NCBI GenBank assembly: GCA_965218295.1
Contig: CBDCKN010000013.1
Coordinates: 224,001-288,000, forward strand
Direction of reading: 5' to 3'
DNA: 64,000 bases
Source of the DNA: Longimicrobiales bacterium
Lineage (GTDB): Bacteria; Gemmatimonadota; Gemmatimonadetes; Longimicrobiales; Gaopeijiaceae
Position numbers and translations under genes: made by a program
Shown: one piece after another, positions 1 through 64,000 of the stretch
Position numbering within the stretch: position 1 is the first letter of the stretch
Layout: each line of letters opens with the position of its first letter
The notes under the pieces: model-generated
What the model was told of the DNA's origin: nothing
The model's input: only the letters and a program-made list of their open reading frames with translations
The model's database searches: none

Positions 1-1
1 T

Positions 2-1438
2 TTCAAGAGCAGACCGCCGCTTCCTGAACAGAGATTTCGCTTGGTGTTGTGCTGGTTGCAACACGATGCTGCCGGACGTGACACGAGCACGGTCGAAGAG
101 GCCTTCACTGGCGTTGAGGGCATCGAATTGGTCCGCTCTGCCCGTGTCGTGTCAGCACTTGGTGCTGCGTACGATTGGCGGCCAGCCATGCGGAAGGGCA
201 CCCTCACAGTGTTGAAAACGTGGAATGCCGACTTGGCAGTCGTCGGTTCGGTCAAAGATCCCGGAAAAGCACTAAATTTGTGGTTCGTGCCGCGCGAGGG
301 GGACGGCACACTTCATCGAGCGGACCTGCCTTACGAGTTGGTTAACGTGAGGCTGCAGGATGACTTCCACGAGGATCTCCGTGCTCAGCTCACCGCCGAG
401 GCGCTGAGAGTTGCAGCGCCGATCACGGGAACGGAAGCACGCGGCCGGGTGCTGGAGAAGGGCCTGAACGGCGTCATCAAGAAGATCGCCGCCCTGCTCG
501 AAGGCGGTACGGTCGAATCGGAGCGTCGCGCCTCCCTGCATATGGCGTTTGGCGTCGCCCTGGCGACCCTGGGTGAGCGGGAGCCCGGGACAGAGCGCCT
601 TGAGCAGGCCGTGGATGCCTTCACCGAGGCGCTCAAGGAGCAGACGCGCGATCGGGTGCCCCTCGACTGGGCTACGACGCAAAACAACCTCGGCGTCGCC
701 CTTGAGACCCTAGGCGAGCGGGAAAGCGGGACAGAGCGCCTTGAGCAGGCCGTGGATGCCTATGCTGAGGCGCTCAACGAGCGGACGCGCGATCGAGTAC
801 CCCTCGACTGGGCTATGACGCAGAACAACCTCGGCGCCGCCCTTACGGCCTTGGGCGAGCGAGAAAGCGGGACAGAGCGCCTTGAGCAGGCCGTGGATGC
901 CCACACCGAGGCGCTCGAGGAATGGACGCGCGATCGAGTGCCCCTCAACTGGGCTATGACGCAAAACAACCTCGGCGTCGCCCTTTCGGCCATGGGCGAG
1001 CGGGAAAGCGGGACAGAGCGCCTTGAGCAGGCCGTGGATGCCTATGCTGAGGCGCTCAAGGAGCAGACGCGCGATCGAGTGCCTCTCAACTGGGCCGCGA
1101 CGCAAAACAACCTCGGCGGCGCCCTTACGGCCCTGGGCGAGCGGGAAAGCGGGACAGAGCGCCTTGAGCAGGCCGTGGATGCCTATGCTGAGGCGCTCAA
1201 GGAATGGACGCGCGATCGAGTGCCCCTCAACTGGGCTATGACGCAGAACAACCTCGGCGTCGCCCTTACGGCCTTGGGCGAGCGAGAGAGCGGGACAGAG
1301 CGCCTTGAGCAGGCTGTGGATGCCTTCACCGAGGCGCTCAAGGAGCGGACGCGCGATCGAGTACCCCTCGACTGGGCTATGACGCAGAACAACCTCGGCG
1401 CCGCCATTCGGATCTTGCGTGAGCGGGGCAGGCGGTAG
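2..1438 (+). CDS. Tetratricopeptide-repeat protein with 47-aa tandem repeats; 5' end runs off the window
   Basis: Frame is open from base 2. Repeats RDRVPLxWAxTQNNLGxALxxLGERESGTERLEQAVDAxxEAL are TPR-like. Confidence 0.85.
   Translation, partial: FKSRPPLPEQRFRLVLCWLQHDAAGRDTSTVEEAFTGVEGIELVRSARVVSALGAAYDWRPAMRKGTLTVLKTWNADLAVVGSVKDPGKALNLWFVPREGDGTLHRADLPYELVNVRLQDDFHEDLRAQLTAEALRVAAPITGTEARGRVLEKGLNGVIKKIAALLEGGTVESERRASLHMAFGVALATLGEREPGTERLEQAVDAFTEALKEQTRDRVPLDWATTQNNLGVALETLGERESGTERLEQAVDAYAEALNERTRDRVPLDWAMTQNNLGAALTALGERESGTERLEQAVDAHTEALEEWTRDRVPLNWAMTQNNLGVALSAMGERESGTERLEQAVDAYAEALKEQTRDRVPLNWAATQNNLGGALTALGERESGTERLEQAVDAYAEALKEWTRDRVPLNWAMTQNNLGVALTALGERESGTERLEQAVDAFTEALKERTRDRVPLDWAMTQNNLGAAIRILRERGRR
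551..1396 (+). repeat. Six near-identical 141-bp intragenic tandem repeats
   Basis: Equivalent GGC codons at 551, 692, 833, 974, 1115, 1256 and 1397, an exact 141-bp period. Confidence 0.95.
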
Positions 1439-1894
1439 TCGGCCCGCGGCAACCGAGGCGGCTCGACTAGCCCGGATCCGTCACCAGGGGTGCTGAGAGT
1501 GCGGGATCTCGCCTTGCGGAAGAGCGGTGGGGCGAGGTCAGGGTGCGGTGCGTCCTCGGGGAAGGTGGGAAGCAGCGATTTGGATGCTGTGCGGGGCGAT
1601 GTATCCGTGAGGCGTGCGTGAACCGGGAATGCAGCGGACGCCGAGCACCGCCCCGGAGTGAACCCATCCGAGGCGCAGGGGGGGCGAGGCTCAGAGGCGT
1701 TACGCGGGTGCTGGGTGTAGCTGCTCGGCGGCGGTGGCGAGGTTGCGAGCGACCCGTTTGAAGAGTGCCGGCTTCCTGCCCGAGGGTGATCCGGTCGCCT
1801 GCGCCGAGTTCGGTGCCTGCTCGCTGCGCCGAGGAGGGTGTTCCATTCATTTCCATTCTCTCTCTTGGTCCCATCCTTCATCTCTCTGCCTCCG

Positions 1895-2113
1895 AAATCA
1901 CCTTCTGGTGTCCCGCTCATCACGGCCAAGGTTGTGAAGAGAGGACGGATCAGTAGGCCTACAGAATTCATTGCAATTGAGAACTATGGCTCTTGGATGC
2001 AACGTGGCATTCCCCGACCGGGTGATGTCTTAATTACGACTGAAGCACCATTGGGAGAAGTTGCACAGCTCTACCACCAGCGCGTTGCTCCGGCACAACG
2101 ACTTATCCTATTG
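1895..2113 (+). pseudogene. hsdS: Type I restriction-modification specificity subunit (HsdS) fragment, cut by IS256
   Basis: GVPLITAKVVKRGRI...GIPRPGDVLITTEAPLGEVAQL resembles an HsdS target-recognition domain. Lower GC; ends at the IS256 IRL. Confidence 0.65.
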
Positions 2114-2274
2114 GAGTTAGGATCAAAGGCATCATAGGGGCATGGCGACCGCTACCGGTACCGATCAGCAGCTAAGCAGCCCGAAGACGAAGAGGCGTTC
2201 TCCTCCGGGAACGGGTGCGCGTTCATCATTGTTCGCGCAAGGAAGCAACCCACCTATCCAAGAGGAGGATGCCG

Positions 2275-3330
2275 ATGGAGAGATATATCGGACTCGACGC
2301 ACACGCGTCGAGCTGCACGCTGGGGATCGTAGGACCCAGCGGAAAACGTTTGGGCTCGCAGGTGGTGGAAACGAACGCGCGGGCGCTGATCGAGGTGCTG
2401 CGAGGGATTCCGAGGAACCAGCACTTGTGCCTGGAAGAAGGGACGCTGTCGGGGTGGCTGTACGAGGTGCTGGAGCCGCACGTGGAGGAGCTAACGGTGG
2501 CGGGGGTCGGCAAGAGCCGGGGCCCGAAGACCGACAAGCTGGACGCGTTTGCCCTGGCGGAGAAGCTTCGGATCAGATCACTGGAGACGAGGGTCTACAA
2601 GAACCGGGGCCAGTTCAGGCGGCTGGGGGAACGGGCGAAGAGCTACGACTTCCTGGTCGGCGACACGGTGCGGGTGAAGAACCGGCTCAAGAGCGTGCTG
2701 CGCTCGAGAGGAGTGGCCTACGGCGCGGGGCGCTCGGTCTACTTGAAGCGCGACCGGGAGGAGTGGTTGGCCAAGCTGCCGGAAGCGAGCAGGGCGACGG
2801 CCGGGTTGCTGTACGAGGAGCACGACGCACTCGTGGCATTGAGGGCGAAGGCCGAGAAGGCGTTGCTGGCGGAAGCACGCAAGCATCGAGAGTGGCATGT
2901 GCTGAAGACGTGCCCGGGTCTGGGTCCGATCCGGACGGCGGAGCTCCTGCCGGTGGTGGTGACGCCGTACCGGTTCCAGAGCCGGAGCAGATTCTGGGCG
3001 TACTGCGGACTGGGCGTGGTGATGCGGAGCTCGTCGGACTGGGTGCGGGGTCCGGGTGGGCGGTGGGTAAGGGAAGCGGTACAGCAGACGCGGGGGCTGA
3101 ATCGGAACTTCAACCACACGCTGAAGCGTGTGTTCAAGGGCGCGGCGACGACGGTGATCGGTCGGGCCGAAAACGAACCCTTGTACCGCCACTACGAGCG
3201 ACTCCTGGAGGGGGGCACGAAGCCGAATCTGGCGAAGCTGACGATCGCGCGTCAGCTCGCCTTGATCGTGCTAGCGGTGTGGCGCACGGGCGAAGCGTAC
3301 GACCCCAAGAGACTGGAAGCGACGGAGTAA
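2275..3330 (+). CDS. IS110-family DEDD recombinase/transposase
   Basis: AGGAGG RBS then MERYIGLDAH, LEEG, KTDKLDA (DEDD), CPGLGPI and YCGL...RSSS motifs. Frame intact. Confidence 0.95.
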   Translation: MERYIGLDAHASSCTLGIVGPSGKRLGSQVVETNARALIEVLRGIPRNQHLCLEEGTLSGWLYEVLEPHVEELTVAGVGKSRGPKTDKLDAFALAEKLRIRSLETRVYKNRGQFRRLGERAKSYDFLVGDTVRVKNRLKSVLRSRGVAYGAGRSVYLKRDREEWLAKLPEASRATAGLLYEEHDALVALRAKAEKALLAEARKHREWHVLKTCPGLGPIRTAELLPVVVTPYRFQSRSRFWAYCGLGVVMRSSSDWVRGPGGRWVREAVQQTRGLNRNFNHTLKRVFKGAATTVIGRAENEPLYRHYERLLEGGTKPNLAKLTIARQLALIVLAVWRTGEAYDPKRLEATE

Positions 3331-3399
3331 ACCGGGCCGGGATCGGCGAGCGTGGGGTCGAAAGCGGTCACAACATGGGGTCCGACGAAACGGAAGCGA

Positions 3400-3545
3400 A
3401 CCGGTTACAGGGGACAGCATCCATACACACCGTGGGCCGGGGCAGAGAGCCCAAGCCCCCACTCAAAGGCTATGCACCCCTGGAGAGCCGAACGAAGCGA
3501 TGGGCCACAGAGTCCCAGATAGAAGGATGGTTCCCGCTCCAGAGC
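3400..3545 (+). ncRNA. Predicted bridge/seek RNA core (target-binding loop plus donor-binding loop)
   Basis: Stem CAGGGG..GCAT/ATGC.CCCCTG with inner GTGGG/CCCAC encloses TACACACC (3424-3431) and TCAAAGG (3463-3469), matching both strands of the target. A second stem GGAG..GAAC/GTTC..CTCC with inner TGGG/CCCA encloses ATAGAAGG (3519-3526), matching the element's right end plus core. RNA ends are approximate. Confidence 0.8.
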
Positions 3546-3696
3546 GGAGAACGCGACGGCTGTGAACGTCTTCCGGACTGCGATGCGGACCCTGCGAGCG
3601 CACCCCTCCCCACCCTGAGTCGTCGACCGGGCAATCCAAACCATGCGGACGCCGACGGTCAAAAAATGAGCCGACGGCGCGTGGGGAAGGTGCGTC

Positions 3697-3719
3697 TTGA
3701 CCGCCAGCCCCATAGAAGG
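3697..3719 (+). promoter_or_regulatory. -35 half of a circle-junction promoter of the IS110 element
   Basis: TTGACC (3697-3702) plus 17 bp through the AAGG core would abut CATCAT (2130-2135) upon circularisation. Confidence 0.7.
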
Positions 3720-3846
3720 GTGTGTAAAAAGAGCGGCGACGTACCTTTGCGCTGAGATTTAAACCAGCGAGCCCGGGTGACAGCCCAATCGGTATCCTCG
3801 GCCGCCCAATCCCGGAACGACGACCGGAAGCCGTGCGGCACGGCCG

Positions 3847-5047
3847 ATGTGGGAGACGCTCGAGGGGATGGTTAGGGAGAAGGCGCAGGAGTGCATCCAA
3901 CAGATCATGGAGGAGGAAGTCACGGAGTTATTAGGCCGGGAGAAGTCAGAGCGCAGGAGTACGGTGGACTCGGTCGAGGGCTACGGCAACGGATATGGCA
4001 AGCCGAGGCGGTTGGCGATGAGCTCGGGCACGATCACACTCCGACGCCCTCGGGTTCGGGGCGTCGAGGAGCGGTTCGAGAGTCGGGTGCTGCCGTTGTT
4101 CGCGAGGCGGACGCAGGAGCTGGGCGCTCTGCTTCCGGAGCTGTATCTGCATGGGCTGGCAGAGGGAGACTTCGAGCTGGCGATGCGGGGACTGCTAGGC
4201 GAGGGGGCACCGCTGTCGAAGTCTTCGATTCGGAGACTGCGGGCGGGATGGACGGCGGAGTTCGAGGAATGGAGCCAGCGTCGCCTGGAGGGCCGTGAGG
4301 TCGTCTACGTATGGGCGGACGGGATCTACGTGAAGGCAGGGCTCGAGCGGGACAAGGCGCTGCTGCTGGTGGTGCTGGGCGCGATGCGAGACGGGACGAA
4401 GGAGGTGTTGGCCCTGAGATCGGGCTACCGAGAGTCGGTCGAGTCCTGGTCCGAGGTGTTGCGGGATGTGAAGGCACGCGGCATCGAGGCGCTCCGGCTT
4501 CTGATGGCGGACGGTAACGCGGCGATCTGGGGCGCAGTACGGCAGATATGGCCTGAGGCGGGCGAGCAACGGTGCTGGAACCACAAGATGAGGAACGTGC
4601 TGGACCGGCTGCCTCAGCGGGAGCAGAGCGAGGCGAAGGATCTTCTCAGGGACCGTGGTCTACGCACCGAGCCGGGCCGAGGCTGTGAAGGCCCGCGAAG
4701 TGTTCGCCAGGCGCTACAGGCCGTGGTATCCGAAGGCGGTGGACGTACTCGAGGACGACTGGGAGCGGATGGTGGCGTTCTACGACTTCCCCGAGGATCA
4801 CTGGAAGCATCTACGCACGACGAACGTGGTCGAGAGCCCGTTCGCTGCGCTACGGCTCAGGACGACGGCGGCGAAGCGATTCAAGCGGGTCGAGAGCGCT
4901 ACGGCGCTGATCCGGAAGTTGCTCTTGGTGGCCGAGAAGCGGTTCCGAAGGCTCGACGCTCCTCACCTCCTCAAGGACGTGTTTGAAGGAAGGAAGTTCG
5001 AAGACGGAAAGCCCGTCTCAACCCAACAGCGGAAAAACGCCGCCTGA
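3847..5047 (+). pseudogene. IS256-family transposase, frameshifted near 4650 and with an altered 5' end
   Basis: ORFs 3847-4986 and 4655-5047 together match the intact transposase at 20638-21882. Confidence 0.9.
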
Positions 5048-5076
5048 TACGTTTACACACCTATTGACCCAACCTC

Positions 5077-5225
5077 CGGGCCAGACCGACCTCTGCCTCC
5101 CGCAGTGCAGTGATGATCTGCTCCGGAGTGTGTCGCTTCCTTCCCATCCTGACCTCCTCGCTGAAAAGCTTCAGACCAGGTCGATCCTAACATTGCACCT
5201 GGTCTCGTTTCAGGGGGGCAGGTCA
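5077..5225 (-). mobile_element. IS3-family left-end remnant truncated by IS256
   Basis: Minus strand begins TGACCTGCCCCCC, then an RBS and MGRKRHTPEQIITALREAEVGLA (typical OrfA start). Confidence 0.8.
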
Positions 5226-5357
5226 GTTCCGTAGCCCAGTATGGCACTAGCCCTCCTAATCTTGACACAGGTGAGCCATCCGGGCACCCTTTGCCGTGAG
5301 GCTGGGGGCTAACTGCCGCCTGGGCCGAGTTGCCTAGTACTGTCAAGGAGGCGAGCC

Positions 5358-6185
5358 ATGGCGCCCACATACCTCGACGCACGACCGATGCTCCTGCTCT
5401 GCGGAATGTCTCTTGTCCTCGCAGTAGGGGTCGGCACGCCGGCTCCGGTCCGTGCCCAGAATCAGACACCTGAGGAAATCGGGCTGCAGATCGCGCAGGG
5501 CGCGCGCGTGCGCGAGGAAGGATTCGGCAACTTTGCGGCGCAGCAGGTGATGGTGTTGCGGAACAGGCAGGGGCAGGAGAGCCGGCGTCGGCTCCAGGTG
5601 CAGGTTCTTGAAGTGCCGGACGGGGGCAATAGGAGCCTCTTCGTATTCGATGAACCGCGGGACGTACAGGGAACGGCGTTTCTGGTGCATGCCCAGCGTG
5701 AAGGCGCGGACGATCAGTGGCTCTACCTTCCCGCATTGAGGCGCGTCAAACGTATCAGCTCGGCGAACCAATCCGGCTCCTTCATGGGCAGCGAGTTTGC
5801 CTACGAAGACCTGACCCCGCAGGAAGTGGAGAGGTTCACGTACCGCCATCTGCGCGACGAGCCCTGCGGCGACCTGACCTGCACGGTCACGGAGCGCACA
5901 CCTATGGACACCGGGTCAAGCTACCGACGCCAGGTGGTTTGGCGCGACACGGACGAGCTTCGCGTCTGGAAGATCGAATACTACGACCGCAAGGATGACC
6001 ACCTGAAGACGCTCACCATGCGTGACTACACGCAGTACCTGGGTCGCTACTGGCGGGCCAGCGAAATGGAAATGGTGAATCACCTGACCGGCAAGAGCAC
6101 ACTATTGACCTGGACAGATTATGAGTTCCAGGCGGATCTCGACGACAGCGATTTCACACAGACGGGACTGAGACGAGCGAGGTGA
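5358..6185 (+). CDS. Outer-membrane lipoprotein-sorting (LolA-like) protein
   Basis: Signal peptide; F.EP.DV.GT.FL, DDQWLYLPALRRVKRI and SFMGSEFAYEDL motifs. Confidence 0.9.
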   Translation: MAPTYLDARPMLLLCGMSLVLAVGVGTPAPVRAQNQTPEEIGLQIAQGARVREEGFGNFAAQQVMVLRNRQGQESRRRLQVQVLEVPDGGNRSLFVFDEPRDVQGTAFLVHAQREGADDQWLYLPALRRVKRISSANQSGSFMGSEFAYEDLTPQEVERFTYRHLRDEPCGDLTCTVTERTPMDTGSSYRRQVVWRDTDELRVWKIEYYDRKDDHLKTLTMRDYTQYLGRYWRASEMEMVNHLTGKSTLLTWTDYEFQADLDDSDFTQTGLRRAR

Positions 6186-7495
6186 CGCACGTCCAAGAGG
6201 CTCTCTCCGGGAGTCTCCCGGCCAGCGCCGCCTGGGCTCTGGCTTCCTTGTTCGCCGTGTTTGTCGTCCACGCCCATGCCGCCGCCGGCCTGCAGGCCCA
6301 AGAAGCCGATGCGCCGCCGATCGAGTACGAGATCTCGGGGCGCGTGAGCGCTGAAGGCCGTTGGTTCCCCCAGGAGGGGGCCTTCGATGGCCAGAAGTCA
6401 CTCGCCGCGGGCTTTGTCACGGCGCTGAGGCTCGATTTAGAGAACGTCGTTGGCCAGAGTGTCGCGGTCGCCCCTTTCTTCCGCTACGACCACTCCGATC
6501 CACACCGAACGCACTTCGATCTGCACGAAGCGTATCTGCTGATGTTCGGCGACGTCGGTGCAAGCGGCTGGGAGCTGCGCATCGGTGCCGACCAGGTGTT
6601 CTGGGGCGTCACCGAATCGCAGCGTCTGGTCGACATCGTCAACCAAATCGACTTCGTCGAGCATCCGACCGGAGAAGCCAAGCTGGGGCAACCGATGGTG
6701 CACGCCACGTGGTTCGGCGACTGGGGCGCGTTCGAAGTATTCGGGATGCCATATCACCGCGCGCGGACGTTTCAAGGGCGTGAGGGCCGGCTGCGACTGC
6801 AGTTTGTCGTGGATGAGGAACGTATCGAGTACGAGAGAGGGGCCGGGCCGTGGCACCTGGATCTGGCCGCTCGCTACAGCCATAGCCTTGGGTTGCTCGA
6901 TCTGGGTCTGAGCGTATTTGACGGCCTGAGTCGGGAGCCCTTTCTGGTGCCGGTGGGCAATCCGGACGGAGTACTAGCCCTGCTCCAGCACTACGAGCAG
7001 ATCCGTCAGTTCGGGCTCGACGCCCAGGTGACGTTTGGCTCCTGGCTGCTGAAGCTGGAGGCAATTCAGCGTGCCGGTGCTCGAAATCTCTCCGGTGTAC
7101 AGGAAGACTATTTCGCTGCCGTCGTGGGTGGCGAGTACGCGTTCTATTCGGTCGCCGGCTCCGCAGCCGATCTGAGCCTGCTCGGCGAATGGAACTACGA
7201 CGGGCGGGGCCGTAGCGCGACGCCGAGCCGTTCGCCCGACACGCTAGAAAACGATCTCTTCTTTGCCGCGCGCCTCGCACTCAACGATGTCCACAGCACC
7301 GCGATTACTGCCGGCTTTTTCACAGACGTGAGCCGGGCCACCCGTACGCTAGCGCTCGAATTTGATCGGCGTCTTCTCGGCGAGTGGTCCCTGCGTGCGG
7401 AGGTCGTCACACTCCTTAGCGTCGACCCGGCGGATCTCCACTACCTGATGCGAAACGACAGTTTCCTCGACCTTAGCCTTACCTACAACTTCTAG
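6182..7495 (+). CDS. Putative outer-membrane beta-barrel protein
   Basis: Signal peptide, alternating aromatic/polar strands, C-terminal YNF; overlaps the upstream gene by 4 bp. Confidence 0.7.
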   Translation: MTHVQEALSGSLPASAAWALASLFAVFVVHAHAAAGLQAQEADAPPIEYEISGRVSAEGRWFPQEGAFDGQKSLAAGFVTALRLDLENVVGQSVAVAPFFRYDHSDPHRTHFDLHEAYLLMFGDVGASGWELRIGADQVFWGVTESQRLVDIVNQIDFVEHPTGEAKLGQPMVHATWFGDWGAFEVFGMPYHRARTFQGREGRLRLQFVVDEERIEYERGAGPWHLDLAARYSHSLGLLDLGLSVFDGLSREPFLVPVGNPDGVLALLQHYEQIRQFGLDAQVTFGSWLLKLEAIQRAGARNLSGVQEDYFAAVVGGEYAFYSVAGSAADLSLLGEWNYDGRGRSATPSRSPDTLENDLFFAARLALNDVHSTAITAGFFTDVSRATRTLALEFDRRLLGEWSLRAEVVTLLSVDPADLHYLMRNDSFLDLSLTYNF

Positions 7496-7607
7496 AGAAG
7501 CCGGGGTGAAGGTCAAACAGGACGCCCGGGACGCTGCAATCGCGGCTGAAGCCTCGTAGGTCCCCGACGCTGGCAGGGTTCCTAGACGACGGGAGCCATG
7601 AAGTCCT

Positions 7608-9926
7608 TCATGGCTCCCGTCGATCGAAGGTGAGCAAGAGCGTAGGCAGCAGCAAGAAGTCGGTGGCTAGCGCCAGGATGATCGTCATTGCCACCAGAGT
7701 TCCGAGCGCCCAGCTCACCTCGAACCCAGACGAGGCGAACACCAAAAAACCGGCCGAAATGACGGCGGTCGTCGTAAACAATGCATGCCCCACAGTTCGG
7801 AAGGCGAAGCGCACGGCCTCCGGCGGGGGAAGCCCTTCGCGCCGCCCCTCGATGTACTTGCTCAAGAAATGGACGGTGTCGTCCACGACGATGCCGAAGA
7901 CGACGGCGATGACCACCGAGGACGCAATACCCACATGGCCCACAAGATAACCCCATAGCCCGAAACTCATGATGGCCGGTATGAAATTCGGAAGGAGGCT
8001 GATCAGGCCAGTCCAAACGCTTCTGAATATGAAGATCAGGATGAACGAAATGAGCGCCATCGCGGCAATCGTGCCGCTGAGCATGCTGTTGATATTGCGC
8101 TGTGACAAGTGAGCGAACATAACGCTGATGCCCGAGGCCTCATTCGCTAATTCCGGCGTGTTGGCTTGCAGCCAGTCCTGGGCGCGCGCGTCGAGCTCCC
8201 GTACCTCCCGAGACCATGCGTTGCCCATGGCGACGACCATACGCGTGGCCGACTTGCCGACATCGATGCGATCATTGAGATCACTTCCGAATGGCAGTGA
8301 CAGCTCATAGAGCAGCAGGTACTGCGCCGCCAGATCTGCGCTCTCGGGCAGGCGGTAGAATGCCGGATCGTCACCGTTCATGTTCCTGTTGAGGCGCTTC
8401 ATGATGTCCGTGAACGACTGGACAAACGACACCTCAGGCTGTTCTCGGTACCATTCCGCGAATGCATCGACCTGCCGAAGATACTCGGGATCCGTAATAC
8501 CGCCTTCCTCTCCCGCGTCCAGCGAATATTCCAGCCTGTCGAGTCCTGTCAGATTCGCGGCGATGAAATCCGAATCGCGCCGAAACTGATACCGGTCGTC
8601 GAAGTACTGCGTCATGTTGTCGTTAAGTTCGATGCGCGCGACGCCGGTCGCCAGAACGACCACTGCCAGTGTTGTGGACCCAAGCAGAAGCGTGCGCCGG
8701 GCCACGACGATATCGGCTAAACGATCGAAGAAGCGTTCGAAGAGCACCGGCTCGCCGGCCGGAACGTGCGCGGAGCGCAGCGGCAGGCAAGCGAGCAACG
8801 CGGGCAGAAACGTCATCGTGTATGCAAGGGCGCAGAGCACCCCAAACGCCACGTAATTTCCTAGGACATGGAATGGCGGTGAGTCGGAGGCATTGAGGCT
8901 GAGGAATCCAATCGCGGTCGTAACGGAGGTAATGAAGATCGGGTAGGTATTGATCTTGAACGACTCGATAATCGCAGTGAATTTGTCCAGTCCGCGCCGT
9001 ATCCCCAGTAAGACAGTCGAGATGACGTGGATCGAATCCGCAACCGCTATAACCATGACGATGATTGGCACGCCGACGTTGGTAGGGCTGAACACCACGC
9101 CCCGCCATCCGGCAAACCCCATGGTCGTGCTGACAACGAATAGGAGTATGGCGACGACCGCCAACGTGGCGAACGCCGAGCGCAGCAGGAGAACCGTGGC
9201 GACGACGATGACGAGGAACACGATCGGCGTCAACGTCCGAATGTCGTCGCGCGTAGCGTCCGAAAACGTTCGGTTCATCACGACGTCGCCGGTCGTGAAG
9301 TAGTCGATTTCGGGGTGGCTTGCGCGGGCTTCGTCCACGACCGCATTCAGATAGTCGGTGATTTCGGTCACCGCCTGATCGGGATTCTCGGGGAGGACGA
9401 AGTTGATCGCGACGCCTGCCACGCGCCCGTCGTAGGAGATCAGACGGCCGGCAATATCTATGGCGTTCCGCGCAATCGTCTCAATCCGAGCGAGGTCGGC
9501 ATCACTCAGGCCGTCGGCATCTTCGACGAGCGGGGCGACGATAAGGTCGTCCTCACCGAAAGCCTCGCTGTGGCTGTAGTTGGTGAGCGAGTTGACACGG
9601 CTGGAGTACGGCGCCTGCCAAGCTGCGTCGGTTAGCTCCACGATCGCGCCGAGCGCCTCGCGCGTGAACACGGTGCCATCCCTTGGTGCCACGGCGATCA
9701 GGGCGCGGTTGGAGACGGCGTAGGTGTTCTCTAGGGCGTCGAAAGCGAGAAGTTGCGGATTGTCCTCACTAAACAGAATCCGATAGTCATTCGTGATGGT
9801 AATGGAGGCAACACCGGCAGTCGCCGCCAACATGAGAGCCGTAGTAAGCGCCACAACCGGCCAGCGGTAGCAGAGCACGGCGGCGACATAGCGGTCCAGC
9901 CGCGAAGAGTTCATCGCCTCGGACAT
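7608..9926 (-). CDS. MMPL/RND-family transporter
   Basis: Two repeats of a periplasmic loop plus TM bundle; IAVADSIH and GIVVDDTVHF motifs. Start codon uncertain. Confidence 0.9.
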   Translation of the reverse strand: MSEAMNSSRLDRYVAAVLCYRWPVVALTTALMLAATAGVASITITNDYRILFSEDNPQLLAFDALENTYAVSNRALIAVAPRDGTVFTREALGAIVELTDAAWQAPYSSRVNSLTNYSHSEAFGEDDLIVAPLVEDADGLSDADLARIETIARNAIDIAGRLISYDGRVAGVAINFVLPENPDQAVTEITDYLNAVVDEARASHPEIDYFTTGDVVMNRTFSDATRDDIRTLTPIVFLVIVVATVLLLRSAFATLAVVAILLFVVSTTMGFAGWRGVVFSPTNVGVPIIVMVIAVADSIHVISTVLLGIRRGLDKFTAIIESFKINTYPIFITSVTTAIGFLSLNASDSPPFHVLGNYVAFGVLCALAYTMTFLPALLACLPLRSAHVPAGEPVLFERFFDRLADIVVARRTLLLGSTTLAVVVLATGVARIELNDNMTQYFDDRYQFRRDSDFIAANLTGLDRLEYSLDAGEEGGITDPEYLRQVDAFAEWYREQPEVSFVQSFTDIMKRLNRNMNGDDPAFYRLPESADLAAQYLLLYELSLPFGSDLNDRIDVGKSATRMVVAMGNAWSREVRELDARAQDWLQANTPELANEASGISVMFAHLSQRNINSMLSGTIAAMALISFILIFIFRSVWTGLISLLPNFIPAIMSFGLWGYLVGHVGIASSVVIAVVFGIVVDDTVHFLSKYIEGRREGLPPPEAVRFAFRTVGHALFTTTAVISAGFLVFASSGFEVSWALGTLVAMTIILALATDFLLLPTLLLTFDRREP

Positions 9927-9966
9927 ATTGGCATGGCCCAAGCATGAGTCGCGCGGAAGCCGATTG

Positions 9967-10518
9967 TCAAGGGCGACTCCTGACGATTCCACACATGGGT
10001 TGTTTCGCGCCTTTCTTTCGGATACTTCGCACAGCAGATTTGATCTCGGGCATGCACTTCTGCACGAGCTCTTTCGCCCCGCGGTATTTCGGGTCCTTAT
10101 GTCGCATTCCTTCTGGGTGTCCGTTGATATGCCCCTGAACCAGGCTGCGGATGTTCTGGTAGTCGGGATGGAGCTGTGGACTATCCTGATACCATGTCGC
10201 TAGTCCCTCCTCAAGATATGTGGCGTACTTCTCCATGATAGGATCTAGCAGATGGACGCACTCATGCGCGAGGTCCCATCCTGCTCGGCTATGATCAGAC
10301 CACTTGCTAACCCACACATCTACCTTACAGCCGTCCCTATCAAAACCGTCAGGGAAATGGATGCGTGGATTCCTGGCCCGTTCAGGCCGGCTCATGCGGA
10401 TCTGCGCCTGACCCACCGCGGCCCTTTGGCCGAGGTGAAGCAGGGCCGCCGGGCAGATCGGCGTGGCCTCCGGCGTGGCCTCGGCGTGCTCCATGATGCG
10501 CTCGGGCAGGCTCTTCAT
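9967..10518 (-). pseudogene. Chimeric ORF: AbiEi/DUF6088-like N-terminal scrap joined to a HExxH metallopeptidase-like fragment
   Basis: MKSLPERIMEHAEATPEATPICPAALLHLGQRAAV, then an abrupt GC drop and LAHECVHLLDP...LEEGLATWYQ. Confidence 0.5.
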
Positions 10519-10931
10519 GGCTTTCTCTCTCCGCGTCATGAATCGAGCCACAAATATAACAGTCGTCCTGTTCGGAGCGACTCTCGAAGCCCTTGATCCG
10601 TTGCCGCGGCAGGCACGGCACGCCGCTCGGCGACCGCCCCGCGCCCCGGCATGTGAAACCTGTCACTTCCGTGTGAGCGACGCCAAGTCGGCCGTGCCCG
10701 GGCCGACGTCCCGGTCGAGTTCCATGCCCATGACGGGGTCTTCAACGAGCCCCGAGGGGGGCGTCTGCCAGGGCACTGGCAGCGCCACCGGGCAGCCTGC
10801 TTACCCTACTGGCTATCTCTAGCCGCTACAAGCAATTGGGAGATTTCCTATGAGTTGACTTCCTTGCATGCGGGTCTTCACCGTTGTGGCCATGGAGACG
10901 CGGAAGCAGCAGTTCAAGTCGGCGGTGAGCG

Positions 10932-11421
10932 ATGCGATCGTCCACCTCCAGGGACGCGAACAGGCGCTCGCGCCATTCGGCTGGACGGGAGAAAAGGCCG
11001 GGTGGATCGCGTTCGTCTGCCTCCACAGCGGCGCGTTCACCCGCGTCCAGTGCGCGCGATTCCTCGATGCACACCCGGAACAGGTGCGGCGCGTCGTCCA
11101 CGCGCTGATCGCGCAGGGCCTGGCCGCCGAGGACACCGTGCCCGGCATCCGAGGGATCGGCCGCGTGTGCCGCATCTTCTCCCGGCGGATCTACCGGGCC
11201 ATCGGAGCCGAGCACATCCGCCACCGCCGCGACGCCTCTCCAGAGGTGCTCATGCGGCGCCTGCTCTCGCTCGACTACGTGATCGAGCATCCCGGCTTGC
11301 AGTGGCTTGCCACCGAAGCCGAGAAGGTCGCCGCGCTCGAGGCCCTCGGCATCGAACGCGGGCTGCTGCCCGTCAGGCTGTACCGGGCAGCCGCCGGCAC
11401 CACCCGGCGCTACTTCCCGGT
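10932..11421 (+). pseudogene. Truncated integrative-element protein of unknown function
   Basis: High-GC coding-like frame (REQALAPFGWTG..CLHSGAFTR..RRLLSLDYVIEHP) breaks into AT-richer sequence at ~11421. Confidence 0.5.
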
Positions 11422-11604
11422 AAAGTACGGCAGTATGATCGCGACCATCGTCCCATGCGGTCCCGTAATATTCCGTAACGCGTGTTATTACAATGTGATA
11501 CGGCGTATCATGGCCGTGTTTACAGGCTCCCTCTTGTGCCGGTACGTACCGTACTGTACCATTGTGTATCCGTCGATATGTGATACACAGGTAGGATATA
11601 CCGC

Positions 11605-12789
11605 ATGCGTAAACGACCCCTTACGGCCGCCTTCGTGGCGCGAGTGAAGACGCCGGGACGCTACGGCGACGGCGGGCTCGGCGGGCTCGGCCTGTACCTC
11701 CGCGTCCACCGGATGAAGTCCGGGCGCGTCTCCAAGTCCTGGGGCCAGCGCATTCGAGTGGCGGGGAAGCCCACCAATCTCGGACTGGGCTCGTACCCGG
11801 TCGTGACGCTCAGGGAGGCGAGAGAGAAGGCGCTGGAGAACAGGCGGGCAGTCCATTGGGGCCACGACCCGAGAGACGCGGGGGTTCCCACATTCGAGGC
11901 GGCCGTCGAGAAGGTGATGGCGATCCACTCGCCGACCTGGAAGAACCCATCCCGCATGGCCGGGCAGTGGCGGCAGACGCTGCGGGACTACGCCCATCCG
12001 CGCATCGGCCGGAAGCGCGTGAGCGAGATCGCGACGGCCGACGTGCTCGCCATCCTCAAGCCCATCTGGTCGAGCAAGCCTGCGACCGCGAGGGCCGTGC
12101 ACCAGCGGATCGGCGCGGTGATGAAGTGGGCCGTCGCGAAGGGCTACCGGCCGGACAACCCGGCGGGGGACGCCATCGCCGCCGCGCTGCCGCGCAACGG
12201 CAACGCCACCCGGCATCACAAGGCGCTCCCGCACGGCGAGGTGGCGGCGGCTCTGGCCGAGGTCCGCAACTCGGAGTCCCATGCCGGTGTCCGGCTGGCG
12301 CTCGAGTTCATGGTTCTGACCGCGACACGCTCGAACGAGGTCCGGGGCGCGGCGTCGGACGAGATCGAGCGCGACGTCTGGACCATTCCCGCCAGCCGCA
12401 TGAAGGCGAAGCGCGAGCATCGGGTTCCCCTGTCGGGGCGGGTCCTGGAGATCCTTGAGGAAGCCCGGAAGCACCACGACGACGGCGGGATCGTCTTTCG
12501 GGGCGCGAAGGGAGGCGGCATCAACGCCTCGATGTTCAGCGGCTTGCTCCGGCATCTCGGCATCGAGGGAACGCCTCACGGGATGAGGTCCTCGTTCCGC
12601 GACTGGTGTTCGGAGACGGGCGTGGCGCGCGAGGTGGCCGAAGCGGCGCTGGCCCACGTCGTGAAGAACAGGGTCGAGGCCGCGTACGCCCGCTCGGACC
12701 TGCTGGACCGGAGGCGCGAGGTCATGCAGGCTTGGGCCGACTATCTCGCCAGCGAGCGTCGAGACCCGGAGGCCGAACCGATCCGTTGA
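11605..12789 (+). CDS. Tyrosine integrase (P4-like, arm-binding N-terminus), intact
   Basis: PGRYGDGG..GLYLRV, LGLGSYPVVTL; catalytic TATRSNE, MKAKREHRVPLS, HGMRSSFRDW, LAH, AY. Confidence 0.95.
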   Translation: MRKRPLTAAFVARVKTPGRYGDGGLGGLGLYLRVHRMKSGRVSKSWGQRIRVAGKPTNLGLGSYPVVTLREAREKALENRRAVHWGHDPRDAGVPTFEAAVEKVMAIHSPTWKNPSRMAGQWRQTLRDYAHPRIGRKRVSEIATADVLAILKPIWSSKPATARAVHQRIGAVMKWAVAKGYRPDNPAGDAIAAALPRNGNATRHHKALPHGEVAAALAEVRNSESHAGVRLALEFMVLTATRSNEVRGAASDEIERDVWTIPASRMKAKREHRVPLSGRVLEILEEARKHHDDGGIVFRGAKGGGINASMFSGLLRHLGIEGTPHGMRSSFRDWCSETGVAREVAEAALAHVVKNRVEAAYARSDLLDRRREVMQAWADYLASERRDPEAEPIR

Positions 12790-12929
12790 AGCGCTGGCAC
12801 ATGACCGGTTAGAGGTCATGAGCCAGCCTACCCTTTGGGGCCACGCTTCGCGGGTCCCCGGCAGGGGCTGGCGAGGGTGGCTCCGCCCCCTTCGATCCCC
12901 TGGACGCCCGCCCTCCGGCAGGCCATGGC

Positions 12930-13110
12930 GCGCACGCGGCCGGCGAGCAGCACGGCGACGGCGGGCGCCACGTAGTACCAGACGCGGATCACGGTGTGGA
13001 AGCCCGGATCGTGGTAGGCGATGAGGTCGAGCACGGGATTACCGCCACTGGCGGGAAACGGCGCCCAGAAGGCGTGGGCGATTCGCGGCCACCGCGGCGG
13101 CGCCAGCCAG
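12930..13110 (-). pseudogene. Fragment of a membrane-anchored conjugative-element protein
   Basis: NPVLDLIAYHDPGFHTVIRVWYYVAPAVAVLLAG; no complete ORF. Family assignment is from recollection only. Confidence 0.35.
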
Positions 13111-13659
13111 GATCAGCGCGGGCCGCCTCATCGCTGTGACAGCCTTCCCGCTAGGGATCCATGGCTGTTGAGGGCCGATAGAGAGGCCAGCGAATCAACG
13201 GATCGGTGCGCCGTTCGATTCTCCCCCTCGTGCTGGCCCGGCACCTCCACCCACTGTTCCATCTAAGCTGGCCGTCCGCAATTCTATCTCCGAGTCGGCC
13301 CCCTCTGTAGGCTCAGCCCCAGTCACTGTCAGCGTCCCCGCCGAGGGCACGGGCGAGCTCGGGATCGCTCATCTCGGCACTGCTATAGAACGTCGCAGGG
13401 TGGCCGATTACGGCTGCCGAGGCGACCCTACCGAGATCCTAAACGCCGCTTACGTCCGTGGTCGGCGGCGAAGCACGAACACCTAGCAATACGAGGCGGG
13501 CGGATGAGGCTAGAAGACGGTTTTTCCCAAGGCGAGCGCGGCAGGTCCTACGGCGAAATTCCAGGGCTGCCCGGTCTTGGTGAGAAGGCGGTTTGGGGTT
13601 CGCCCCTACGGCTCATTGGCTAACTTGATCGTCCGGGCGACGAAGGAGGCAGCCCCAAC

Positions 13660-14721
13660 ATGAGAGTCTTTAACATTGGATCTGACGGCGAATTCACCGA
13701 GTACGAGCAGTTGCCGTTCAAGGTGGATCATGAGGAATCCGTCCTTGAGGAGTGGCTGGAGTCCAACCCCGACGGGATTCTTGAAGATGGACAGATTCTG
13801 ATCATTGGGCGCCAGGTCCGAACCGACCTCGGGGCATGCATCGACCTGCTTGGGGTAGATCGCGAGGGGAATGCAGTCGTGATCGAGTTGAAACGGGACC
13901 GCACGCCGCGGGACGTGGTCGCGCAGGCGCTCGAGTACGCCGCGTTCGCTGCTCGGCTCGATGTCGACGCGCTGGAGGGCATCCTCCGGGTGTATGAACA
14001 CGACGAGTCACTCAGTCTTGCCGACCGCCACCGGGAGCACTTCGGAGTCGAAGAGTACGAGGCAGTCGCGTTCAACAAAGATCAGCACATCGTAGTCGTC
14101 GGTCAGCGCGTGACGCCGGATATCAGGCGGACGGCGTCCTTCCTAGGATCTAAGGGAATCCAAGTCACCTGCGGCGAATTCACCTTCTTCCAAGCCGAGG
14201 GGGGCGGGCGTCTGCTGTCTCACGAGATCGTCGTGGGAAGAGAACACGCGAAGCCACACCGGGTGACTTCGGGAGCTCGGCGCGTCGTGTCGGAAGAAGA
14301 GTTCCTGAATTCCTGCGACGAGAACGGAGAGATCGTCTTTTCTAGGATTCTCGACTTGGCGCGGCGCAAGTCTATGTCAATCAGCTGGGGAACGAAGGGG
14401 TTCTCGGTTGGTGCCGATGTTGACGGAACCCGGGTGGTCGTCTGCTACGGGTACCCGCCCACCAGCGTGTTCAAGCAGACGCTCTATACGGCCCTGCGCG
14501 ACCGTGCCGGCATCCAGAAGACAGGAGCGCCCGCAGAGGCCGTCGGGCGACTCCGAAACTCGGTGGAGGCGACGGGACTATTCACGCCTGCGGGCCGAGA
14601 TCTGAAGTGTATCATCGACCGGGCCTTCACGGACGACGAAGTGGACAAGCTTGTTGCGTGGTGCGAGGCCGTGGAGCAGGCGATCGCACAGCACGGACTG
14701 AATGCGACGCCCGAACAGTAG
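13660..14721 (+). CDS. NucS/RecB-like PD-(D/E)XK endonuclease-domain protein
   Basis: E..LEEWL..NP, IIGRQV, IDLLGVD..GNAVVIELKR, QALEYAA; AGGAGG RBS. Confidence 0.8.
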   Translation: MRVFNIGSDGEFTEYEQLPFKVDHEESVLEEWLESNPDGILEDGQILIIGRQVRTDLGACIDLLGVDREGNAVVIELKRDRTPRDVVAQALEYAAFAARLDVDALEGILRVYEHDESLSLADRHREHFGVEEYEAVAFNKDQHIVVVGQRVTPDIRRTASFLGSKGIQVTCGEFTFFQAEGGGRLLSHEIVVGREHAKPHRVTSGARRVVSEEEFLNSCDENGEIVFSRILDLARRKSMSISWGTKGFSVGADVDGTRVVVCYGYPPTSVFKQTLYTALRDRAGIQKTGAPAEAVGRLRNSVEATGLFTPAGRDLKCIIDRAFTDDEVDKLVAWCEAVEQAIAQHGLNATPEQ

Positions 14722-15236
14722 AGCAGGAGAACGTCGTGTTCCTCGGCCCGCCCGGCGTCGGCAAGACACACCTGGCGATCAGTCTGGCCATCGCCGCGGC
14801 CGAGAGCAGGCGCAGGGTCTACTACGGAACGCTCACCGATCTCATCGACTCGCTCGAAGAGGCCCAGGCCGCCGGCCGGCTCAACCACCGGCTCAAGACC
14901 CTCACCCACCCCGCGCTTCTAGTCGTGGACGAGATCGGCTACCTCCCCCTCACCCGCAGCGGCGCCATCCTGTTCTTTCAGATCGTCAACCGGCGCTACG
15001 AGCACGCCTCGACGGTGCTGACCTCGAACAAGGGCTTCGAGCAATGGGGAGAGATCCTGCACGACGAGGTCATGGCCGCCACGCTGCTGGACCGGCTACT
15101 GCACCACTGCCACATGGTCAACATCCGGGGCAACAGCTACCGGATGCGCCGCCATGCCGAGCTCTCCAAGGCCATCCACCCAACCGCCTCCCGGGCCGTC
15201 TCGGCGGAGCGCTCGGAACACGGCGGGACCCGGTGA
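14719..15236 (+). pseudogene. istB: IS21-family IstB ATPase, 5'-truncated
   Basis: NVVFLGPPGVGKTHLA, LLVVDEIGY, LTSNKGF, LDRLLHH..IRGNSYR. Confidence 0.9.
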
Positions 15237-15820
15237 TGCGCGCCGACCAGATCCTTTCTCGGAACGCCCCGCGTTTCTCTACTGCTTGGCGGGCCTTCCC
15301 AAGGACGAGCGGAGATACTTCTTGAGCCGCCAGTCCTTTCAACGACCCTTTGAGCAGGCACTCGCAAAGTGGGCAAGGAATCACTGACATGGAACTCGAC
15401 CCGATCCGCCACCGCTGGGCTGAACGCCCCTCCTGACAGCGTCACAATCTGCCAGAGTGATGCTGGTATTCGGGTTGACCACTTGAGGGAGAAGGCATCC
15501 CAGGTGGATGACACGGTCCAGACCGCTTGGACGGCTTTGCCCGGAACATCTGGACGGCATGCCCGGAATGGTGGCCCTTGGGATTGCCGCCGTGGTTGCC
15601 GCCAACAGTTGCCACTTTTCCTATCGCTTCAGCGGGTGGCGTGGCCGCCGAGCGAAGGTACATTCAGGTTGGACTCTTGGAGTCGGGGCCGCCCCCTTCA
15701 CCTGGGGAATCACTGGGGACAGGATGGTTTGCCGGAATCAATTCGACGGCGCGGTCCATGGGGTGGCCTATACCAACGTGACTGTCGTCTATTGTGAACG
15801 CAGCTTAAGAGGAAGACCGA

Positions 15821-16927
15821 ATGAACTACTGGCTCAATCTATTCTCGCCAGAGACATATGAAAACTTCTCAAAATCTGACCGTACCCGCACCGGGTTCCG
15901 GATCAGGCAACACAACCAGGCCAAAAAGGTTAGCAGGGGCGACCGCTTCGTTTGTTACATGACCAAACTATCTCGTTGGGTTGGCATTCTCGAGATCGAA
16001 CAGGGGCCGTTTAGAGAGGACATTCCACTCTTCTATGCAGAAGACGATCCCTTCGTGGTTCGATTCAGAGTCAATCCTGTGGTCTGGCTTCCAAAAGAAA
16101 GAGCCGTGCCAATTCACGAGGATCACGTTTGGAACCAGCTGACGTTCACTCAAAGCATGGAAAAACGCTCCACAACCTGGACCGGGAAGATCCGCAGTAG
16201 CTTGAATGAGATAGACCGATCCGACGGTCAGTTCTTGGATGACTTACTCCGCGCCCAACAGGGGAATAGCAATGAGTACGAGGTCGATGAGCGTCAATAC
16301 CGTCGCCTCTTGGCTCACCGGGTCCGGAGGTTGGACCGTGTAGTCTCTGTGACAGTGCCGGAGGGTACTTCCGAGGATGATGACTCATCGATCCAGCCCC
16401 CGGACGACATTCGGGAGTCAATTCAGATCCAGGCCTCACTTGCCTTGATCGGTAAGCAGATGGGCCATCGCGTGTGGGTACCTCGATCAGATCGAGGGCG
16501 GGTGGAGCAGGCACTCGGTCCGGATCGTCCGGTCACCTTTTTGGATGTGCTGCCACTCAATTACGACGAGACGACCCTGAAGACTATTGAGCAGATTGAT
16601 GTGCTCTGGTTGAAGGGCAGAGCTATAATCCGTGCATTCGAAGTCGAACACACCACGTCCGTGTACTCTGGTATCTTGCGAATGGCAGATCTCCTGGCCT
16701 TGCAACCCAATATGGACATCCAACTACACATCGTCACACCAGAGGCCCGTAAGGAGAAGGTATTCGCCGAACTTTGCCGTCCGGTATTTTCCTTCCTTGA
16801 CCGAGGTCCACTAGCCGAATGCTGCACTTACCTTTCCTATAGTTCGGTGCGTGAACTGATGGCCCAGCCTCATCTCCACCATCTGTCCGCTTCAGTTTTG
16901 GAAGACTATACCGAGGAGGCGGATTAG
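15821..16927 (+). CDS. EVE/PUA-like domain fused to a PD-(D/E)XK nuclease; candidate modification-dependent restriction enzyme
   Basis: N-terminal MNYWL...GDRFVCY (EVE-like); C-terminal IDVLW..AFEVEHTTSVYSGILRMADL; low GC. Confidence 0.7.
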   Translation: MNYWLNLFSPETYENFSKSDRTRTGFRIRQHNQAKKVSRGDRFVCYMTKLSRWVGILEIEQGPFREDIPLFYAEDDPFVVRFRVNPVVWLPKERAVPIHEDHVWNQLTFTQSMEKRSTTWTGKIRSSLNEIDRSDGQFLDDLLRAQQGNSNEYEVDERQYRRLLAHRVRRLDRVVSVTVPEGTSEDDDSSIQPPDDIRESIQIQASLALIGKQMGHRVWVPRSDRGRVEQALGPDRPVTFLDVLPLNYDETTLKTIEQIDVLWLKGRAIIRAFEVEHTTSVYSGILRMADLLALQPNMDIQLHIVTPEARKEKVFAELCRPVFSFLDRGPLAECCTYLSYSSVRELMAQPHLHHLSASVLEDYTEEAD

Positions 16928-17110
16928 CAAAACAACACCTGGAAACAGATCATATCCGCCCCCGTGCTCTCATCCTCTGTCGTGGCGGCCGACAGCCCAG
17001 AAAAGCTGGCACGGCCCGCCCTGAAACGGCAACCTCTAAGCGGCAAATCCTCCGGGGAGTTAAACGCACGCGGAACCTGTCAACGCCAGTGAGACACTCT
17101 TGGAAATCAA

Positions 17111-18118
17111 TTAGAGAGCAATCTCCTGTGTAGTGAGGGATGGGGTGGGAGGATTGATCCAGACGGCCTCCGGGAGTGGTTTAGGCTTCGGCTCACCGGA
17201 GACGAAGCGCTCGGGATGAGCGGCCCATGCCTCACGGAGCACGGCCTTCCTGCAGGCGATGATCCGATCGGCGTGACCGAAGTGGACCTGTTCGGGGGTC
17301 AGCATCGAGATGCCGCCATGGCGGTGCTCGGCATTATACCAACGGAAGAACGAGCGACAGAAGGTCTTGGCTTGCCCCTGATCCCCGAACCGGCCGGGAA
17401 ACGAGGGATGGTACTTCAAGGTCTTGAACTGAGCCTCGGAGAACGGATTGTCATCCGAGACCTGGGGTCGGCCCAACGAGCGGGTCACGCCGAGATCGGC
17501 GAGTAGTTGAGCCGTGCATTGGCTCGTCATCGGAGCCCCTCGATCGGAATGCAGGGTCAGGAGGTGGGGCTGGACGCCATGCTTCAAGCAACTCTGCTGG
17601 ATCAGCCGGCTGGCCAGGGCAGAGTTCTCCCGATCCGCCACCATCCATCCCACGACGTAGCGGCTGAAGATGTCCAGGATCACGTAGAGGTAGAAGTAAC
17701 TCCACTTCTTCGGCCCCAGCAGCCGGGTGATATCCCAGGACCAGACCTGGTTCGGGCCCCTCGCCATCAACTCGGGCTTCTGGTATTTGGGATGACTCCG
17801 CTGCGCTCGACGCTCCTGAACCGGCACCTGGGAAGCCAGAACGCGATACATCGTACGCTCGCTGCACAGGTAGACGTCCTCGTCGAGCAGCGTCGCCACC
17901 ACCTCGGCTGGGGACCGGTCCACGAACCGCTCCGAACACAGGGTGTCGAAAATCTTGTCCCGCTCCCTCTCACTTAAGGCCCGGGCGGGGGTCGGGCGGG
18001 GCTGCTGATGCCCGGTCGATGCACTCCGACGACGGTAGAACGTGGCTCGCGGCACCCTGAGCGCATCGCACGCGGGCTTCACCCCTACGTGCTTGGCTAG
18101 CTCCTGGGTCGCCTTCAT
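17111..18118 (-). CDS. IS3 OrfB (DDE/rve transposase)
   Basis: WSWDIT, DIFSRYVVGW, LHSDRG, DNPFSEAQFKTLK. Confidence 0.95.
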   Translation of the reverse strand: MKATQELAKHVGVKPACDALRVPRATFYRRRSASTGHQQPRPTPARALSERERDKIFDTLCSERFVDRSPAEVVATLLDEDVYLCSERTMYRVLASQVPVQERRAQRSHPKYQKPELMARGPNQVWSWDITRLLGPKKWSYFYLYVILDIFSRYVVGWMVADRENSALASRLIQQSCLKHGVQPHLLTLHSDRGAPMTSQCTAQLLADLGVTRSLGRPQVSDDNPFSEAQFKTLKYHPSFPGRFGDQGQAKTFCRSFFRWYNAEHRHGGISMLTPEQVHFGHADRIIACRKAVLREAWAAHPERFVSGEPKPKPLPEAVWINPPTPSLTTQEIAL

Positions 18119-18564
18119 GAGTTCGTCCCGTCCTCGAGGCTCAATCCCAGCAGCCCTGCAACTTTTCCCTGGACGTCGATGATCAAGTGCGCCTTCTGGA
18201 GCTCCTTCTCGAGGCGAGTGTTCTCGCGCTCCAGCTTGCGCACCTTCTCCTCCAGCGGATTGCGCTCGCGCTTACGGCCTCGTTTCTTCGACAGCGCTTT
18301 CAGGGACCCGCTATGCGCCGCCTTGCGCCATGTCGTCAGGTGCGACGAGTACAAGCCCTCCCGCCGTAGGAGTCGGCCAACCTCTCCGGGCTCCGTGCAC
18401 CGGTCCGCTTCTTCGACGATCCGCAGCTTGTACGACGGAGCGAACCGCCGGCGCAGCGGCCTATCTACCACCTCCGAGTCCGCAGGAGCTGCCGCGCTTC
18501 GCTTACCGTCCCAGGTTGGTGGGGCTATTCCATTCTCTTTCATTCTCTCACGGTGTCTCAGCAT
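18115..18564 (-). CDS. IS3 OrfA (HTH plus leucine zipper)
   Basis: RRRFAPSYKLRIVEEAD...LLRREGLYSSHLTTWR; start uncertain. Confidence 0.9.
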   Translation of the reverse strand: MLRHRERMKENGIAPPTWDGKRSAAAPADSEVVDRPLRRRFAPSYKLRIVEEADRCTEPGEVGRLLRREGLYSSHLTTWRKAAHSGSLKALSKKRGRKRERNPLEEKVRKLERENTRLEKELQKAHLIIDVQGKVAGLLGLSLEDGTNS

Positions 18565-18739
18565 CCTCGGTTTCTCTGCCTTCGCCCTACTCTAATTCCT
18601 TAGCTGCTCCGTGTCTCACGTAAGTTGGCAGAGAGGGCTTCGATCCCCCGGAGGCCCGCGCTCCGGCAAAACTGCCGGGCGCGGGGCTCGCCCCCCGTCC
18701 CTCTTGCCGGCGCCTCCTGATGGTTGATCGCCGCACCGT

Positions 18740-19124
18740 CACCGCCAGCGCCTCCTCCACCAACGCGGCCGGCATCTGCGGCGCCATCGCCCAGCCGATG
18801 ATCCGCCGGCTCCACGCGTCCAGCACGACCGCCAGATACAGCCAGCTCAGGTGGGCACGTACGTGATGTCGGCCACCCAAAGCCGGTCGGGGCCGTCGGC
18901 CGAGAAGTCGCGTTTGACCAGGTCCGGCACGGGCCGGGCCTCGGCATCCCTCTTCGTCGTGCCCGTCCTGAAGCGTCGGCGCGTAATCCCCTCGATGCCC
19001 AGCGCCTTCATCAGGCGTGCAACCCGCTTGCGGCCCAGCCGCTCACCCGCAACGGTGTTGCGGAACTGTCCGCAGCCGGGACATGACCCACCCAAGTGAA
19101 AGCGGTGTCAACTGAGATTTACAC
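18740..19124 (-). mobile_element. Internally deleted remnant of a second IS3-family element
   Basis: RKRVARLMK...DLVKRDF..DRLWVADITYVPT..LYLAVVLDAWSRRIIGWAM; TGT-starting end at 19124. Confidence 0.8.
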
Positions 19125-19245
19125 AATGTCATGCGTAGTTGACATCCTTGACAGTCATAGATGATCGGCAAGACTCGTTCCGGGTCGTATTCTCGCTGAA
19201 ATGATCACCAAACCCGTTGGCATGCGACGGGACCCGGATTAGCTT

Positions 19246-20421
19246 GTGACCCCCGTGACGTCTGGACGAGGGGGGAAACCCGGAAACTTGAGGAGTCCGA
19301 AACCAGTGCCGCCAGTCTTCTACCATGAGGGGCGATTCCCGCCAGACCAGCGCCTGGACTGGCAGAGGCTGGTTCCACTGCTGGGTCCTGCGTATTCCGC
19401 TGTCGCGAGGTACGACGGCATGCTGTCGGCCGTTCCCGATCCCAGCATCCTGCTCGCGCCCCTTTCTACCCAGGAAGCGGTGCTCTCCTCGAGGATTGAA
19501 GGCACGCAAGCGACGATGGGCCAGGTCCTTGAGTTCGAAGCGCGGGGTGAGACAAGGTCCCCCACTCGTCGCGACGACATCCTGGAGGTGATCCAATACC
19601 GCAGGGCGATGTGGCACGCGGAGAGGACGCTGCGAGAGCTCCCGCTCTCCCTGCGGGTCATTCGCGAATCGCACCGGGTTCTTCTAGCGAGCGGCCGAGG
19701 CAAACAGCGCTCACCGGGCGTGTATCGGCGTCTCCAGAACTGGATCGGCCCGCCTGGTTGCCCCGTGGAAGAGGCCACGTTCGTTCCAATCGCCACGCAG
19801 AATCTGGGCGACGCCATGAGCGCTTGGGAACGATACATGCACCGGGACGAACCCGATGGCTTGGTCCAACTTGCGATTCTACATGCCGAGTTCGAGGCCC
19901 TTCATCCGTTTCTGGACGGTAATGGCCGCATGGGTCGCATGCTCGTGCCCCTCTTCATGTGGCAAAGAGAGCTGATTCGCCAACCGGCCTTCTACATCAG
20001 TGCCTATTTCGAAGCCAACCGGGACGCTTACTACGAAGGGTTGCGATCCGTATCGCGCGACGACGACTGGAGCGGGTGGTGCGAATTCTTCCTCGAAGCC
20101 GTTCGAACGCAAGCGGAGGATAATCTGATGAAGACCGAGGCGATTCTTGGACTCTACGAAGAGATGAAGGACCGTGTCCTCGAGGTTACCAACTCACGGT
20201 ATGCGATTCGGGTCCTCGACTCGATCTTCCAGCATCCAGTCTTCACGAGCGCCCAGTTCGTTAAAGGAACCGAATCGTCTTCGCCCACTGCGCGTCGGAT
20301 TCTCGCACGCCTGTGTGACTCGACCGTACTGCATAAGATCGAGCCTGCGCGCGGTCGGCGGCCCGCTCTATTCGTATTCCCCCGCCTGCTCGACGTTGCG
20401 GAAGGTAGGAAGAACGGATGA
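19246..20421 (+). CDS. Fic-family protein with C-terminal HTH
   Basis: HPFLDGNGRMGR motif; EAVLSSRIEGT N-terminal motif. Start may lie slightly downstream. Confidence 0.92.
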   Translation: MTPVTSGRGGKPGNLRSPKPVPPVFYHEGRFPPDQRLDWQRLVPLLGPAYSAVARYDGMLSAVPDPSILLAPLSTQEAVLSSRIEGTQATMGQVLEFEARGETRSPTRRDDILEVIQYRRAMWHAERTLRELPLSLRVIRESHRVLLASGRGKQRSPGVYRRLQNWIGPPGCPVEEATFVPIATQNLGDAMSAWERYMHRDEPDGLVQLAILHAEFEALHPFLDGNGRMGRMLVPLFMWQRELIRQPAFYISAYFEANRDAYYEGLRSVSRDDDWSGWCEFFLEAVRTQAEDNLMKTEAILGLYEEMKDRVLEVTNSRYAIRVLDSIFQHPVFTSAQFVKGTESSSPTARRILARLCDSTVLHKIEPARGRRPALFVFPRLLDVAEGRKNG

Positions 20422-20608
20422 CGATCACGAATGATCGCCAAGATCTTTTGCCGCTCGTATCGCCGCCGGTATGAGCGACAAAATGTCTTGTCGGTCACGG
20501 GTGATCGATAACACGGAGATCCGCTCCCTGAGTTCGTCAATTCCGTCCTCTACCACGGTAACGCTCTTGGACAGTCCCGCCCCGCTTGGCCAACTTGTTC
20601 GTGACCGA

Positions 20609-21986
20609 GAGGTTGGGTCAATAGGTGTGTAAACGTATTAGGCGGCGTTCTTCCGCTGTTGGTGTGAGACGGGCTTTCCGTCTTCGAACTTTCTTCCTTC
20701 AAATACGTCCTTGAGGAGGTGAGGAGCGTCGAGCCTTCGGAACCGCTTCTCAGCCACCAAGAGCAACTTCCAGATTAGCGCCGTAGCGCTCTCGACCCGC
20801 TTGAACCGCTTCGCTGCTGTCGTCCTGAGCCGTACCGCGGCGAACGGGCTCTCGACCACGTTCGTCGTGCGTAGATGCTTCCAGTGGTCCTCGGGGAAGT
20901 CGTAGAACGCTACCATCCGCTCCCAGTCGTCCTCGAGTACGTCCACTGCTTTCGGATACCACGGCCTATAGCGTCGGGCGAACACCTCGCGGGCCTTCAG
21001 GGCCTCGGCCCGGCTCGGTGCGTAGACCACGGCCCGGAGAAGATCCTTCGCCTCGCCCTGCTCCCGCTGAGGTAGTCGGTCCAGCACGTTCCTCATCTTG
21101 TGGTTCCAGCACCGTTGCTCACCCGCCTCAGGCCATACCTGCCGTACTGCGCCCCAGATCGCAGCGTTACCGTCCGCCATCAGAAGCCGGGGCGCCTCGA
21201 TGCCGCGTGCCTTCAGGTCCCGCAACACCTCGGACCAGGACTCGACCGACTCTCGGTAGCCCGCTCTCAGGGCCAACACCTCTTTCGTCCCGTCTCGCAT
21301 GGCACCCAGCACCACCAGCAGCGCCGCTTTGTCCCGCTCCAGCCCTGCCTTCACATAGATCCCGTCCGCCCACACGTAGACGACCTCACGACCCTCCAGG
21401 CGACGCTGGCTCCATTCCTCGAACTCCGCCGTCCATCCCGCCCGCAGCCGCCGAATCGAAGACTTCGACAGCGGTGCCCCCTCGCCCAGCAGGCCCCGCA
21501 TCGCCAACTCGAAGTCTCCCTCCGCCAGTCCGTGCAGATACAGCTCCGGAAGCAGAGCGCCCAGCTCCTTCGTCCGCCTCGCGAACAACGGCAGCACGCG
21601 GCTCTCGAACCGCTCCTCAAGGCCTCGAACTCGAGGGCGTCGGAGTGTGATCGTGCCCGAGCTCATCGCCAGCCGCCTCGGCTTGCCGTATCCGTTGCGG
21701 TAGCCCTCGGTCGCGTCCACCACCCTCCTGCGCTCTGACTTCTCTCGCCCTAGCAACTCCGTGACTTCCTCCTCCAAGATCTGTTGAATGAACTCCTGCG
21801 CCTTCTCCCGAACCACTTCTTCCAGAACTTCCCACACGGGCGTCCTGGACTCACCCTCGGGTCCCACCGTATTCTTCCTCACGAGGCGTCGTTCCTTTCC
21901 CCCGGGCTGTCACCCGGAGTTCGCTGGTTATTACTCAGCGGAAAGGTACGTCGCCTCTCTTTTTACACACCCTTTGATCCTAGCTC
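20609..21986 (-). mobile_element. IS256-family element, copy 2, intact with 8-bp TSD
   Basis: GTGACCGA at 20601-20608 and 21987-21994; ~26-bp imperfect TIRs. Confidence 0.97.
20638..21882 (-). CDS. IS256-family (Mutator-type DDE) transposase
   Basis: YRNGY, VWADGIY, LMADGN, QRCWNHKMRN, RTTNVVES. Confidence 0.95.
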   Translation of the reverse strand: MRKNTVGPEGESRTPVWEVLEEVVREKAQEFIQQILEEEVTELLGREKSERRRVVDATEGYRNGYGKPRRLAMSSGTITLRRPRVRGLEERFESRVLPLFARRTKELGALLPELYLHGLAEGDFELAMRGLLGEGAPLSKSSIRRLRAGWTAEFEEWSQRRLEGREVVYVWADGIYVKAGLERDKAALLVVLGAMRDGTKEVLALRAGYRESVESWSEVLRDLKARGIEAPRLLMADGNAAIWGAVRQVWPEAGEQRCWNHKMRNVLDRLPQREQGEAKDLLRAVVYAPSRAEALKAREVFARRYRPWYPKAVDVLEDDWERMVAFYDFPEDHWKHLRTTNVVESPFAAVRLRTTAAKRFKRVESATALIWKLLLVAEKRFRRLDAPHLLKDVFEGRKFEDGKPVSHQQRKNAA

Positions 21987-22197
21987 GTGACCGACGCCCT
22001 GACCAACAACGCCACCGGCGACGAGTTCATCGATCGCGCGCGGATGGCCTGCCAACGGACCCAATCACTGTCCAGCCGACCTCCACTCCGGCACCGCCGC
22101 GCAAGCCAGCCTGATCGTGCTCCGGTATCCCGTCGACCAGGCGCTCTCGATCGCCCCGGCGCTCGTGCGGGACCACGCTGACACCGTGTTCGCCTGC

Positions 22198-23041
22198 CGC
22201 GCCGCGCCCCAGATCGCCGCGTTGCCGTAGGCGACCAGGAGCCGGGGAGCCCCGATGCCCCTGGCCCTCAGGTCCCGCAACACCCCAGACCACGACTCCA
22301 CGGACTCTCGGTAGCCTGACACGAGCACCAGCACCTCCTTGCTCCCGTCCCGCATCGCCCCGATCACGACCAGCACGGCCGCTTTGTCCCGCTCGAGTCC
22401 CGCCCTTCACGTAGATCCCGTCCGCCCACATGTACACGACCTCGCGGTCCTCAAGCGGCCTCCTCGACCACTCTCCGAACTCCTCCGTCCAGCCCCTCTT
22501 CAGACGCCGAATCGAGGACTTCGACACCGGAGCCCCCTCGCCCAGCAGGCCCCTCATCGCAAGCTCGAAGTCCCCTTCCGCCAGACCGTGCAGGTACAGC
22601 TCCGGGAGCAGCGTGCCCACCTCTTTGGTCCTCCGCAAGAACAGCGGCAGCACCCGGCTCTCGAACCGCTCCTCGAGTCCCCGAACCCTCGGACGCCTCA
22701 CCGTGATCGTCCCCGAGCTCATCGCCATCCGCCGCGGCTTGCCGTATCCGTTGCGATAGCCATCCGGCGCATCCACAGCCCGCTTCCGCTCCGACTTCTC
22801 ACGGCCCAGAAGCTCTGTAACCTCCTCCTCCAAGATGCTCTGTATCAACGCCTGGGCCCGCTCCCGCACCCAAGCCTCGAGCACCTCCCATGTCGGCCCG
22901 GTGGACTCACTCCCCACTCCCGCCATATCATCTTTCATGAGGCGACGTTCCTTTCCCCGGGCTCCATCCCGGGATCCGCTGGTTACTGGTCAGCCGAAAG
23001 GTACGTCGCCTCTCTTTTTACACACCCTTTGATCCTAGCTC
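22198..23041 (-). mobile_element. IS256-family element, copy 3 (divergent, 3'-truncated, frameshifted)
   Basis: IRL ends at 23041; the N-terminal half of the transposase matches copy 2. Confidence 0.9.
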
Positions 23042-23136
23042 TAGCTCGTTCCCCGCCTGCGATATTGCTGCCGCATGTCACCAATAGTTTGGGCGGGATG
23101 CCTGTGTAAGCAGGCCAACGGGATCCACTTCCTGCG

Positions 23137-23402
23137 TGTACAGGGATGGTAATCGCCTGACACTCGGATTTCGCCGGAGCTGCGTCTAGGCTGCCTCGTC
23201 TTGGGCTTCTCTTGTTGGCCGTCGCGGCCTTCCTGGCGGCCGGCAGACCGGCTTGGAAAGAAATCTGGTACGGCGTGTGGCCCTCCATGGCCTCGGATGC
23301 GGTGCGGCCGCCTCTGGTTGGTAAGTCTCGAGGTAGGCCTCCAGATCGGTCTGCATCTCCTCGACAGTCTCGTACCAGGTGGTCCGGCCTGCTCGTCGAG
23401 CA
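23137..23402 (-). mobile_element. IS481-family right-end remnant
   Basis: TGTACAGGGATGGTAAT end and GRTTWYETVEEMQTDLEAYLETY, similar to the element at 31238-32467. Confidence 0.85.
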
Positions 23403-23788
23403 GCGTACGGGGCAACGGTGCGGGTGTGCGCTGGGGGGAGGTGTCGTCGAGCGGCGTCCGGCTGTCCTCTGCCACGGCGCGCGACCCGTGGCAGGGGCTT
23501 CAACTGGAGGCGTGAGCAGCTGACCCGGCACGGGCGAGGTTGGGGGGGACGTTGGAGGGGACTCGCTCCCAGGGTAGCTCCTGGCCTCGATATCCCTTGC
23601 GCGACCGATGCCGGAACCGGCGAGGGTTAGCACAGCGCATCGCCGGATCGGGCAGACCTCCTAGTCTCGAGTCTCGCCGACGAGGTAGTCCGCCCAGTCG
23701 CGAAAGCTCGACCGACGGCCGTTCGGGGTCGGAGTCCCATGAACACGTCGTCTACGTTGAGCGCCACCCTGGTCCATCCTTCCGCGTA

Positions 23789-24870
23789 CTATGCGACATA
23801 GTCGCTCCATACCTGCATGACTTCGCACCGGCGCGCCAGCAGGTCCGATCTCATGTACGCGCCCTCGGTGCCGCGCACGACGTGAGCCAACACGGCTTCC
23901 GCCGTCTCGCGGTCCACGCCGGTTTCGGCCATCCAACTGCGAATCGACGTTCGGAAACCGTGCAGCGTCGTCCCGGTGACACCGGCCAGCTGGAGCACCC
24001 GGAAAGTGGATTTCGAGGACAGCGCGCGGCCGGCCCGCGTCGGGAAGACGAACGGCGAATCGCCGGCAAGCTCGCTGGCGCGCAGCAGCACGTCGAGCGC
24101 GCCGCTGGACAGCGGCACGCGATGCTCCCGACCGGCTTTCATTCTCGCCGGCGGGATCGTCCAAACCTTCGCCGCCGTGTCGATTTCGTCCCACGTCGCG
24201 GCGCGCGCTTCGCCGGAGCGCGCCGCCGTCAAGACGATCAGCTCGACGGCGAGCCGCGCGGATGCCGGGGCGTTGGCCGACCGAATCCGCCGGAGCGCGT
24301 CTGGAACCTCACCGTGCGGGAGCGCGCGATGGTGCGTCGTGCCGTTGCCGTTGACCTTCGGGAGCGCGGCCACTGCGCAGTCCACGGGATTCGTCGAGAT
24401 GTAGCCTTGTCCGACGCACCAGCGAAATGCCGCGCGGAGCCGGTTCCGGGCTTTCCGCGCGGCGGCTGGCTTCACGTTCCATACCGGCCGGAGACACGCC
24501 AGCACGTCGCCCGACGTGATCCGGTCCACCGGCTTGTCCCGGATCGGCGTGGCGTACAGCCTGAACGTCGAGTGCCATTCCCTGGGGAGCGGCGAGCCGG
24601 CTTTCCACGATTCGGCGTGTAGCCGGATCGTCTCTTCGGCGGCTTCGCGAAATCTCGGGACGCCGCCGCCGCGCGGGTCCACACCCTGGCCGATGGCCCG
24701 CGCGTTCTCAATGGCCTTGTGCCGGGCTTCCGCCAACGAGACTTCGGGAAACCGGCCGAGCCCGGTCGTCGTCAGCCGCCCCGCGACGCGCAACCGTTGC
24801 CTCCATGTGCGCGAGAGCCGGCCGCTCTTCATCCTGTGAACGCGCAAGCTCAGGCCGCGTGAGCCGGCCG
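23789..24870 (-). CDS. Second P4-like tyrosine integrase, apparently missing its first codons
   Basis: GLSLRVHRMKSG, TAARSGE, MKAGREHRVPLS, HGFRTSIRSW, LAH, AY; homologous to 11605-12789. Confidence 0.88.
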
Positions 24871-24987
24871 CCGCGCGCCTGCTCCGCTCACTCGGCGTGG
24901 GCGACGGCGGAGATCGCTCCTCCCTGCGAGGGCCGACCGACCGGGATCCGGCCGCGCTCGAACTCTGACCCCCCGGAGGATCCAGCG

Positions 24988-25303
24988 ATGCAGCCCTGGA
25001 GAATCAGCGTAGGCCTCAGCGCCGCACTTGTCGGCTCAGGCCTCCTCCTCGGCGGATCACGCCTCGAGTATCTCGCGCCGTTCTGGCCCGTGATCCTCGC
25101 CGAGCACGGCATCCCGATCGTCCTGCACTCGGCGCTGGTGCTCGGCGCCGTCGCGGCCGCCCTCTACGCCGTCGCTCGCGCCGCCGGGCTCGCCGACCTC
25201 GGCCGCCCGCGTCGATCTCCTCGAGCGCTCCGTACGGCGAGGCGAGGGCGATCCCGAACTCACCGACGCGCTACGCAGGGACGCCGAGGGCGAGTGGGAC
25301 TGA
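24988..25303 (+). pseudogene. Small membrane protein of the integrative element, frameshifted near 25205
   Basis: GGAGG RBS; two hydrophobic segments; continues in another frame as RVDLLERSVRRGEGDPEL. Confidence 0.45.
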
Positions 25304-25352
25304 ACACTGAGATCGGGTCGGCCGCGAATCGTCGAGACCCGGAAATGCGCAC

Positions 25353-25745
25353 ATGATCGACCGAACATCTATCGAGATCCTGCCCGCGGACTGGCGCACG
25401 CGGGCCAAGACCCTGCGCCGCTACGGGGGCAAGACACCGGCCGTGGCGCTGGAGGCCTGCGCGGCGGAGCTCGAAACTGCCCTGCGCCAGAGAGACGACA
25501 CGATTCTGACGCTGACAGAGGCAGCTGTGGAGAAAGCTGCTCCTCTGCCGCTCACCTGGGACGCCTAGTGCGCGAGGGCAAGGTCCCAAACGCCGGAAGG
25601 CCCGGCACACCCAGGATTCGCTCGAGGGGACCTCCCCCATGAGGCCGGGGCGCTGGCCGAGTCTCGTCTGGCGGCGAAGCCTTCCCCTCCGCGAGGTTTC
25701 GACCGGGCAGATCGTGCAGTGCATCATCGAGGAAGTTATCGGATG
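25353..25745 (+). pseudogene. Putative excisionase-like HTH protein, frameshifted
   Basis: LTLTEAA...(shift) HLGRLVREGKVPNAGRPGTPRI; directly upstream of an integrase-like N-terminus. Confidence 0.45.
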
Positions 25746-25950
25746 ATGGCACAAAACGCAGTCGCACGAGCTACAGCGCCGGCGAGCGGGGCCGGAATCG
25801 GGTGCTGGTCTTTCCAGACCCCAGGACCGGTCTCATCCAGATCGAGTGGCGGGAAGGCGGACGGAGGCTTACCAAGTCGCTCGGGCATCGCGACTGGGAC
25901 CGGGCCAAGAGGCAGGCGGACGCAGTCGCTGCCAGTGCGTACGCTCCTCG
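25745..25950 (+). pseudogene. N-terminal fragment of a site-specific integrase
   Basis: SYSAGERGRNRVLVFPDPRTGLIQIEWREGGRRLTKSLGHRDWDRAKRQAD resembles an arm-binding domain; points toward the tRNA att site. Confidence 0.5.
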
Positions 25951-25959
25951 GCCTGCTGC

Positions 25960-26200
25960 CAGGCCACCCCTGCCCCTGCTCGTATCCTTCCGCCCACTTC
26001 GAGAGGCGCAGCTTGCTCTTGCTCAACTCCGCCGCTTTCCCGCTCTGCGCGTCGACCCGGTTCACGATCACGTGCACGTGCGCGGGTGTCCGCCCCGGTG
26101 CGCCACGATCAGCGCCTGGTGCTTCTGCAGCCCCAGCGCTTTCAGGCTCTCCGTCGCTTGCCCGGGCTCAACTCTGCCGCTCCGGCGCCTCATCCTTGGC
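25960..26200 (-). pseudogene. Relaxase (MOB-P/VirD2-like) fragment
   Basis: HQALIVAH...HPHVHVIVNRVD HUH motif. Confidence 0.75.
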
Positions 26201-26307
26201 CCAGTTACAGGCACATGGACGCCATATGGACGCCACAACAAAGAGCCTCGCCTTACACTACCATCGAATTAGCAGTTAAGTGCTTGTTATTTATGCACTT
26301 ACTGCAG

Positions 26308-26347
26308 TGCCCCGCCAGGGACTCGAACCCCGAACCTACTGATTAAG
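26308..26347 (-). other. 3' half of tRNA-Lys(CTT): integration att site, not a complete tRNA
   Basis: Minus strand CTTAATCAGTAGGTTCGGGGTTCGAGTCCCTGGCGGGGCA contains anticodon CTT, a T-arm (GGTTCGAGTCC) and the acceptor 3' strand; no 5' half. Confidence 0.85.
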
Positions 26348-26803
26348 GTGCCGGAGCACGCCCATGAGGATCCCCGGATTGAGCTCCGGGCGCCTTCGGC
26401 GCCCTCCGCTCGTCTCGCGGAGGACATCCGGATCTATCGAGAGCACTGCCGACGCTCGGCTCAAACCTACGGTTCTATCGGGCGACTCCGTCGCCGACGC
26501 GTGGCCGCTTCGCGACCCCCTGAACCCCATTACACTCACCTTATACGCTAAATCACGGGAGATTCCTGGTTCTTTGCGGGTTTTGGAGAAAATTTCGAGG
26601 TTGGGTCAATAGGTGTGTAAACGTATCAGGCGGCATTCTTCCGCTGTTGGGTTGAGACGGGCTTTCCGTCTTCGAACTTCCTGCCTTCAAACACGTCCTT
26701 GAGGAGGTGAGGAGCGTCGAGCCTTCGGAACCCTCTCTGCCAACTTACGTGAGACACGGAGCAGCTAAGGAATTAGAGTAGGGCGAAGGCAGAGAAACCG
26801 AGG

Positions 26804-27253
26804 ATGCTGAGACACCGAGAGAGAATGAAAGAGAATGGAATAGCCCCACCAACCTGGGACGGTAAGCGAAGCGCGGCAGCTCCTGCGGACTCGGAGGTGG
26901 TAGATAGGCCGCTGCGCCGGCGGTTCGCTCCGTCGTACAAGCTGCGGATCGTCGAAGAAGCGGACCGGTGCACGGAGCCCGGAGAGGTTGGCCGACTCCT
27001 ACGGCGGGAGGGCTTGTACTCGTCGCACCTGACGACATGGCGCAAGGCGGCGCATAGCGGGTCCCTGAAAGCGCTGTCGAAGAAACGAGGCCGTAAGCGC
27101 GAGCGCAATCCGCTGGAGGAGAAGGTGCGCAAGCTGGAGCGCGAGAACACTCGCCTCGAGAAGGAGCTCCAGAAGGCGCACTTGATCATCGACGTCCAGG
27201 GAAAAGTTGCAGGGCTGCTGGGATTGAGCCTCGAGGACGGGACGAACTCATGA
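26804..27253 (+). CDS. IS3 OrfA
   Basis: Protein identical to 18115-18564. Confidence 0.9.
   Translation: MLRHRERMKENGIAPPTWDGKRSAAAPADSEVVDRPLRRRFAPSYKLRIVEEADRCTEPGEVGRLLRREGLYSSHLTTWRKAAHSGSLKALSKKRGRKRERNPLEEKVRKLERENTRLEKELQKAHLIIDVQGKVAGLLGLSLEDGTNS
27199..27205 (+). promoter_or_regulatory. Candidate -1 programmed frameshift heptamer G GGA AAA producing OrfAB
   Basis: In frame in orfA; the -1 frame is open (SCRAAGIEPRGRDEL) into orfB. Confidence 0.6.
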
Positions 27254-28257
27254 AGGCGACCCAGGAGCTAGCCAAGCACGTAGGGGTGAAGCCCGCGTGC
27301 GATGCGCTCAGGGTGCCGCGAGCCACGTTCTACCGTCGTCGGAGGCCATCGACCGGGCATCAGCAGCCCCGCCCGACCCCCGCCCGGGCCTTAAGCGAGA
27401 AGGAACGAGACAAGGTCTTCGACACGCTGTGTTCGGAGCGGTTCGTGGACCGGTCCCCAGCCGAGGTGGTGGCGACGCTGCTCGACGAGGACGTCTACCT
27501 GTGCAGCGAGCGTACGATGTATCGCGTTCTGGCTTCCCAGGTGCCGGTTCAGGAGCGTCGAGCGCAGCGGAGTCATCCCAAATACCAGAAACCCGAGTTG
27601 ATGGCGAGGGGCCCGAACCAGGTCTGGTCCTGGGATATCACCCGGCTGCTGGGGCCGAAGAAGTGGAGTTACTTCTACCTCTACGTGATCCTGGACATCT
27701 TCAGCCGCTACGTCGTGGGATGGATGGTGGCGGATCGGGAGAACTCTGCCCTGGCCAGCCGGCTGATCCAGCAGAGTTGCTTGAAGCATGGCGTCCAGCC
27801 CCACCTCCTGACCCTGCATTCCGATCGAGGGGCTCCGATGACGAGCCAATGCACGGCTCAACTACTCGCCGATCTCGGCGTGACCCGCTCGTTGGGCCGA
27901 CCCCAGGTCTCGGATGACAATCCGTTCTCCGAGGCTCAGTTCAAGACCTTGAAGTACCATCCCTCGTTTCCCGGCCGGTTCGGGGATCAGGGGCAAGCCA
28001 AGACCTTCTGTCGCTCGTTCTTCCGTTGGTATAATGCCGAGCACCGCCATGGCGGCATCTCGATGCTGACCCCCGAACAGGTCCACTTCGGTCACGCCGA
28101 TCGGATCATCGCCTGCAGGAAGGCCGTGCTCCGTGAGGCATGGGCCGCTCATCCCGAGCGCTTCGTCTCCGGTGAGCCGAAGCCTAAACCACTCCCGGAG
28201 GCCGTCTGGATCAATCCTCCCACCCCATCCCTCACTACACAGGAGATTGCTCTCTAA
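27250..28257 (+). CDS. IS3 OrfB (DDE transposase)
   Basis: Near-identical to 17111-18118. Confidence 0.95.
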   Translation: MKATQELAKHVGVKPACDALRVPRATFYRRRRPSTGHQQPRPTPARALSEKERDKVFDTLCSERFVDRSPAEVVATLLDEDVYLCSERTMYRVLASQVPVQERRAQRSHPKYQKPELMARGPNQVWSWDITRLLGPKKWSYFYLYVILDIFSRYVVGWMVADRENSALASRLIQQSCLKHGVQPHLLTLHSDRGAPMTSQCTAQLLADLGVTRSLGRPQVSDDNPFSEAQFKTLKYHPSFPGRFGDQGQAKTFCRSFFRWYNAEHRHGGISMLTPEQVHFGHADRIIACRKAVLREAWAAHPERFVSGEPKPKPLPEAVWINPPTPSLTTQEIAL

Positions 28258-28814
28258 TTGATTTCCAAGAGTGTCTCACTGGCGTTGACAGGTTCCGGAA
28301 CCGCTTCTCGGCCACCAAGAGCAACTTCCAGATCAGCGCCGTAGCGCTCTCGACCCGCTTGAATCGCTTCGCCGCCGTCGTCCTGAGCCGTACCGCAGCG
28401 AACGGGCTCTCGACCACGTTCGTCGTGCGTAGATGCTTCCAGTGATCCTCGGGGAAGTCGTAGAACGCCGATGCCTAGCCGTGGTACACCTACTTAGCAG
28501 GTGGATGCCATGAAGAAGCGACGTTAAGCATAGGGTGCCGGAGTCTAGGGCGCTGGCCTTGCCGCCGAAGGGGCACCAGCCGAGCAAGGCCGAAAAGGAA
28601 GAGGAAGTGGATATGCCGAAGCTGACGAAGGCCCAGCTGCGGAAGACATTCTTCCGGCCTTTCCGGTTTGGGCGGCAAGGGGAGTGAGACGATTGGCCTG
28701 TGGGTAGGCTCCTGGCGTTAGTAGTGGTCCTCGTAGGGATCGCGATGGTATAATCCCCGATTCAAGCAGGGAGACTACGCATGCCGTGGCCCAGCACCAT
28801 TTCCCTCCTCTACC

Positions 28815-29235
28815 CGTTGGCAGACGGGCAAGAACCTCAACATCGCGCCGCCGGGCTGGGAGCAGACCTACGACCCCCTGGTCGAGGCCTGCAACCTCGA
28901 CAAGGGCTGGAGCCGCCCGGACGATCCGGCGCGCGCCCGGGATCAGCAGCCGGGGCACCGCGCCTACCTCGAGGCGGCGGAGCTGCGGGCGGGGATCGCG
29001 CATGAGGCCGATCCCCGGGACCAGATCCGGGACTACCTGCTGCGGGGCGTCGAGCGCGGCACGGTGCAGGACCGGGCCGGCGTTGTCGCCGCCCTGCAGG
29101 AGGCGGGCTTCGCCGTGCCGCGCCAGGGCAAGAACTACGTGACCGCCCACGACCCGGACAGTGGGAAGCGGTGGCGGCTGAAAGGAGCGCTGTACGAGCA
29201 TGACTTCCAACGCGAACGATTTGAGCGCCCGATGG
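28815..29235 (+). pseudogene. MobA/MbeA-like relaxase internal fragment
   Basis: GKNLNIAPPGW...WSRPDDPAR...LQEAGFAVPRQGKNYVT...RLKGALYE. Confidence 0.7.
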
Positions 29236-29255
29236 CGCGCCTGGGGAATCCCAGT

Positions 29256-29613
29256 GCGATGCGGGGCGGGCATGGTGGCCCTGCAAACCCTCCTCGCGCT
29301 CTACCGCTTTGGAGACAGCACGGCCCTGCTGCAGTTGGTGAATCCGCTGATGTGGATCGGGCTGGGTCTGTTCTTCGTCACGGGCTGGGTCATTGGCTGG
29401 GTGGTGGAACGCCTTCTCCGCGGCACGACCGGTCGGTTCCGCACGCTGCTGCTGGGTGCGACGTTCCTGGCCACCCCCGTGGCGGTCGCCGGGAGCCTCG
29501 TGGGGGGGCTATTCGGCCCTCCGGGGGTCCTGCTCTATGGCCTGATCCCGTATCTCCTCCTGGTGGGGATTCCCAGACTGATTGGGGTCGTGTGGACCCG
29601 GCATGGCTCCTGA
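29256..29613 (+). CDS. Small integral membrane protein, possibly 5'-truncated
   Basis: Three to four hydrophobic segments in ORF 29200-29613. Confidence 0.5.
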
Positions 29614-29914
29614 GCCTTCCGGAAGCAGAGTACGAACAACTCGAGGCGGTGTAGGACCTCCCACCAGTGGGACCGCGCAGCACGCCAGGCGCGTCAACGG
29701 CTCCGCTCCGGCCCTCCGGGTGACCCCCTGGCCCGCTCCGGCTCAGCGGCTCGGGTATGGGGTCGGCCAGGACTGCCCGCCCCCGGTCCACGTCCGTCCG
29801 GTCCAAGGAGCCGCCGCGGCACTCTCCACGTGCCCCGGAGTCTTTTCATGAACCGGATAATCCCCATATTTTGCCTACCCAAGTCGTCTTCCGTAACTCT
29901 CCGTAGTGGAGATT

Positions 29915-30076
29915 TCAGGCACAGTGCCTTCATCGTGGAAAGCACTTGAACCACTACTCGGACGAGTTTGCGTTCCGGTGGAACCCAAGGCATGATACCG
30001 ACGCCAAGCTGACTGAGGACGCCATCGAGGGGACGACGGAAAACGGCTGCTCTACCGTGGCTCACCGACGCTGATT
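29915..30076 (+). pseudogene. IS1595-family transposase C-terminal remnant
   Basis: KHLNHYSDEFAFRWN...GKRLLYR-like sequence. Confidence 0.6.
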
Positions 30077-30093
30077 ACTAGGGTTTTGATATC

Positions 30094-30655
30094 ATGGCCG
30101 ACCACCGCATAACGCTCCGGCTCTCGAATGCGGAGTTAGAGGGTGCCCCCATCCGGCTCACAGACGTAGTAGGCGAGCTTGAGGCCATTGGGAAGGTGTT
30201 GCGGAGAACCCAGCGGTCGCTTTCCTCGATATCAGAGTCCTTGGACTGGAGGGTGGTTGAGATAAGCTACGACAGTCCCTTAACCGTCAGCATCGAGCCA
30301 GCAGCCGAACCGGGTTACGGGGCATTCGCCGTGAGGGTCGTGGCGCGATTCTTCGACCTTGCCGAACGCATTGAGACTGGCGATTACGAAGGCATAAATG
30401 GGGCCGTTCTCAGAGACTTCAGGGATCTCGCTACGCCAGTGGACGGAGGAAGGATCGATGTCGAGGTACTTAATGGCTCTAGGGACTTCCATATCCGACA
30501 AGGAACTCGGACACGCCATCCAGGCCGTGCTTGCCCCCGAAACGACAGCCCTTGGAAATATTAAGGGGCAACTGGAATACATAAACCTGCACGGCCAGAC
30601 GAACGTCTTCAGAGTCTATCCCTTCATTGGCCCCTCTTATGTGGAGTGCAGATTC
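30094..30655 (+). pseudogene. Hypothetical low-GC gene, frameshifted near 30500 and truncated by IS3
   Basis: ORFs 30094-30564 and 30398-30706 read as one protein across a shift. Confidence 0.5.
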
Positions 30656-30744
30656 CCCTCTCTGCCAACTTACGTGAGACACGGAGCAGCTAAGGAATTA
30701 GAGTAGGGCGAAGGCAGAGAAACCGAGGATGCTGAGACACCGAG
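30656..30744 (+). mobile_element. IS3-family copy 3, left end only
   Basis: CCCTCTC-TGCCAACTTACGTGAGACAC... identical to copy 2 for 89 bp. Confidence 0.9.
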
Positions 30745-31237
30745 CGGAGCCTGTCAACGCCAGTGAGACACTCTTGGGAATTAATTAGAGAGCAATCTCC
30801 TGTGTCGTGAGGGAGGGGGTTGGAGGATTGATCCAGACGGCCTCCGGGAGTGGTTTAGGCTTCGGCTCACCGGAGACGAAGCGCTCGGGATGAGCGGCCC
30901 ATGCCTCACGGAGCACGGCCTTCCTGCAGGCGATGATCCGATCGGCGTGACCGAAGTGGACCTGTTCGGGGGTCAGCATCGAGATGCCGCCATGGCGGTG
31001 CTCGGCATTATACCAACGGAAGAACGAGCGACAGAAGGTCTTGGCTTGCCCCTGATCCCCGAACCGGCCGGGAAACGAGGGATGGTACTTCAAGGTCTTG
31101 AACTGAGCCTCGGAGAACGGATTGTCATCCGAGACCTGGGGTCCGGCCCAACGAGCGGGTCACGCCGAGATCGGCGAGTAGTTGAGCCGTGCATTGGCTC
31201 GTCATCGGAGCCCCTCGATCGGAATGCAGGGTCAGGA

Positions 31238-32467
31238 TGTACAGAGATGGTAATGACCTGACAGTTGGCCCTCGCCGGAGCTGTGTCTAGGCTGCCTTCG
31301 TCTTAGCCTCCTCCTTCCTGGCCTTTGCGGCCTTCCTGGCGTCGGTGAGACCGGCCTTGAAGACCTGATAGGGCGTGCGGCCCTCCATGGCTCGACCGCG
31401 GTGCGGCCGCTTCCGGTTGTAGGTCTCCAGATACGCCTCGAGGTCCTGCTGCATCTCCTCGACGGTCTCGTACCAGGTGGTGCGGCCCTTCACCCTCAAG
31501 TGCTCGTCGAGGAGCGTGCGGTGGAAGCGCTCGATGAAGCCGTTGGACTGGGGCCTGCCCACCTTCGTCGTGCGGTGCTCGATGTCCTCGAGCTGAAGGA
31601 ACAGCTCATATGGGTGACGGTCCGGACGGCCGCAGAACTCGCGGCCGTTGTCGCTGAGCACGGTCTTCACCCGGACCCGGTGCTCATCGAAGAACGGCAA
31701 CACGTCGTTATTCATCACCTGCACCGCCGTGAGCGGGAGCTTGCTCGTGTAGAGCCGGCCCCAGGCGTAGCGGCTGAAGCAATCGAGCACGGTCTGCAGG
31801 TACACCTTGCCGACCCCCTTCAGCGTTCCGACGAAGAACGTGTCCACGGCGACGAGGTCGCCCGGGTAATGGACTTCGATGTGGCGCTCCCGGAACTCGG
31901 GACTGAAGCGCTCCAGCAGCTCGATCTGCTCGTCGGTCAGCTTCAGCTTCCGTTCCCTGGCCGTCTCTTCGAGCCTGAGCAGCCGTTCGTGCTTCGTGGT
32001 GAGGCCATGCCGGCTCCACACGCCCCGTACGCCTCCTGAGCTCACCTGGATCCCTCCGAGCAGCAACTCGTCCGCGACCCGCTGAGCTCCGTGCGTCGGA
32101 GCCTCCAAGGCGTGGGCCAAGACCGCCTGCTCAATCTCTTCACTCACCCGGTTCGGGTGCGGTCCCTTCGGCCCGGAAGCTGGTCGATCAGCCCCTCGGC
32201 CCCGTAAAGCTGGAAGTTCCTCCTGATCTCGTAGAACTGCTGCCGGCTGTAGCCCACGATCTTGCACGCCTTGCTCACGTTGCCGAGCTCCTGGGCCAAC
32301 TGTAGCAGGCTCAGCTTGCGGCGCGCTATCTTCTCCCCCTGGACGGTGGTCATCTTCTCTCCCGTGCTAAGTGAGTGACTTCGACATCTCTCAATTAGCT
32401 CCGGCGAGGGCGGCTGGCCACCGTCCTCTCTCGTGGTCAACTGTCAGGTGAATACCGTCTCAGCACA
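31238..32467 (-). mobile_element. IS481-family element with 7-bp TSD GTCAGGA
   Basis: TGT...ACA ends; GTCAGGA at 31231-31237 and 32468-32474. Confidence 0.93.
31287..32353 (-). pseudogene. IS481-family transposase, one frameshift near 32170
   Basis: KLSLLQLAQELGNVSKACK; VAVDTFFVG, VLSDNGREF, PQSNGFIERFHRT. Confidence 0.9.
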
Positions 32468-33548
32468 GTCAGGAGGTGGGGCTGGACGCCATGCTTCAAG
32501 CAACTCTGCTGGATCAGCCGGCTGGCCAGGGCAGAGTTCTCCCGATCCGCCACCATCCATCCCACGACGTAGCGGCTGAAGATGTCCAGGATCACGTAGA
32601 GGTAGAAGTAACTCCACTTCTTCGGCCCCAGCAGCCGGGTGATATCCCAGGACCAGACCTGGTTCGGGCCCCTCGCCATCAACTCGGGCTTCTGGTATTT
32701 GGGATGACTCCGCTGCGCTCGACGCTCCTGAACCGGCACCTGGGAAGCCAGAACGCGATACATCGTACGCTCGCTGCACAGGTAGACGTCCTCGTCGAGC
32801 AGCGTCGCCACCACCTCGGCTGGGGACCGGTCCACGAACCGCTCCGAACACAGGGTGTCGAAAATCTTGTCCCGCTCCCTCTCACTTAAGGCCCGGGCGG
32901 GGGTCGGGCGGGGCTGCTGATGCCCGGTCGATGCACTCCGACGACGGTAGAACGTGGCTCGCGGCACCCTGAGCGCATCGCACGCGGGCTTCACCCCTAC
33001 GTGCTTGGCTAGCTCCTGGGTCGCCTTCATGAGTTCGTCCCGTCCTCGAGGCTCAATCCAGCAGCCCTGCAACTTTTCCCTGGACGTCGATGATCAAGTG
33101 CGCCTTCTGGAGCTCCTTCTCGAGGCGAGTGTTCTCGCGCTCCAGCTTGCGCACCTTCTCCTCCAGCGGATTGCGCTCGCGCTTACGGCCTCGCTTCTTC
33201 GACAGCGCTTTCAGGGACCCGCTATGCGCCGCCTTGCGCCATGTCGTCAGGTGCGACGAGTATAAGCCCTCCCGCCGTAGGAGTCGGCCAACCTCTCCGG
33301 GCTCCGTGCACCGGTCCGCTTCTTCGACGATCCGCAGCTTGTACGACGGAGCGAACCGCCGGCGCAGCGGCCTATCTACCACCTCCGAGTCCGCAGGAGC
33401 TGCCGCGCTTCGCTTACCGTCCCAGGTTGGTGGGGCTATTCCATTCTCTTTCATTCTCTCTCGGTGTCTCAGCATCCTCGGTTTCTCTGCCTTCGCCCTA
33501 CTCTAATTCCTTAGCTGCTCCGTGTCTCACGTAAGTTGGCAGAGAGGG

Positions 33549-33644
33549 AAGGAGTGCAACGCCAAATTTCAGGAAGATGTCGGCGTAGGGACGGCCCACC
33601 GGCCCTCCCGAAATCTGCCAGACAGACGGAGTGCGCGTGCCCAT
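33549..33644 (-). pseudogene. 5' stub of the gene downstream of the methylase, cut by IS3
   Basis: RBS then MGTRTPSVWQISGGP...FGVALL up to the IS3 end. Confidence 0.5.
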
Positions 33645-33657
33645 CAATGCAACTCCC

Positions 33658-35587
33658 TCATCGAGGCACCGCCAGAAGCATGGCGGCGAGGAGACGTTTC
33701 TCCTCGCTTCCCTTGGGATAGAGCGCCGAGAGCGCGTTGGCCAAGCGCAGGAAGTCCGGTCCACGGTCCTGCTCGACCCCGATCAACTTTCGCAGGGCGT
33801 TGGCCTGGCCGCTCGCTTGCAGGAGCATCGCTGCGTGCACGCGGTCCAGCGTCGTCGCGTCGGGGGAGCGGAACTCAGCGTCGCCGCTGAGGACCGCCTT
33901 CTTGCCACGGCCGCGGGTTTTCTTTCTTGTCACAGGTTCCATGTCGGGGAAGAGCATACCTTGCAGGTCGCCTCCGGTGTCGCTTTCGATCCAGTCAGCT
34001 GCGACGCGGGTGCCGTCCTCACCGAAGAGCGCTTTGGCGCGCTCGGCGACGGGCAAGAGACGCACTACACCCTTCGCTTGACCAATGATGCGGTCTGTCC
34101 AGACATCGAGATCGATGCCCATCGGCTGGGCGAAGCGGCGGACTACGTCAAAGGGAAGACTGAAACCCTTCGCCACCACCTTGGCGGTCGAATCCTCGTC
34201 TTCTTTTTCTTTCTTGCCGTTCTCCTCGGGCACGTCGGTGCTCTGGAGTGTCCAGAGGAACAGTGCAGTCAGCCGCGCGTCTTCTTCCAACGAGCCGGTG
34301 ATGTCGCCGCTGCCGAGCACCTGCTTCAGCGCGACGCGGCCCACCACCTCCCAGACCTTCTCAAGGTACTCTGGTAGGCCGACCTCGCGGCCTTCGGCTG
34401 TTTCCACTGCCCGGTAGCGGCTGAAGATCTCAAGTGCAGGTCCGATGCAGGCAAAGACCAGGTCTGCACCGCGGATGCCCTCGCTCTGCAGGCGCTCCAT
34501 CCAGGCGGCGACGCGGGGTGGAAGTTCGTGCAGGACGTCGGCCCAGTCGCCGACGGGAGCGTCCTCGGGGCGGGGGCGGCAGATGAGGTGAACGCTGGTT
34601 TCCAAGGTTGCGGAGTCGCGAGCTCGGAGCCTGGCGCCCCTTTCAGTGGCGATGGGCCATGAGCCAGTGACCACCCACCCTCCTTGAAGCAAGCCATCGA
34701 GAAACGCCTCCCAGCCTTCCGTCGAAGAGTGAGCAAACACAACGCAGCCAATGCCGTCGTCCGTGAGGATTCGGCGACCTTCCTTGAACGCCCGCCCGAT
34801 CGCCGTCTCGAAGAATTTCCTATTCTTCGGAACACCGGCAACTGATCGGTTGTCATCCTGGACCATCTCGCGATCCTTCGGTGAGAGGCCGTTATCAGGC
34901 TGAAAGGGGCTGCGGAGAGCTGGCTCTCCTGGAAGAGTCCGCTTGTGCCAGACATAGTAGACGTCGGCCAAGTCCGAGTACGGAATAGCATCGTAGTAGG
35001 GAGGATCTGTGAACCAGCAGGACGCTGAAGCGTCGGGGAGAGGATGCTCGCCAGCGTCCGCGGTTTGCACTTGCCCTGGATGATCCATGACGGGTGCGAG
35101 TCCCTCGATAACATCGACCGTACTCGCTAGGGCATCGTCGATGCCGCCAGCAAAGCCAGCGAACGGGTACATCTCCGGGTAATCCCACGCCATCGAAATC
35201 GCCTGAAGTGCGAACGTGCCCGCGACTGTCTCGCTGCCCCGATGCCACTTCGAGAACGCGTTCCAGTGCCGGATACACCTACCGGTCGACAAACAAAGAA
35301 ACCTCTTCACCGCATCTGCGAATCCAACGTCCGAATGGCGTCCTGCAGAAGAGCCAAAGCCAGTTTCTGACGCGCAGAAAACAGGTCTCCGAACGTCTTG
35401 CAGCCGTACAAGTGCATCCTGAATGGCGAGTTCCGGCTTACCTTGTGCTGGACGATCGCTTCGTCTGGAATTAGCGACAGCCCATCCAAGACACCTTGCC
35501 CCTGAGGTCGTCCAGCCGTTGCATAGCTCGTCCCACCGCCGTGTAGTCGGCGGCAGACGCTAGGCGATATTGCCTGCCCTTTCCGAT
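33658..35587 (-). pseudogene. DUF1156-type adenine DNA methyltransferase, 5'-truncated by IS256, frameshift near 35315
   Basis: LFSARQKLAL, FTDPPYYDAIPYSDL, VVFAH...GWVVTGSWPI.TE, GIRGADL. Confidence 0.85.
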
Positions 35588-37034
35588 GGTGTCCCGCTGA
35601 CAGTTGAAGGTGGTGGCTCCGGAGAGTCTCCTTGTTAGCCTGCCTTTCTCATTTCGGCAACCGGTTCATGGTCGTCGAGGTGGGCCCTGAGCATCCAGAG
35701 CTGGTCGTAGCCGATGATCCTCCGGTAGCTCTTCTCGGTCTCCACGAACGAGGCCGCAGCCCAGCGCAAGGCCATCGCTCCGTTCTTCCAGTTGGTCACC
35801 CTGCGGGTCTTCTGTCTTACGCCCGAGTGGGTGCTGTCGATCAGGTTGGTCGAGCCCAGGCACTTCCTCAGCCGCGGCGGGAGGCCGAGCCGGTTGATCG
35901 TGAACATCTCGCTGAGGCCTTCGCGTAGGCTGGCCGAGGCCGAGGGGTGGTCGCGCTCGAGCATCGGGCGAGCTGCTCGAGCTTCTGCTCGCCCTGCTTC
36001 GCGTCCAGCTTCATCGCCGCCCGGAACGCCGCCTTCACCTGAGGATGCTGATCCTTCGGCAGATGACCCAGCACGTTGCGGAGCTTGTGGTTGCGGCAGC
36101 GCTGGATGGGGTGACGTTGGCCGACACCTTCTCGATCGCCTTCCTGAGCGCTTTCGAGCCATCGATCACGAACAGCCGCCGCCTGCCCGGGTCCAGGCCG
36201 CGCTCGACCAGATCCTCTAGGAGCGCCCCGGTCACCTCGGCGTTCTCACTCGCTCCTTCCCTCACGCCCAGCACGTGCTTCTTTCCGTCTGAGTCCACGC
36301 CTACCGCAGCAAGCACGTGGTGCGAGCCCATCTGGATCCCGTCCAGGTAGATCACCAGGAGGTCCCACGCATCCAGCCGGCGCTCCATCAGCTCCTTCAG
36401 CACGCGCTCCGAGGCCTCGACCGTCTCACGGCTCACCGCCGACTTGCTCACCCCGACCGTGTCGGCCATCTCACCGATCACACGGCCGTACTTCCGGCGT
36501 GCTCACCCCCGCCATCAGGACCTCGAGCATCCGATCCGCCACGGCGCCCGGTCTCCGCATCGCTGCGTACGCCGGCACCTCGACCTCGCCACCCTCCCCG
36601 GCGCCCCGGCGCCTGAGCCGTGGCCGCTCCACACGCACCTTCCGGTCCGACAGGTAAACCACACCACCCTGCCGCCATACACACCGTGTCGTCTTCCGCT
36701 CGTGACCGACCTGCCTGCTTCACGCCTGCCACACCCTCGGCGCTCATCTCCAGCACCGCTTCGATCGTCGCTCGTCCCATCACCTGGATGACTTCGTCGA
36801 TCGCGACCTCCGTCTGCTCCACGAGCTCAAGCATCGGAAGCAGAAACTGCCCCTCCGCTTCAGGAACTCCCTGATCGCGCGCTTGTCCGCCCGATCCCTT
36901 ACCTCGTACGTTCTCTTCATCGTGGTGGCTCCGTGTTGGGGTTTTTGCCTACCCGAGCCTATCGGCCCGGGACCCCCGGAGCCACCACTTTTCTTTCTCC
37001 CCTATCAGGAACCTTCAACTACGGTTGGGACAGC
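35588..37034 (-). mobile_element. Second type of IS256-family element, multiply frameshifted; marks the island/core junction
   Basis: IRs GGTGTCCCGCTGACAGTTGAAGG / GCTGTCCCAACCGTAGTTGAAGG; IYLDGI, FVIDGSKAL, STNLIDS; no TSD. Confidence 0.88.
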
Positions 37035-38028
37035 TTCTGGGGGTGTGCGCAGCTATCACACCGTGGAACTTCCCCATGTCCATGCCCACTGGATGGTGCT
37101 TCCGGCACTGGCCGCCGGCAACACGGTGATTCTCAAACCGTCGGAAGAGACCCCGCTGTGCGGTCAGGCGTACGCCGACGTGCTCAACGCGGCGCTCCCG
37201 CCGGACGTTCTACAGGTGGTCCACGGAGCGGACGATCAGGGCAAGCGGCTGGTCGAGAGCGACGTGGACCTCATCGCCTTCACTGGCTCCCGGGAGACGG
37301 GCAAGCACATCCTCCGGTCGGCGAGCGGCGAGCTGAAGCGGGTGATCCTCGAGCTAGGCGGCAAGGATCCCATGGTGGTCCTGGAGAGCGCCGATCTCGA
37401 GAAGGCGGCCAAGTTCGCGGCGTGGAACAGCTTCCGGAACGCCGGTCAGGTTTGTGTGAGCACCGAGAGGATATTCGTGCCGGACTCGGTGGCGGATCGC
37501 TTCGAGGCGCTCCTGGTGGAGGCCGGGGAGGCCATGAAGCAGGGAGACGGTCTGGATGAGGGGATCAGGGTGGGTCCCATGGTCAACGCCCAACAGCGGG
37601 CTCACGTCCTCGAGCAGCTTGACGAAGCCATCGCCGATGGCGCCACCTCTCAGGTGGTTCCGGCCATCACGACAACTTCGTCACCCCTACATCCTCACGG
37701 GTGTGAGAGGAAGAGATGGCCATCGCCAAGGACGAGACGTTCGGGCCTGTGGCCTGTGTGACGCGTGTGGCGTCAGAGGAAGAGGCCATCGAAAAGGCCA
37801 ACTCCACCCACTTCGGGTTGGGCGCCGTCGTCTTCGGGTGAAGACGACGAGCGGACGGCCCAGATAGCCCGCCAACTGACGGCCGGGATGATCGGGATCA
37901 ACAAGGCCGCAGGTGGTGCGAGAGGCACACCCTGGGTGGGGGCCCGCCAGAGCGGCTACGGCTTCCACAAGTCCATTGACGGGCACCGCCAGTTCACCCA
38001 GGTGCGGGTCGTCACGAAGCCTGCATGA
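37035..38028 (+). pseudogene. Aldehyde dehydrogenase, 5'-truncated and frameshifted
   Basis: ALAAGNTVILKPSE, FTGS, LELGGKDP, NAGQVC, PWVGARQSGYG. Confidence 0.88.
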
Positions 38029-38052
38029 GGGGACCGCCGCCGCCGCCGGATC

Positions 38053-38259
38053 CTAAAGGATGATGGCCAAGGGCACGAGGAACACATAGCCCACCACCAG
38101 GAGGATGGGCGCCCAAGTGATGGAGCCCTGGGCGAGAAGCCAGTACGCGAACGTAATGGTGAGCAGGGCACCGACCGCGAAAGCGAGGTTGATCCCGGAG
38201 AACTGGAGGGACGCCTTCCCGACCTCTCCGCTCGATTTCGTGTCGTTCTTCTTGGCCAT
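38053..38259 (-). CDS. Small two-TM membrane protein
   Basis: Basic N-terminus followed by two hydrophobic helices. Confidence 0.65.
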   Translation of the reverse strand: MAKKNDTKSSGEVGKASLQFSGINLAFAVGALLTITFAYWLLAQGSITWAPILLVVGYVFLVPLAIIL

Positions 38260-38340
38260 GGCCACGATCCTATTCTCGCCAGATCCTCGGGTCAACCGAC
38301 TCATGGTCCTCGGGCGCCGCGCCGACGTGGTAACGGGCCA

Positions 38341-39704
38341 CTACAGGCCGAAGCGTTCTACGTAGCGGGCGAGGCGAGAGCGGGAGATCCCGAGCAGCCT
38401 GGCCGCTTCCGTCTTGTTTGCACCCGTGCTCTCCAGCACCCGACGAATCTGGCGCTCGATGGCTCCGTCCAGGGTCATGTCACCCTCCCTGGCGGGTGCC
38501 ATCTGGGCCTTCGGCGGGCAACCATCCCCCGACAGACCAAGGGCCAGATGCTCCGGACCCACCACAGAACCCCGGCGCGACGATGGCGGCTCTGGTGAGA
38601 GCGTTCTCGAGCTCACGCACGTTGCCCGGCCAGTCGTAGGCCACCAGCTCTCCCATCGCCGTTTCCGAAATCCGTCGCACCTCACTGCCTGTCTCGTTGC
38701 GGATGCGGCCCAGAAGATGGTTGGCCAGGAGAGGGATGTCGCCCTTTCGGTATCGCAGGCTCGGAACTTCGATCTCAACGACCCGTAGCCGGAAGTACAG
38801 ATCCTCACGGAAGCCGCCCTCCGTTACTAGCTCTTCCATGGGCTGGTGTGTGGCTGCAACCATCCTGGCCTCCGTCCGTTTCGCCTGCTCGCCTCCCACG
38901 GGATAGAACTGTCGCTCCTGGAGCACCCGTAGGAGCTTCGACTGGAAGTCGGGTGAGGTGTCGCCGATCTCGTCCAAGAAGATGGTCCCCCGCCCCGCCA
39001 GCTCGAAATAGCCCTTCCTCGCCCCGACCGCCCCCGTGAAGGCACCCCGCACGTGCCCGAACAGCTCCGACTCCAGCAGGGTGTCCGTCAGCGCCGTGCA
39101 GTTCACCGCGATGAAGGGCTCACTCGAGTGGAGCGAGTGGTCGTGAATGGCACGAGCCACCAGCTCCTTGCCCGTGCCGGTCTCGCCCCGAACGAGGACG
39201 GTGGTTCCGGTTCCGCGCGAGGACACCGATCATCTTGTAGATCTCGATCATCCTCGGGTCACGGCCGATCACGGTGCCGGCCCCAACGCCGTCGGCCAAC
39301 TCGGCCTCGGGCTCGGGCCCCTCTGCCGAGGCCCGGATCAGCTCCTGCTCAGCCAGGCAGCGCTCGACAACCGACTCGAGCTCTTTCAGGCCCACGGGCT
39401 TCACCAGGTAGTCGAACGCCCCGGACTTCATGGCCTTGACGGCCGAGGTCATGGAGTCGTGGCCCGTCATCACGATGACATCCACGCCGCTCATGGACTT
39501 CCGGATCCTGTTGAGGAGCTCCAGTCCGGTCATCCCGTCCATACGCACATCCGTGATGACCACGGCGGGATCGAACGCCTTGACCTTACCGAGGGCAGCC
39601 TCGGCGCTCTCGGCTTCATCCAGCTCGTAGCCCGAATGCTCGAGCTTGGCCCTGAAGACGGAGCGGGTGTCGGCGTCGTCGTCGACGAGCAGGATACGAG
39701 ACAA
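38341..39704 (-). CDS. Sigma-54-dependent response regulator (NtrC family); apparent frameshifts near 39205 and 38575
   Basis: REC (ILLVDDD, TDVRM), [22 protein letters not shown], Fis-type HTH. Confidence 0.9.
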
Positions 39705-39761
39705 TGGTGTCCTCTTTAGAAGGCTGTACAGCCTTCTGGTGCGTGGAGGCGTCGGATACTC

Positions 39762-40723
39762 TTACTCCGATCTGTCGGGGTCGGGTCCAGGCACGTCCGC
39801 GCCCGACGGGTCCTCGAGCCAGAAGCTTGGCTGGTCGGGAACGTCCTGAGCCCTTAGGCGAGCCAGGCGCTCTCGCCTGGCTCGCCTGCGGACTCCCACC
39901 ATGGCAGCCAGAGCCAGGCTCAGGAACATCCAGAACACGGCCGAGTGGGAGAGGACGAACAGCCAGCCGTACCGGCCCTCGACATAGCGCCGCCAGTCCT
40001 CCTCGAATTGAGCCGTAGTGACACCATACGTGGATCGAAACGCCCGATCGAAATTACCGACTTCCTTCCACCTCCTGAGCAAGACCTCCCAGCGCACGGG
40101 GGCTGCTCTGCACGACCAGGTACTCGATGGTCGTGGCGGAGAGGAGGTAGGCCGTCTGGGCCCTCGCCCTGGTCCCGGGGCCACGAGAGATCGAGAGAGT
40201 CCAGCGGGTTCCGGTCCCTGGCCAGGGCCACCCTGAGCTTCCAACCCTCAGACCAGTCCCACCCGCCGCTGGCCCACTGGGCATAGCCCTCGGAGAACCA
40301 TCGGGGTACGCGAAGCCCCTGCAGGTACTGGTGCAAGCCGATGTGCGCCCACTCGTGGCGGAGCACCTGGGTGTCGCTCCAGCCGCGCCCCCGTGCGGAC
40401 ACGTAGGCAGGCATGACGATGGTCGCTTGGGCCGGGAGGGCAACCCCCGCACCCCAGTCGGGGACCTGCCCACTCGTGAGTCGCTCGAACACGGACTCAT
40501 CGGGTGCCAGGAGCACGAGAACCCCGGTGGGCACGTCGGGTGGAAGCCCCGGCAACGGGGGAGCAACCTCCAAAGCCGTGAGCACGCGCACCGCTTTGCC
40601 CGAGTCGGGTGCCATGAAGGAGACGGTGGCGCGGGTTCCCTCGAGTTGGCCGCCACCGGCGAGCGTCTGTCTGAGAGTGTCCTGCCCGATCCCGAGGAGT
40701 AGGACCAAGAGCCCGGGAATCAC
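39762..40723 (-). CDS. Peptidase MA-like (HExxH) membrane-anchored protein; apparent frameshifts
   Basis: LRHEWAH...PRWFSEGYA; C-terminal TM segment in a different frame. Confidence 0.75.
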
Positions 40724-42337
40724 GCGCCGGCGGACGCTCCGAGCTGGTCGAGCTTGGCCTGAAGCGTGTGGTTCTCCGGGTTGAGCTCCAAGGCACGCCG
40801 CCACATGGCCCCTGCCTCGGCAGTCTCGGAGTTCTCCAGCGCGATGGCCCCGAGCTTGATGTAGACATCGTCTCCGAGGCGCGGGTCCGCCTTCACCGCA
40901 AGCTCGTACTGAGTCTTCGCCCGTGCCTTGTCTCCGCGGCGGAGGGCCTGGTCACCCAGCGCCTTGTGTGCCTGTGGCACCACCGGCTCCTGCTTGATAG
41001 CCCGCTCGTAGTAGGCCTCGGCCGCCTCGTTCTCTCCACGGTGCTCCAGCACGGCCCCGGTGTTGACCAGGATCGCCCCGTTATCGGAGTATTGTTCCAG
41101 CCCCTCGCGACCGATCTCCACGGCGCGGTCCATGTCGCCGGCGATGCCGGCCGCCAGCACCGAAAAGGCGAAGAACATGGGCGACAGCGTCCCCTCTCCG
41201 ACCTTGTCCTGATAGCCCTTGAAAGAGCCCATGGCGGCGGCTCCATCACCGGACTTCAACTTCACGATTCCCTGGGCGAGAAGAAGGCCGGGATCGTCCG
41301 AGTTCAGCTTCTCGGCCTCGGCGAGGGCGGCGAGCGCCTCGTCGTAACGCCCGATCCTCTCAAGCGCCAATGCGCGGTTACGGTGCAGGGCGTACGTCAT
41401 CTCCGCAGCCTCGCCCATCTCGTCGAAGTGCACGCTGGCTTCCTGCGCCCGACCCGCCTTCAGGCTGATGAGGCCGAGATAAGCCCGAGCCCGCGGATGG
41501 TTGGCATCCAGCTCGAGGGTCTTCCTGAGCTCCCGAATGGAGTCCTCCATCAGCCCGGACCGGGTAGAACGCCAAGCCGAGGTTCAGGTGCTCCTCCAGG
41601 GAGCCTTTGGCCCGCGACTCCGCGGCCCGCTTGCCGACTTGGACGGCGAAACCCGCTTGTATGAGCCCGTACAGCGCTTTACCCGTGTCGAACTCCACCA
41701 ACCCGGACTGGTCCACGAGATCCGTCACCGAGCGCTCACCGTCGATGAGCGGAATGATCCGCTGCTGTGCTTCCGTGAGGTCGATCCCTTCCTCTTCAAG
41801 GGGGTCGCGCTCCAGGGTGAAGACCAGGTTCATGGACGAGATCTTCTTTTCCATGACGCTCCATTCGTCGACGCGACGTGCTCCCTCCATCAGGAGAGCG
41901 TCGATGCTGATGGACACCCGCATCACGCTCTCCTCCGGCTTGACGTCGGCTTGGAACTGGAAGGTGCCCTGGTTCCAATGGAAGACGTGGTAGACGGCCT
42001 CTTCGATCTGTATGGAGATGTACTTTTCGAGATCCTCTTGAGAGAGGGCTCCACCCTCCACCAGCAGCTTGCCCAGCTTCTTCCCCCGCTCGTGGGCCTG
42101 CTTCTCCATGGCCGCCGAGAGCTGATCCCGGTCGATTACCTCGTTCTTCACCAGGAGCTCGCCAAGGCGGTCCGGACGGTCCACCACGGACGCGTAGACG
42201 ACCCGGCCGTCCTCGAAGTAGATGTAGCCGAAGTTGCCCTGGTCCGTCAGTGACAGGCAGCCCGTCTTCCTCCCCATGGCAAGAAGCTGGGAGATGTCGG
42301 CCAAGCTGACGTCTGCGAGAGCGCCTTCGATCGCCAT
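40720..42337 (-). CDS. DUF4388 plus TPR protein; apparent frameshift near 41565
   Basis: MAIEGALADVSLADISQLL..RKTGCL, LLMEGARRVDEW, followed by TPR repeats. Confidence 0.85.
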
Positions 42338-42343
42338 GCTGTT

Positions 42344-44287
42344 CTACGCTTCCTCTTCGACTTCCACGATGCGGTCCTCGATGACCGCCCAGTCCCAGAC
42401 CACGTTTTCCCTCGATGGTTGCCACGGAGTACCCGGATCGACGGTAGCTGGGGCCACCGGCACCGCCTCCTGTGGTTCGGCCATCGGCTCCTCAGGCTCC
42501 ATGATGATCATGCCGCCCCTATCACCCACGTCGAGCTCCTCAATGGGGGGCACGACCGCGTCGCCGACCTTCGGCCGAATGAACCCGGACCACAGGTCCT
42601 CGTCCTGGATGTACTCCGGCGGTGCCTCCTCGAGGTTCAGCGTCTCCGCTCCGGGCGGTAGCGACTCGCCCGTCGCCTCCACCACGAGACCCATCTCGAA
42701 GCGGGAGCTCAGGCGATCGTCGATACCGGTGATCCCCGAGGGCTCCCGATCCGCCGTAATGAGGATCTTGGCTCCCTTCCGCCTGGACGCCTCGAACAGG
42801 TGGAAGAACTCGTCCTGAGCCCGCTCTGTGTCGGAGAGTGCCTGGACATCGTACACCAGGAGGAGATCGACACCCCACCATCGCTCTCTCTAGGCTCCCG
42901 CCACACCCTCGGAGAGAGCCCGTATGAAGTCCTCCGAGAACTCTTGGGCGGATACGATGGCGACGTTGCTGAGCTTGTCGTGCTCCCTGAACGACCGGGC
43001 CGTGGCGGCAAGCAAAGTCAAGGGGCCGCCAGGCTGTGGACTCCACAGGAACAGCGGGTTGTACTCCGGACGCTCTTCCGTGACCAGCTGATCGGCGGCC
43101 TTCAGCGCCACGGCGGGGTAGTGGTCCGTCAGATCCTCCAGGAGGGGTCCCTCGCCGATCAGCGGGAAGGGACGTACGCACTCCACTGCCGAAGCCAGCA
43201 GGGCTTCGGCCTCATCCAATCGCTCCGGGTCCTTCAGGAGGCCGACGGCGGCCTCCGGCCACGGATTCCCGACACGGTCGAGGGACTTGGCGATCTGGCG
43301 TAGCCGTGTGATATCCCGCCGGAACTCGTCGGCGATCGCGTGCGGATCGGGAGGCGCCTCGTCGGATTCGAGGAGGGACCGCAGCCGAGTCCCGGAGTAG
43401 CCGTCCCTCTCGAAGGTCTCCACCGTCTCCCTGAGCAACCTCCTCCACGGGGCCTCCTCTCGCTCCACCTTCGTGGCCACTGTCTGGCTCAGCTCCTCCA
43501 TGAACGAGCCGAACTCGTCCAGGAGCTGCTGTCCGGCTATGGAGCCCTCACTCGCCGGTCCAGTCTGATGAAGGCCCGGCATATCCTTGATTTCCTCGAC
43601 GGTGACTTGCCGGCCCTCGAGCTCCTGGATCGCCAGCACCTTGTTTAGGGCGCCCGCGAGCTCACGGACGCTCTTGAAGCTGTACTTGGCCAGCGCCTCG
43701 GCCACCCCAGACTCGAAGGTCTGACCACGCTCCTCCGCCTTCTTCCTGAGGATCGCGACCTTGGTTTCGTACTCCGGAACCCCGATGTCGACCATCAAGC
43801 CCCCGGAAAACCGTGTGACTAGACGCTCGTCGAGACCGTCTATCTCCGAGGGTGGGCGATCGCTGGCCAGGACGATCTGGCCGCCGGACGCGCTGAGCTG
43901 GTCGAGGAGGCGCAGGAGCAGCTCCTGAGCTTCCTTCTGTCCGGTGAGGAACTGCACGTCGTCGAGGAGCAGGATGTGAAGGCCCTCGTACTGCTCCCTC
44001 ATCTCGTCCTGGGTACCCTCCTGGAGGGCCGTCGTCAACTCGTCGAGAAAGACCTCAACGGCCAGGTAGACCACGCCGTACTCCGGGTGGACCTTGGTTG
44101 CGTAATGGGCTATACCGCTGAGAATGTGGCTCTTGCCGAGGCCAGAACCGGAATAGATGAACAGTGGATTGTACGATGTCCCGGGAGCGTCGGCTGCCCG
44201 CCGCGCTGCTGCAGACGCGAGCCGATTCGCAGGGCCCACCACGAAGCTGTCGAAGGTGAACCTCGGATCCAGATCCGTCGCTACCAC
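42344..44287 (-). CDS. DnaA/Hda-like protein with two AAA+ modules; in-frame TAG at 42890-42892
   Basis: FTFDSFVVGPANRLA, YNPLFIYSGSGLGKSH, LLLDDVQ; second YNPLFLW...DLLLVYDVQ...RLSSRF continues in frame past the TAG. Confidence 0.8.
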
Positions 44288-44306
44288 CGGCTCATACCTG
44301 CCTCGC

Positions 44307-45272
44307 TCATAGTCCCTCTTCCGATCGTGCCCACTCGGCGCACGAGCTCAAGTCTTCTGGTAGCAGTGCCTCGAAGCGAAGCATCTCCTCACTGACCGGA
44401 TGTCGGAAGGACAGCCGCCACGCGTGTAAGAACTGTCTTGATACCCGCTCGCTCAGCAATTGCGCCCAACGGCGCACTCTTCCACCCATCCCTCGCTCCC
44501 AACCCACTCCATACACGGGATCCCCGACAACGGGATGCCCGATGTGGGCAAGGTGAACCCTGATCTGGTGTGTCCTGCCTGTCTCGAGCGCGACCTCCAA
44601 GAGCTCCGCACCCGGCCAATGCTCGACGACCCGAAAGCGGGTGACTGCATGCCGCCCGCCTTCCAGCACCGCCATGCGCTGCCGGTTGGCCCGATCCCGG
44701 CCCACCGGCGCCTCGACCTCGAGCGGCGACTCGGAGAGATGCCCCCAGGAAGCCGCTTGATAGAGACGTTTAATGTCACGCCGTTGGAGCGCTTCGGAAA
44801 GGGCATGATGTGCACGGTCGGTCTTGGCCACCACCATGAGTCCCGACGTGTCCTTGTCCAGGCGGTGAACAATGCCCGGCCGGAGCTTTCCACTGATCCC
44901 GGAGAGGTCGGTGGCATGGGCCAACAGGGCATTGACCAACGTGCCTGTCGCGTGTCCCGGGCTGGGATGAACCACCATTCCGGCCGACTTGTTCACCACC
45001 AGCACCGATGGGTCCTCGAAGAAGATGTCGAGAGGAATGTCCTCGGGCTCGACCGTCAACGGCTCGGGCACCGGTACGTGAACCTCGATCTCCTGGCCGA
45101 CCTCGAGCCGCTCCGACTTCCGGGCCGCCTGGCCATTCAGGAGTACCCGCCCGTCCTCGACCAGCGCCTGCACCCGGGTCCGCGACAGGTCCAGATGACC
45201 CGCCACGTACGCGTCGAGCCGATCGCCTTCCCGATCTACGGTCAAGATCTCGATGCGCTCCTCAGCGGTCAT
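44307..45272 (-). CDS. RluA-family pseudouridine synthase (S4 domain, RluD-like)
   Basis: RPGIVHRLDKDTSG, GRTHQIRVH, LHA motifs. Confidence 0.95.
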   Translation of the reverse strand: MTAEERIEILTVDREGDRLDAYVAGHLDLSRTRVQALVEDGRVLLNGQAARKSERLEVGQEIEVHVPVPEPLTVEPEDIPLDIFFEDPSVLVVNKSAGMVVHPSPGHATGTLVNALLAHATDLSGISGKLRPGIVHRLDKDTSGLMVVAKTDRAHHALSEALQRRDIKRLYQAASWGHLSESPLEVEAPVGRDRANRQRMAVLEGGRHAVTRFRVVEHWPGAELLEVALETGRTHQIRVHLAHIGHPVVGDPVYGVGWERGMGGRVRRWAQLLSERVSRQFLHAWRLSFRHPVSEEMLRFEALLPEDLSSCAEWARSEEGL

Positions 45273-48200
45273 TCAGTCCAGCGCCCCGGCGACGATGGGA
45301 CCACCCGCGGTATCGACTTCCACTTCTCGGTTGAGCGCGATGACCGCGGCAAGGTCATCGATCTGGACGTTCGACGCCGCGTCGTAGCCTTCCACGTCAC
45401 CCTCGGCACTCCCGATAGCCAGCTGGACCGACAGGGTCTCTCCACAGATGAAATCCCGGTAGTCGTCGGCCGCGGACTGGATCTCGTCCGGCCCGAAGAT
45501 GGCCAGTCGAATCCGATCGGTGATCTCCAGACCGCCCTCCCTACGCAGGCGCTGAATGCGGTTGACGAGCTCTCTGGCCAGTCCCTCCGCACGGAGATCG
45601 TCGTCGAGAACGGAATCCAATGCCGCCGTGTAGCCTCTCTCGGAGCGCACCACCAGCCCGCCCTTCGACTCTTCGGTGACCTCGAGGTCCCCGGCCCCGA
45701 GGTGTGTAGTTCGTCCCGCTACCTCGATGGAAACCGGCTCTCCGCTCCGGTACGCTTCCAGGGCGGCCGGTGAGAGGCTCCGGATCGAAGCGGCCGCGAG
45801 CTCCGTGTCCTTCTGGAAGCGAGGGCCGAGGGCCTCGTAGTTGGGCTTCGCGACCAGGGAGACCAGCCCCTCGGCGGAGGCCAGAAAGTCCACCTCCTTC
45901 ACATTGAGCTCATCCCTCAGGAGCCCCAGGATCTCGAGGCGGATCTCCAGGTCACCCGGAACTACGGCGAAGAGTCTCCGGAGCGGCTGCCGCACGCGGA
46001 TCTTGACCTCCTCGCGAGCCGCCCGGCCCAGGGAGACCATGGCACGGACCGCCCCCATCTCGTCTTCGAGGGTCCTGTCGATCCCGTCGACGTCCGCCTC
46101 AGGAAAGGACTCCAGGTGAACGCTCCTTCCCGTGAGCCCATGGTGGATCCAGTCGGCCGCGAACGGCGTCGCCGGCGCCGCCATGAGGCAGACCGTGCGG
46201 AGCGCCTCCCAGAGCGTCCGGAACGCGGCCCGCGCGTCCGAATCGTCCGTGTTTCCCCAGAACCGGGGGCGCGACCGGCGCACATACCAGTTCGACAGTT
46301 CCTCGCTCACGAACTCCCCCAGGGTCCGGTAGGCACGGGTGATCTGGTACGAGTCCAACTCCTCGCGAACCTCGGCCACCACGGACATCAGGCGTGAGAG
46401 AAGCCAGCGGTCGAGGAGGCTGCGGTCACCCGGCACCGGATCGTCGTCCGACGGCGCCCAGTCCTCGGCGTTGGCGTAGAGGCTGAAGAACCGGTAGGTG
46501 TTGAAGAGGGTGTCCAGGAATTTGCGGGAGATCTCCTGGACCGCCACGGTATCGTACCGCTTCGGGACCCAGGGGTTGCTGGCCGTGATGAAGTACCAGC
46601 GGATGCCGTCGGCCCCATGATCGCCGATGGCATCCCAAGGATCGACCGTATTCCCCCGGGACTTAGACATCTTCTGGCCCTCGGCGTCGAGGATCAGATC
46701 GTTGACGATCACGTTCCTGAAGGGAGGCCCCTTCTCTAGCATGGTTGAGATGGCGAGAAGCGAATAGAACCAGCCCCGGGTCTGGTCGAGCCCCTCACAG
46801 ATGAAGTCGGCCGGAAAGTGCCGCTCGAACTCGTCTTCGCTCTCGAAGGGGTAGTGCCATTGGGCGTAGGGCATCGACCCTGAGTCGAACCAGGCGTCGA
46901 CCACCTCGGGCGCCTTTCGCATGGTGCCGTCGCACTGGGCACAGCTCCACGTGAACTCGTCGATGTACGGGCGGTGCGGATCGAAGTCCTCGCCCAGAGG
47001 ACCGGCGCGCTGCTCGAGCTCTATGAAGCGGCCGATCCACTCCAGGTGGTTCTCCTCGGCGTCACACACCCAGACCGGAAGCGGAGTGCCCCAGTAGCGA
47101 TCCCGCGAGAGAGCCCAGTCCACGTTGCCCTTGAGCCACTCTCCCATCCGTCCTTCGCCCACGTCCGGAGGGAACCAGTTCGCGGCGTCGTTGTTCGCGA
47201 GCATCTCGTCCTTGAGCGTGGACGTTGCGGCGAACCAGGAGTCCCTGGCGATGTAGAGGAGGGGCGACTCACACCTCCAGCAGTGTGGGTACGAGTGAAC
47301 CTCGGTGTCGAAGCGGAACAGGTTCCCTCTCACGTCGAGGGCCTCCACCAACGCCGGATCGGCGTCCCTCACGAACACGCCCCCGACAAGCTCCACGTCG
47401 GGTAGGAAGCACCCGGCCTCGTCGATGGGCTTGAGCATTGGCAGGCCGTGGCGCTGTCCCGCCGCATAGTCGTCGGAGCCGAAGGCTGGGGCCATGTGCA
47501 CGATGCCCGTCCCGTCCTCCGAGCTGACGAAGTCCTCGTTGACGACGGTCCAGCCGTTTTGCGGATCGGCGGGCATGGCCACGATCTCGAGCGGACGCGC
47601 GTACCGGCCTCCTGCCAGCTCGGTGCCCTTGTAGCGCCGCACCACATCGGCGCCCTCGCCCATCACCGCTTCGAGTCGATCTTCCGCCAACACCAGAATC
47701 CGGCCGTCTCGCTTAACCTCCACGTACGTCAGGTTCGGGTGAACGGCGAGTCCCGTGTTCGAGGGGACGGTCCAGGGGGTGGTGGTCCACACCACGAAGG
47801 CTCTCCCCTCGGGATCGAGGTCACCGTCCGGCGTGAGCCACGGACAGAGGAAGTGGAGGGACGAGTCCTCGATGTCCCGGTAGCCCTGGGCCACCTCGTG
47901 GGAGCTGAGCGCGGTCCCGCAACGGGGGCAGTACGAAACGCTCTTGTATCCCTTGTAGAGAAGCCCACGATCCGCCAACTGCTTGAGGATCCACCAGACG
48001 CTCTCCACGTAGCCCGGATGGAAGGTGACGTAGGGACGCGAGTAGTCGAGCCAGTATCCGATGCGCTCGGACAGGTTCTCCCAATCCTCCTTGTACGTGA
48101 ACACCGAGCTCCGGCACGCCTCATTGAACTCCGCGATGCCCATAGCCTCGATCTCGGGCTTACCACTGATTCCCAGCCGCTTTTCGGCCTCGATCTCCAC

Positions 48201-48470
48201 CGGCAGGCCGTGCGTGTCCCAGCCGGCGATTCGGGTGACGCTCCTGCCCTCCATGGTCCGAAACCGGCATACCAGGTCCTTGATGGTCCGGCTGATTATG
48301 TGGTGGAGGCCGGGCTCTCCGTTGGCCGTGGGCGGCCCCTCGAAGAACACGAATGGCTCGCCGTCCTTGGTCGCCTCGAGCGTCTGACGGAAGAGATCCT
48401 CCGCCCGCCAACGGCCGAGGGTCTCCTCTTCGAGAGCGAGAAGTGTTTCGGGTATCTCCGGGTACCGCAT
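45273..48470 (-). CDS. ileS: Isoleucine--tRNA ligase
   Basis: GPPTANG, GWDTHGLP, WTTTPWT, EGLDQTRGWF, KMSKS. Confidence 0.98.
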   Translation of the reverse strand: MRYPEIPETLLALEEETLGRWRAEDLFRQTLEATKDGEPFVFFEGPPTANGEPGLHHIISRTIKDLVCRFRTMEGRSVTRIAGWDTHGLPVEIEAEKRLGISGKPEIEAMGIAEFNEACRSSVFTYKEDWENLSERIGYWLDYSRPYVTFHPGYVESVWWILKQLADRGLLYKGYKSVSYCPRCGTALSSHEVAQGYRDIEDSSLHFLCPWLTPDGDLDPEGRAFVVWTTTPWTVPSNTGLAVHPNLTYVEVKRDGRILVLAEDRLEAVMGEGADVVRRYKGTELAGGRYARPLEIVAMPADPQNGWTVVNEDFVSSEDGTGIVHMAPAFGSDDYAAGQRHGLPMLKPIDEAGCFLPDVELVGGVFVRDADPALVEALDVRGNLFRFDTEVHSYPHCWRCESPLLYIARDSWFAATSTLKDEMLANNDAANWFPPDVGEGRMGEWLKGNVDWALSRDRYWGTPLPVWVCDAEENHLEWIGRFIELEQRAGPLGEDFDPHRPYIDEFTWSCAQCDGTMRKAPEVVDAWFDSGSMPYAQWHYPFESEDEFERHFPADFICEGLDQTRGWFYSLLAISTMLEKGPPFRNVIVNDLILDAEGQKMSKSRGNTVDPWDAIGDHGADGIRWYFITASNPWVPKRYDTVAVQEISRKFLDTLFNTYRFFSLYANAEDWAPSDDDPVPGDRSLLDRWLLSRLMSVVAEVREELDSYQITRAYRTLGEFVSEELSNWYVRRSRPRFWGNTDDSDARAAFRTLWEALRTVCLMAAPATPFAADWIHHGLTGRSVHLESFPEADVDGIDRTLEDEMGAVRAMVSLGRAAREEVKIRVRQPLRRLFAVVPGDLEIRLEILGLLRDELNVKEVDFLASAEGLVSLVAKPNYEALGPRFQKDTELAAASIRSLSPAALEAYRSGEPVSIEVAGRTTHLGAGDLEVTEESKGGLVVRSERGYTAALDSVLDDDLRAEGLARELVNRIQRLRREGGLEITDRIRLAIFGPDEIQSAADDYRDFICGETLSVQLAIGSAEGDVEGYDAASNVQIDDLAAVIALNREVEVDTAGGPIVAGALD

Positions 48471-48495
48471 CGACTCGTGCCTGTCTTCGATGTAT

Positions 48496-49311
48496 TCAGA
48501 TCCGCGCGATTACAGCCCGGATGAGTTTTGTAAGCCTCGGCTCCGCCTCCGTGGCGGTGGCGATGATGGTCTGCACGTCGGCCTCCTCCAGGGCATCGGG
48601 GAGGCACTGATCGGTGATGATGCAGAGTCCCAGCACCTTCATTCCCATGTGTCGGGCGACGATCACTTCCGGCACGGTGGACATTCCCACCACATCGGCT
48701 CCCATCCGACGGAGCATGCGATATTCGGCCCGGGTCTCCAGGTTGGGTCCGACGACCGCCACATATACGCCGCGGCGGAGCTGAATGGCCATCTCCAGGG
48801 CCGTCTCTATCGTGAGTCCCTCCAGCTCCCGGTCGTACGGCTCCGACATGTCGGGGAATCGCGGTCCGAAGGAGTCGATGTTCTCCCCGACCAGCGGACT
48901 ATCACCCAACAGGTTGATGTGGTCGTCCAGGAGGACCAGATCGCCGGGAGCCCACAGCGGGTGCATTCCCCCCACCGCAGCGGAAACGATGAGCGTCTCG
49001 GCCCCCAGATTACCCATGACGCGGATGGGCCGGGTGATGTCGCGGAGGTCGTGGCCCTCGTAGCGGTGAAAGCGCCCCTGCATGGCCACCACCCGCTGTC
49101 CCTCCAGGGTACCGAACAGCAGTCGACCGGAATGGCTCTCCACGGTGGGAACCGGAAAGTGAGGGATATCCTCATATGAGATCGCCGTCTCCACCTCGAT
49201 CTCGTCAGCGAGGGCTCCGAGGCCAGTGCCCAGAACGATCCCGATACGAGGCTCGGCCGACGTGCGATCTCGAATCGCCCGAGTGCTCTCCTGGATGCGA
49301 TCCCACTCCAT
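48496..49311 (-). CDS. punA: Purine-nucleoside phosphorylase
   Basis: GIVLGTGLG, QGRFHRYEG, GPNLETRAE, VGMSTVPE. Confidence 0.93.
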   Translation of the reverse strand: MEWDRIQESTRAIRDRTSAEPRIGIVLGTGLGALADEIEVETAISYEDIPHFPVPTVESHSGRLLFGTLEGQRVVAMQGRFHRYEGHDLRDITRPIRVMGNLGAETLIVSAAVGGMHPLWAPGDLVLLDDHINLLGDSPLVGENIDSFGPRFPDMSEPYDRELEGLTIETALEMAIQLRRGVYVAVVGPNLETRAEYRMLRRMGADVVGMSTVPEVIVARHMGMKVLGLCIITDQCLPDALEEADVQTIIATATEAEPRLTKLIRAVIARI

Positions 49312-49313
49312 CC

Positions 49314-50165
49314 TCAGTCCGTCTCCTGCTGGTCTCGCTTCAGGATGGACGAGAGCCACAGCGAGTCCTCACCCCCGGAGTCTTCCACGGCCTCCCCCTC
49401 CGCAACCTCAGAAGACTTGGTCTCGGCGGCGGATTCGGCCCCACCCACCCCGTCGGCCTTCTCGGCCGCATCGGCCTCGGCAACCGCATCGATCTCCACG
49501 GCGGTATCGGACTCCTCCGCTTCGGTCTCTTCGGCGCCTGCGAGCTCGTCATCAACCATGTCGACCGTTTTAACGGTGTCGGGATCTTCGTCATCGTCGG
49601 AGACGACCGCGACGGCCTCTGCTGACTCGACGTCGGCCTCGTCTTCCTCAACGACGGTCCAGCTGCCACGTCCCAGCTCCAGATCGAGGGTGACGTCTTC
49701 CAGCGGAGCCCGGCTGGACTCGACCTCGACCGCATCCAGCTCTCTCTCGAGCAAGGTACGGAAGGCCTTTAGGAAGAGGATCCGGTGCCTCTCCAGCTCC
49801 TCCAGCGCCACCCGGCGCTCGTCGAGAAGCCTGTCGGCTTCCTGCAGGATCTGCTCGATGCGCCCACGAGCCTCCCTCTCCAGAAGCTGGGCTTCCCGCT
49901 CGGCCTGCTCCTTCACGTCCTGGCGCAACTCCTGGGCCGTGACGAGGGCCTCCTGCACCGCCTGCTCCCGGCCTTCCTGAGCGTCGACCTGCTCACCGAG
50001 CCTCTCGGAACGCTCCTTGAGCTTGAGGTTCTCCTTCACGAGTACCTCCATCCGCTCAGCCACGAGCTCGAGGAAGACGTCCACCTCCTGGGCATTATAG
50101 CCACGGAGAGCCTTGGCGAAGTCACCTCGCTTCTTCCGTACGTCCAGCGGTGTGAGCTCGATCAT
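49314..50165 (-). CDS. DivIVA-domain protein with acidic tail
   Basis: LTPLDVR..F.KALRGY..EVDVFL followed by a coiled coil. Confidence 0.88.
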   Translation of the reverse strand: MIELTPLDVRKKRGDFAKALRGYNAQEVDVFLELVAERMEVLVKENLKLKERSERLGEQVDAQEGREQAVQEALVTAQELRQDVKEQAEREAQLLEREARGRIEQILQEADRLLDERRVALEELERHRILFLKAFRTLLERELDAVEVESSRAPLEDVTLDLELGRGSWTVVEEDEADVESAEAVAVVSDDDEDPDTVKTVDMVDDELAGAEETEAEESDTAVEIDAVAEADAAEKADGVGGAESAAETKSSEVAEGEAVEDSGGEDSLWLSSILKRDQQETD

Positions 50166-50869
50166 GCCGTTCGTCTCCCGAAAAGAGCGGTTCCTAGGCG
50201 TATCATCGTGCTGCCTTCCTCTATTGCGATCTCGAAATCGCTGGTCATTCCCATTGAGAGCTCTTCCCCGGCGTATCCGTCCAGCTGCCGGAGCTCTTCA
50301 TGGAGCTCGCGGAGATCCCGAAAAGTGCTTCGCAGCACCGTCTCATCGTCCGTCAACGGAGCCATCGTCATGAGGCCCCTCACTTCCAATCCCGGTAACG
50401 CGAGGATGCTTCTCAGGTCGTCTCCGATCCCCTGCCCCGGGAGGCCGCCCTTGGTCACCTCACCGGAGGTGTTCACCTGAATCAGCACGGGCTGTCTTTG
50501 GTCGGATTCCTCCGCCGCGTTGGAGAGGCGCTGGGCCAGTCGGAGAGAGTCGATCGAATGGACCAGCTCGGCAACGCCCACGACGCGCGGCGCCTTGCGG
50601 CGCTGCACATGACCGATCATGTGCCACCGAACCCGTTCGTCTCCGACGGCGGCCGCTTTCTCCACGAGCTCCTCGACCCTGTTCTCCCCCAGATCGAAGA
50701 GGCCGTGCGCCAGAGCGGCGTGAACGGCCTCCAAGCTATGCGCCTTGGTCACTGCCACCAAGGTAACCCCGTCGGGGTCCCGTCCACTCCGTTCCGCCGC
50801 TCGGATGACCCTCTCCCGGATCTCCTCGAGGGAACGTTCGAGCCGTGCCTCGTACGTGGGCGTGATCAT
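50162..50869 (-). CDS. yggS: YggS-family PLP homeostasis protein
   Basis: LVAVTK, LGENRVEE, WHMIGH, LSMGMTSDF, MIRLGTALFG. Confidence 0.95.
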   Translation of the reverse strand: MITPTYEARLERSLEEIRERVIRAAERSGRDPDGVTLVAVTKAHSLEAVHAALAHGLFDLGENRVEELVEKAAAVGDERVRWHMIGHVQRRKAPRVVGVAELVHSIDSLRLAQRLSNAAEESDQRQPVLIQVNTSGEVTKGGLPGQGIGDDLRSILALPGLEVRGLMTMAPLTDDETVLRSTFRDLRELHEELRQLDGYAGEELSMGMTSDFEIAIEEGSTMIRLGTALFGRRTA

Positions 50870-50902
50870 TCTATCGCATCGCTTTAGGAGACGGTACCGG
50901 TT

Positions 50903-50937
50903 AAAAAAGGACCCCGCCGGGCCACGCCGGCGGGGTC
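50903..50937 (-). terminator. Intrinsic terminator after tonB
   Basis: 11-bp stem GACCCCGCCGG/CCGGCGGGGTC followed by T6 on the minus strand. Confidence 0.85.
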
Positions 50938-50964
50938 GCAATTCGGAACCCTCGAGCCGGTCTG

Positions 50965-51647
50965 TTAACGGACCTCGAAGGTAATGGGAATCTGGACCCA
51001 GACCTTGACCACCTTGTCGCGGTTCAGCGCAGGCGTGAACTCGTAGACGCCAGCAACCTCCAGGGCCGCCTCGTCGAGCTGCCCGTGACCCGAGCTCTCG
51101 GCGACGCGCTTGTCCAGGACCCAGCCCTGTTCGGAGATGAAGAACCAGACCAGGGTCTGCCCCCCGATACCGGCGTCACGAAGGATCGGTGGATAGGCAC
51201 GCATCATGGCCTGGACCACCTCACGCCGGTTCTTGATCTCCGGCCTCACAGTCATGGGCGTGAAGACCGGTGCAGCCGAAATGTCCGTGGCCCGGTCCGA
51301 CGGCGGTGGCGGCAGATCCTCAACCGGGTTTTCCTCGAACGTCGTCGGCGCGATGGTGATATCCTCGTCGACTTCGGCGGTCGCGATCACGGGCGTCGCC
51401 GGGCGTGCGATCTTCTCGGGCGGAGGCGGAATCTCGATCTCCGGCGGAAGCTCGATTGTCTCAAGCTCCTCACTGGTGAACGACGTGTCCTCGGCCGTGA
51501 GCGTGGGCCAGAACTGGAAGACCAGGAAGTGGACCACCGTGGCGGCGATCATCGATCCCCAGAACCACGAGCTGAAAGATCGCTTGAATCGATCGTTCTC
51601 GGTCTCGAGACTGCCGGCCCCACCCTCGGCGGGCACAGCGTGAGCGT

Positions 51648-51651
<4 letters not shown>
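50965..51651 (-). CDS. tonB: Energy transducer TonB
   Basis: TM anchor, proline-rich linker, YP..GIGG...SSG..LDEAAL..FTPA. Confidence 0.9.
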
Positions 51652-52094
<443 letters not shown>

Positions 52095-52099
52095 TGTCG

Positions 52100-52525
52100 C
52101 TAGCCCTCCAGGAGCTGTAGGGAGACACGCTCGGCACCGGCCATGTGAAGCGCGTCCAGCACATCGACCATGAACTTGTACGGTGCGTCGGGATGCGTCT
52201 TCACGGCGGCGATGAGGTTGGCGTTCTCCGCGACTTCTTGGCGCCAGATCCCTTCGATGTCGTTGGGGCGGACCTGCTGGACCTGCGGGCTCTCACCGCG
52301 TTTCAGGTCGACGATTCCGTTCGCCTGAATGATGATGTGGATGATGTTCTTCTGGCTGACCTCGACCTCTTCCGACTGCTCCGGAAGAACGATGGCGAGG
52401 CCCTTGTCCTTCGGGAAGGTGGTGGTCACCAGGAAGAAGATCAGGAGCAGGAACGCGATGTCCGCCATCGACGCAGAGGGGACCTCGTCGGTGACCTTCG
52501 ACTTCTTGTTGTTGAGAACGGCCAT
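52100..52525 (-). CDS. exbD: ExbD/TolR-family protein
   Basis: SMADIAFLLLIFFLVTT. Confidence 0.92.
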   Translation of the reverse strand: MAVLNNKKSKVTDEVPSASMADIAFLLLIFFLVTTTFPKDKGLAIVLPEQSEEVEVSQKNIIHIIIQANGIVDLKRGESPQVQQVRPNDIEGIWRQEVAENANLIAAVKTHPDAPYKFMVDVLDALHMAGAERVSLQLLEG

Positions 52526-52579
52526 TCTTCAGCCCTCGTATGTGTGCTCAGCTACCGGTGGTGCGACGGAAAGGTTCCT

Positions 52580-53329
52580 CTAGTCCTCTGCGGGCCCGGT
52601 GTCCCCGGATCCTGTTCCTTCGTCCCCGGGTTGTGGGGTGAACGCGGATCGCTCGGCGGCTGGAGCGAGGCCAGCCGGGGCGGCCTTCAAGCCACTCCGG
52701 AGATCCCAAGCCAGATCGAGGACCTTCTGCGCTCCCTGCTCCATGTCGATGATCAGCGCGTCGATGCGGGAGACGAAGAAATTGTAGCCGATGTTGACCG
52801 GAATCGCGATCAGGAGGCCCGTCGCCGTGGTCAGCAGCGCGACCTTGATCCCGCCCGCTACCAGCGTCGGATCTACGTCACCGGCCGCCTCGATGGCCCC
52901 GAAGGCCAGGACCATCCCGACCACGGTACCCAAGAAGCCCATGAGGGGAGCGACGTTGGCCACGGTAGCCAGAATCACGAGTCCCCGCTCGAGGAAGCCC
53001 AATTCGATGGTCCCCGTGGTCTTGATGGCTTGCTCCATCTCGTGTAGCCCGACTTCCTCGGCCTTGATTCTTCGCAATCCCGCCACGAGGATGGCGGCAG
53101 CCGGTCCCGGTCGGGCGGCCGCCAGCTCGAGCGCCTCATCGAGGCGACCCGCCTGAGCGGCTTCGTCGACCTCGGCGAGAACGGCTTGGGTGCTGCTGTG
53201 GGCGACCCAGAAGGTCCACGCCTTCGCGCTCATCACGCCAAGCGCGATGAGCGAGCAGAGCACCAGCGGATACATCATCAGGCCGCCATCGGAGAACAGC
53301 GACAAAAGATGGTATTGACTTGCGTCCAA
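52580..53329 (-). CDS. exbB: MotA/TolQ/ExbB proton channel
   Basis: APLMGFLGTVVGM, GIKVALLTTATGLLIAIP. Confidence 0.92.
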   Translation of the reverse strand: MDASQYHLLSLFSDGGLMMYPLVLCSLIALGVMSAKAWTFWVAHSSTQAVLAEVDEAAQAGRLDEALELAAARPGPAAAILVAGLRRIKAEEVGLHEMEQAIKTTGTIELGFLERGLVILATVANVAPLMGFLGTVVGMVLAFGAIEAAGDVDPTLVAGGIKVALLTTATGLLIAIPVNIGYNFFVSRIDALIIDMEQGAQKVLDLAWDLRSGLKAAPAGLAPAAERSAFTPQPGDEGTGSGDTGPAED

Positions 53330-53491
53330 GCGACGCTCCTCTGTGCAACGGTCCCGGTACCGCCGGCCTGCCGACGGTCATCCACGTAAGAGACGCGCCA
53401 ATCTAGTGCGCAGTCCCGAGAATTCCTAGACCGCCCGCAGGTCATACGAAATCAAAGTATTTGGGCTTTCAGGCCAGGTTCGCAAGCACCC

Positions 53492-54289
53492 TCATGCGAG
53501 GGTTGAGGCCAGGACCGCCGGGCGTTCGGGCAACGTACCACCGAGGATCTCCCTGAGTCGCGCCGTTTCCACATCCCGCTCCAGCCGGCCGTGCTGCGCC
53601 ACCGATACCCGGGCGGTCTCCTCGCTGACCACGATGACCAGAGCGTCGGTCTCCTCACTGAGGCCGATGGCCGCACGGTGGCGGGTACCCAGGGACTTGT
53701 CGGCGACCGCGTACTGGGTCAGAGGAAGGATCGCACCGGCTGCCCGTATCTCGTCTCCCACCACTATCACCGCTCCGTCGTGCAGGGGACTCCCGAGCGT
53801 GAAGATCGTCTGAAGCATCTCGGACGAAACGCGGACCCTCTCCCGGCTACCGGTCTGACCGTACTCGTCGAGGCCGACCTCCTGCTCGATGGCGATGATG
53901 GCACCCATCTTCCTGCGAGAGAGCTCTTCGACACCGTGGACGATCTCGTCGATCAGCTGGCTTTCCTGCATCGGATTGACCATGCGGATCAGGCGACTCC
54001 GGCCGAGACGGCTCAAGGCGGTCCTCAGCTCGGGCTGGAACACGACCAGTGCCGCAATGACCCCGTAACTGAAGACCGATTCCAGGATGTACTCGATGAG
54101 GGTCAGCCGGAGGACCTGGGAGACGAGATACGCCGCAGCCAGGACGAGCAATCCCAGGAGGATCTGCATCGCCCGGGTTCGCTGGATGATCAGCAGAATC
54201 CTGTAGAGCAGAAACGCGACGATGAGGATCTGGAGGAGGTCGAGCGGCCCCGGAAGGAAGAACTGCAGCTGATTCCAGAGCCGGGACAC
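53492..54289 (-). CDS. cdaA: Diadenylate cyclase (CdaA/DacA)
   Basis: Three TM helices; PLHDGA and GTRHRAA motifs. Confidence 0.93.
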   Translation of the reverse strand: MSRLWNQLQFFLPGPLDLLQILIVAFLLYRILLIIQRTRAMQILLGLLVLAAAYLVSQVLRLTLIEYILESVFSYGVIAALVVFQPELRTALSRLGRSRLIRMVNPMQESQLIDEIVHGVEELSRRKMGAIIAIEQEVGLDEYGQTGSRERVRVSSEMLQTIFTLGSPLHDGAVIVVGDEIRAAGAILPLTQYAVADKSLGTRHRAAIGLSEETDALVIVVSEETARVSVAQHGRLERDVETARLREILGGTLPERPAVLASTLA

Positions 54290-54299
54290 TTTGGATCAG

Positions 54300-56453
54300 C
54301 TAGCTGGAGGCGCCTGCCTCCGGATCCTCGGCACGGAGCCGGACCGCGGGGGTGCGTACAGTGTCGGGGCTCGACTCCTCGGCGCTCAAGTCCTCGCCGC
54401 CCGGCCTTTCCGGCGCAGCCCCCTCCAGAACCGCGCCTTCCTCGACGACAGTGTCCTTCGCTGCGCCTTCCTCGGCGACAGTGTCCTCCGCCGTGCCTTC
54501 CTCGACGGGAGAATCGTCGGTGGCGTCGGATGAAGAAGCCGCTCCCTCGCCCTCCTCGTCGTCCTCGGGGGCCGCCAGGGGCAGGAGCTCCTCGCCGGCG
54601 TCCAAAGCCGCGATCTCGGCGGCATCCAGCGTCTCCCGGTCCAGGAGCGCCTGGGCCAGTTCCTCCAACAGATCCCGGTGCTCGGTGACCAGCGCCCGAG
54701 CGCTCTCGTGGGCCTCGTCAAGCACGCGCTTGATCTCCTGATCGACCTGTTGGGCCGTGTGCTCCGACACCTCCCGGCGCTGGATCAGGTCACGGCCCAG
54801 GAAGACCTCCTGATCCGCCTGCCCGATGGCCATGAGACCGATGAGGTCGGACATGCCGAAGCGGGTCACCATCTGGCGGGCCATGGCCGTGGCCCTCTCG
54901 ATGTCGTTGCCCGCACCCGTCGTGATCTGGTCGGGCCCGAAGACCATCTCCTCGGCGACACGCCCCCCGAAGAGCATGCACAGCTGCCCCTGGAGCCACT
55001 CCTTCGTATACGAGTGGCGGTCTTCCTCCGGCAGGCTCGCGGTGATGCCAAGGGCCCGCCCACGAGGCACGATGGTAATCTTGTGGACCGGGTCCATGCC
55101 GGGCAGACGGAGGCCGACGACGGCGTGGCCCGCCTCGTGGTATGCCGTGAGCCTCCGCTCCGACTCCGTGAGCACCATGCTGCGCCGCTCGGCCCCGAGC
55201 ATGACCTTGTCCTTCGCCTCTTCGAAGTGGGCGTTGCTCACCTTGTTGCTGCCGTCGCGAGCAGCCAGGAGGGCCGCCTCGTTACAGATGTTGGCCAGAT
55301 CCGCGCCGCTGAGACCCGGAGTGCCCTTGGCCACTGCCTTGAACTCCACGTCTCCGGTCAGCGGTAGCTTCTTGGCGTGGACCCGAAGGATCCCTTCTCT
55401 GCCCCTGATGTCCGGGAGGTCCACGACGACCTGGCGGTCGAAACGGCCGGGCCGAAGGAGGGCTGGGTCGAGAACGTCGGGTCGATTGGTCGCCGCCAGC
55501 AGGATCACGCCCTCGTTGGCCTCGAAGCCGTCCATCTCGACCAAGAGGGCGTTGAGGGTCTGCTCGCGCTCGTCGTGCCCGCCTCCAAGGCCGGCTCCAC
55601 GATGCCGTCCCACCGCGTCGATCTCGTCGATGAAGATGATGCAGGGGGCGTGGGCTTTGCCCTGCTCGAACAGGTCACGGACCCGGGACGCTCCCACACC
55701 GACGAACATCTCGACGAAGTCGGACCCGGACATCTGGAAGAACGGCCTCGCGGCCTCTCCCGCCACGGCGCGGGCCAACAGCGTCTTTCCGGTGCCCGGA
55801 GGACCCACGAGCAGGACACCCTTGGGCAGCCGGCCACCAAGGCGCGAAAACCTCTGCGGGTCCTTGAGGAACTCGATGATCTCTTCGAGCTCTTCCTTCG
55901 CTTCGTCCGCCCCGGCGATGTCCGCGAAGGTGCCCGTGGGCGTGTCCGGCGCGAGGAGCTTCGCCTTAGAGCGTCCGAACTGGAACGCCCTGTTTCCCCC
56001 ACCCTGCATGGTGCGGAAGATCCAGATCCAAAACGCGATGAAAAGCAGCCAGGGCAACACGCCCAGTAGGAGGGTCCCCCAACCGCGTGTCTCCAGCTTA
56101 CCCGAGATCTCGATCTCGTGCTGCTCCAGGTCGGCGAGGAGATCGGGAGTGATCTCGCCCGGGAGCATCACTGTGAACTTCTGGAACTCCTGGCCCTCTT
56201 CGATCCGCGGCGCCCGCAGCTCTCCCTCGATCAGGCGGCTCTCGACGACCGTGACCTCGAGAATGTTGTCCGCGTCGAGCTGCGCCTTGAATTCCGTGTA
56301 CGTGAACTCGAGGGCCACGTCGTTCTGCCCCCGCATGAACTGGAAGGCGAGAGCCGTCATGAGGACGAGAAGCAGCCAGAAGGCACCGGTCCTGGAGAAC
56401 CGGCTCACTGGAGATCCGTCGTTCGGCGTGCGAAGTGGGTCTTGTTCAGCCAT
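54300..56453 (-). CDS. ftsH: ATP-dependent zinc metalloprotease FtsH
   Basis: [32 protein letters not shown]. Confidence 0.98.
54434..54507 (-). repeat. About 2.5 copies of a 30-bp repeat in the acidic FtsH tail
   Basis: [25 protein letters not shown]. Confidence 0.75.
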
Positions 56454-56497
56454 GTGTTTCTGCTACACCTTGAAAGGCGTCGGAGTCCCACCGACGC

Positions 56498-57037
56498 TCA
56501 CAAACCTGCAATATAGGGCAAGTGGCGGAAGTTTTCGCTGAAATCCAGCCCGTAGCCCACCAAGAACTCCCGAGGGGCGTCGAAGCCCACCCAGCGGGGC
56601 TCCTTCGCAAGCTGGCTGATGCGCTTGTGCAGAAGGGCACAGATCTCCAGGCTCTTGGGACCTCGCTCTTCCAGCAGCGGGACGAGGCGGTTCATGGTGT
56701 TTCCGCTGTCGACGATGTCCTCGACGATGATCACCGCCCGGTCTTCCAGCGTCGCCTCCGAATCATAGAGAAGCTGTACGTTGCCGCTGCTCATGGTGTC
56801 ACTGCCGTAGCTCGACGCCACCAGAAAGTCGATATGAAGCGGCAGGTCGATGGATCGCACCAGGTCGGCCATGAATATGAACGAGCCCTTTAGCAGGCCC
56901 AGCACCAGCAGATCGTCGTCCTCGGTGTAGGTCTCCGTGATCTCTCGACCCATCTCCTCGACGCGCCGAGCGATCGCCTCCTCCGAGTAGACGATGCGGG
57001 TCAGCTCCTGTCCCCCCAACCTTGCCTGGGTAGTCAC
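56498..57037 (-). CDS. hpt: Hypoxanthine phosphoribosyltransferase
   Basis: [30 protein letters not shown]. Confidence 0.96.
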
Positions 57038-58401
57038 CGGACCTCCGATGTGGACAACGAAATGGCAAACGCACTTTCCTCTTCGGCCGGGACGTGCAGG
57101 CATGAGCGAGACACGCCGGGAACCCAAAGCACGCGGCCATGGCCGTCCACCACGACGGGGACCCGAGACCGCTCATCCAGGGGTACGCGTGCCTCTCCGA
57201 AGACCTTCTTCAGCTTCTTGGATCCGTACGAGTATCGCACCCGGTCTCCGGGGCTCCACCCCCGCATCCGGAGGGGAAACTCGAGCTCTGCCAGGGAGAA
57301 CCGCTCGATCCAGGTTCCCTCGAGCACCTCGGTGAGCGACCAAGTGGCCGACCAGTCCCGCCCTCTAATCACGAAACCCCCTCGACCCTCTCCGGGTTCG
57401 CCGATCTCGAGCGAGCCGTCGTCGCCTCGCTCCTTGATGAGCTCGAGCACGAGATGATCGAACGCGCGGTACAACCTGAGGAGCCCTGTGATCCAGTGCT
57501 CCTTACCGCTAGCGCCCGCGCTTGTAAACGCAACGGCCGCCCGAGTTCCGGCCTCATCGAGCCGTACCCCCAAGCGGGCCGAGAGCGCCCGCAGCGCGCG
57601 GGCATGAACCTCCGAATCATACGCGAGCCAGGAGACCCGATCAACGACGATGCGGGCGTCGCTCGACTCCACGATCAAGTCGTCCAGGAGCTTTGCGAGG
57701 ATCGACTGCCACGCCCTCTCTTCTCTCTGGGCAATGCGCGCCAGCCGCACCAGGGAGCCCCGAGTGCCCGGAGCTACCGCGGCCTCGAGGCGGGGCAGGA
57801 CCTCGTGCCTGATCACGTTCCGGGCGAAGGCAGGATCTTCGTTGGACGGATCGAGGCGCGGCCTGATCCCTACGGATTCCGCATACTGTGCGAGGCGATC
57901 CCGCGTGAACCGTAGCAGAGGCCTCAGGATTCCCGGTGCCCTCTGTTCCGGAATGCCTGCGAGGCCGCGAAGGCCCGTGCCACGAGCGATACGGAAGAGC
58001 ACGGTCTCCGCTTGATCGTCCGCGTGGTGGGCAGTGACGATCCACCGGGCTCCCAACGCTCGATGCTCCGCTTCCAGAAACTCGTAGCGGGCCTCTCGGG
58101 CCTCCTCTTCGCCGGCGAGGTCGGCCTCCGCCACGCCCTCACGAAAGGGAAGATCCCAAGCCTGGGCCACTCCACGGACCCACAAGGCGTCGCCTGAGCT
58201 CTCGGGCCGCATACGGTGATCGAAGTGCGCGACGATCAGGTGGAGTCCGGGAAGTCCCGGTGTGAATCGCAGAAGATGAAGCAGAACGAGGGAATCCAGC
58301 CCCCCGGACACGGCCACGAGGACCTTGTCACCCTCTGAGAAGAACCCTCGCTGGGCCACGTGCTCCTCGAAGTCACGCGCCAGCGCATGCTGATGGCTCA
58401 T
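57034..58401 (-). CDS. tilS: tRNA(Ile)-lysidine synthetase
   Basis: VAVSGGLDS, AHHADDQAET, RPLL, DPSN. Confidence 0.95.
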   Translation of the reverse strand: MSHQHALARDFEEHVAQRGFFSEGDKVLVAVSGGLDSLVLLHLLRFTPGLPGLHLIVAHFDHRMRPESSGDALWVRGVAQAWDLPFREGVAEADLAGEEEAREARYEFLEAEHRALGARWIVTAHHADDQAETVLFRIARGTGLRGLAGIPEQRAPGILRPLLRFTRDRLAQYAESVGIRPRLDPSNEDPAFARNVIRHEVLPRLEAAVAPGTRGSLVRLARIAQREERAWQSILAKLLDDLIVESSDARIVVDRVSWLAYDSEVHARALRALSARLGVRLDEAGTRAAVAFTSAGASGKEHWITGLLRLYRAFDHLVLELIKERGDDGSLEIGEPGEGRGGFVIRGRDWSATWSLTEVLEGTWIERFSLAELEFPLRMRGWSPGDRVRYSYGSKKLKKVFGEARVPLDERSRVPVVVDGHGRVLWVPGVSRSCLHVPAEEESAFAISLSTSEVR

Positions 58402-59249
58402 CCCTCGACTTCGACCTCGGACGAGGGAGAGGCGAAAGGGCGGCGGGCCACATCGGCCAGGACCCGTGCGAGGATGTCGAGACGGTCTGTCTGGAGGCCG
58501 TCGACACCCCAGTCGAGGAGTCGTCGCATATCCCCCTCGTCGTCCACCACCCATACGTGGACGGCGACGTTGAGGCGATGGGCCTGGGAGATGAACCTCG
58601 GTGTCACCACCCGCAGACCACGCCAGCGCTCGGGCACCTGAAGGACATCGAACCTGGGTCGTAGCGTCCCCACCATCCGTGCGTGGCTGGCACACCAGAA
58701 CCAGGCGATGTCCCGCCGAGAGGCACCCCACGGCCCCGTGTAGCCATGAGCGTCATTACGCCAGGCTTCCACCTCGGCCGCCACCAACACCCGATGCGTG
58801 GCGTTATGCCGGCGGATCACCTCCAGGAGGGGGCGTGCCACGTCCGGAGACTTCGTCTCCACGTTCACCCGTGTGTCCGGGAAGGCGTCGAGGACCTCCT
58901 CCAGGGAGGGCACGCGAATACCCTTTCCCCGGAACGACGTCTCACCGTCGAGGTCTCGGAAATGGAAGCCCGCGTCAAGGGCTTTCACCTGCTGCCACGA
59001 CATGGAAGCGATGGGCCCGGTTCCGTTACACGTCCGATCCACCGTCGCGTCGTGGATCAGCACGACCTTGCCGTCGGCGGTCAGGTGCGCGTCGGTTTCG
59101 AGCATGTCGACACCCCACCCCTCCACAGCGAGTCGGAAGGCCGCCATGGTGTTTTCCGGGGCCATGTGGCCTCCGCCCCGGTGGGCGATGAAGAGCGGAC
59201 TGCCAGCCAGGTAGGAATGGCCTGGTCGCCGCCTTTGGAGTGAGGCCAC
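58398..59249 (-). CDS. Glycerophosphodiester phosphodiesterase
   Basis: IAHRGG..APENT, ETD, IHD, GVDGLQTD. Confidence 0.93.
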   Translation of the reverse strand: MASLQRRRPGHSYLAGSPLFIAHRGGGHMAPENTMAAFRLAVEGWGVDMLETDAHLTADGKVVLIHDATVDRTCNGTGPIASMSWQQVKALDAGFHFRDLDGETSFRGKGIRVPSLEEVLDAFPDTRVNVETKSPDVARPLLEVIRRHNATHRVLVAAEVEAWRNDAHGYTGPWGASRRDIAWFWCASHARMVGTLRPRFDVLQVPERWRGLRVVTPRFISQAHRLNVAVHVWVVDDEGDMRRLLDWGVDGLQTDRLDILARVLADVARRPFASPSSEVEVEG

Positions 59250-59261
59250 GGGTCCGACGAT

Positions 59262-59777
59262 TTAGGACGCTGACGCCCCGTCCCTGAAGCCCTCTACGTC
59301 GGCCGGGTCGACCCCGTGGAGACGAAAGAGCACCAGGTCGAGGAGCCGGTCGGTCAAAGCCAGATCCCGCTCCGTCCGTTCGGCGTCCTCGTCTTGGGGG
59401 TCCTCCTTCGGGTCCTGGAGCGCCACGACACGCTCGGCCAGGAACCCCACCACCTCTTCCACGACTTCCGGTCGGGGATTAGCGGGAGCCAGGGAGTCGG
59501 GCATGACCTGCTCGAGGAGCAGGCCACGGACATAGGCGAGGAATCCGGGGAACGTCAACTCGGACAAGGGCTCTCCCTCGACCTGCTCCTCGTCTGTGAT
59601 ATTCTCCCAGGCGAGCTCGTTCACATATAGCTCGGTGGCCCCGGCCTTGAGGTGTTCTCGCTCGGAGTCTGACAGCTCAGGGCCGTCGGACGGAGTCGGA
59701 ACCGTGAGCTTGCGGCCCAGCGCCCGTGCCAATTCCTCTCTTCGTTCATCGAGCAATGCCTTGGCTCGATAATCCAT
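59262..59777 (-). CDS. Hypothetical acidic helical protein
   Basis: Fills the gap in a co-directional operon; GAGGAG RBS. Confidence 0.7.
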   Translation of the reverse strand: MDYRAKALLDERREELARALGRKLTVPTPSDGPELSDSEREHLKAGATELYVNELAWENITDEEQVEGEPLSELTFPGFLAYVRGLLLEQVMPDSLAPANPRPEVVEEVVGFLAERVVALQDPKEDPQDEDAERTERDLALTDRLLDLVLFRLHGVDPADVEGFRDGASAS

Positions 59778-59877
59778 ATCGCGGACTCCTCGAGGTCGTT
59801 GGGATGAGCGCCCCACCGCGGCAACTTACGGACCGTCGTGGCCCGGCCGCCACTCCGTGCTACGCGGTCGTGAGAGC

Positions 59878-60645
59878 CTACTCCCGCCTGTCCCGGCGTA
59901 TCCGAGCCGCCAGCCGGTCGTACAGGCCGCGGGGTAGCGCTTGGCCAGCCCAGACGGCGGAGGAGAGGGGCACCGGAAAAAGCAGTGAAGGACGGCGGGC
60001 GGCGATGGCCCCGTACATCCGCTCCACTGCGTCGTCGAGTTCGACTAGGAAGGGCCTCTTGGCCACGTACTTCGACATCTCGGAGGCGCGCACGTACCCT
60101 GGCGAGATCACGGTGACGTCCACCGGATCGTCCTTCAGATCGAGGCGAAGACTCTCGAAGAAGACCCGGAGCGCCGCCTTCGATGCCGCATATGCCGCCG
60201 TCTTCGGGAGGCCTCCGAATCCCGCTAGGCTGGACACGGCCACGAGATGGCCTCGCTTCCGCTCCAACATGCCGGGGAGCACCGCCTCCACGGCGTAGAC
60301 GGCACCAAGAAAGTTGACCCGTATGAGGCGTTCGACATCTTCCGCCACCAGGCGATGAGTATCGGTGCCCTCGCTTACCCCGGCGTTGGCCACGAGAAGG
60401 TCGACGGGCCCCAGGGCTTCCTGGCACGCTCGCGCGGCCCGGTGCATGGCTTCCGGATCCGTAACGTCGCACGCCAACGCCCGAGCCTCCCCACCACCGG
60501 CCTCGATCTCCTCCTTCACGGCCTGGAGAGCGTCCTCACGGCGTGCCGCCAGCCCCACGGAGTACCCCTCCCGGGCCAGGCGTAGGGCCAGTGCGCGACC
60601 GATCCCGGATGAAGAACCTGTGACCAGAGCTACGGTGGAGCTCAT
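59878..60645 (-). CDS. SDR-family oxidoreductase
   Basis: TGSSSGIG, ANAG, YAASK. Confidence 0.93.
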   Translation of the reverse strand: MSSTVALVTGSSSGIGRALALRLAREGYSVGLAARREDALQAVKEEIEAGGGEARALACDVTDPEAMHRAARACQEALGPVDLLVANAGVSEGTDTHRLVAEDVERLIRVNFLGAVYAVEAVLPGMLERKRGHLVAVSSLAGFGGLPKTAAYAASKAALRVFFESLRLDLKDDPVDVTVISPGYVRASEMSKYVAKRPFLVELDDAVERMYGAIAARRPSLLFPVPLSSAVWAGQALPRGLYDRLAARIRRDRRE

Positions 60646-61613
60646 CCGTCGCCCCGGAGGTCCCGCTCCCACGCGCCGAAGGCCACCTCGTAGTACCTGG
60701 GATTGAACATGGCCCACTCGCCCAGGGACTCGGGCACCGAATAGGCTCGGGCCGCTTCGGCCACGGGGATCCCGGCCTCCACCGCCCGAGTGGCCGCCAT
60801 CCCCACATCCTCAAGGAGATCCACGTAAGGAGCGAGCCCGGCCAGGTCGGACGTGTCACCGTGACCGGGCACGTAGAGCGCCTGGGGGTCGACGAGGATC
60901 TCCCGTACGTGACGGATCAGGCGCGTGGGGCGGGCGTCACGATAGTTCGGGAAGAGGCCGTTCCAGACGAGGTCGCCACACCACACGACCCTCGGATCGT
61001 CTATCTCCACCGTAACGTCACTGGAGGTGTGTCCCTCACGAACGGTGACGCGAACCACCGGACCACCCAAATCGATCTCGGTGACCCTCTCCGTATCCGC
61101 GATGATCAGGTTGGGGAGCAGCCGCTCCCGCTCTTCGCCTGCGAGAAGCCGATGGGTCTCGTGGGTGGCCAGGACCCGCAGCTCACCGGGCCGGGCGCGG
61201 TATCCGCTCTGCCCCACCGAGTGGTCACCGTGATGGTGGCTGAGCACCACATGGGTGGGCCGGCGGCCGGTGAGTCGCTCCGCGGCGTCACCCACCCACG
61301 TTGCCCCCTCGACGCTGGCCAGTCCCTCCACGGCCAGAATCCCATCGCGGCCCACGATGAAGCCGCCGTTGGAGAGCGTCGTGAAGTCTCCCTCCTTCAG
61401 AGGCGTCGAAACCACCACCCAGACGCCCTCGGCGATCTCCTCGATGCGACCCCACGGCTCCACGGCCCGGACCACGCCTCTGGGCGACCCCGCGAAAGCC
61501 TCGCGCACGAAGGAGGGAGCGAAGTTCAATGCCAGCAGGAAGTGGGCGCCACACGACGCGGAGTGCTGGAGGAACCGGCGTCGGCTCGGACCCCTCGATG
61601 GCGAAACGGACAT
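60642..61613 (-). CDS. Tat-exported MBL-fold metallo-hydrolase
   Basis: SRRRFL signal; SHHHGDH, GHT, GD, VPGHG. Confidence 0.9.
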   Translation of the reverse strand: MSVSPSRGPSRRRFLQHSASCGAHFLLALNFAPSFVREAFAGSPRGVVRAVEPWGRIEEIAEGVWVVVSTPLKEGDFTTLSNGGFIVGRDGILAVEGLASVEGATWVGDAAERLTGRRPTHVVLSHHHGDHSVGQSGYRARPGELRVLATHETHRLLAGEERERLLPNLIIADTERVTEIDLGGPVVRVTVREGHTSSDVTVEIDDPRVVWCGDLVWNGLFPNYRDARPTRLIRHVREILVDPQALYVPGHGDTSDLAGLAPYVDLLEDVGMAATRAVEAGIPVAEAARAYSVPESLGEWAMFNPRYYEVAFGAWERDLRGDG

Positions 61614-61663
61614 GAGTGTCTCGTTATGAAGTCGCCGAACAAGCGTACGTATCTTTACGTCGT

Positions 61664-61852
61664 GAGCACCGCCACGGCTTTCGGATACCACGGCCCGTAG
61701 CGCTTCTCGAACGCCTGACGAGCCTTCACGGCCTCGGCCCGCGTCGGGGCGTAGACCACCGCCGTCAGCAGCTCCTTGCCGTCCGGCTGCTCTCGCTTCG
61801 GCAGCCGGTCCAGGACATTGCGCATCTTGTGATTCCAGCACCGCTGCTCGGC
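61664..61852 (-). mobile_element. Isolated internal fragment of an IS256 transposase
   Basis: EQRCWNHKMRNVLDRLP...VVYAP...YGPWYPKAV; no IRs. Confidence 0.85.
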
Positions 61853-61875
61853 GGAGCGACCCCGCGCTCACTTCG

Positions 61876-64000
61876 TCAGAGTCGGAAAAGCCGGTTCACC
61901 TTGATCACGAGGCCCCGGTTCGACAGCTCGGAGAACCGGTCGAACACGTCCGTATCGCGCTCTTCCGTGTACACGATGAAGATCTCGCTTCCGGGGGCAT
62001 ACTCCCAGCGCAGTCGAAGATTCGTGCTGAAGGTATCGCTATTGGTACTGTACTGGACCAGTCCGCTCAGGAACATGCGGGGCGAGAAGCTGTAGCTGAC
62101 GCGCGTCGAGGCCACGTGCTGGGTGAAGTCGCCCTGGGGCAGATCGACCCAGTTGAACGAGACGCTCGGTTCGATGGAGAATTGGGGCAGCACCTCGATC
62201 CTGGCCCGCTGAAACCCCACGGATGTACGGTCGCCACCGAAGAAGCTGCCCCTCTGCACCGACAGATTCCCCGAGTACGGGCGCTGGGGACCGAAGCTGT
62301 ACCTCAGCTGCACGTCGCGGAAGGTGTATCGGCCGACCGGGATTGTCACGTCGGGGGCGATGGGGAACGGGTCGACCAGGTTCTCGTAGGTGTCGGTCAA
62401 GTCCGCGCTGAACGAGTCGCCGTTGTCGAGCTCGATCTGGAAATTCCCCTGTCGCTCCCGGGTCTCGACGAACCCCGCTTCGGCGTTCTCCAGGTAGTTG
62501 AGCCGCGCCTCGAGCGTCACCTGCCGGATCGACTCGATGGACGCCGGCCGCGGGCTGTACTTGCCCGAGAGGAAAGTCTGTCGGAATCCGTTCCGCTGCA
62601 CGAACCCGAGCTCCGGGTTGAAGTCCTCCCCCACCAGGAGATGATCGACCTGAAGCCCCCATAGATCTCCGTCGTAGCTGAACCGGCCCCGGTAGCTCTC
62701 GTCCGTACCCGTGAGCCCCTCGGTCTCCGTTTTGGCGTAGTAGCTGAGGAAGTTCAGGTTGTCGAAGAACGAGAACGTCGCGTCCACTCCGTATGCCTGG
62801 TTGGATCCCGGCGCGACAGTGGACTTCGATCGGTTCTCGAACAGGACTCCGATGCTGCTCCGCCGGAAGATGTCCCGACGGAGCCGTAGCACGGTGAAGC
62901 TCGTCGACTCGGCGCCTGCGCTCTGGAGGTCGTCGGTCTGGACGCTCAGGACGCCGACATCGAAGGATCCGACCTTCCCGGTCACTCGACCACCGCCGAC
63001 GATCGGCACCGGCTCTCCGCTCTGGAGGCCGATGCGCCGGCTGAAGAACAGCGTGGGCGCGCTCACGCCGCCGCCGCCGAAGCCCCCCCTGCCCCGGCGC
63101 AGGAAGGCGCCCCCGCCGCCCACGCCGCCGGTCCCGAAAACGAAGATGCCTCGCCCTTCCAGAAAGAACTCCCTCTTTTCGGGGAAGAAAAGGCTGAACC
63201 GCGTGAGGTTCACCTGCTGTTCGTCCACCTCGACCTGGGCGAAGTCGGTGTTGTACGTGAGATCGGCCGTCAGGTTGTCGGTGATCCCGATCTTGAGGTC
63301 CAACCCCGCGTCGGCGTCGAGGTGATTGCGGACTTGGGGATCGGTGGTCAGGTCGGTCTCGAGGCCCGAAATGCCGTACGGCTTGACGTCGACCACCCTG
63401 CTCGCCGGCGGTGCCTCCAGCCCGACCAGCGTCCCGAACCGCGAGACCCGCAGCACCCCCCTGCCGCCTGTTCCGGACATCGATATGGGGACCAACGTGA
63501 GATAACTCCACTCGTTCCTCCGACGGATGACGCGCCTCATCTGGAGGCCCCAGACTTGCTCGGAGCCGGGTCGATACCGGAGGGACTTGAAGGGGATCCG
63601 CATCTCAACCGTCCAACCACCGTCGAAGCGACCGGTTCGCACGTCCCAGACGGGGTTCCAGTCCGGGTTCGGGTTGCCCTCGTTCGTCATCGCGAACTCG
63701 GCGCGTGCGCTGAGGGGATTCGTGTAGAACCCTACCCCGTTGCGACGATCGTAATACGTATCGAACATGACGCCGAAGGTGTCGTTCCGACGGAGCTGAT
63801 TGCTGTCGCGCCGCATTTCGTTCGCCACCCACCCGCTCTCGGGCGCGGACTCCCACACGCGCCCGGATACATAGATGTTGTTGTCGTCGAACGCGATCCA
63901 AGCCTCCGTCCGCTCGGTCGCCGCCACTCCCTCATTCGGCACACTCTGGATGAAGCCTGATATGGAGAGGGTCGTCCGGTAGAGGGGCTCGTCCAGTTCG
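61876..64000 (-). CDS. DUF5916 / carbohydrate-binding family 9-like outer-membrane protein; start lies beyond the window
   Basis: GWTVEMRIPFKSLRY, NTDFAQVEVD, LFFPEKREFFLEG, LFFSRRIGL; C-terminal barrel. Confidence 0.85.
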   Translation of the reverse strand, partial: ELDEPLYRTTLSISGFIQSVPNEGVAATERTEAWIAFDDNNIYVSGRVWESAPESGWVANEMRRDSNQLRRNDTFGVMFDTYYDRRNGVGFYTNPLSARAEFAMTNEGNPNPDWNPVWDVRTGRFDGGWTVEMRIPFKSLRYRPGSEQVWGLQMRRVIRRRNEWSYLTLVPISMSGTGGRGVLRVSRFGTLVGLEAPPASRVVDVKPYGISGLETDLTTDPQVRNHLDADAGLDLKIGITDNLTADLTYNTDFAQVEVDEQQVNLTRFSLFFPEKREFFLEGRGIFVFGTGGVGGGGAFLRRGRGGFGGGGVSAPTLFFSRRIGLQSGEPVPIVGGGRVTGKVGSFDVGVLSVQTDDLQSAGAESTSFTVLRLRRDIFRRSSIGVLFENRSKSTVAPGSNQAYGVDATFSFFDNLNFLSYYAKTETEGLTGTDESYRGRFSYDGDLWGLQVDHLLVGEDFNPELGFVQRNGFRQTFLSGKYSPRPASIESIRQVTLEARLNYLENAEAGFVETRERQGNFQIELDNGDSFSADLTDTYENLVDPFPIAPDVTIPVGRYTFRDVQLRYSFGPQRPYSGNLSVQRGSFFGGDRTSVGFQRARIEVLPQFSIEPSVSFNWVDLPQGDFTQHVASTRVSYSFSPRMFLSGLVQYSTNSDTFSTNLRLRWEYAPGSEIFIVYTEERDTDVFDRFSELSNRGLVIKVNRLFRL

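Follow-up and report, generated by a model that had tools for sequence, protein, structure and literature searches.

In the window, the 64,000-nucleotide stretch of Longimicrobiales DNA analysed here, an IS110-family element of 1,590 bp lies inside the left terminal inverted repeat (IRL) of an IS256-family insertion sequence, and the explanation that best accounts for this arrangement, with a probability that we put at about 0.9, is RNA-guided insertion of the IS110 element at the AG of the IS256 left repeat. A first-pass annotation of this DNA had proposed such RNA-programmed, sequence-specific insertion, and the proposal is now strongly supported by copies from other genomes, by covariation between guides and flanks, and by the off-target sites. 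RNA guidance, natural reprogramming and the targeting of other mobile elements are already established; what is new, in the literature searched, is the class of target, namely the left repeat of IS256. The features of the locus are as follows.

2114..2126, + strand: outer 13 bp of the IS256 left inverted repeat, the left half of the target, ending in TCAA (junction comparison)
2127..2128, + strand: AG core at the left junction, IRL positions 14-15 (homologue junctions)
2127..3716, + strand: IS110-family element with IS1111-type layout, 1,590 bp
2130..2135, + strand: predicted -10 hexamer CATCAT of a putative circle-only promoter, overlapping the right-donor sequence CATC
2134..2147, + strand: left sub-terminal inverted repeat, set back 7 bp from the end and pairing imperfectly with 3702-3713
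2275..3330, + strand: IS110 DEDD recombinase, 351 aa, with D8, E54, D87, D90 and S253 (Pfam and alignment to IS621)
3408..3482, + strand: predicted target-binding loop of the bridge/seek RNA (fold of the homologue alignment)
3424..3431, + strand: right-target guide TACACACC, complement of GGTGTGTA
3461..3469, + strand: left-target guide segment ACTCAAAGG, of which TCAA and the core AG match the repeat
3483..3535, + strand: predicted donor-binding loop, with GATG (3499-3502) complementary to the left end and ATAGAAG (3519-3525) equal to the right end plus core
3697..3702, + strand: predicted -35 hexamer TTGACC, 17 bp from the -10 hexamer in the circle
3702..3713, + strand: right sub-terminal inverted repeat; the terminal extension beyond it measures 3 bp (3714-3716)
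3717..3718, + strand: AG core at the right junction (homologue junctions)
3719..5076, + strand: rest of the host IS256, with the right target in the inner half of the left repeat (3719-3726), a frameshifted transposase (about 3847-5047, break near 4652) and the right repeat (5054-5076)

The letters AAGG stand at 2126-2129 and again at 3716-3719 with a spacing of 1,586 bp, and the element had initially been delimited by them; letters and positions are correct, and the core is the 2-bp AG, not AAGG. Junctions were compared among relatives from 47 genome and 80 metagenome loci. On the left they always read AG-G-C/T; on the right, the base next to AG may be G, A, C or T. With that base variable at the right and constant at the left, the shared core is AG, a 4-bp AAGG duplication is ruled out as the core, and the element therefore spans 2127-3716. 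AG is found at both junctions in nearly all readable homologues, a shared core with no true target duplication, as is usual in the IS110 family. The layout is that of the IS1111 group, with 386 bp of non-coding DNA downstream of tnp and 148 bp upstream, and with sub-terminal repeats (2134-2147 and 3702-3713) that have 12 matches and two single-base gaps and are less perfect than is typical. They leave extensions of 7 and 3 bp, which the available text of PMC11187229 gives as an IS1111-type trait. Joining the element's ends in silico produces the promoter-like pair TTGACC-17-CATCAT, and a promoter scan of the linear element found no promoter-like site. No circle joint was present in the contigs of four public runs, which cannot reveal rare forms; the two public RNA runs contain small shares, and the coverage obtained from one of them is confined to 2358-2643, a stretch of 286 bp within tnp, which gives no evidence of expression or habitat.

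The recombinase carries an N-terminal DEDD RuvC-like domain (PF01548, 41 bits, cut-off 29) and a C-terminal Tnp domain with the catalytic serine (PF02371, 33 bits, cut-off 21.3). It matches NCBIfam NF033542 over its full length (E 8e-32) at 110.7 bits, below the curated threshold of 140, and judged from its sequence it is a divergent clade of the IS110 family. Residues D8, E54, D87 and D90 align with D11, E60, D102 and D105 of IS621 and are conserved among homologues; S253 aligns with S241 of IS621 and is followed by S instead of G. A profile search matched IS621 and ISCro4 (PDB 8wt6 and 9t56, E 1e-11 and 4e-9), a single-sequence search of the PDB with the recombinase gave no match, and a single-sequence AlphaFold model had a pLDDT of 40 and was unusable. 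The C-terminal motif across the clade is GLGIVMRSSSD; since the GL-P----S(t)G motif of the IS1111 group is absent, we file the element as IS1111-like in layout only and not as a strict member of that group. The window's recombinase has two private changes at otherwise conserved positions: Q49, where 48 of 49 scored sequences have R or K, and L330, where 47 of 48 have S or A. All 22 copies in genome G551 have R and S there. A recombinase with Q49 and L330 may be weakened, and the window's own IS110 copy is probably old or weakened.

An alignment of the RNA region from 25 homologues yielded two stem-bounded loops with 98.3% of cells paired, and in the first loop the columns that vary are those of the two guides. 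Within the predicted fold TACACACC at 3424-3431 and TCAAAGG at 3463-3469 face each other across a single internal loop, just as first annotated, and the left guide proper (3463-3468) together with 3424-3431 spells both halves of the IS256 left repeat. The guide complementary to the top strand (3424-3431) lies 5' of the bottom-strand guide (3463-3469), which is the order found for the IS1111 group in the part of PMC11187229 that we could consult. The predicted RNA thus has what is expected of a bridge or seek RNA, namely two loops, guides complementary to target and donor, and conserved stems; the fold rests mostly on conservation, because only 2 of 29 pairs change on both sides. The donor guide and the right end change together in loci L008 and L058, and in L054 the guide alone changes and mismatches its end. 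The right guide takes three registers relative to the core: one in most homologues, a shift of one in the IS256 group and L058, and a shift of two in L079 and the three off-target sites. No match to the RNA region was found in Rfam. Words of equal length match on both sides for 1.3% of 20,000 random AG sites from the window's genome set against the same non-coding region, so that the double guide match in the window alone is suggestive, and it is the homologue data that carry the case.

Across homologues the guides change with the flanks, a covariation that the first-pass annotation had put forward as a check. Among loci with a readable guide and flank (7 duplicate loci and identical pairs dropped), the right guide, at the best of three registers, agrees with its own flank at a mean of 6.79 of 8 positions over 28 pairs, against 4.42 on average and at most 5.5 in 20,000 shuffles. 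For the left guide, with the core excluded, 37 pairs give 4.41 of 6, against a shuffled mean of 2.94 and a maximum of 3.68. The permutation test treats kin as independent and so overstates significance. Misfits to the flank are seen in L020 (3 of 8), L062 (2 of 6), and L086 and L105 (1 of 6). Non-canonical right guides match their own non-IS256 flanks at 7, 6, 3, 8, 8, 8, 8 and 8 positions, as against canonical values of 3, 1, 4, 3, 3, 4, 2 and 3. In most homologues the guide is an ancestral one that specifies GGAT-AG-GAAATYCAA, a short and imperfectly palindromic site whose surroundings are otherwise unrelated (L006, L051, L052, L059, L111 and others); flank comparison, by which the identity of this target was sought, gave mutually unrelated flanks. 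A relative at 77% DNA identity (L266-L268 of genome G380) has guides TAGCCCCCA/CATCATAGG and lies in another repeated site, and its left guide differs by one base from that of L062 and L063.

Both junctions could be read for 48 elements with the IS256-type guide: 43 lie in the left repeat at one base (42 by script plus L287, which was re-read and has a one-base deletion in the element's own end), one shares that position in a repeat whose inner half holds a group II intron, one is a hybrid with a foreign left flank (L172), and three are outside IS256. Collecting the copies and aligning their flanks, as had been recommended with the original proposal, thus places 44 of 48 at the identical base of the IS256 left repeat, in a sample biased in that five of the seven genomes were reached (G273, G551, G457, G541) or followed up (G417) through junction or repeat patterns. 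The scored copies come from the window's genome, G000 (1), from G002 (6), G417 (6), G273 (2), G457 (5), G541 (4) and G551 (23), and from one metagenome contig, L063 (1); four G417 loci are the same as L001, L002, L004 and L005 and were counted once, and partial copies and L003, which has a different guide, were left out. The right junction is present in 7 of 301 family genomes, copies within each genome were listed by DNA search regardless of flank, and L001-L005, L063 and the G002 copies were found without a junction filter. That all copies lie within IS256 is ruled out by the three others (L272, at GACTCAA-AG-GTGTGAC, L254 and L261); copies in unrelated sequence had been named as grounds for rejecting the proposal, yet these three sit at partial guide matches. 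In contigs of runs X3, X7 and X11 the element's right end is joined at the same base, and no core variants were listed in public contigs, which drop rare variants. One copy in G541 (L255) has three extra bases (AGA) at its right junction, possibly from imprecise insertion or as an excision intermediate. Group II introns, recognised through Rfam, also split the IS256 left repeat in G417 (L302), G002 (L305) and G551 (L289), at GTGTG|TA in two genomes and GGTG|TGTA in the third, and in L289 one repeat holds both an IS110 element and an intron.

The host transposase is of the Mutator-type DDE class (PF00872) and scores 206 bits against NF033543 (cut-off 150), which assigns it to the IS256 family, and TGTAAA is present in both repeats. 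The window's host is a damaged copy, with the frameshift near 4652 and no target-site duplication. It had been stated that rejoining the junctions restores the IRL of the window's copies 2 and 3; the IRL is indeed split, but the rejoined repeat differs from them at position 4 (GAGTTAGG versus GAGCTAGG), and against the 45 standard copies in the genome it shows a one-base difference in its outer part. The 3.57-Mb genome holds about 46 IS256 left ends, with target-site duplications at 30 of 36 full-length empty copies, and because most copies have duplications and open frames the sequences indicate a recent burst. All 46 exact guide-defined sites are IS256 left repeats, and a single site out of 47 is occupied; with 46 intact targets empty, saturation is ruled out for the window's genome. 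Elsewhere in this genome there are a 3' remnant of the element with a decayed inner repeat of IS256 behind it (C12:183930-183676), two left-end relics after an ancestral GGGATAG flank (C3:154175 and C3:85551), and a separate IS110 element at 41% identity (C3:280305-279268). Around the locus, the left junction, the variant repeat and at least 160 bp of flank (window 1967-2783) are shared at 98% with L294, from a genome that belongs to a different genus (G551) and in which the element is internally deleted. The IS256 end cuts a 99-aa frame (1838-2137, + strand) without a Pfam or NCBIfam match. Its GDVLITTEAPLGEVA stretch is reminiscent of a type I restriction specificity subunit. Further upstream (2-1438, + strand) lies a protein with about seven 44-residue repeats that look tetratricopeptide-like by eye.

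In G551, 22 repeats are occupied with both junctions read, and none of the six empty repeats (five full-length and one relic) keeps an intact target, each being altered within the 14 bp that the guides match (to TCAG, TCGA, GTGAGTA or GTGTGCC, by a deletion, or by an insertion). G417 has five occupied repeats and 12 empty ones, none of the latter intact (nine with an AT core, two with TA, one TCAC), and G273 has two occupied and two altered. Intact empty sites occur in G002 (5), G541 (2) and G457 (1).

As to why the empty repeats are altered, we lean towards neutral standing variants together with leftover excision scars, with no selection by the IS110 element. An AA core is found in 37 of 40 repeats in G380 and also in G295, G488 and G490, four genomes in which no IS256-targeting element was found; these rule out the idea that non-AG cores are limited to genomes with the element, and because the AA core is common where no such element was found, core variants alone are not evidence of escape. 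The IS256 right repeat carries TA at the core position, which suggests that these bases are free to vary, and the five altered full-length repeats of G551 are single-copy, two or three of them bearing letters of the IS110 right end that make them look like excision scars. Harder to fit with neutrality is G417, where the AT core occurs in nine dispersed copies, every AG-core copy with an intact TCAA is occupied, and the change strikes the second core base, nearly invariant in IS621 in the consulted part of PMC11208158. A tentative and on balance doubtful extension is that the IS110 element acts as a sequence-specific brake on IS256 bursts in an arms race, in which the same guide has arisen twice, the left repeat is split exactly between the two transposase-binding sites, every intact copy is filled, core-less IS256 alleles are selected and a sister element has been re-tuned to the right repeat. 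If that were true, IS110 elements would be regulators of IS load as well as passengers, and guide, target and escape allele could all be read in the genomes of two insertion sequences.

Many occupied copies would show neither repeated targeting nor immobilisation if one or a few insertions had been followed by spread of an IS256::IS110 composite as a unit, moved by the IS256 transposase. Such spread would explain why composites have target-site duplications of their own (8 of 17 scored hosts in G551; two perfect and two near-perfect among five in G417) and why A follows the core in 5 of 5 G417 composites and in no AG-core empty copy; moreover, ISCth4 in vitro integrates junctions in which one repeat is reduced to a 14-bp stub, according to the available text of PMC7780238. 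Duplications, however, are equally expected if IS256 moved first, and three copies lie outside IS256 at guide-like sites. Hosts vary far more than the element that invades them: host IS256 copies have about 74-95% identity to the window's host, and in G002 near-identical IS110 elements occupy three full-length hosts that are just 79-92% alike. G551 presents the reverse: 12 identical IS256 bodies carry 12 different IS110 haplotypes, with a mean of 11.6 substitutions (range 0-23, plus indels), and because identical hosts carry different haplotypes the sequences favour separate insertions after an IS256 burst over composite transposition. Later gene conversion between two IS110 types could shuffle haplotypes, and halves of target-site duplications have been exchanged between G551 copies, which shows recombination between copies and is a possible reason why the window's host lacks a duplication; linkage between element and host SNPs in G417 was limited by too few sites and mosaic hosts. 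Taken together, we regard composite spread as quite improbable. Targeting by a protein or a DNA structure, for example by IS256 transposase bound at its end, with the RNA matches incidental, is more improbable still and hardly to be reckoned with. The site evidently attracts several elements, as group II introns land in the same repeat, and one ancestral guide common to most homologues inflates similarity; against this, non-canonical guides in homologues fit the non-IS256 flanks beside them, the empty G551 sites are marked by single-base lesions in the segment that the guide matches, and the right repeat, where the same transposase binds and the core position reads TA, is used in none of the 48 copies.

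The IS256-type guide itself likely has two origins. A quick maximum-likelihood tree of 55 recombinases splits the elements that carry it into two groups, window/L001/L003 and L062/L063, the latter at 68% identity to the window's recombinase, and each group is nested among elements with the ancestral guide. A single clade of IS256-guide elements is rejected for the protein (AU p 1e-5) and for the guide-free RNA (36 rows, p 8e-6), and with these tests, on quick trees, one origin by descent is ruled out. In L062/L063 the 28-nt hairpin that separates the guides, like the remaining RNA, is 88-92% identical to clade mates and 82% to the window; because the hairpin differs too, convergence of two lineages appears more likely than a loop swap. 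That the guide arose once and passed between lineages by a short recombination event seems to us unlikely: the right guide is common to both lineages (8 of 8 in L063), as is most of the left guide, and L062 has IS256 guides yet an ancestral-type left flank, but hairpin and remaining RNA follow their own clade, so that no whole-loop swap is seen and two separate micro-swaps would be needed. L062 (450-2134), with its IS256-type guides and ancestral left target flank, may represent in-place reprogramming or a chimeric contig. L003 (2362-3947) is a 94%-identical element whose guides fit the IS256 right repeat; it adjoins the outer half of that repeat, and its right flank is unrelated DNA.

In the mechanism that we propose, the non-coding region downstream of tnp would act as a bridge RNA that guides the recombinase to the repeat. 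By analogy with IS621 and ISEc11, the element would circularise and its junction would create the promoter TTGACC-17-CATCAT; the target loop would pair with one strand at TCAA-AG and with the other at GGTGTGTA, the donor loop would pair with the joined ends, and the DEDD/serine recombinase would swap strands at the AG core. IS256 copies would be invaded one by one, after their own transposition, and an active element would fill nearly all intact repeats so that only altered ones stay empty. The transposase of ISCth4, an IS256-family enzyme, binds repeat bp 1-12 and 14-25 through separate sites, as far as the text of PMC7780238 was available. Because insertion at bp 14-15 separates two binding sites of this type, an occupied end likely cannot act as donor, and the occupied copy, split between two transposase-bound parts of its repeat, would transpose poorly until the IS110 element is excised. 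Long occupancy would fit IS621, in which excision is much less efficient than insertion (PMC13626964, in the part consulted). The earlier suggestion that the element probably immobilises each host copy is therefore retained as likely, from the split binding sites, for occupied copies; it does not extend to each host, as 46 of 47 sites in the window's genome are empty, and the ISCth4 junction with a 14-bp stub still integrates, if more slowly.

IS4321 and IS5075, of the IS1111 group, are said to have been described by Partridge and Hall in 2003 as inserting in the terminal repeats of Tn21-family transposons. The Tn21-family terminal repeat is 38 bp long. Like these elements, the one described here has sub-terminal repeats and a downstream non-coding region, and interrupts the terminal inverted repeat of a different mobile element at one fixed base; unlike them, its target is the left repeat of the IS256 family, in Longimicrobiales-like hosts. 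IS4321/IS5075 are also mentioned in the consulted part of Siddiquee et al. 2024 (PMC11187229), as are ISEc11, ISKpn4 and ISPa11 with their seekRNA, which share with the present element the 7- and 3-bp extensions, the downstream RNA, the guide order and natural reprogramming among relatives at 70-85% identity. Their targets, in contrast, are a short linear site, attC and REP, they have the GL-P----S(t)G motif where this clade has GLGIVMRSSSD, and that part of the text does not report two of their lineages converging on one new target. The same source describes ISEc21, of the IS110 type, which also undergoes RNA-guided insertion into another IS family, but its RNA lies upstream, and it targets not a terminal repeat but the DDE codon region in transposase genes of the IS3 family. 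With IS621 and ISCro4 (PMC11208160, PMC11208158 and PMC13626964, each in part) the element shares DEDD plus serine, a 2-bp core, predicted target and donor loops and a putative junction promoter; it is only a distant sequence relative of theirs, and IS621 has an upstream RNA, a CT core and REP targets.

The first-pass annotation knew of no IS256 ends serving as such a target, and this agrees with the literature searched, in which no report of IS110 elements in IS256 ends was found; the supplements and target logos of PMC11187229 and PMC11208160 could hold one. A search for the element name ISMpa1 found no such report, and the available text of PMC13604230 does not mention IS256. What is added here is two apparent origins of one guide, saturation with only altered sites left, and a position between transposase-binding sites. 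The copies form a natural many-copy data set for an IS1111-type bridge RNA in a divergent recombinase clade with an AG core, comprising on- and off-targets, resistant sites, register shifts and reprogrammed relatives, and they raise a question that is testable through changes to short oligonucleotides, namely whether RNA-guided IS elements limit other mobile elements and whether those escape. Two further loci, L166 in G273 and L293 in G551, have the tnp 3' end and RNA region in tandem, with three and two RNA copies, respectively, joined at an internal AG; they resemble the half-match duplications discussed in the part of bioRxiv 10.64898/2026.08.14.744561 that was available.

Follow-up and report, generated by a model that had tools for sequence, protein, structure and literature searches.

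An IS110-family element is inserted in the left terminal repeat of an IS256-family element, and the 3' non-coding end of the IS110 element very likely encodes a bridge/seek RNA that would steer its recombinase to this repeat. The IS110 element was found in a window of 64,000 nucleotides, the whole stretch of DNA that was analysed. It has defined ends, an AG core, an empty counterpart of its target, three guides that covary with their sites, a conserved fold and conserved catalytic residues.

The element and its recombinase

The features of the element and of its host are the following.

2129..3718, + strand: IS110-family element, 1,590 bp, with a single copy of the AG core at its right end
2275..3330, + strand: DEDD recombinase gene, 351 aa from the likely start; frame open from 2215
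2130..2135, + strand: predicted -10 hexamer CATCAT of a junction promoter, which would form when the ends join
3697..3702, + strand: predicted -35 hexamer TTGACC of the junction promoter, in the joined-end sequence
2114..2128, + strand: the 15 outermost bp of the host IS256-family element's left terminal inverted repeat; the AG core is 2127-2128
3719..5076, + strand: remainder of the host IS256-family element (PF00872, NF033543)

The bounds of the element are those of full-length copies with identical ends in genomes G001, G002 and G061. The recombinase matches PF01548 (40.8 bits) and PF02371 (32.8 bits), each above the Pfam cut-off, and the NCBIfam equivalog NF033542 with 110 bits over 24-360 (E 1e-31; cut-off 140), a score by which it appears to be a divergent IS110 member. 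The residues D10, E56/57, D89 and D92 are conserved in 117-120 of the 121 aligned relatives, and S255 is conserved in 119. A profile built from 46 relatives matches IS621 (E 1.4e-10) and ISCro4 (E 2.8e-7), and its alignment places S255 opposite S241 of IS621; S255 is the predicted catalytic serine in the C-terminal domain. A PDB search with the recombinase as a single sequence gave 0 matches. Among the 15 matches listed for plasmid-borne IS110 proteins, the best are only 23-28% identical to the recombinase, and its best named relatives come from Gemmatimonadota assemblies. The clade therefore appears, from these comparisons, to be distant from named elements.

The recombinase gene is followed by 388 bp of non-coding DNA 3' of its stop, versus about 146 bp 5' of its start. 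Joining of the two ends places the -35 and -10 hexamers 17 bp apart with 9 of 12 consensus letters, and a scan of the linear region for a comparable promoter found none. For the comparison with relatives, 154 related loci were examined, and 86 of them were parsed with a common scaffold, the other 68 being on cut contigs or having scaffolds of another kind. Of the 86 parsed loci, 77 have the motif TTGA(C/T) at one constant spacing from the right end; the motif also served as the parsing anchor. Joined ends of the element were not seen in four sequencing runs. The perfect sub-terminal inverted repeat reaches at most 5 bp, in two 5-bp blocks parted by an indel. Three of the six copies in G002 (L182, L183 and L184) share a deletion of about 58 bp near the 3' end of the gene; they retain the RNA region and both ends despite this deletion, and are possibly mobilised in trans.

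The target site

A search of the element's own genome showed that the left terminal repeat of an IS256-family element is split in two here, one half lying to the left of 2129 and the other to the right of 3718. Joined together, 2114..2128 and 3719 onward give a repeat that is present empty 45 times in genome G000, along with one variant. Excision of 2129-3718 regenerates this empty site exactly, with AG common to target and donor and with no further duplication. Complete empty IS256 elements in G000 are flanked by exact 8-bp duplications in 25 of 34 cases, and the host copy in the window is without a target duplication. Its transposase is frameshifted (3847-4986 and 4655-5047) by one extra base versus an intact copy. 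Sites with at most two mismatches from the site spelled by the guides are IS256 repeats in 47 of 49 cases. The target guides claimed by the first-pass annotation were borne out, and the identity of their target, the terminal repeat of an IS256-family element, had been left unnamed there.

The element has 14 close copies (one in G000, one in G001, six in G002 and six in G061); at least one junction falls in an IS256 repeat in 13 of them, and both junctions do so in 11. The exceptions are one off-target copy in G061 and one copy each in G001 and G002 with a single foreign flank. In the off-target copy (L138 / L211), the AG crossover is shifted by one base to the right with respect to the two guide matches. 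Given that only one of the 46 AGGG-type left repeats of G000 is filled, the copy in the window may be new or sluggish. G000 has also undergone a large recent burst of one IS256-family element, whose left and right repeats each number about 45 in the 3.57 Mb of the genome.

The right flank of the host IS256 element (5077 onward, minus strand) resembles the start of an IS3-family element, in which case three elements would be nested. On the other side, the short frame 1838-2113 is cut by the IS256 end; we take it to resemble a fragment of a type I restriction specificity subunit, and a Pfam search of this frame gave no match.

The target-binding loop

The first-pass annotation had proposed an RNA with two loops that carry target and donor guides, and the strings that it quoted are present at 3408-3420, at 3472-3482, and at 3519-3526, which is identical to 3712-3719. 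The features of the first loop are as follows.

3408..3482, + strand: target-binding loop, closing stems 3408-3420 / 3472-3482, with compensatory changes among 58 sequences
3424..3431, + strand: 5' target guide TACACACC, complementary to 3719-3726 in the right flank (8/8)
3463..3468, + strand: 3' target guide TCAAAG, same sequence as 2123-2128 (left flank with core)
3469..3470, + strand: likely handshake dinucleotide GC, the first two bases of the left end of the element

In the 58 sequences, the closing stems are paired in 94% and 100% of the cells, and three of their pairs show 27, 21 and 5 two-sided changes, which agrees with the closure read earlier. The guides are unpaired in the consensus fold of these sequences. 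The inner stem GTGGG/CCCAC held in part: two of its G-C pairs are general, and the rest are not (66% of the cells paired). The reverse-complement guide does come first in the loop, 3424-3431 preceding 3463-3468, and the order is the same in all parsed loci. The 5' target guide fits three different registers, in 5, 13 and 16 loci, and it is surrounded by a CCA-9 nt-TG frame. In the window, G3432 stands unpaired opposite the core G, and pairing with the AG core is incomplete at best for both 5' guides.

In 53 of 58 loci, the dinucleotide directly after the core of the target loop is the one with which the left end begins. This dinucleotide changes along with the left end in L030, L090 and L098, in a comparison from which the L160 row (anchor misplaced) and the handshake cells of the AC-core rows (L106 mis-picked, the others without a match) were left out. 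Handshake guides are described for IS621 in PMC11208158 and PMC13626964, and by analogy we infer that the post-core dinucleotide would act as a handshake guide in the elements with an AG core only; the match did not hold in the AC-core relatives looked at.

The donor-binding loop

The features of the second loop and of the end of the RNA are as follows.

3487..3531, + strand: donor-binding loop, GCC 3487-3489 / GGT 3529-3531, inner stem GGGC 3502-3505 / GTCC 3512-3515
3494..3498, + strand: candidate second donor guide GAAGC, 4/5 complementary to the left end GCATC; weak and inferred
3519..3525, + strand: 3' donor guide ATAGAAG, same sequence as 3712-3718 (right end with core)
3530..3552, + strand: 3' hairpin, the likely end of the structured RNA, formed in both single-sequence folds

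The closure first read for this loop (GGAG..GAAC / GTTC..CTCC with inner TGGG/CCCA) had to be given up, since its positions are paired in 73.9% of cases versus 73.3% in shuffles and the covariation score of its helices was matched by 436 of 500 shuffles. The combination of GCC/GGT, GGGC/GTCC and the 3' hairpin is paired in 95.1%, with none of 500 shuffles as good, counts that are biased in its favour because the structure was derived from the same alignment. The 3' hairpin taken by itself is paired in 91.8%, with two-sided changes at five of its eight pairs, and its covariation score was reached by none of 500 shuffles.

The 3' donor guide equals the right end of its own element over seven bases in 73 of 77 loci, and the two change together; agreement with this guide was itself one of the grounds on which the right end was chosen. 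Over 10 distinct pairs of guide and right end, the agreement is 6.8 of 7 versus 5.17. The GA directly 3' of ATAGAAG is a likely handshake, agreeing with the window target at one of two bases.

The AAGG core proposed for both 3'-side guides does not stand. Among 58 loci, 55 have a left flank ending in AG and only 14 one ending in AAG; the right flank begins with a base other than G in 15 of 77, and G is the first letter of the left end in 57 of 58 (duplicates included in all these counts). The shared core is AG, and the AAGG identity in the window is partly a coincidence. The second donor guide was also placed differently in the first reading, at GATG against CATC of the left end. Of the 54 loci with a conserved CATC, 18 have another sequence in place of GATG, and the last G of GATG is part of the inner stem. 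The segment GAAGC fits better, yet it stays a weak candidate: it is kept in 57 of 58 loci, with a fixed A-A mismatch and no pairing with the core. The same position forms 3-4 of 5 pairs with different letters in the AC-core relatives L106, L109, L155 and L163, and the pairing with the left end fails in L090.

Covariation of the guides with their DNA sites

Equally long matches arose in the shuffled non-coding end with a chance of 0.25, 0.028 and 0.088 for the single guides, and all three arose together in 5 of 5000 shuffles. The covariation of guides and sites was assessed with one locus per distinct guide, by permutations that ignore kinship. The 3' target guide agrees with its own left flank at 4.52 of 6 positions versus 2.33 +/- 0.22 when permuted (27 guides), and the 5' target guide fits its own right flank at 5.71 of 7 versus 3.23 +/- 0.18 (42 guides), the latter score being the best of three registers for observed and permuted pairs alike. 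For each of the two guides, 0 of 10,000 permutations reached the observed value. Three guides covary with their DNA sites among relatives, and the fourth is weak. Covariation of guides and flanks gives good support to the two-loop bridge/seek RNA with target and donor guides. The first-pass annotation also inferred that a complete, reprogrammable guide RNA could be designed directly from the sequence. The target loop can indeed be read, and natural reprogramming of it is plain to see; that reading is nevertheless no basis for designing a guide RNA in full, because the core, the closure of the donor loop and the second donor guide had been misread.

The contigs of two RNA runs from one study (X1 and X2) hold 286 and 153 nt of the recombinase gene at a depth of 2.4-2.9 and nothing of 3331-3715; as contigs cannot show absence, these runs are evidence neither for nor against the RNA, nor for a habitat.

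Proposed mechanism and alternative explanations

By analogy with the bridge/seek systems characterised in PMC11208160, PMC11208158, PMC11187229 and PMC13626964, the element would excise and its ends would join into a circle, creating the promoter, from which a transcript would run through the recombinase gene into the 3' end. Each loop would be bound by one recombinase dimer, these steps being modelled on IS621 and ISEc11. The target loop would open the IS256 repeat, with its 5' guide on the top strand to the right of the core and its 3' guide on the bottom strand to the left of it, and the donor loop would bind the junction of the circle. Insertion would then proceed by serine-linked strand exchange at AG, aided by the post-core handshake dinucleotides. 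The element would gain a neutral landing site that multiplies with its IS256 host.

A variant of this mechanism, rather than a separate system, is that only the target loop guides, the donor being read mainly by the protein through the sub-terminal repeat and by one donor guide, with the second donor strand structural. The near invariance of the candidate second donor guide, its fixed A-A mismatch, its lack of pairing with the core and its failure in L090 speak for this variant, and the abundant RNA of the ISEc11 type, at about 80 nt and carrying the target matches (PMC11187229), is in line with it. Against it stand the joint changes of 3' donor guide and right end in several lineages (the 10 distinct pairs), those of the post-core dinucleotide and the left end, and a perfect sub-terminal repeat of just 5 bp. 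We consider the variant possible but on the doubtful side.

Guided insertion into the repeat has also to be weighed against the movement of an IS256::IS110 composite as a unit by IS256 transposition, without repeated guided insertion. Duplications of 7-8 bp flank four of the five composites in G061, and no empty repeat of the composites' type was found there; such duplications are, however, equally expected if IS256 arrived first. The filled IS256 copies moreover differ from one another (78-95% to the window copy in G002) and are interspersed with empty ones in G061, and joint movement leaves the guide-flank covariation in relatives unexplained, which makes it an improbable account. It could also be argued that the guide matches arose by chance in a G+C-rich non-coding tail, given that each match is short alone, that an Rfam search of 1-8000 gave 0 matches, and that the single-sequence fold of the region has z-scores of only -2.0 and -1.4. 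The guide-flank covariation and the compensatory pairs speak against chance so strongly that it is virtually ruled out, unless kinship alone yields 27 + 42 distinct matching guide-flank pairs.

Comparison with known systems

The element can be assigned to the IS110 family. It resembles ISEc11, ISKpn4, ISPa11 and ISPst6, the elements of the IS1111 group with a 3' seekRNA (Siddiquee et al. 2024, PMC11187229), in the long non-coding region after the gene, in the top-strand complement lying 5' of the bottom-strand match, in the junction promoter (predicted here) and in the natural reprogramming between relatives. It differs from the ISEc11 type in its target, an IS256 end, and in its sub-terminal repeat, of which the longest perfect stretch is 5 bp here versus 11-13 bp near-perfect there. 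It also carries GLGVVMRSSSD where the IS1111 group has GL-P----S(t)G; among the relatives, the P position is I/V/L, and the G position is S/A in 117 of 121. Because neither this motif nor the sub-terminal repeat (present as 5-bp blocks) agrees, the element is not filed in the IS1111 group.

With IS621 and ISCro4 (PDB 8wt6, 9t56), as presented in PMC11208160 and PMC11208158, the element shares the DEDD residues and the catalytic serine (predicted here), two internal loops, a 2-nt core, handshake-like dinucleotides and an imperfect second donor guide. It differs from them in that its RNA lies 3' of the gene, the order of the guides is reversed, the core is AG rather than CT, the Gly after the serine is replaced by Ser/Ala, and the relationship is detectable by profile only. 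The CCA-9 nt-TG frame around the 5' target guide resembles box C / box D of TIGR-Tas, and IS110 RNAs are stated in PMC12045711 to share TIGR box C/D motifs. Membership in TIGR-Tas is nonetheless rejected, given a single two-loop unit in a mobile element, no 36-nt array, a full recombinase, and a match to NF052498 that is weak and below the cut-off (57 bits versus 100).

Since guide and site change together in the relatives, the element adds a clear case to an RNA-guided mechanism that is already known; the targeting of transposon ends has likewise been described before. Work by Partridge and Hall in 2003 reportedly found that IS4321 and IS5075 target the terminal repeats of Tn21. ISEc21 targets codons of an IS3 transposase, according to PMC11187229. 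All three are, like the window element, aimed at other mobile elements; here, in contrast, the host belongs to the IS256 family. No paper with IS256 ends as the target of an IS110 element was found by title or opening of the abstract in a search that covered mostly non-subscription literature, and supplementary target tables may hold such a case. The element adds a bridge recombinase of compact size (351 aa) that belongs to a distant clade and comes with an AG core, a predicted 3' RNA and dozens of natural guide-target pairs; this is useful for tool mining and for testing the register and handshake rules beyond IS621.

Retargeting among relatives

Guides that match IS256 ends occur in three separate lineages, namely the window element, L035/L036 (68% identity) and L052 (60%). 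L036 is followed by a PF00872 gene, and L052 is preceded by one in the opposite orientation; in L035, the guides are present and the left flank does not match them. A quick tree of 73 proteins requires at least three changes for the IS256-end guides, and an AU test on 26 of these proteins rejects the grouping of the six IS256-guided rows (p 3e-36), although exchange or loss of loops could mimic a threefold origin. In the G001 copy, the 3' guide is changed and the left junction is the right-hand IS256 repeat; in a fragment on C12 of G000, the guide is one A longer and the junction fits the variant repeat.

The IS256 elements of G061 give 16 long matches, one without its left end. Five are filled and show AG at either junction. 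The 10 left repeats that are empty have ATGG (8) or TAAG (2) at the place of the core, none of them AG. The presence of AG in the filled and its absence from the empty left ends hints at escape. It is conceivable, if rather unlikely, that a divergent IS110 clade recurrently parasitises IS256 in an arms race, its guides having been re-aimed at least three times to track end variants (left, right and opposite orientation) and IS256 escaping by a change of the two-base core. Several observations go against such an arms race: AG at filled sites holds by construction, the filled and empty copies of G061 are interspersed by body sequence and give no time order, and empty AGGG repeats are retained in G000 (45), G001 (7) and G002 (5). 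If escape were true, RNA-guided elements would hold back another IS family and shape how it spreads.

Further traces of related elements were seen in G000, where C12:183621-183930 is the right end of a related IS110 element with a longer 3' guide, and C3:154175-154251 and C3:85551-85647 are left ends of related IS110 elements with other left flanks. Most relatives (L022-L100) target a loose repeat, with GGATAG in the left half and TTCAA/TCCAA in the right half. A second IS110 subfamily, 40% identical, is found at C3:279268-280305 of G000 (L109) and in G011 (L106 and 14 more); it has an AC core and the same two-loop plan as the window element. The flanks of its 15 matches in G011 appear to resemble integron attC ends. 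Elsewhere in the window, 41-1438 encodes a 465-aa protein with many near-identical TPR-like repeats.
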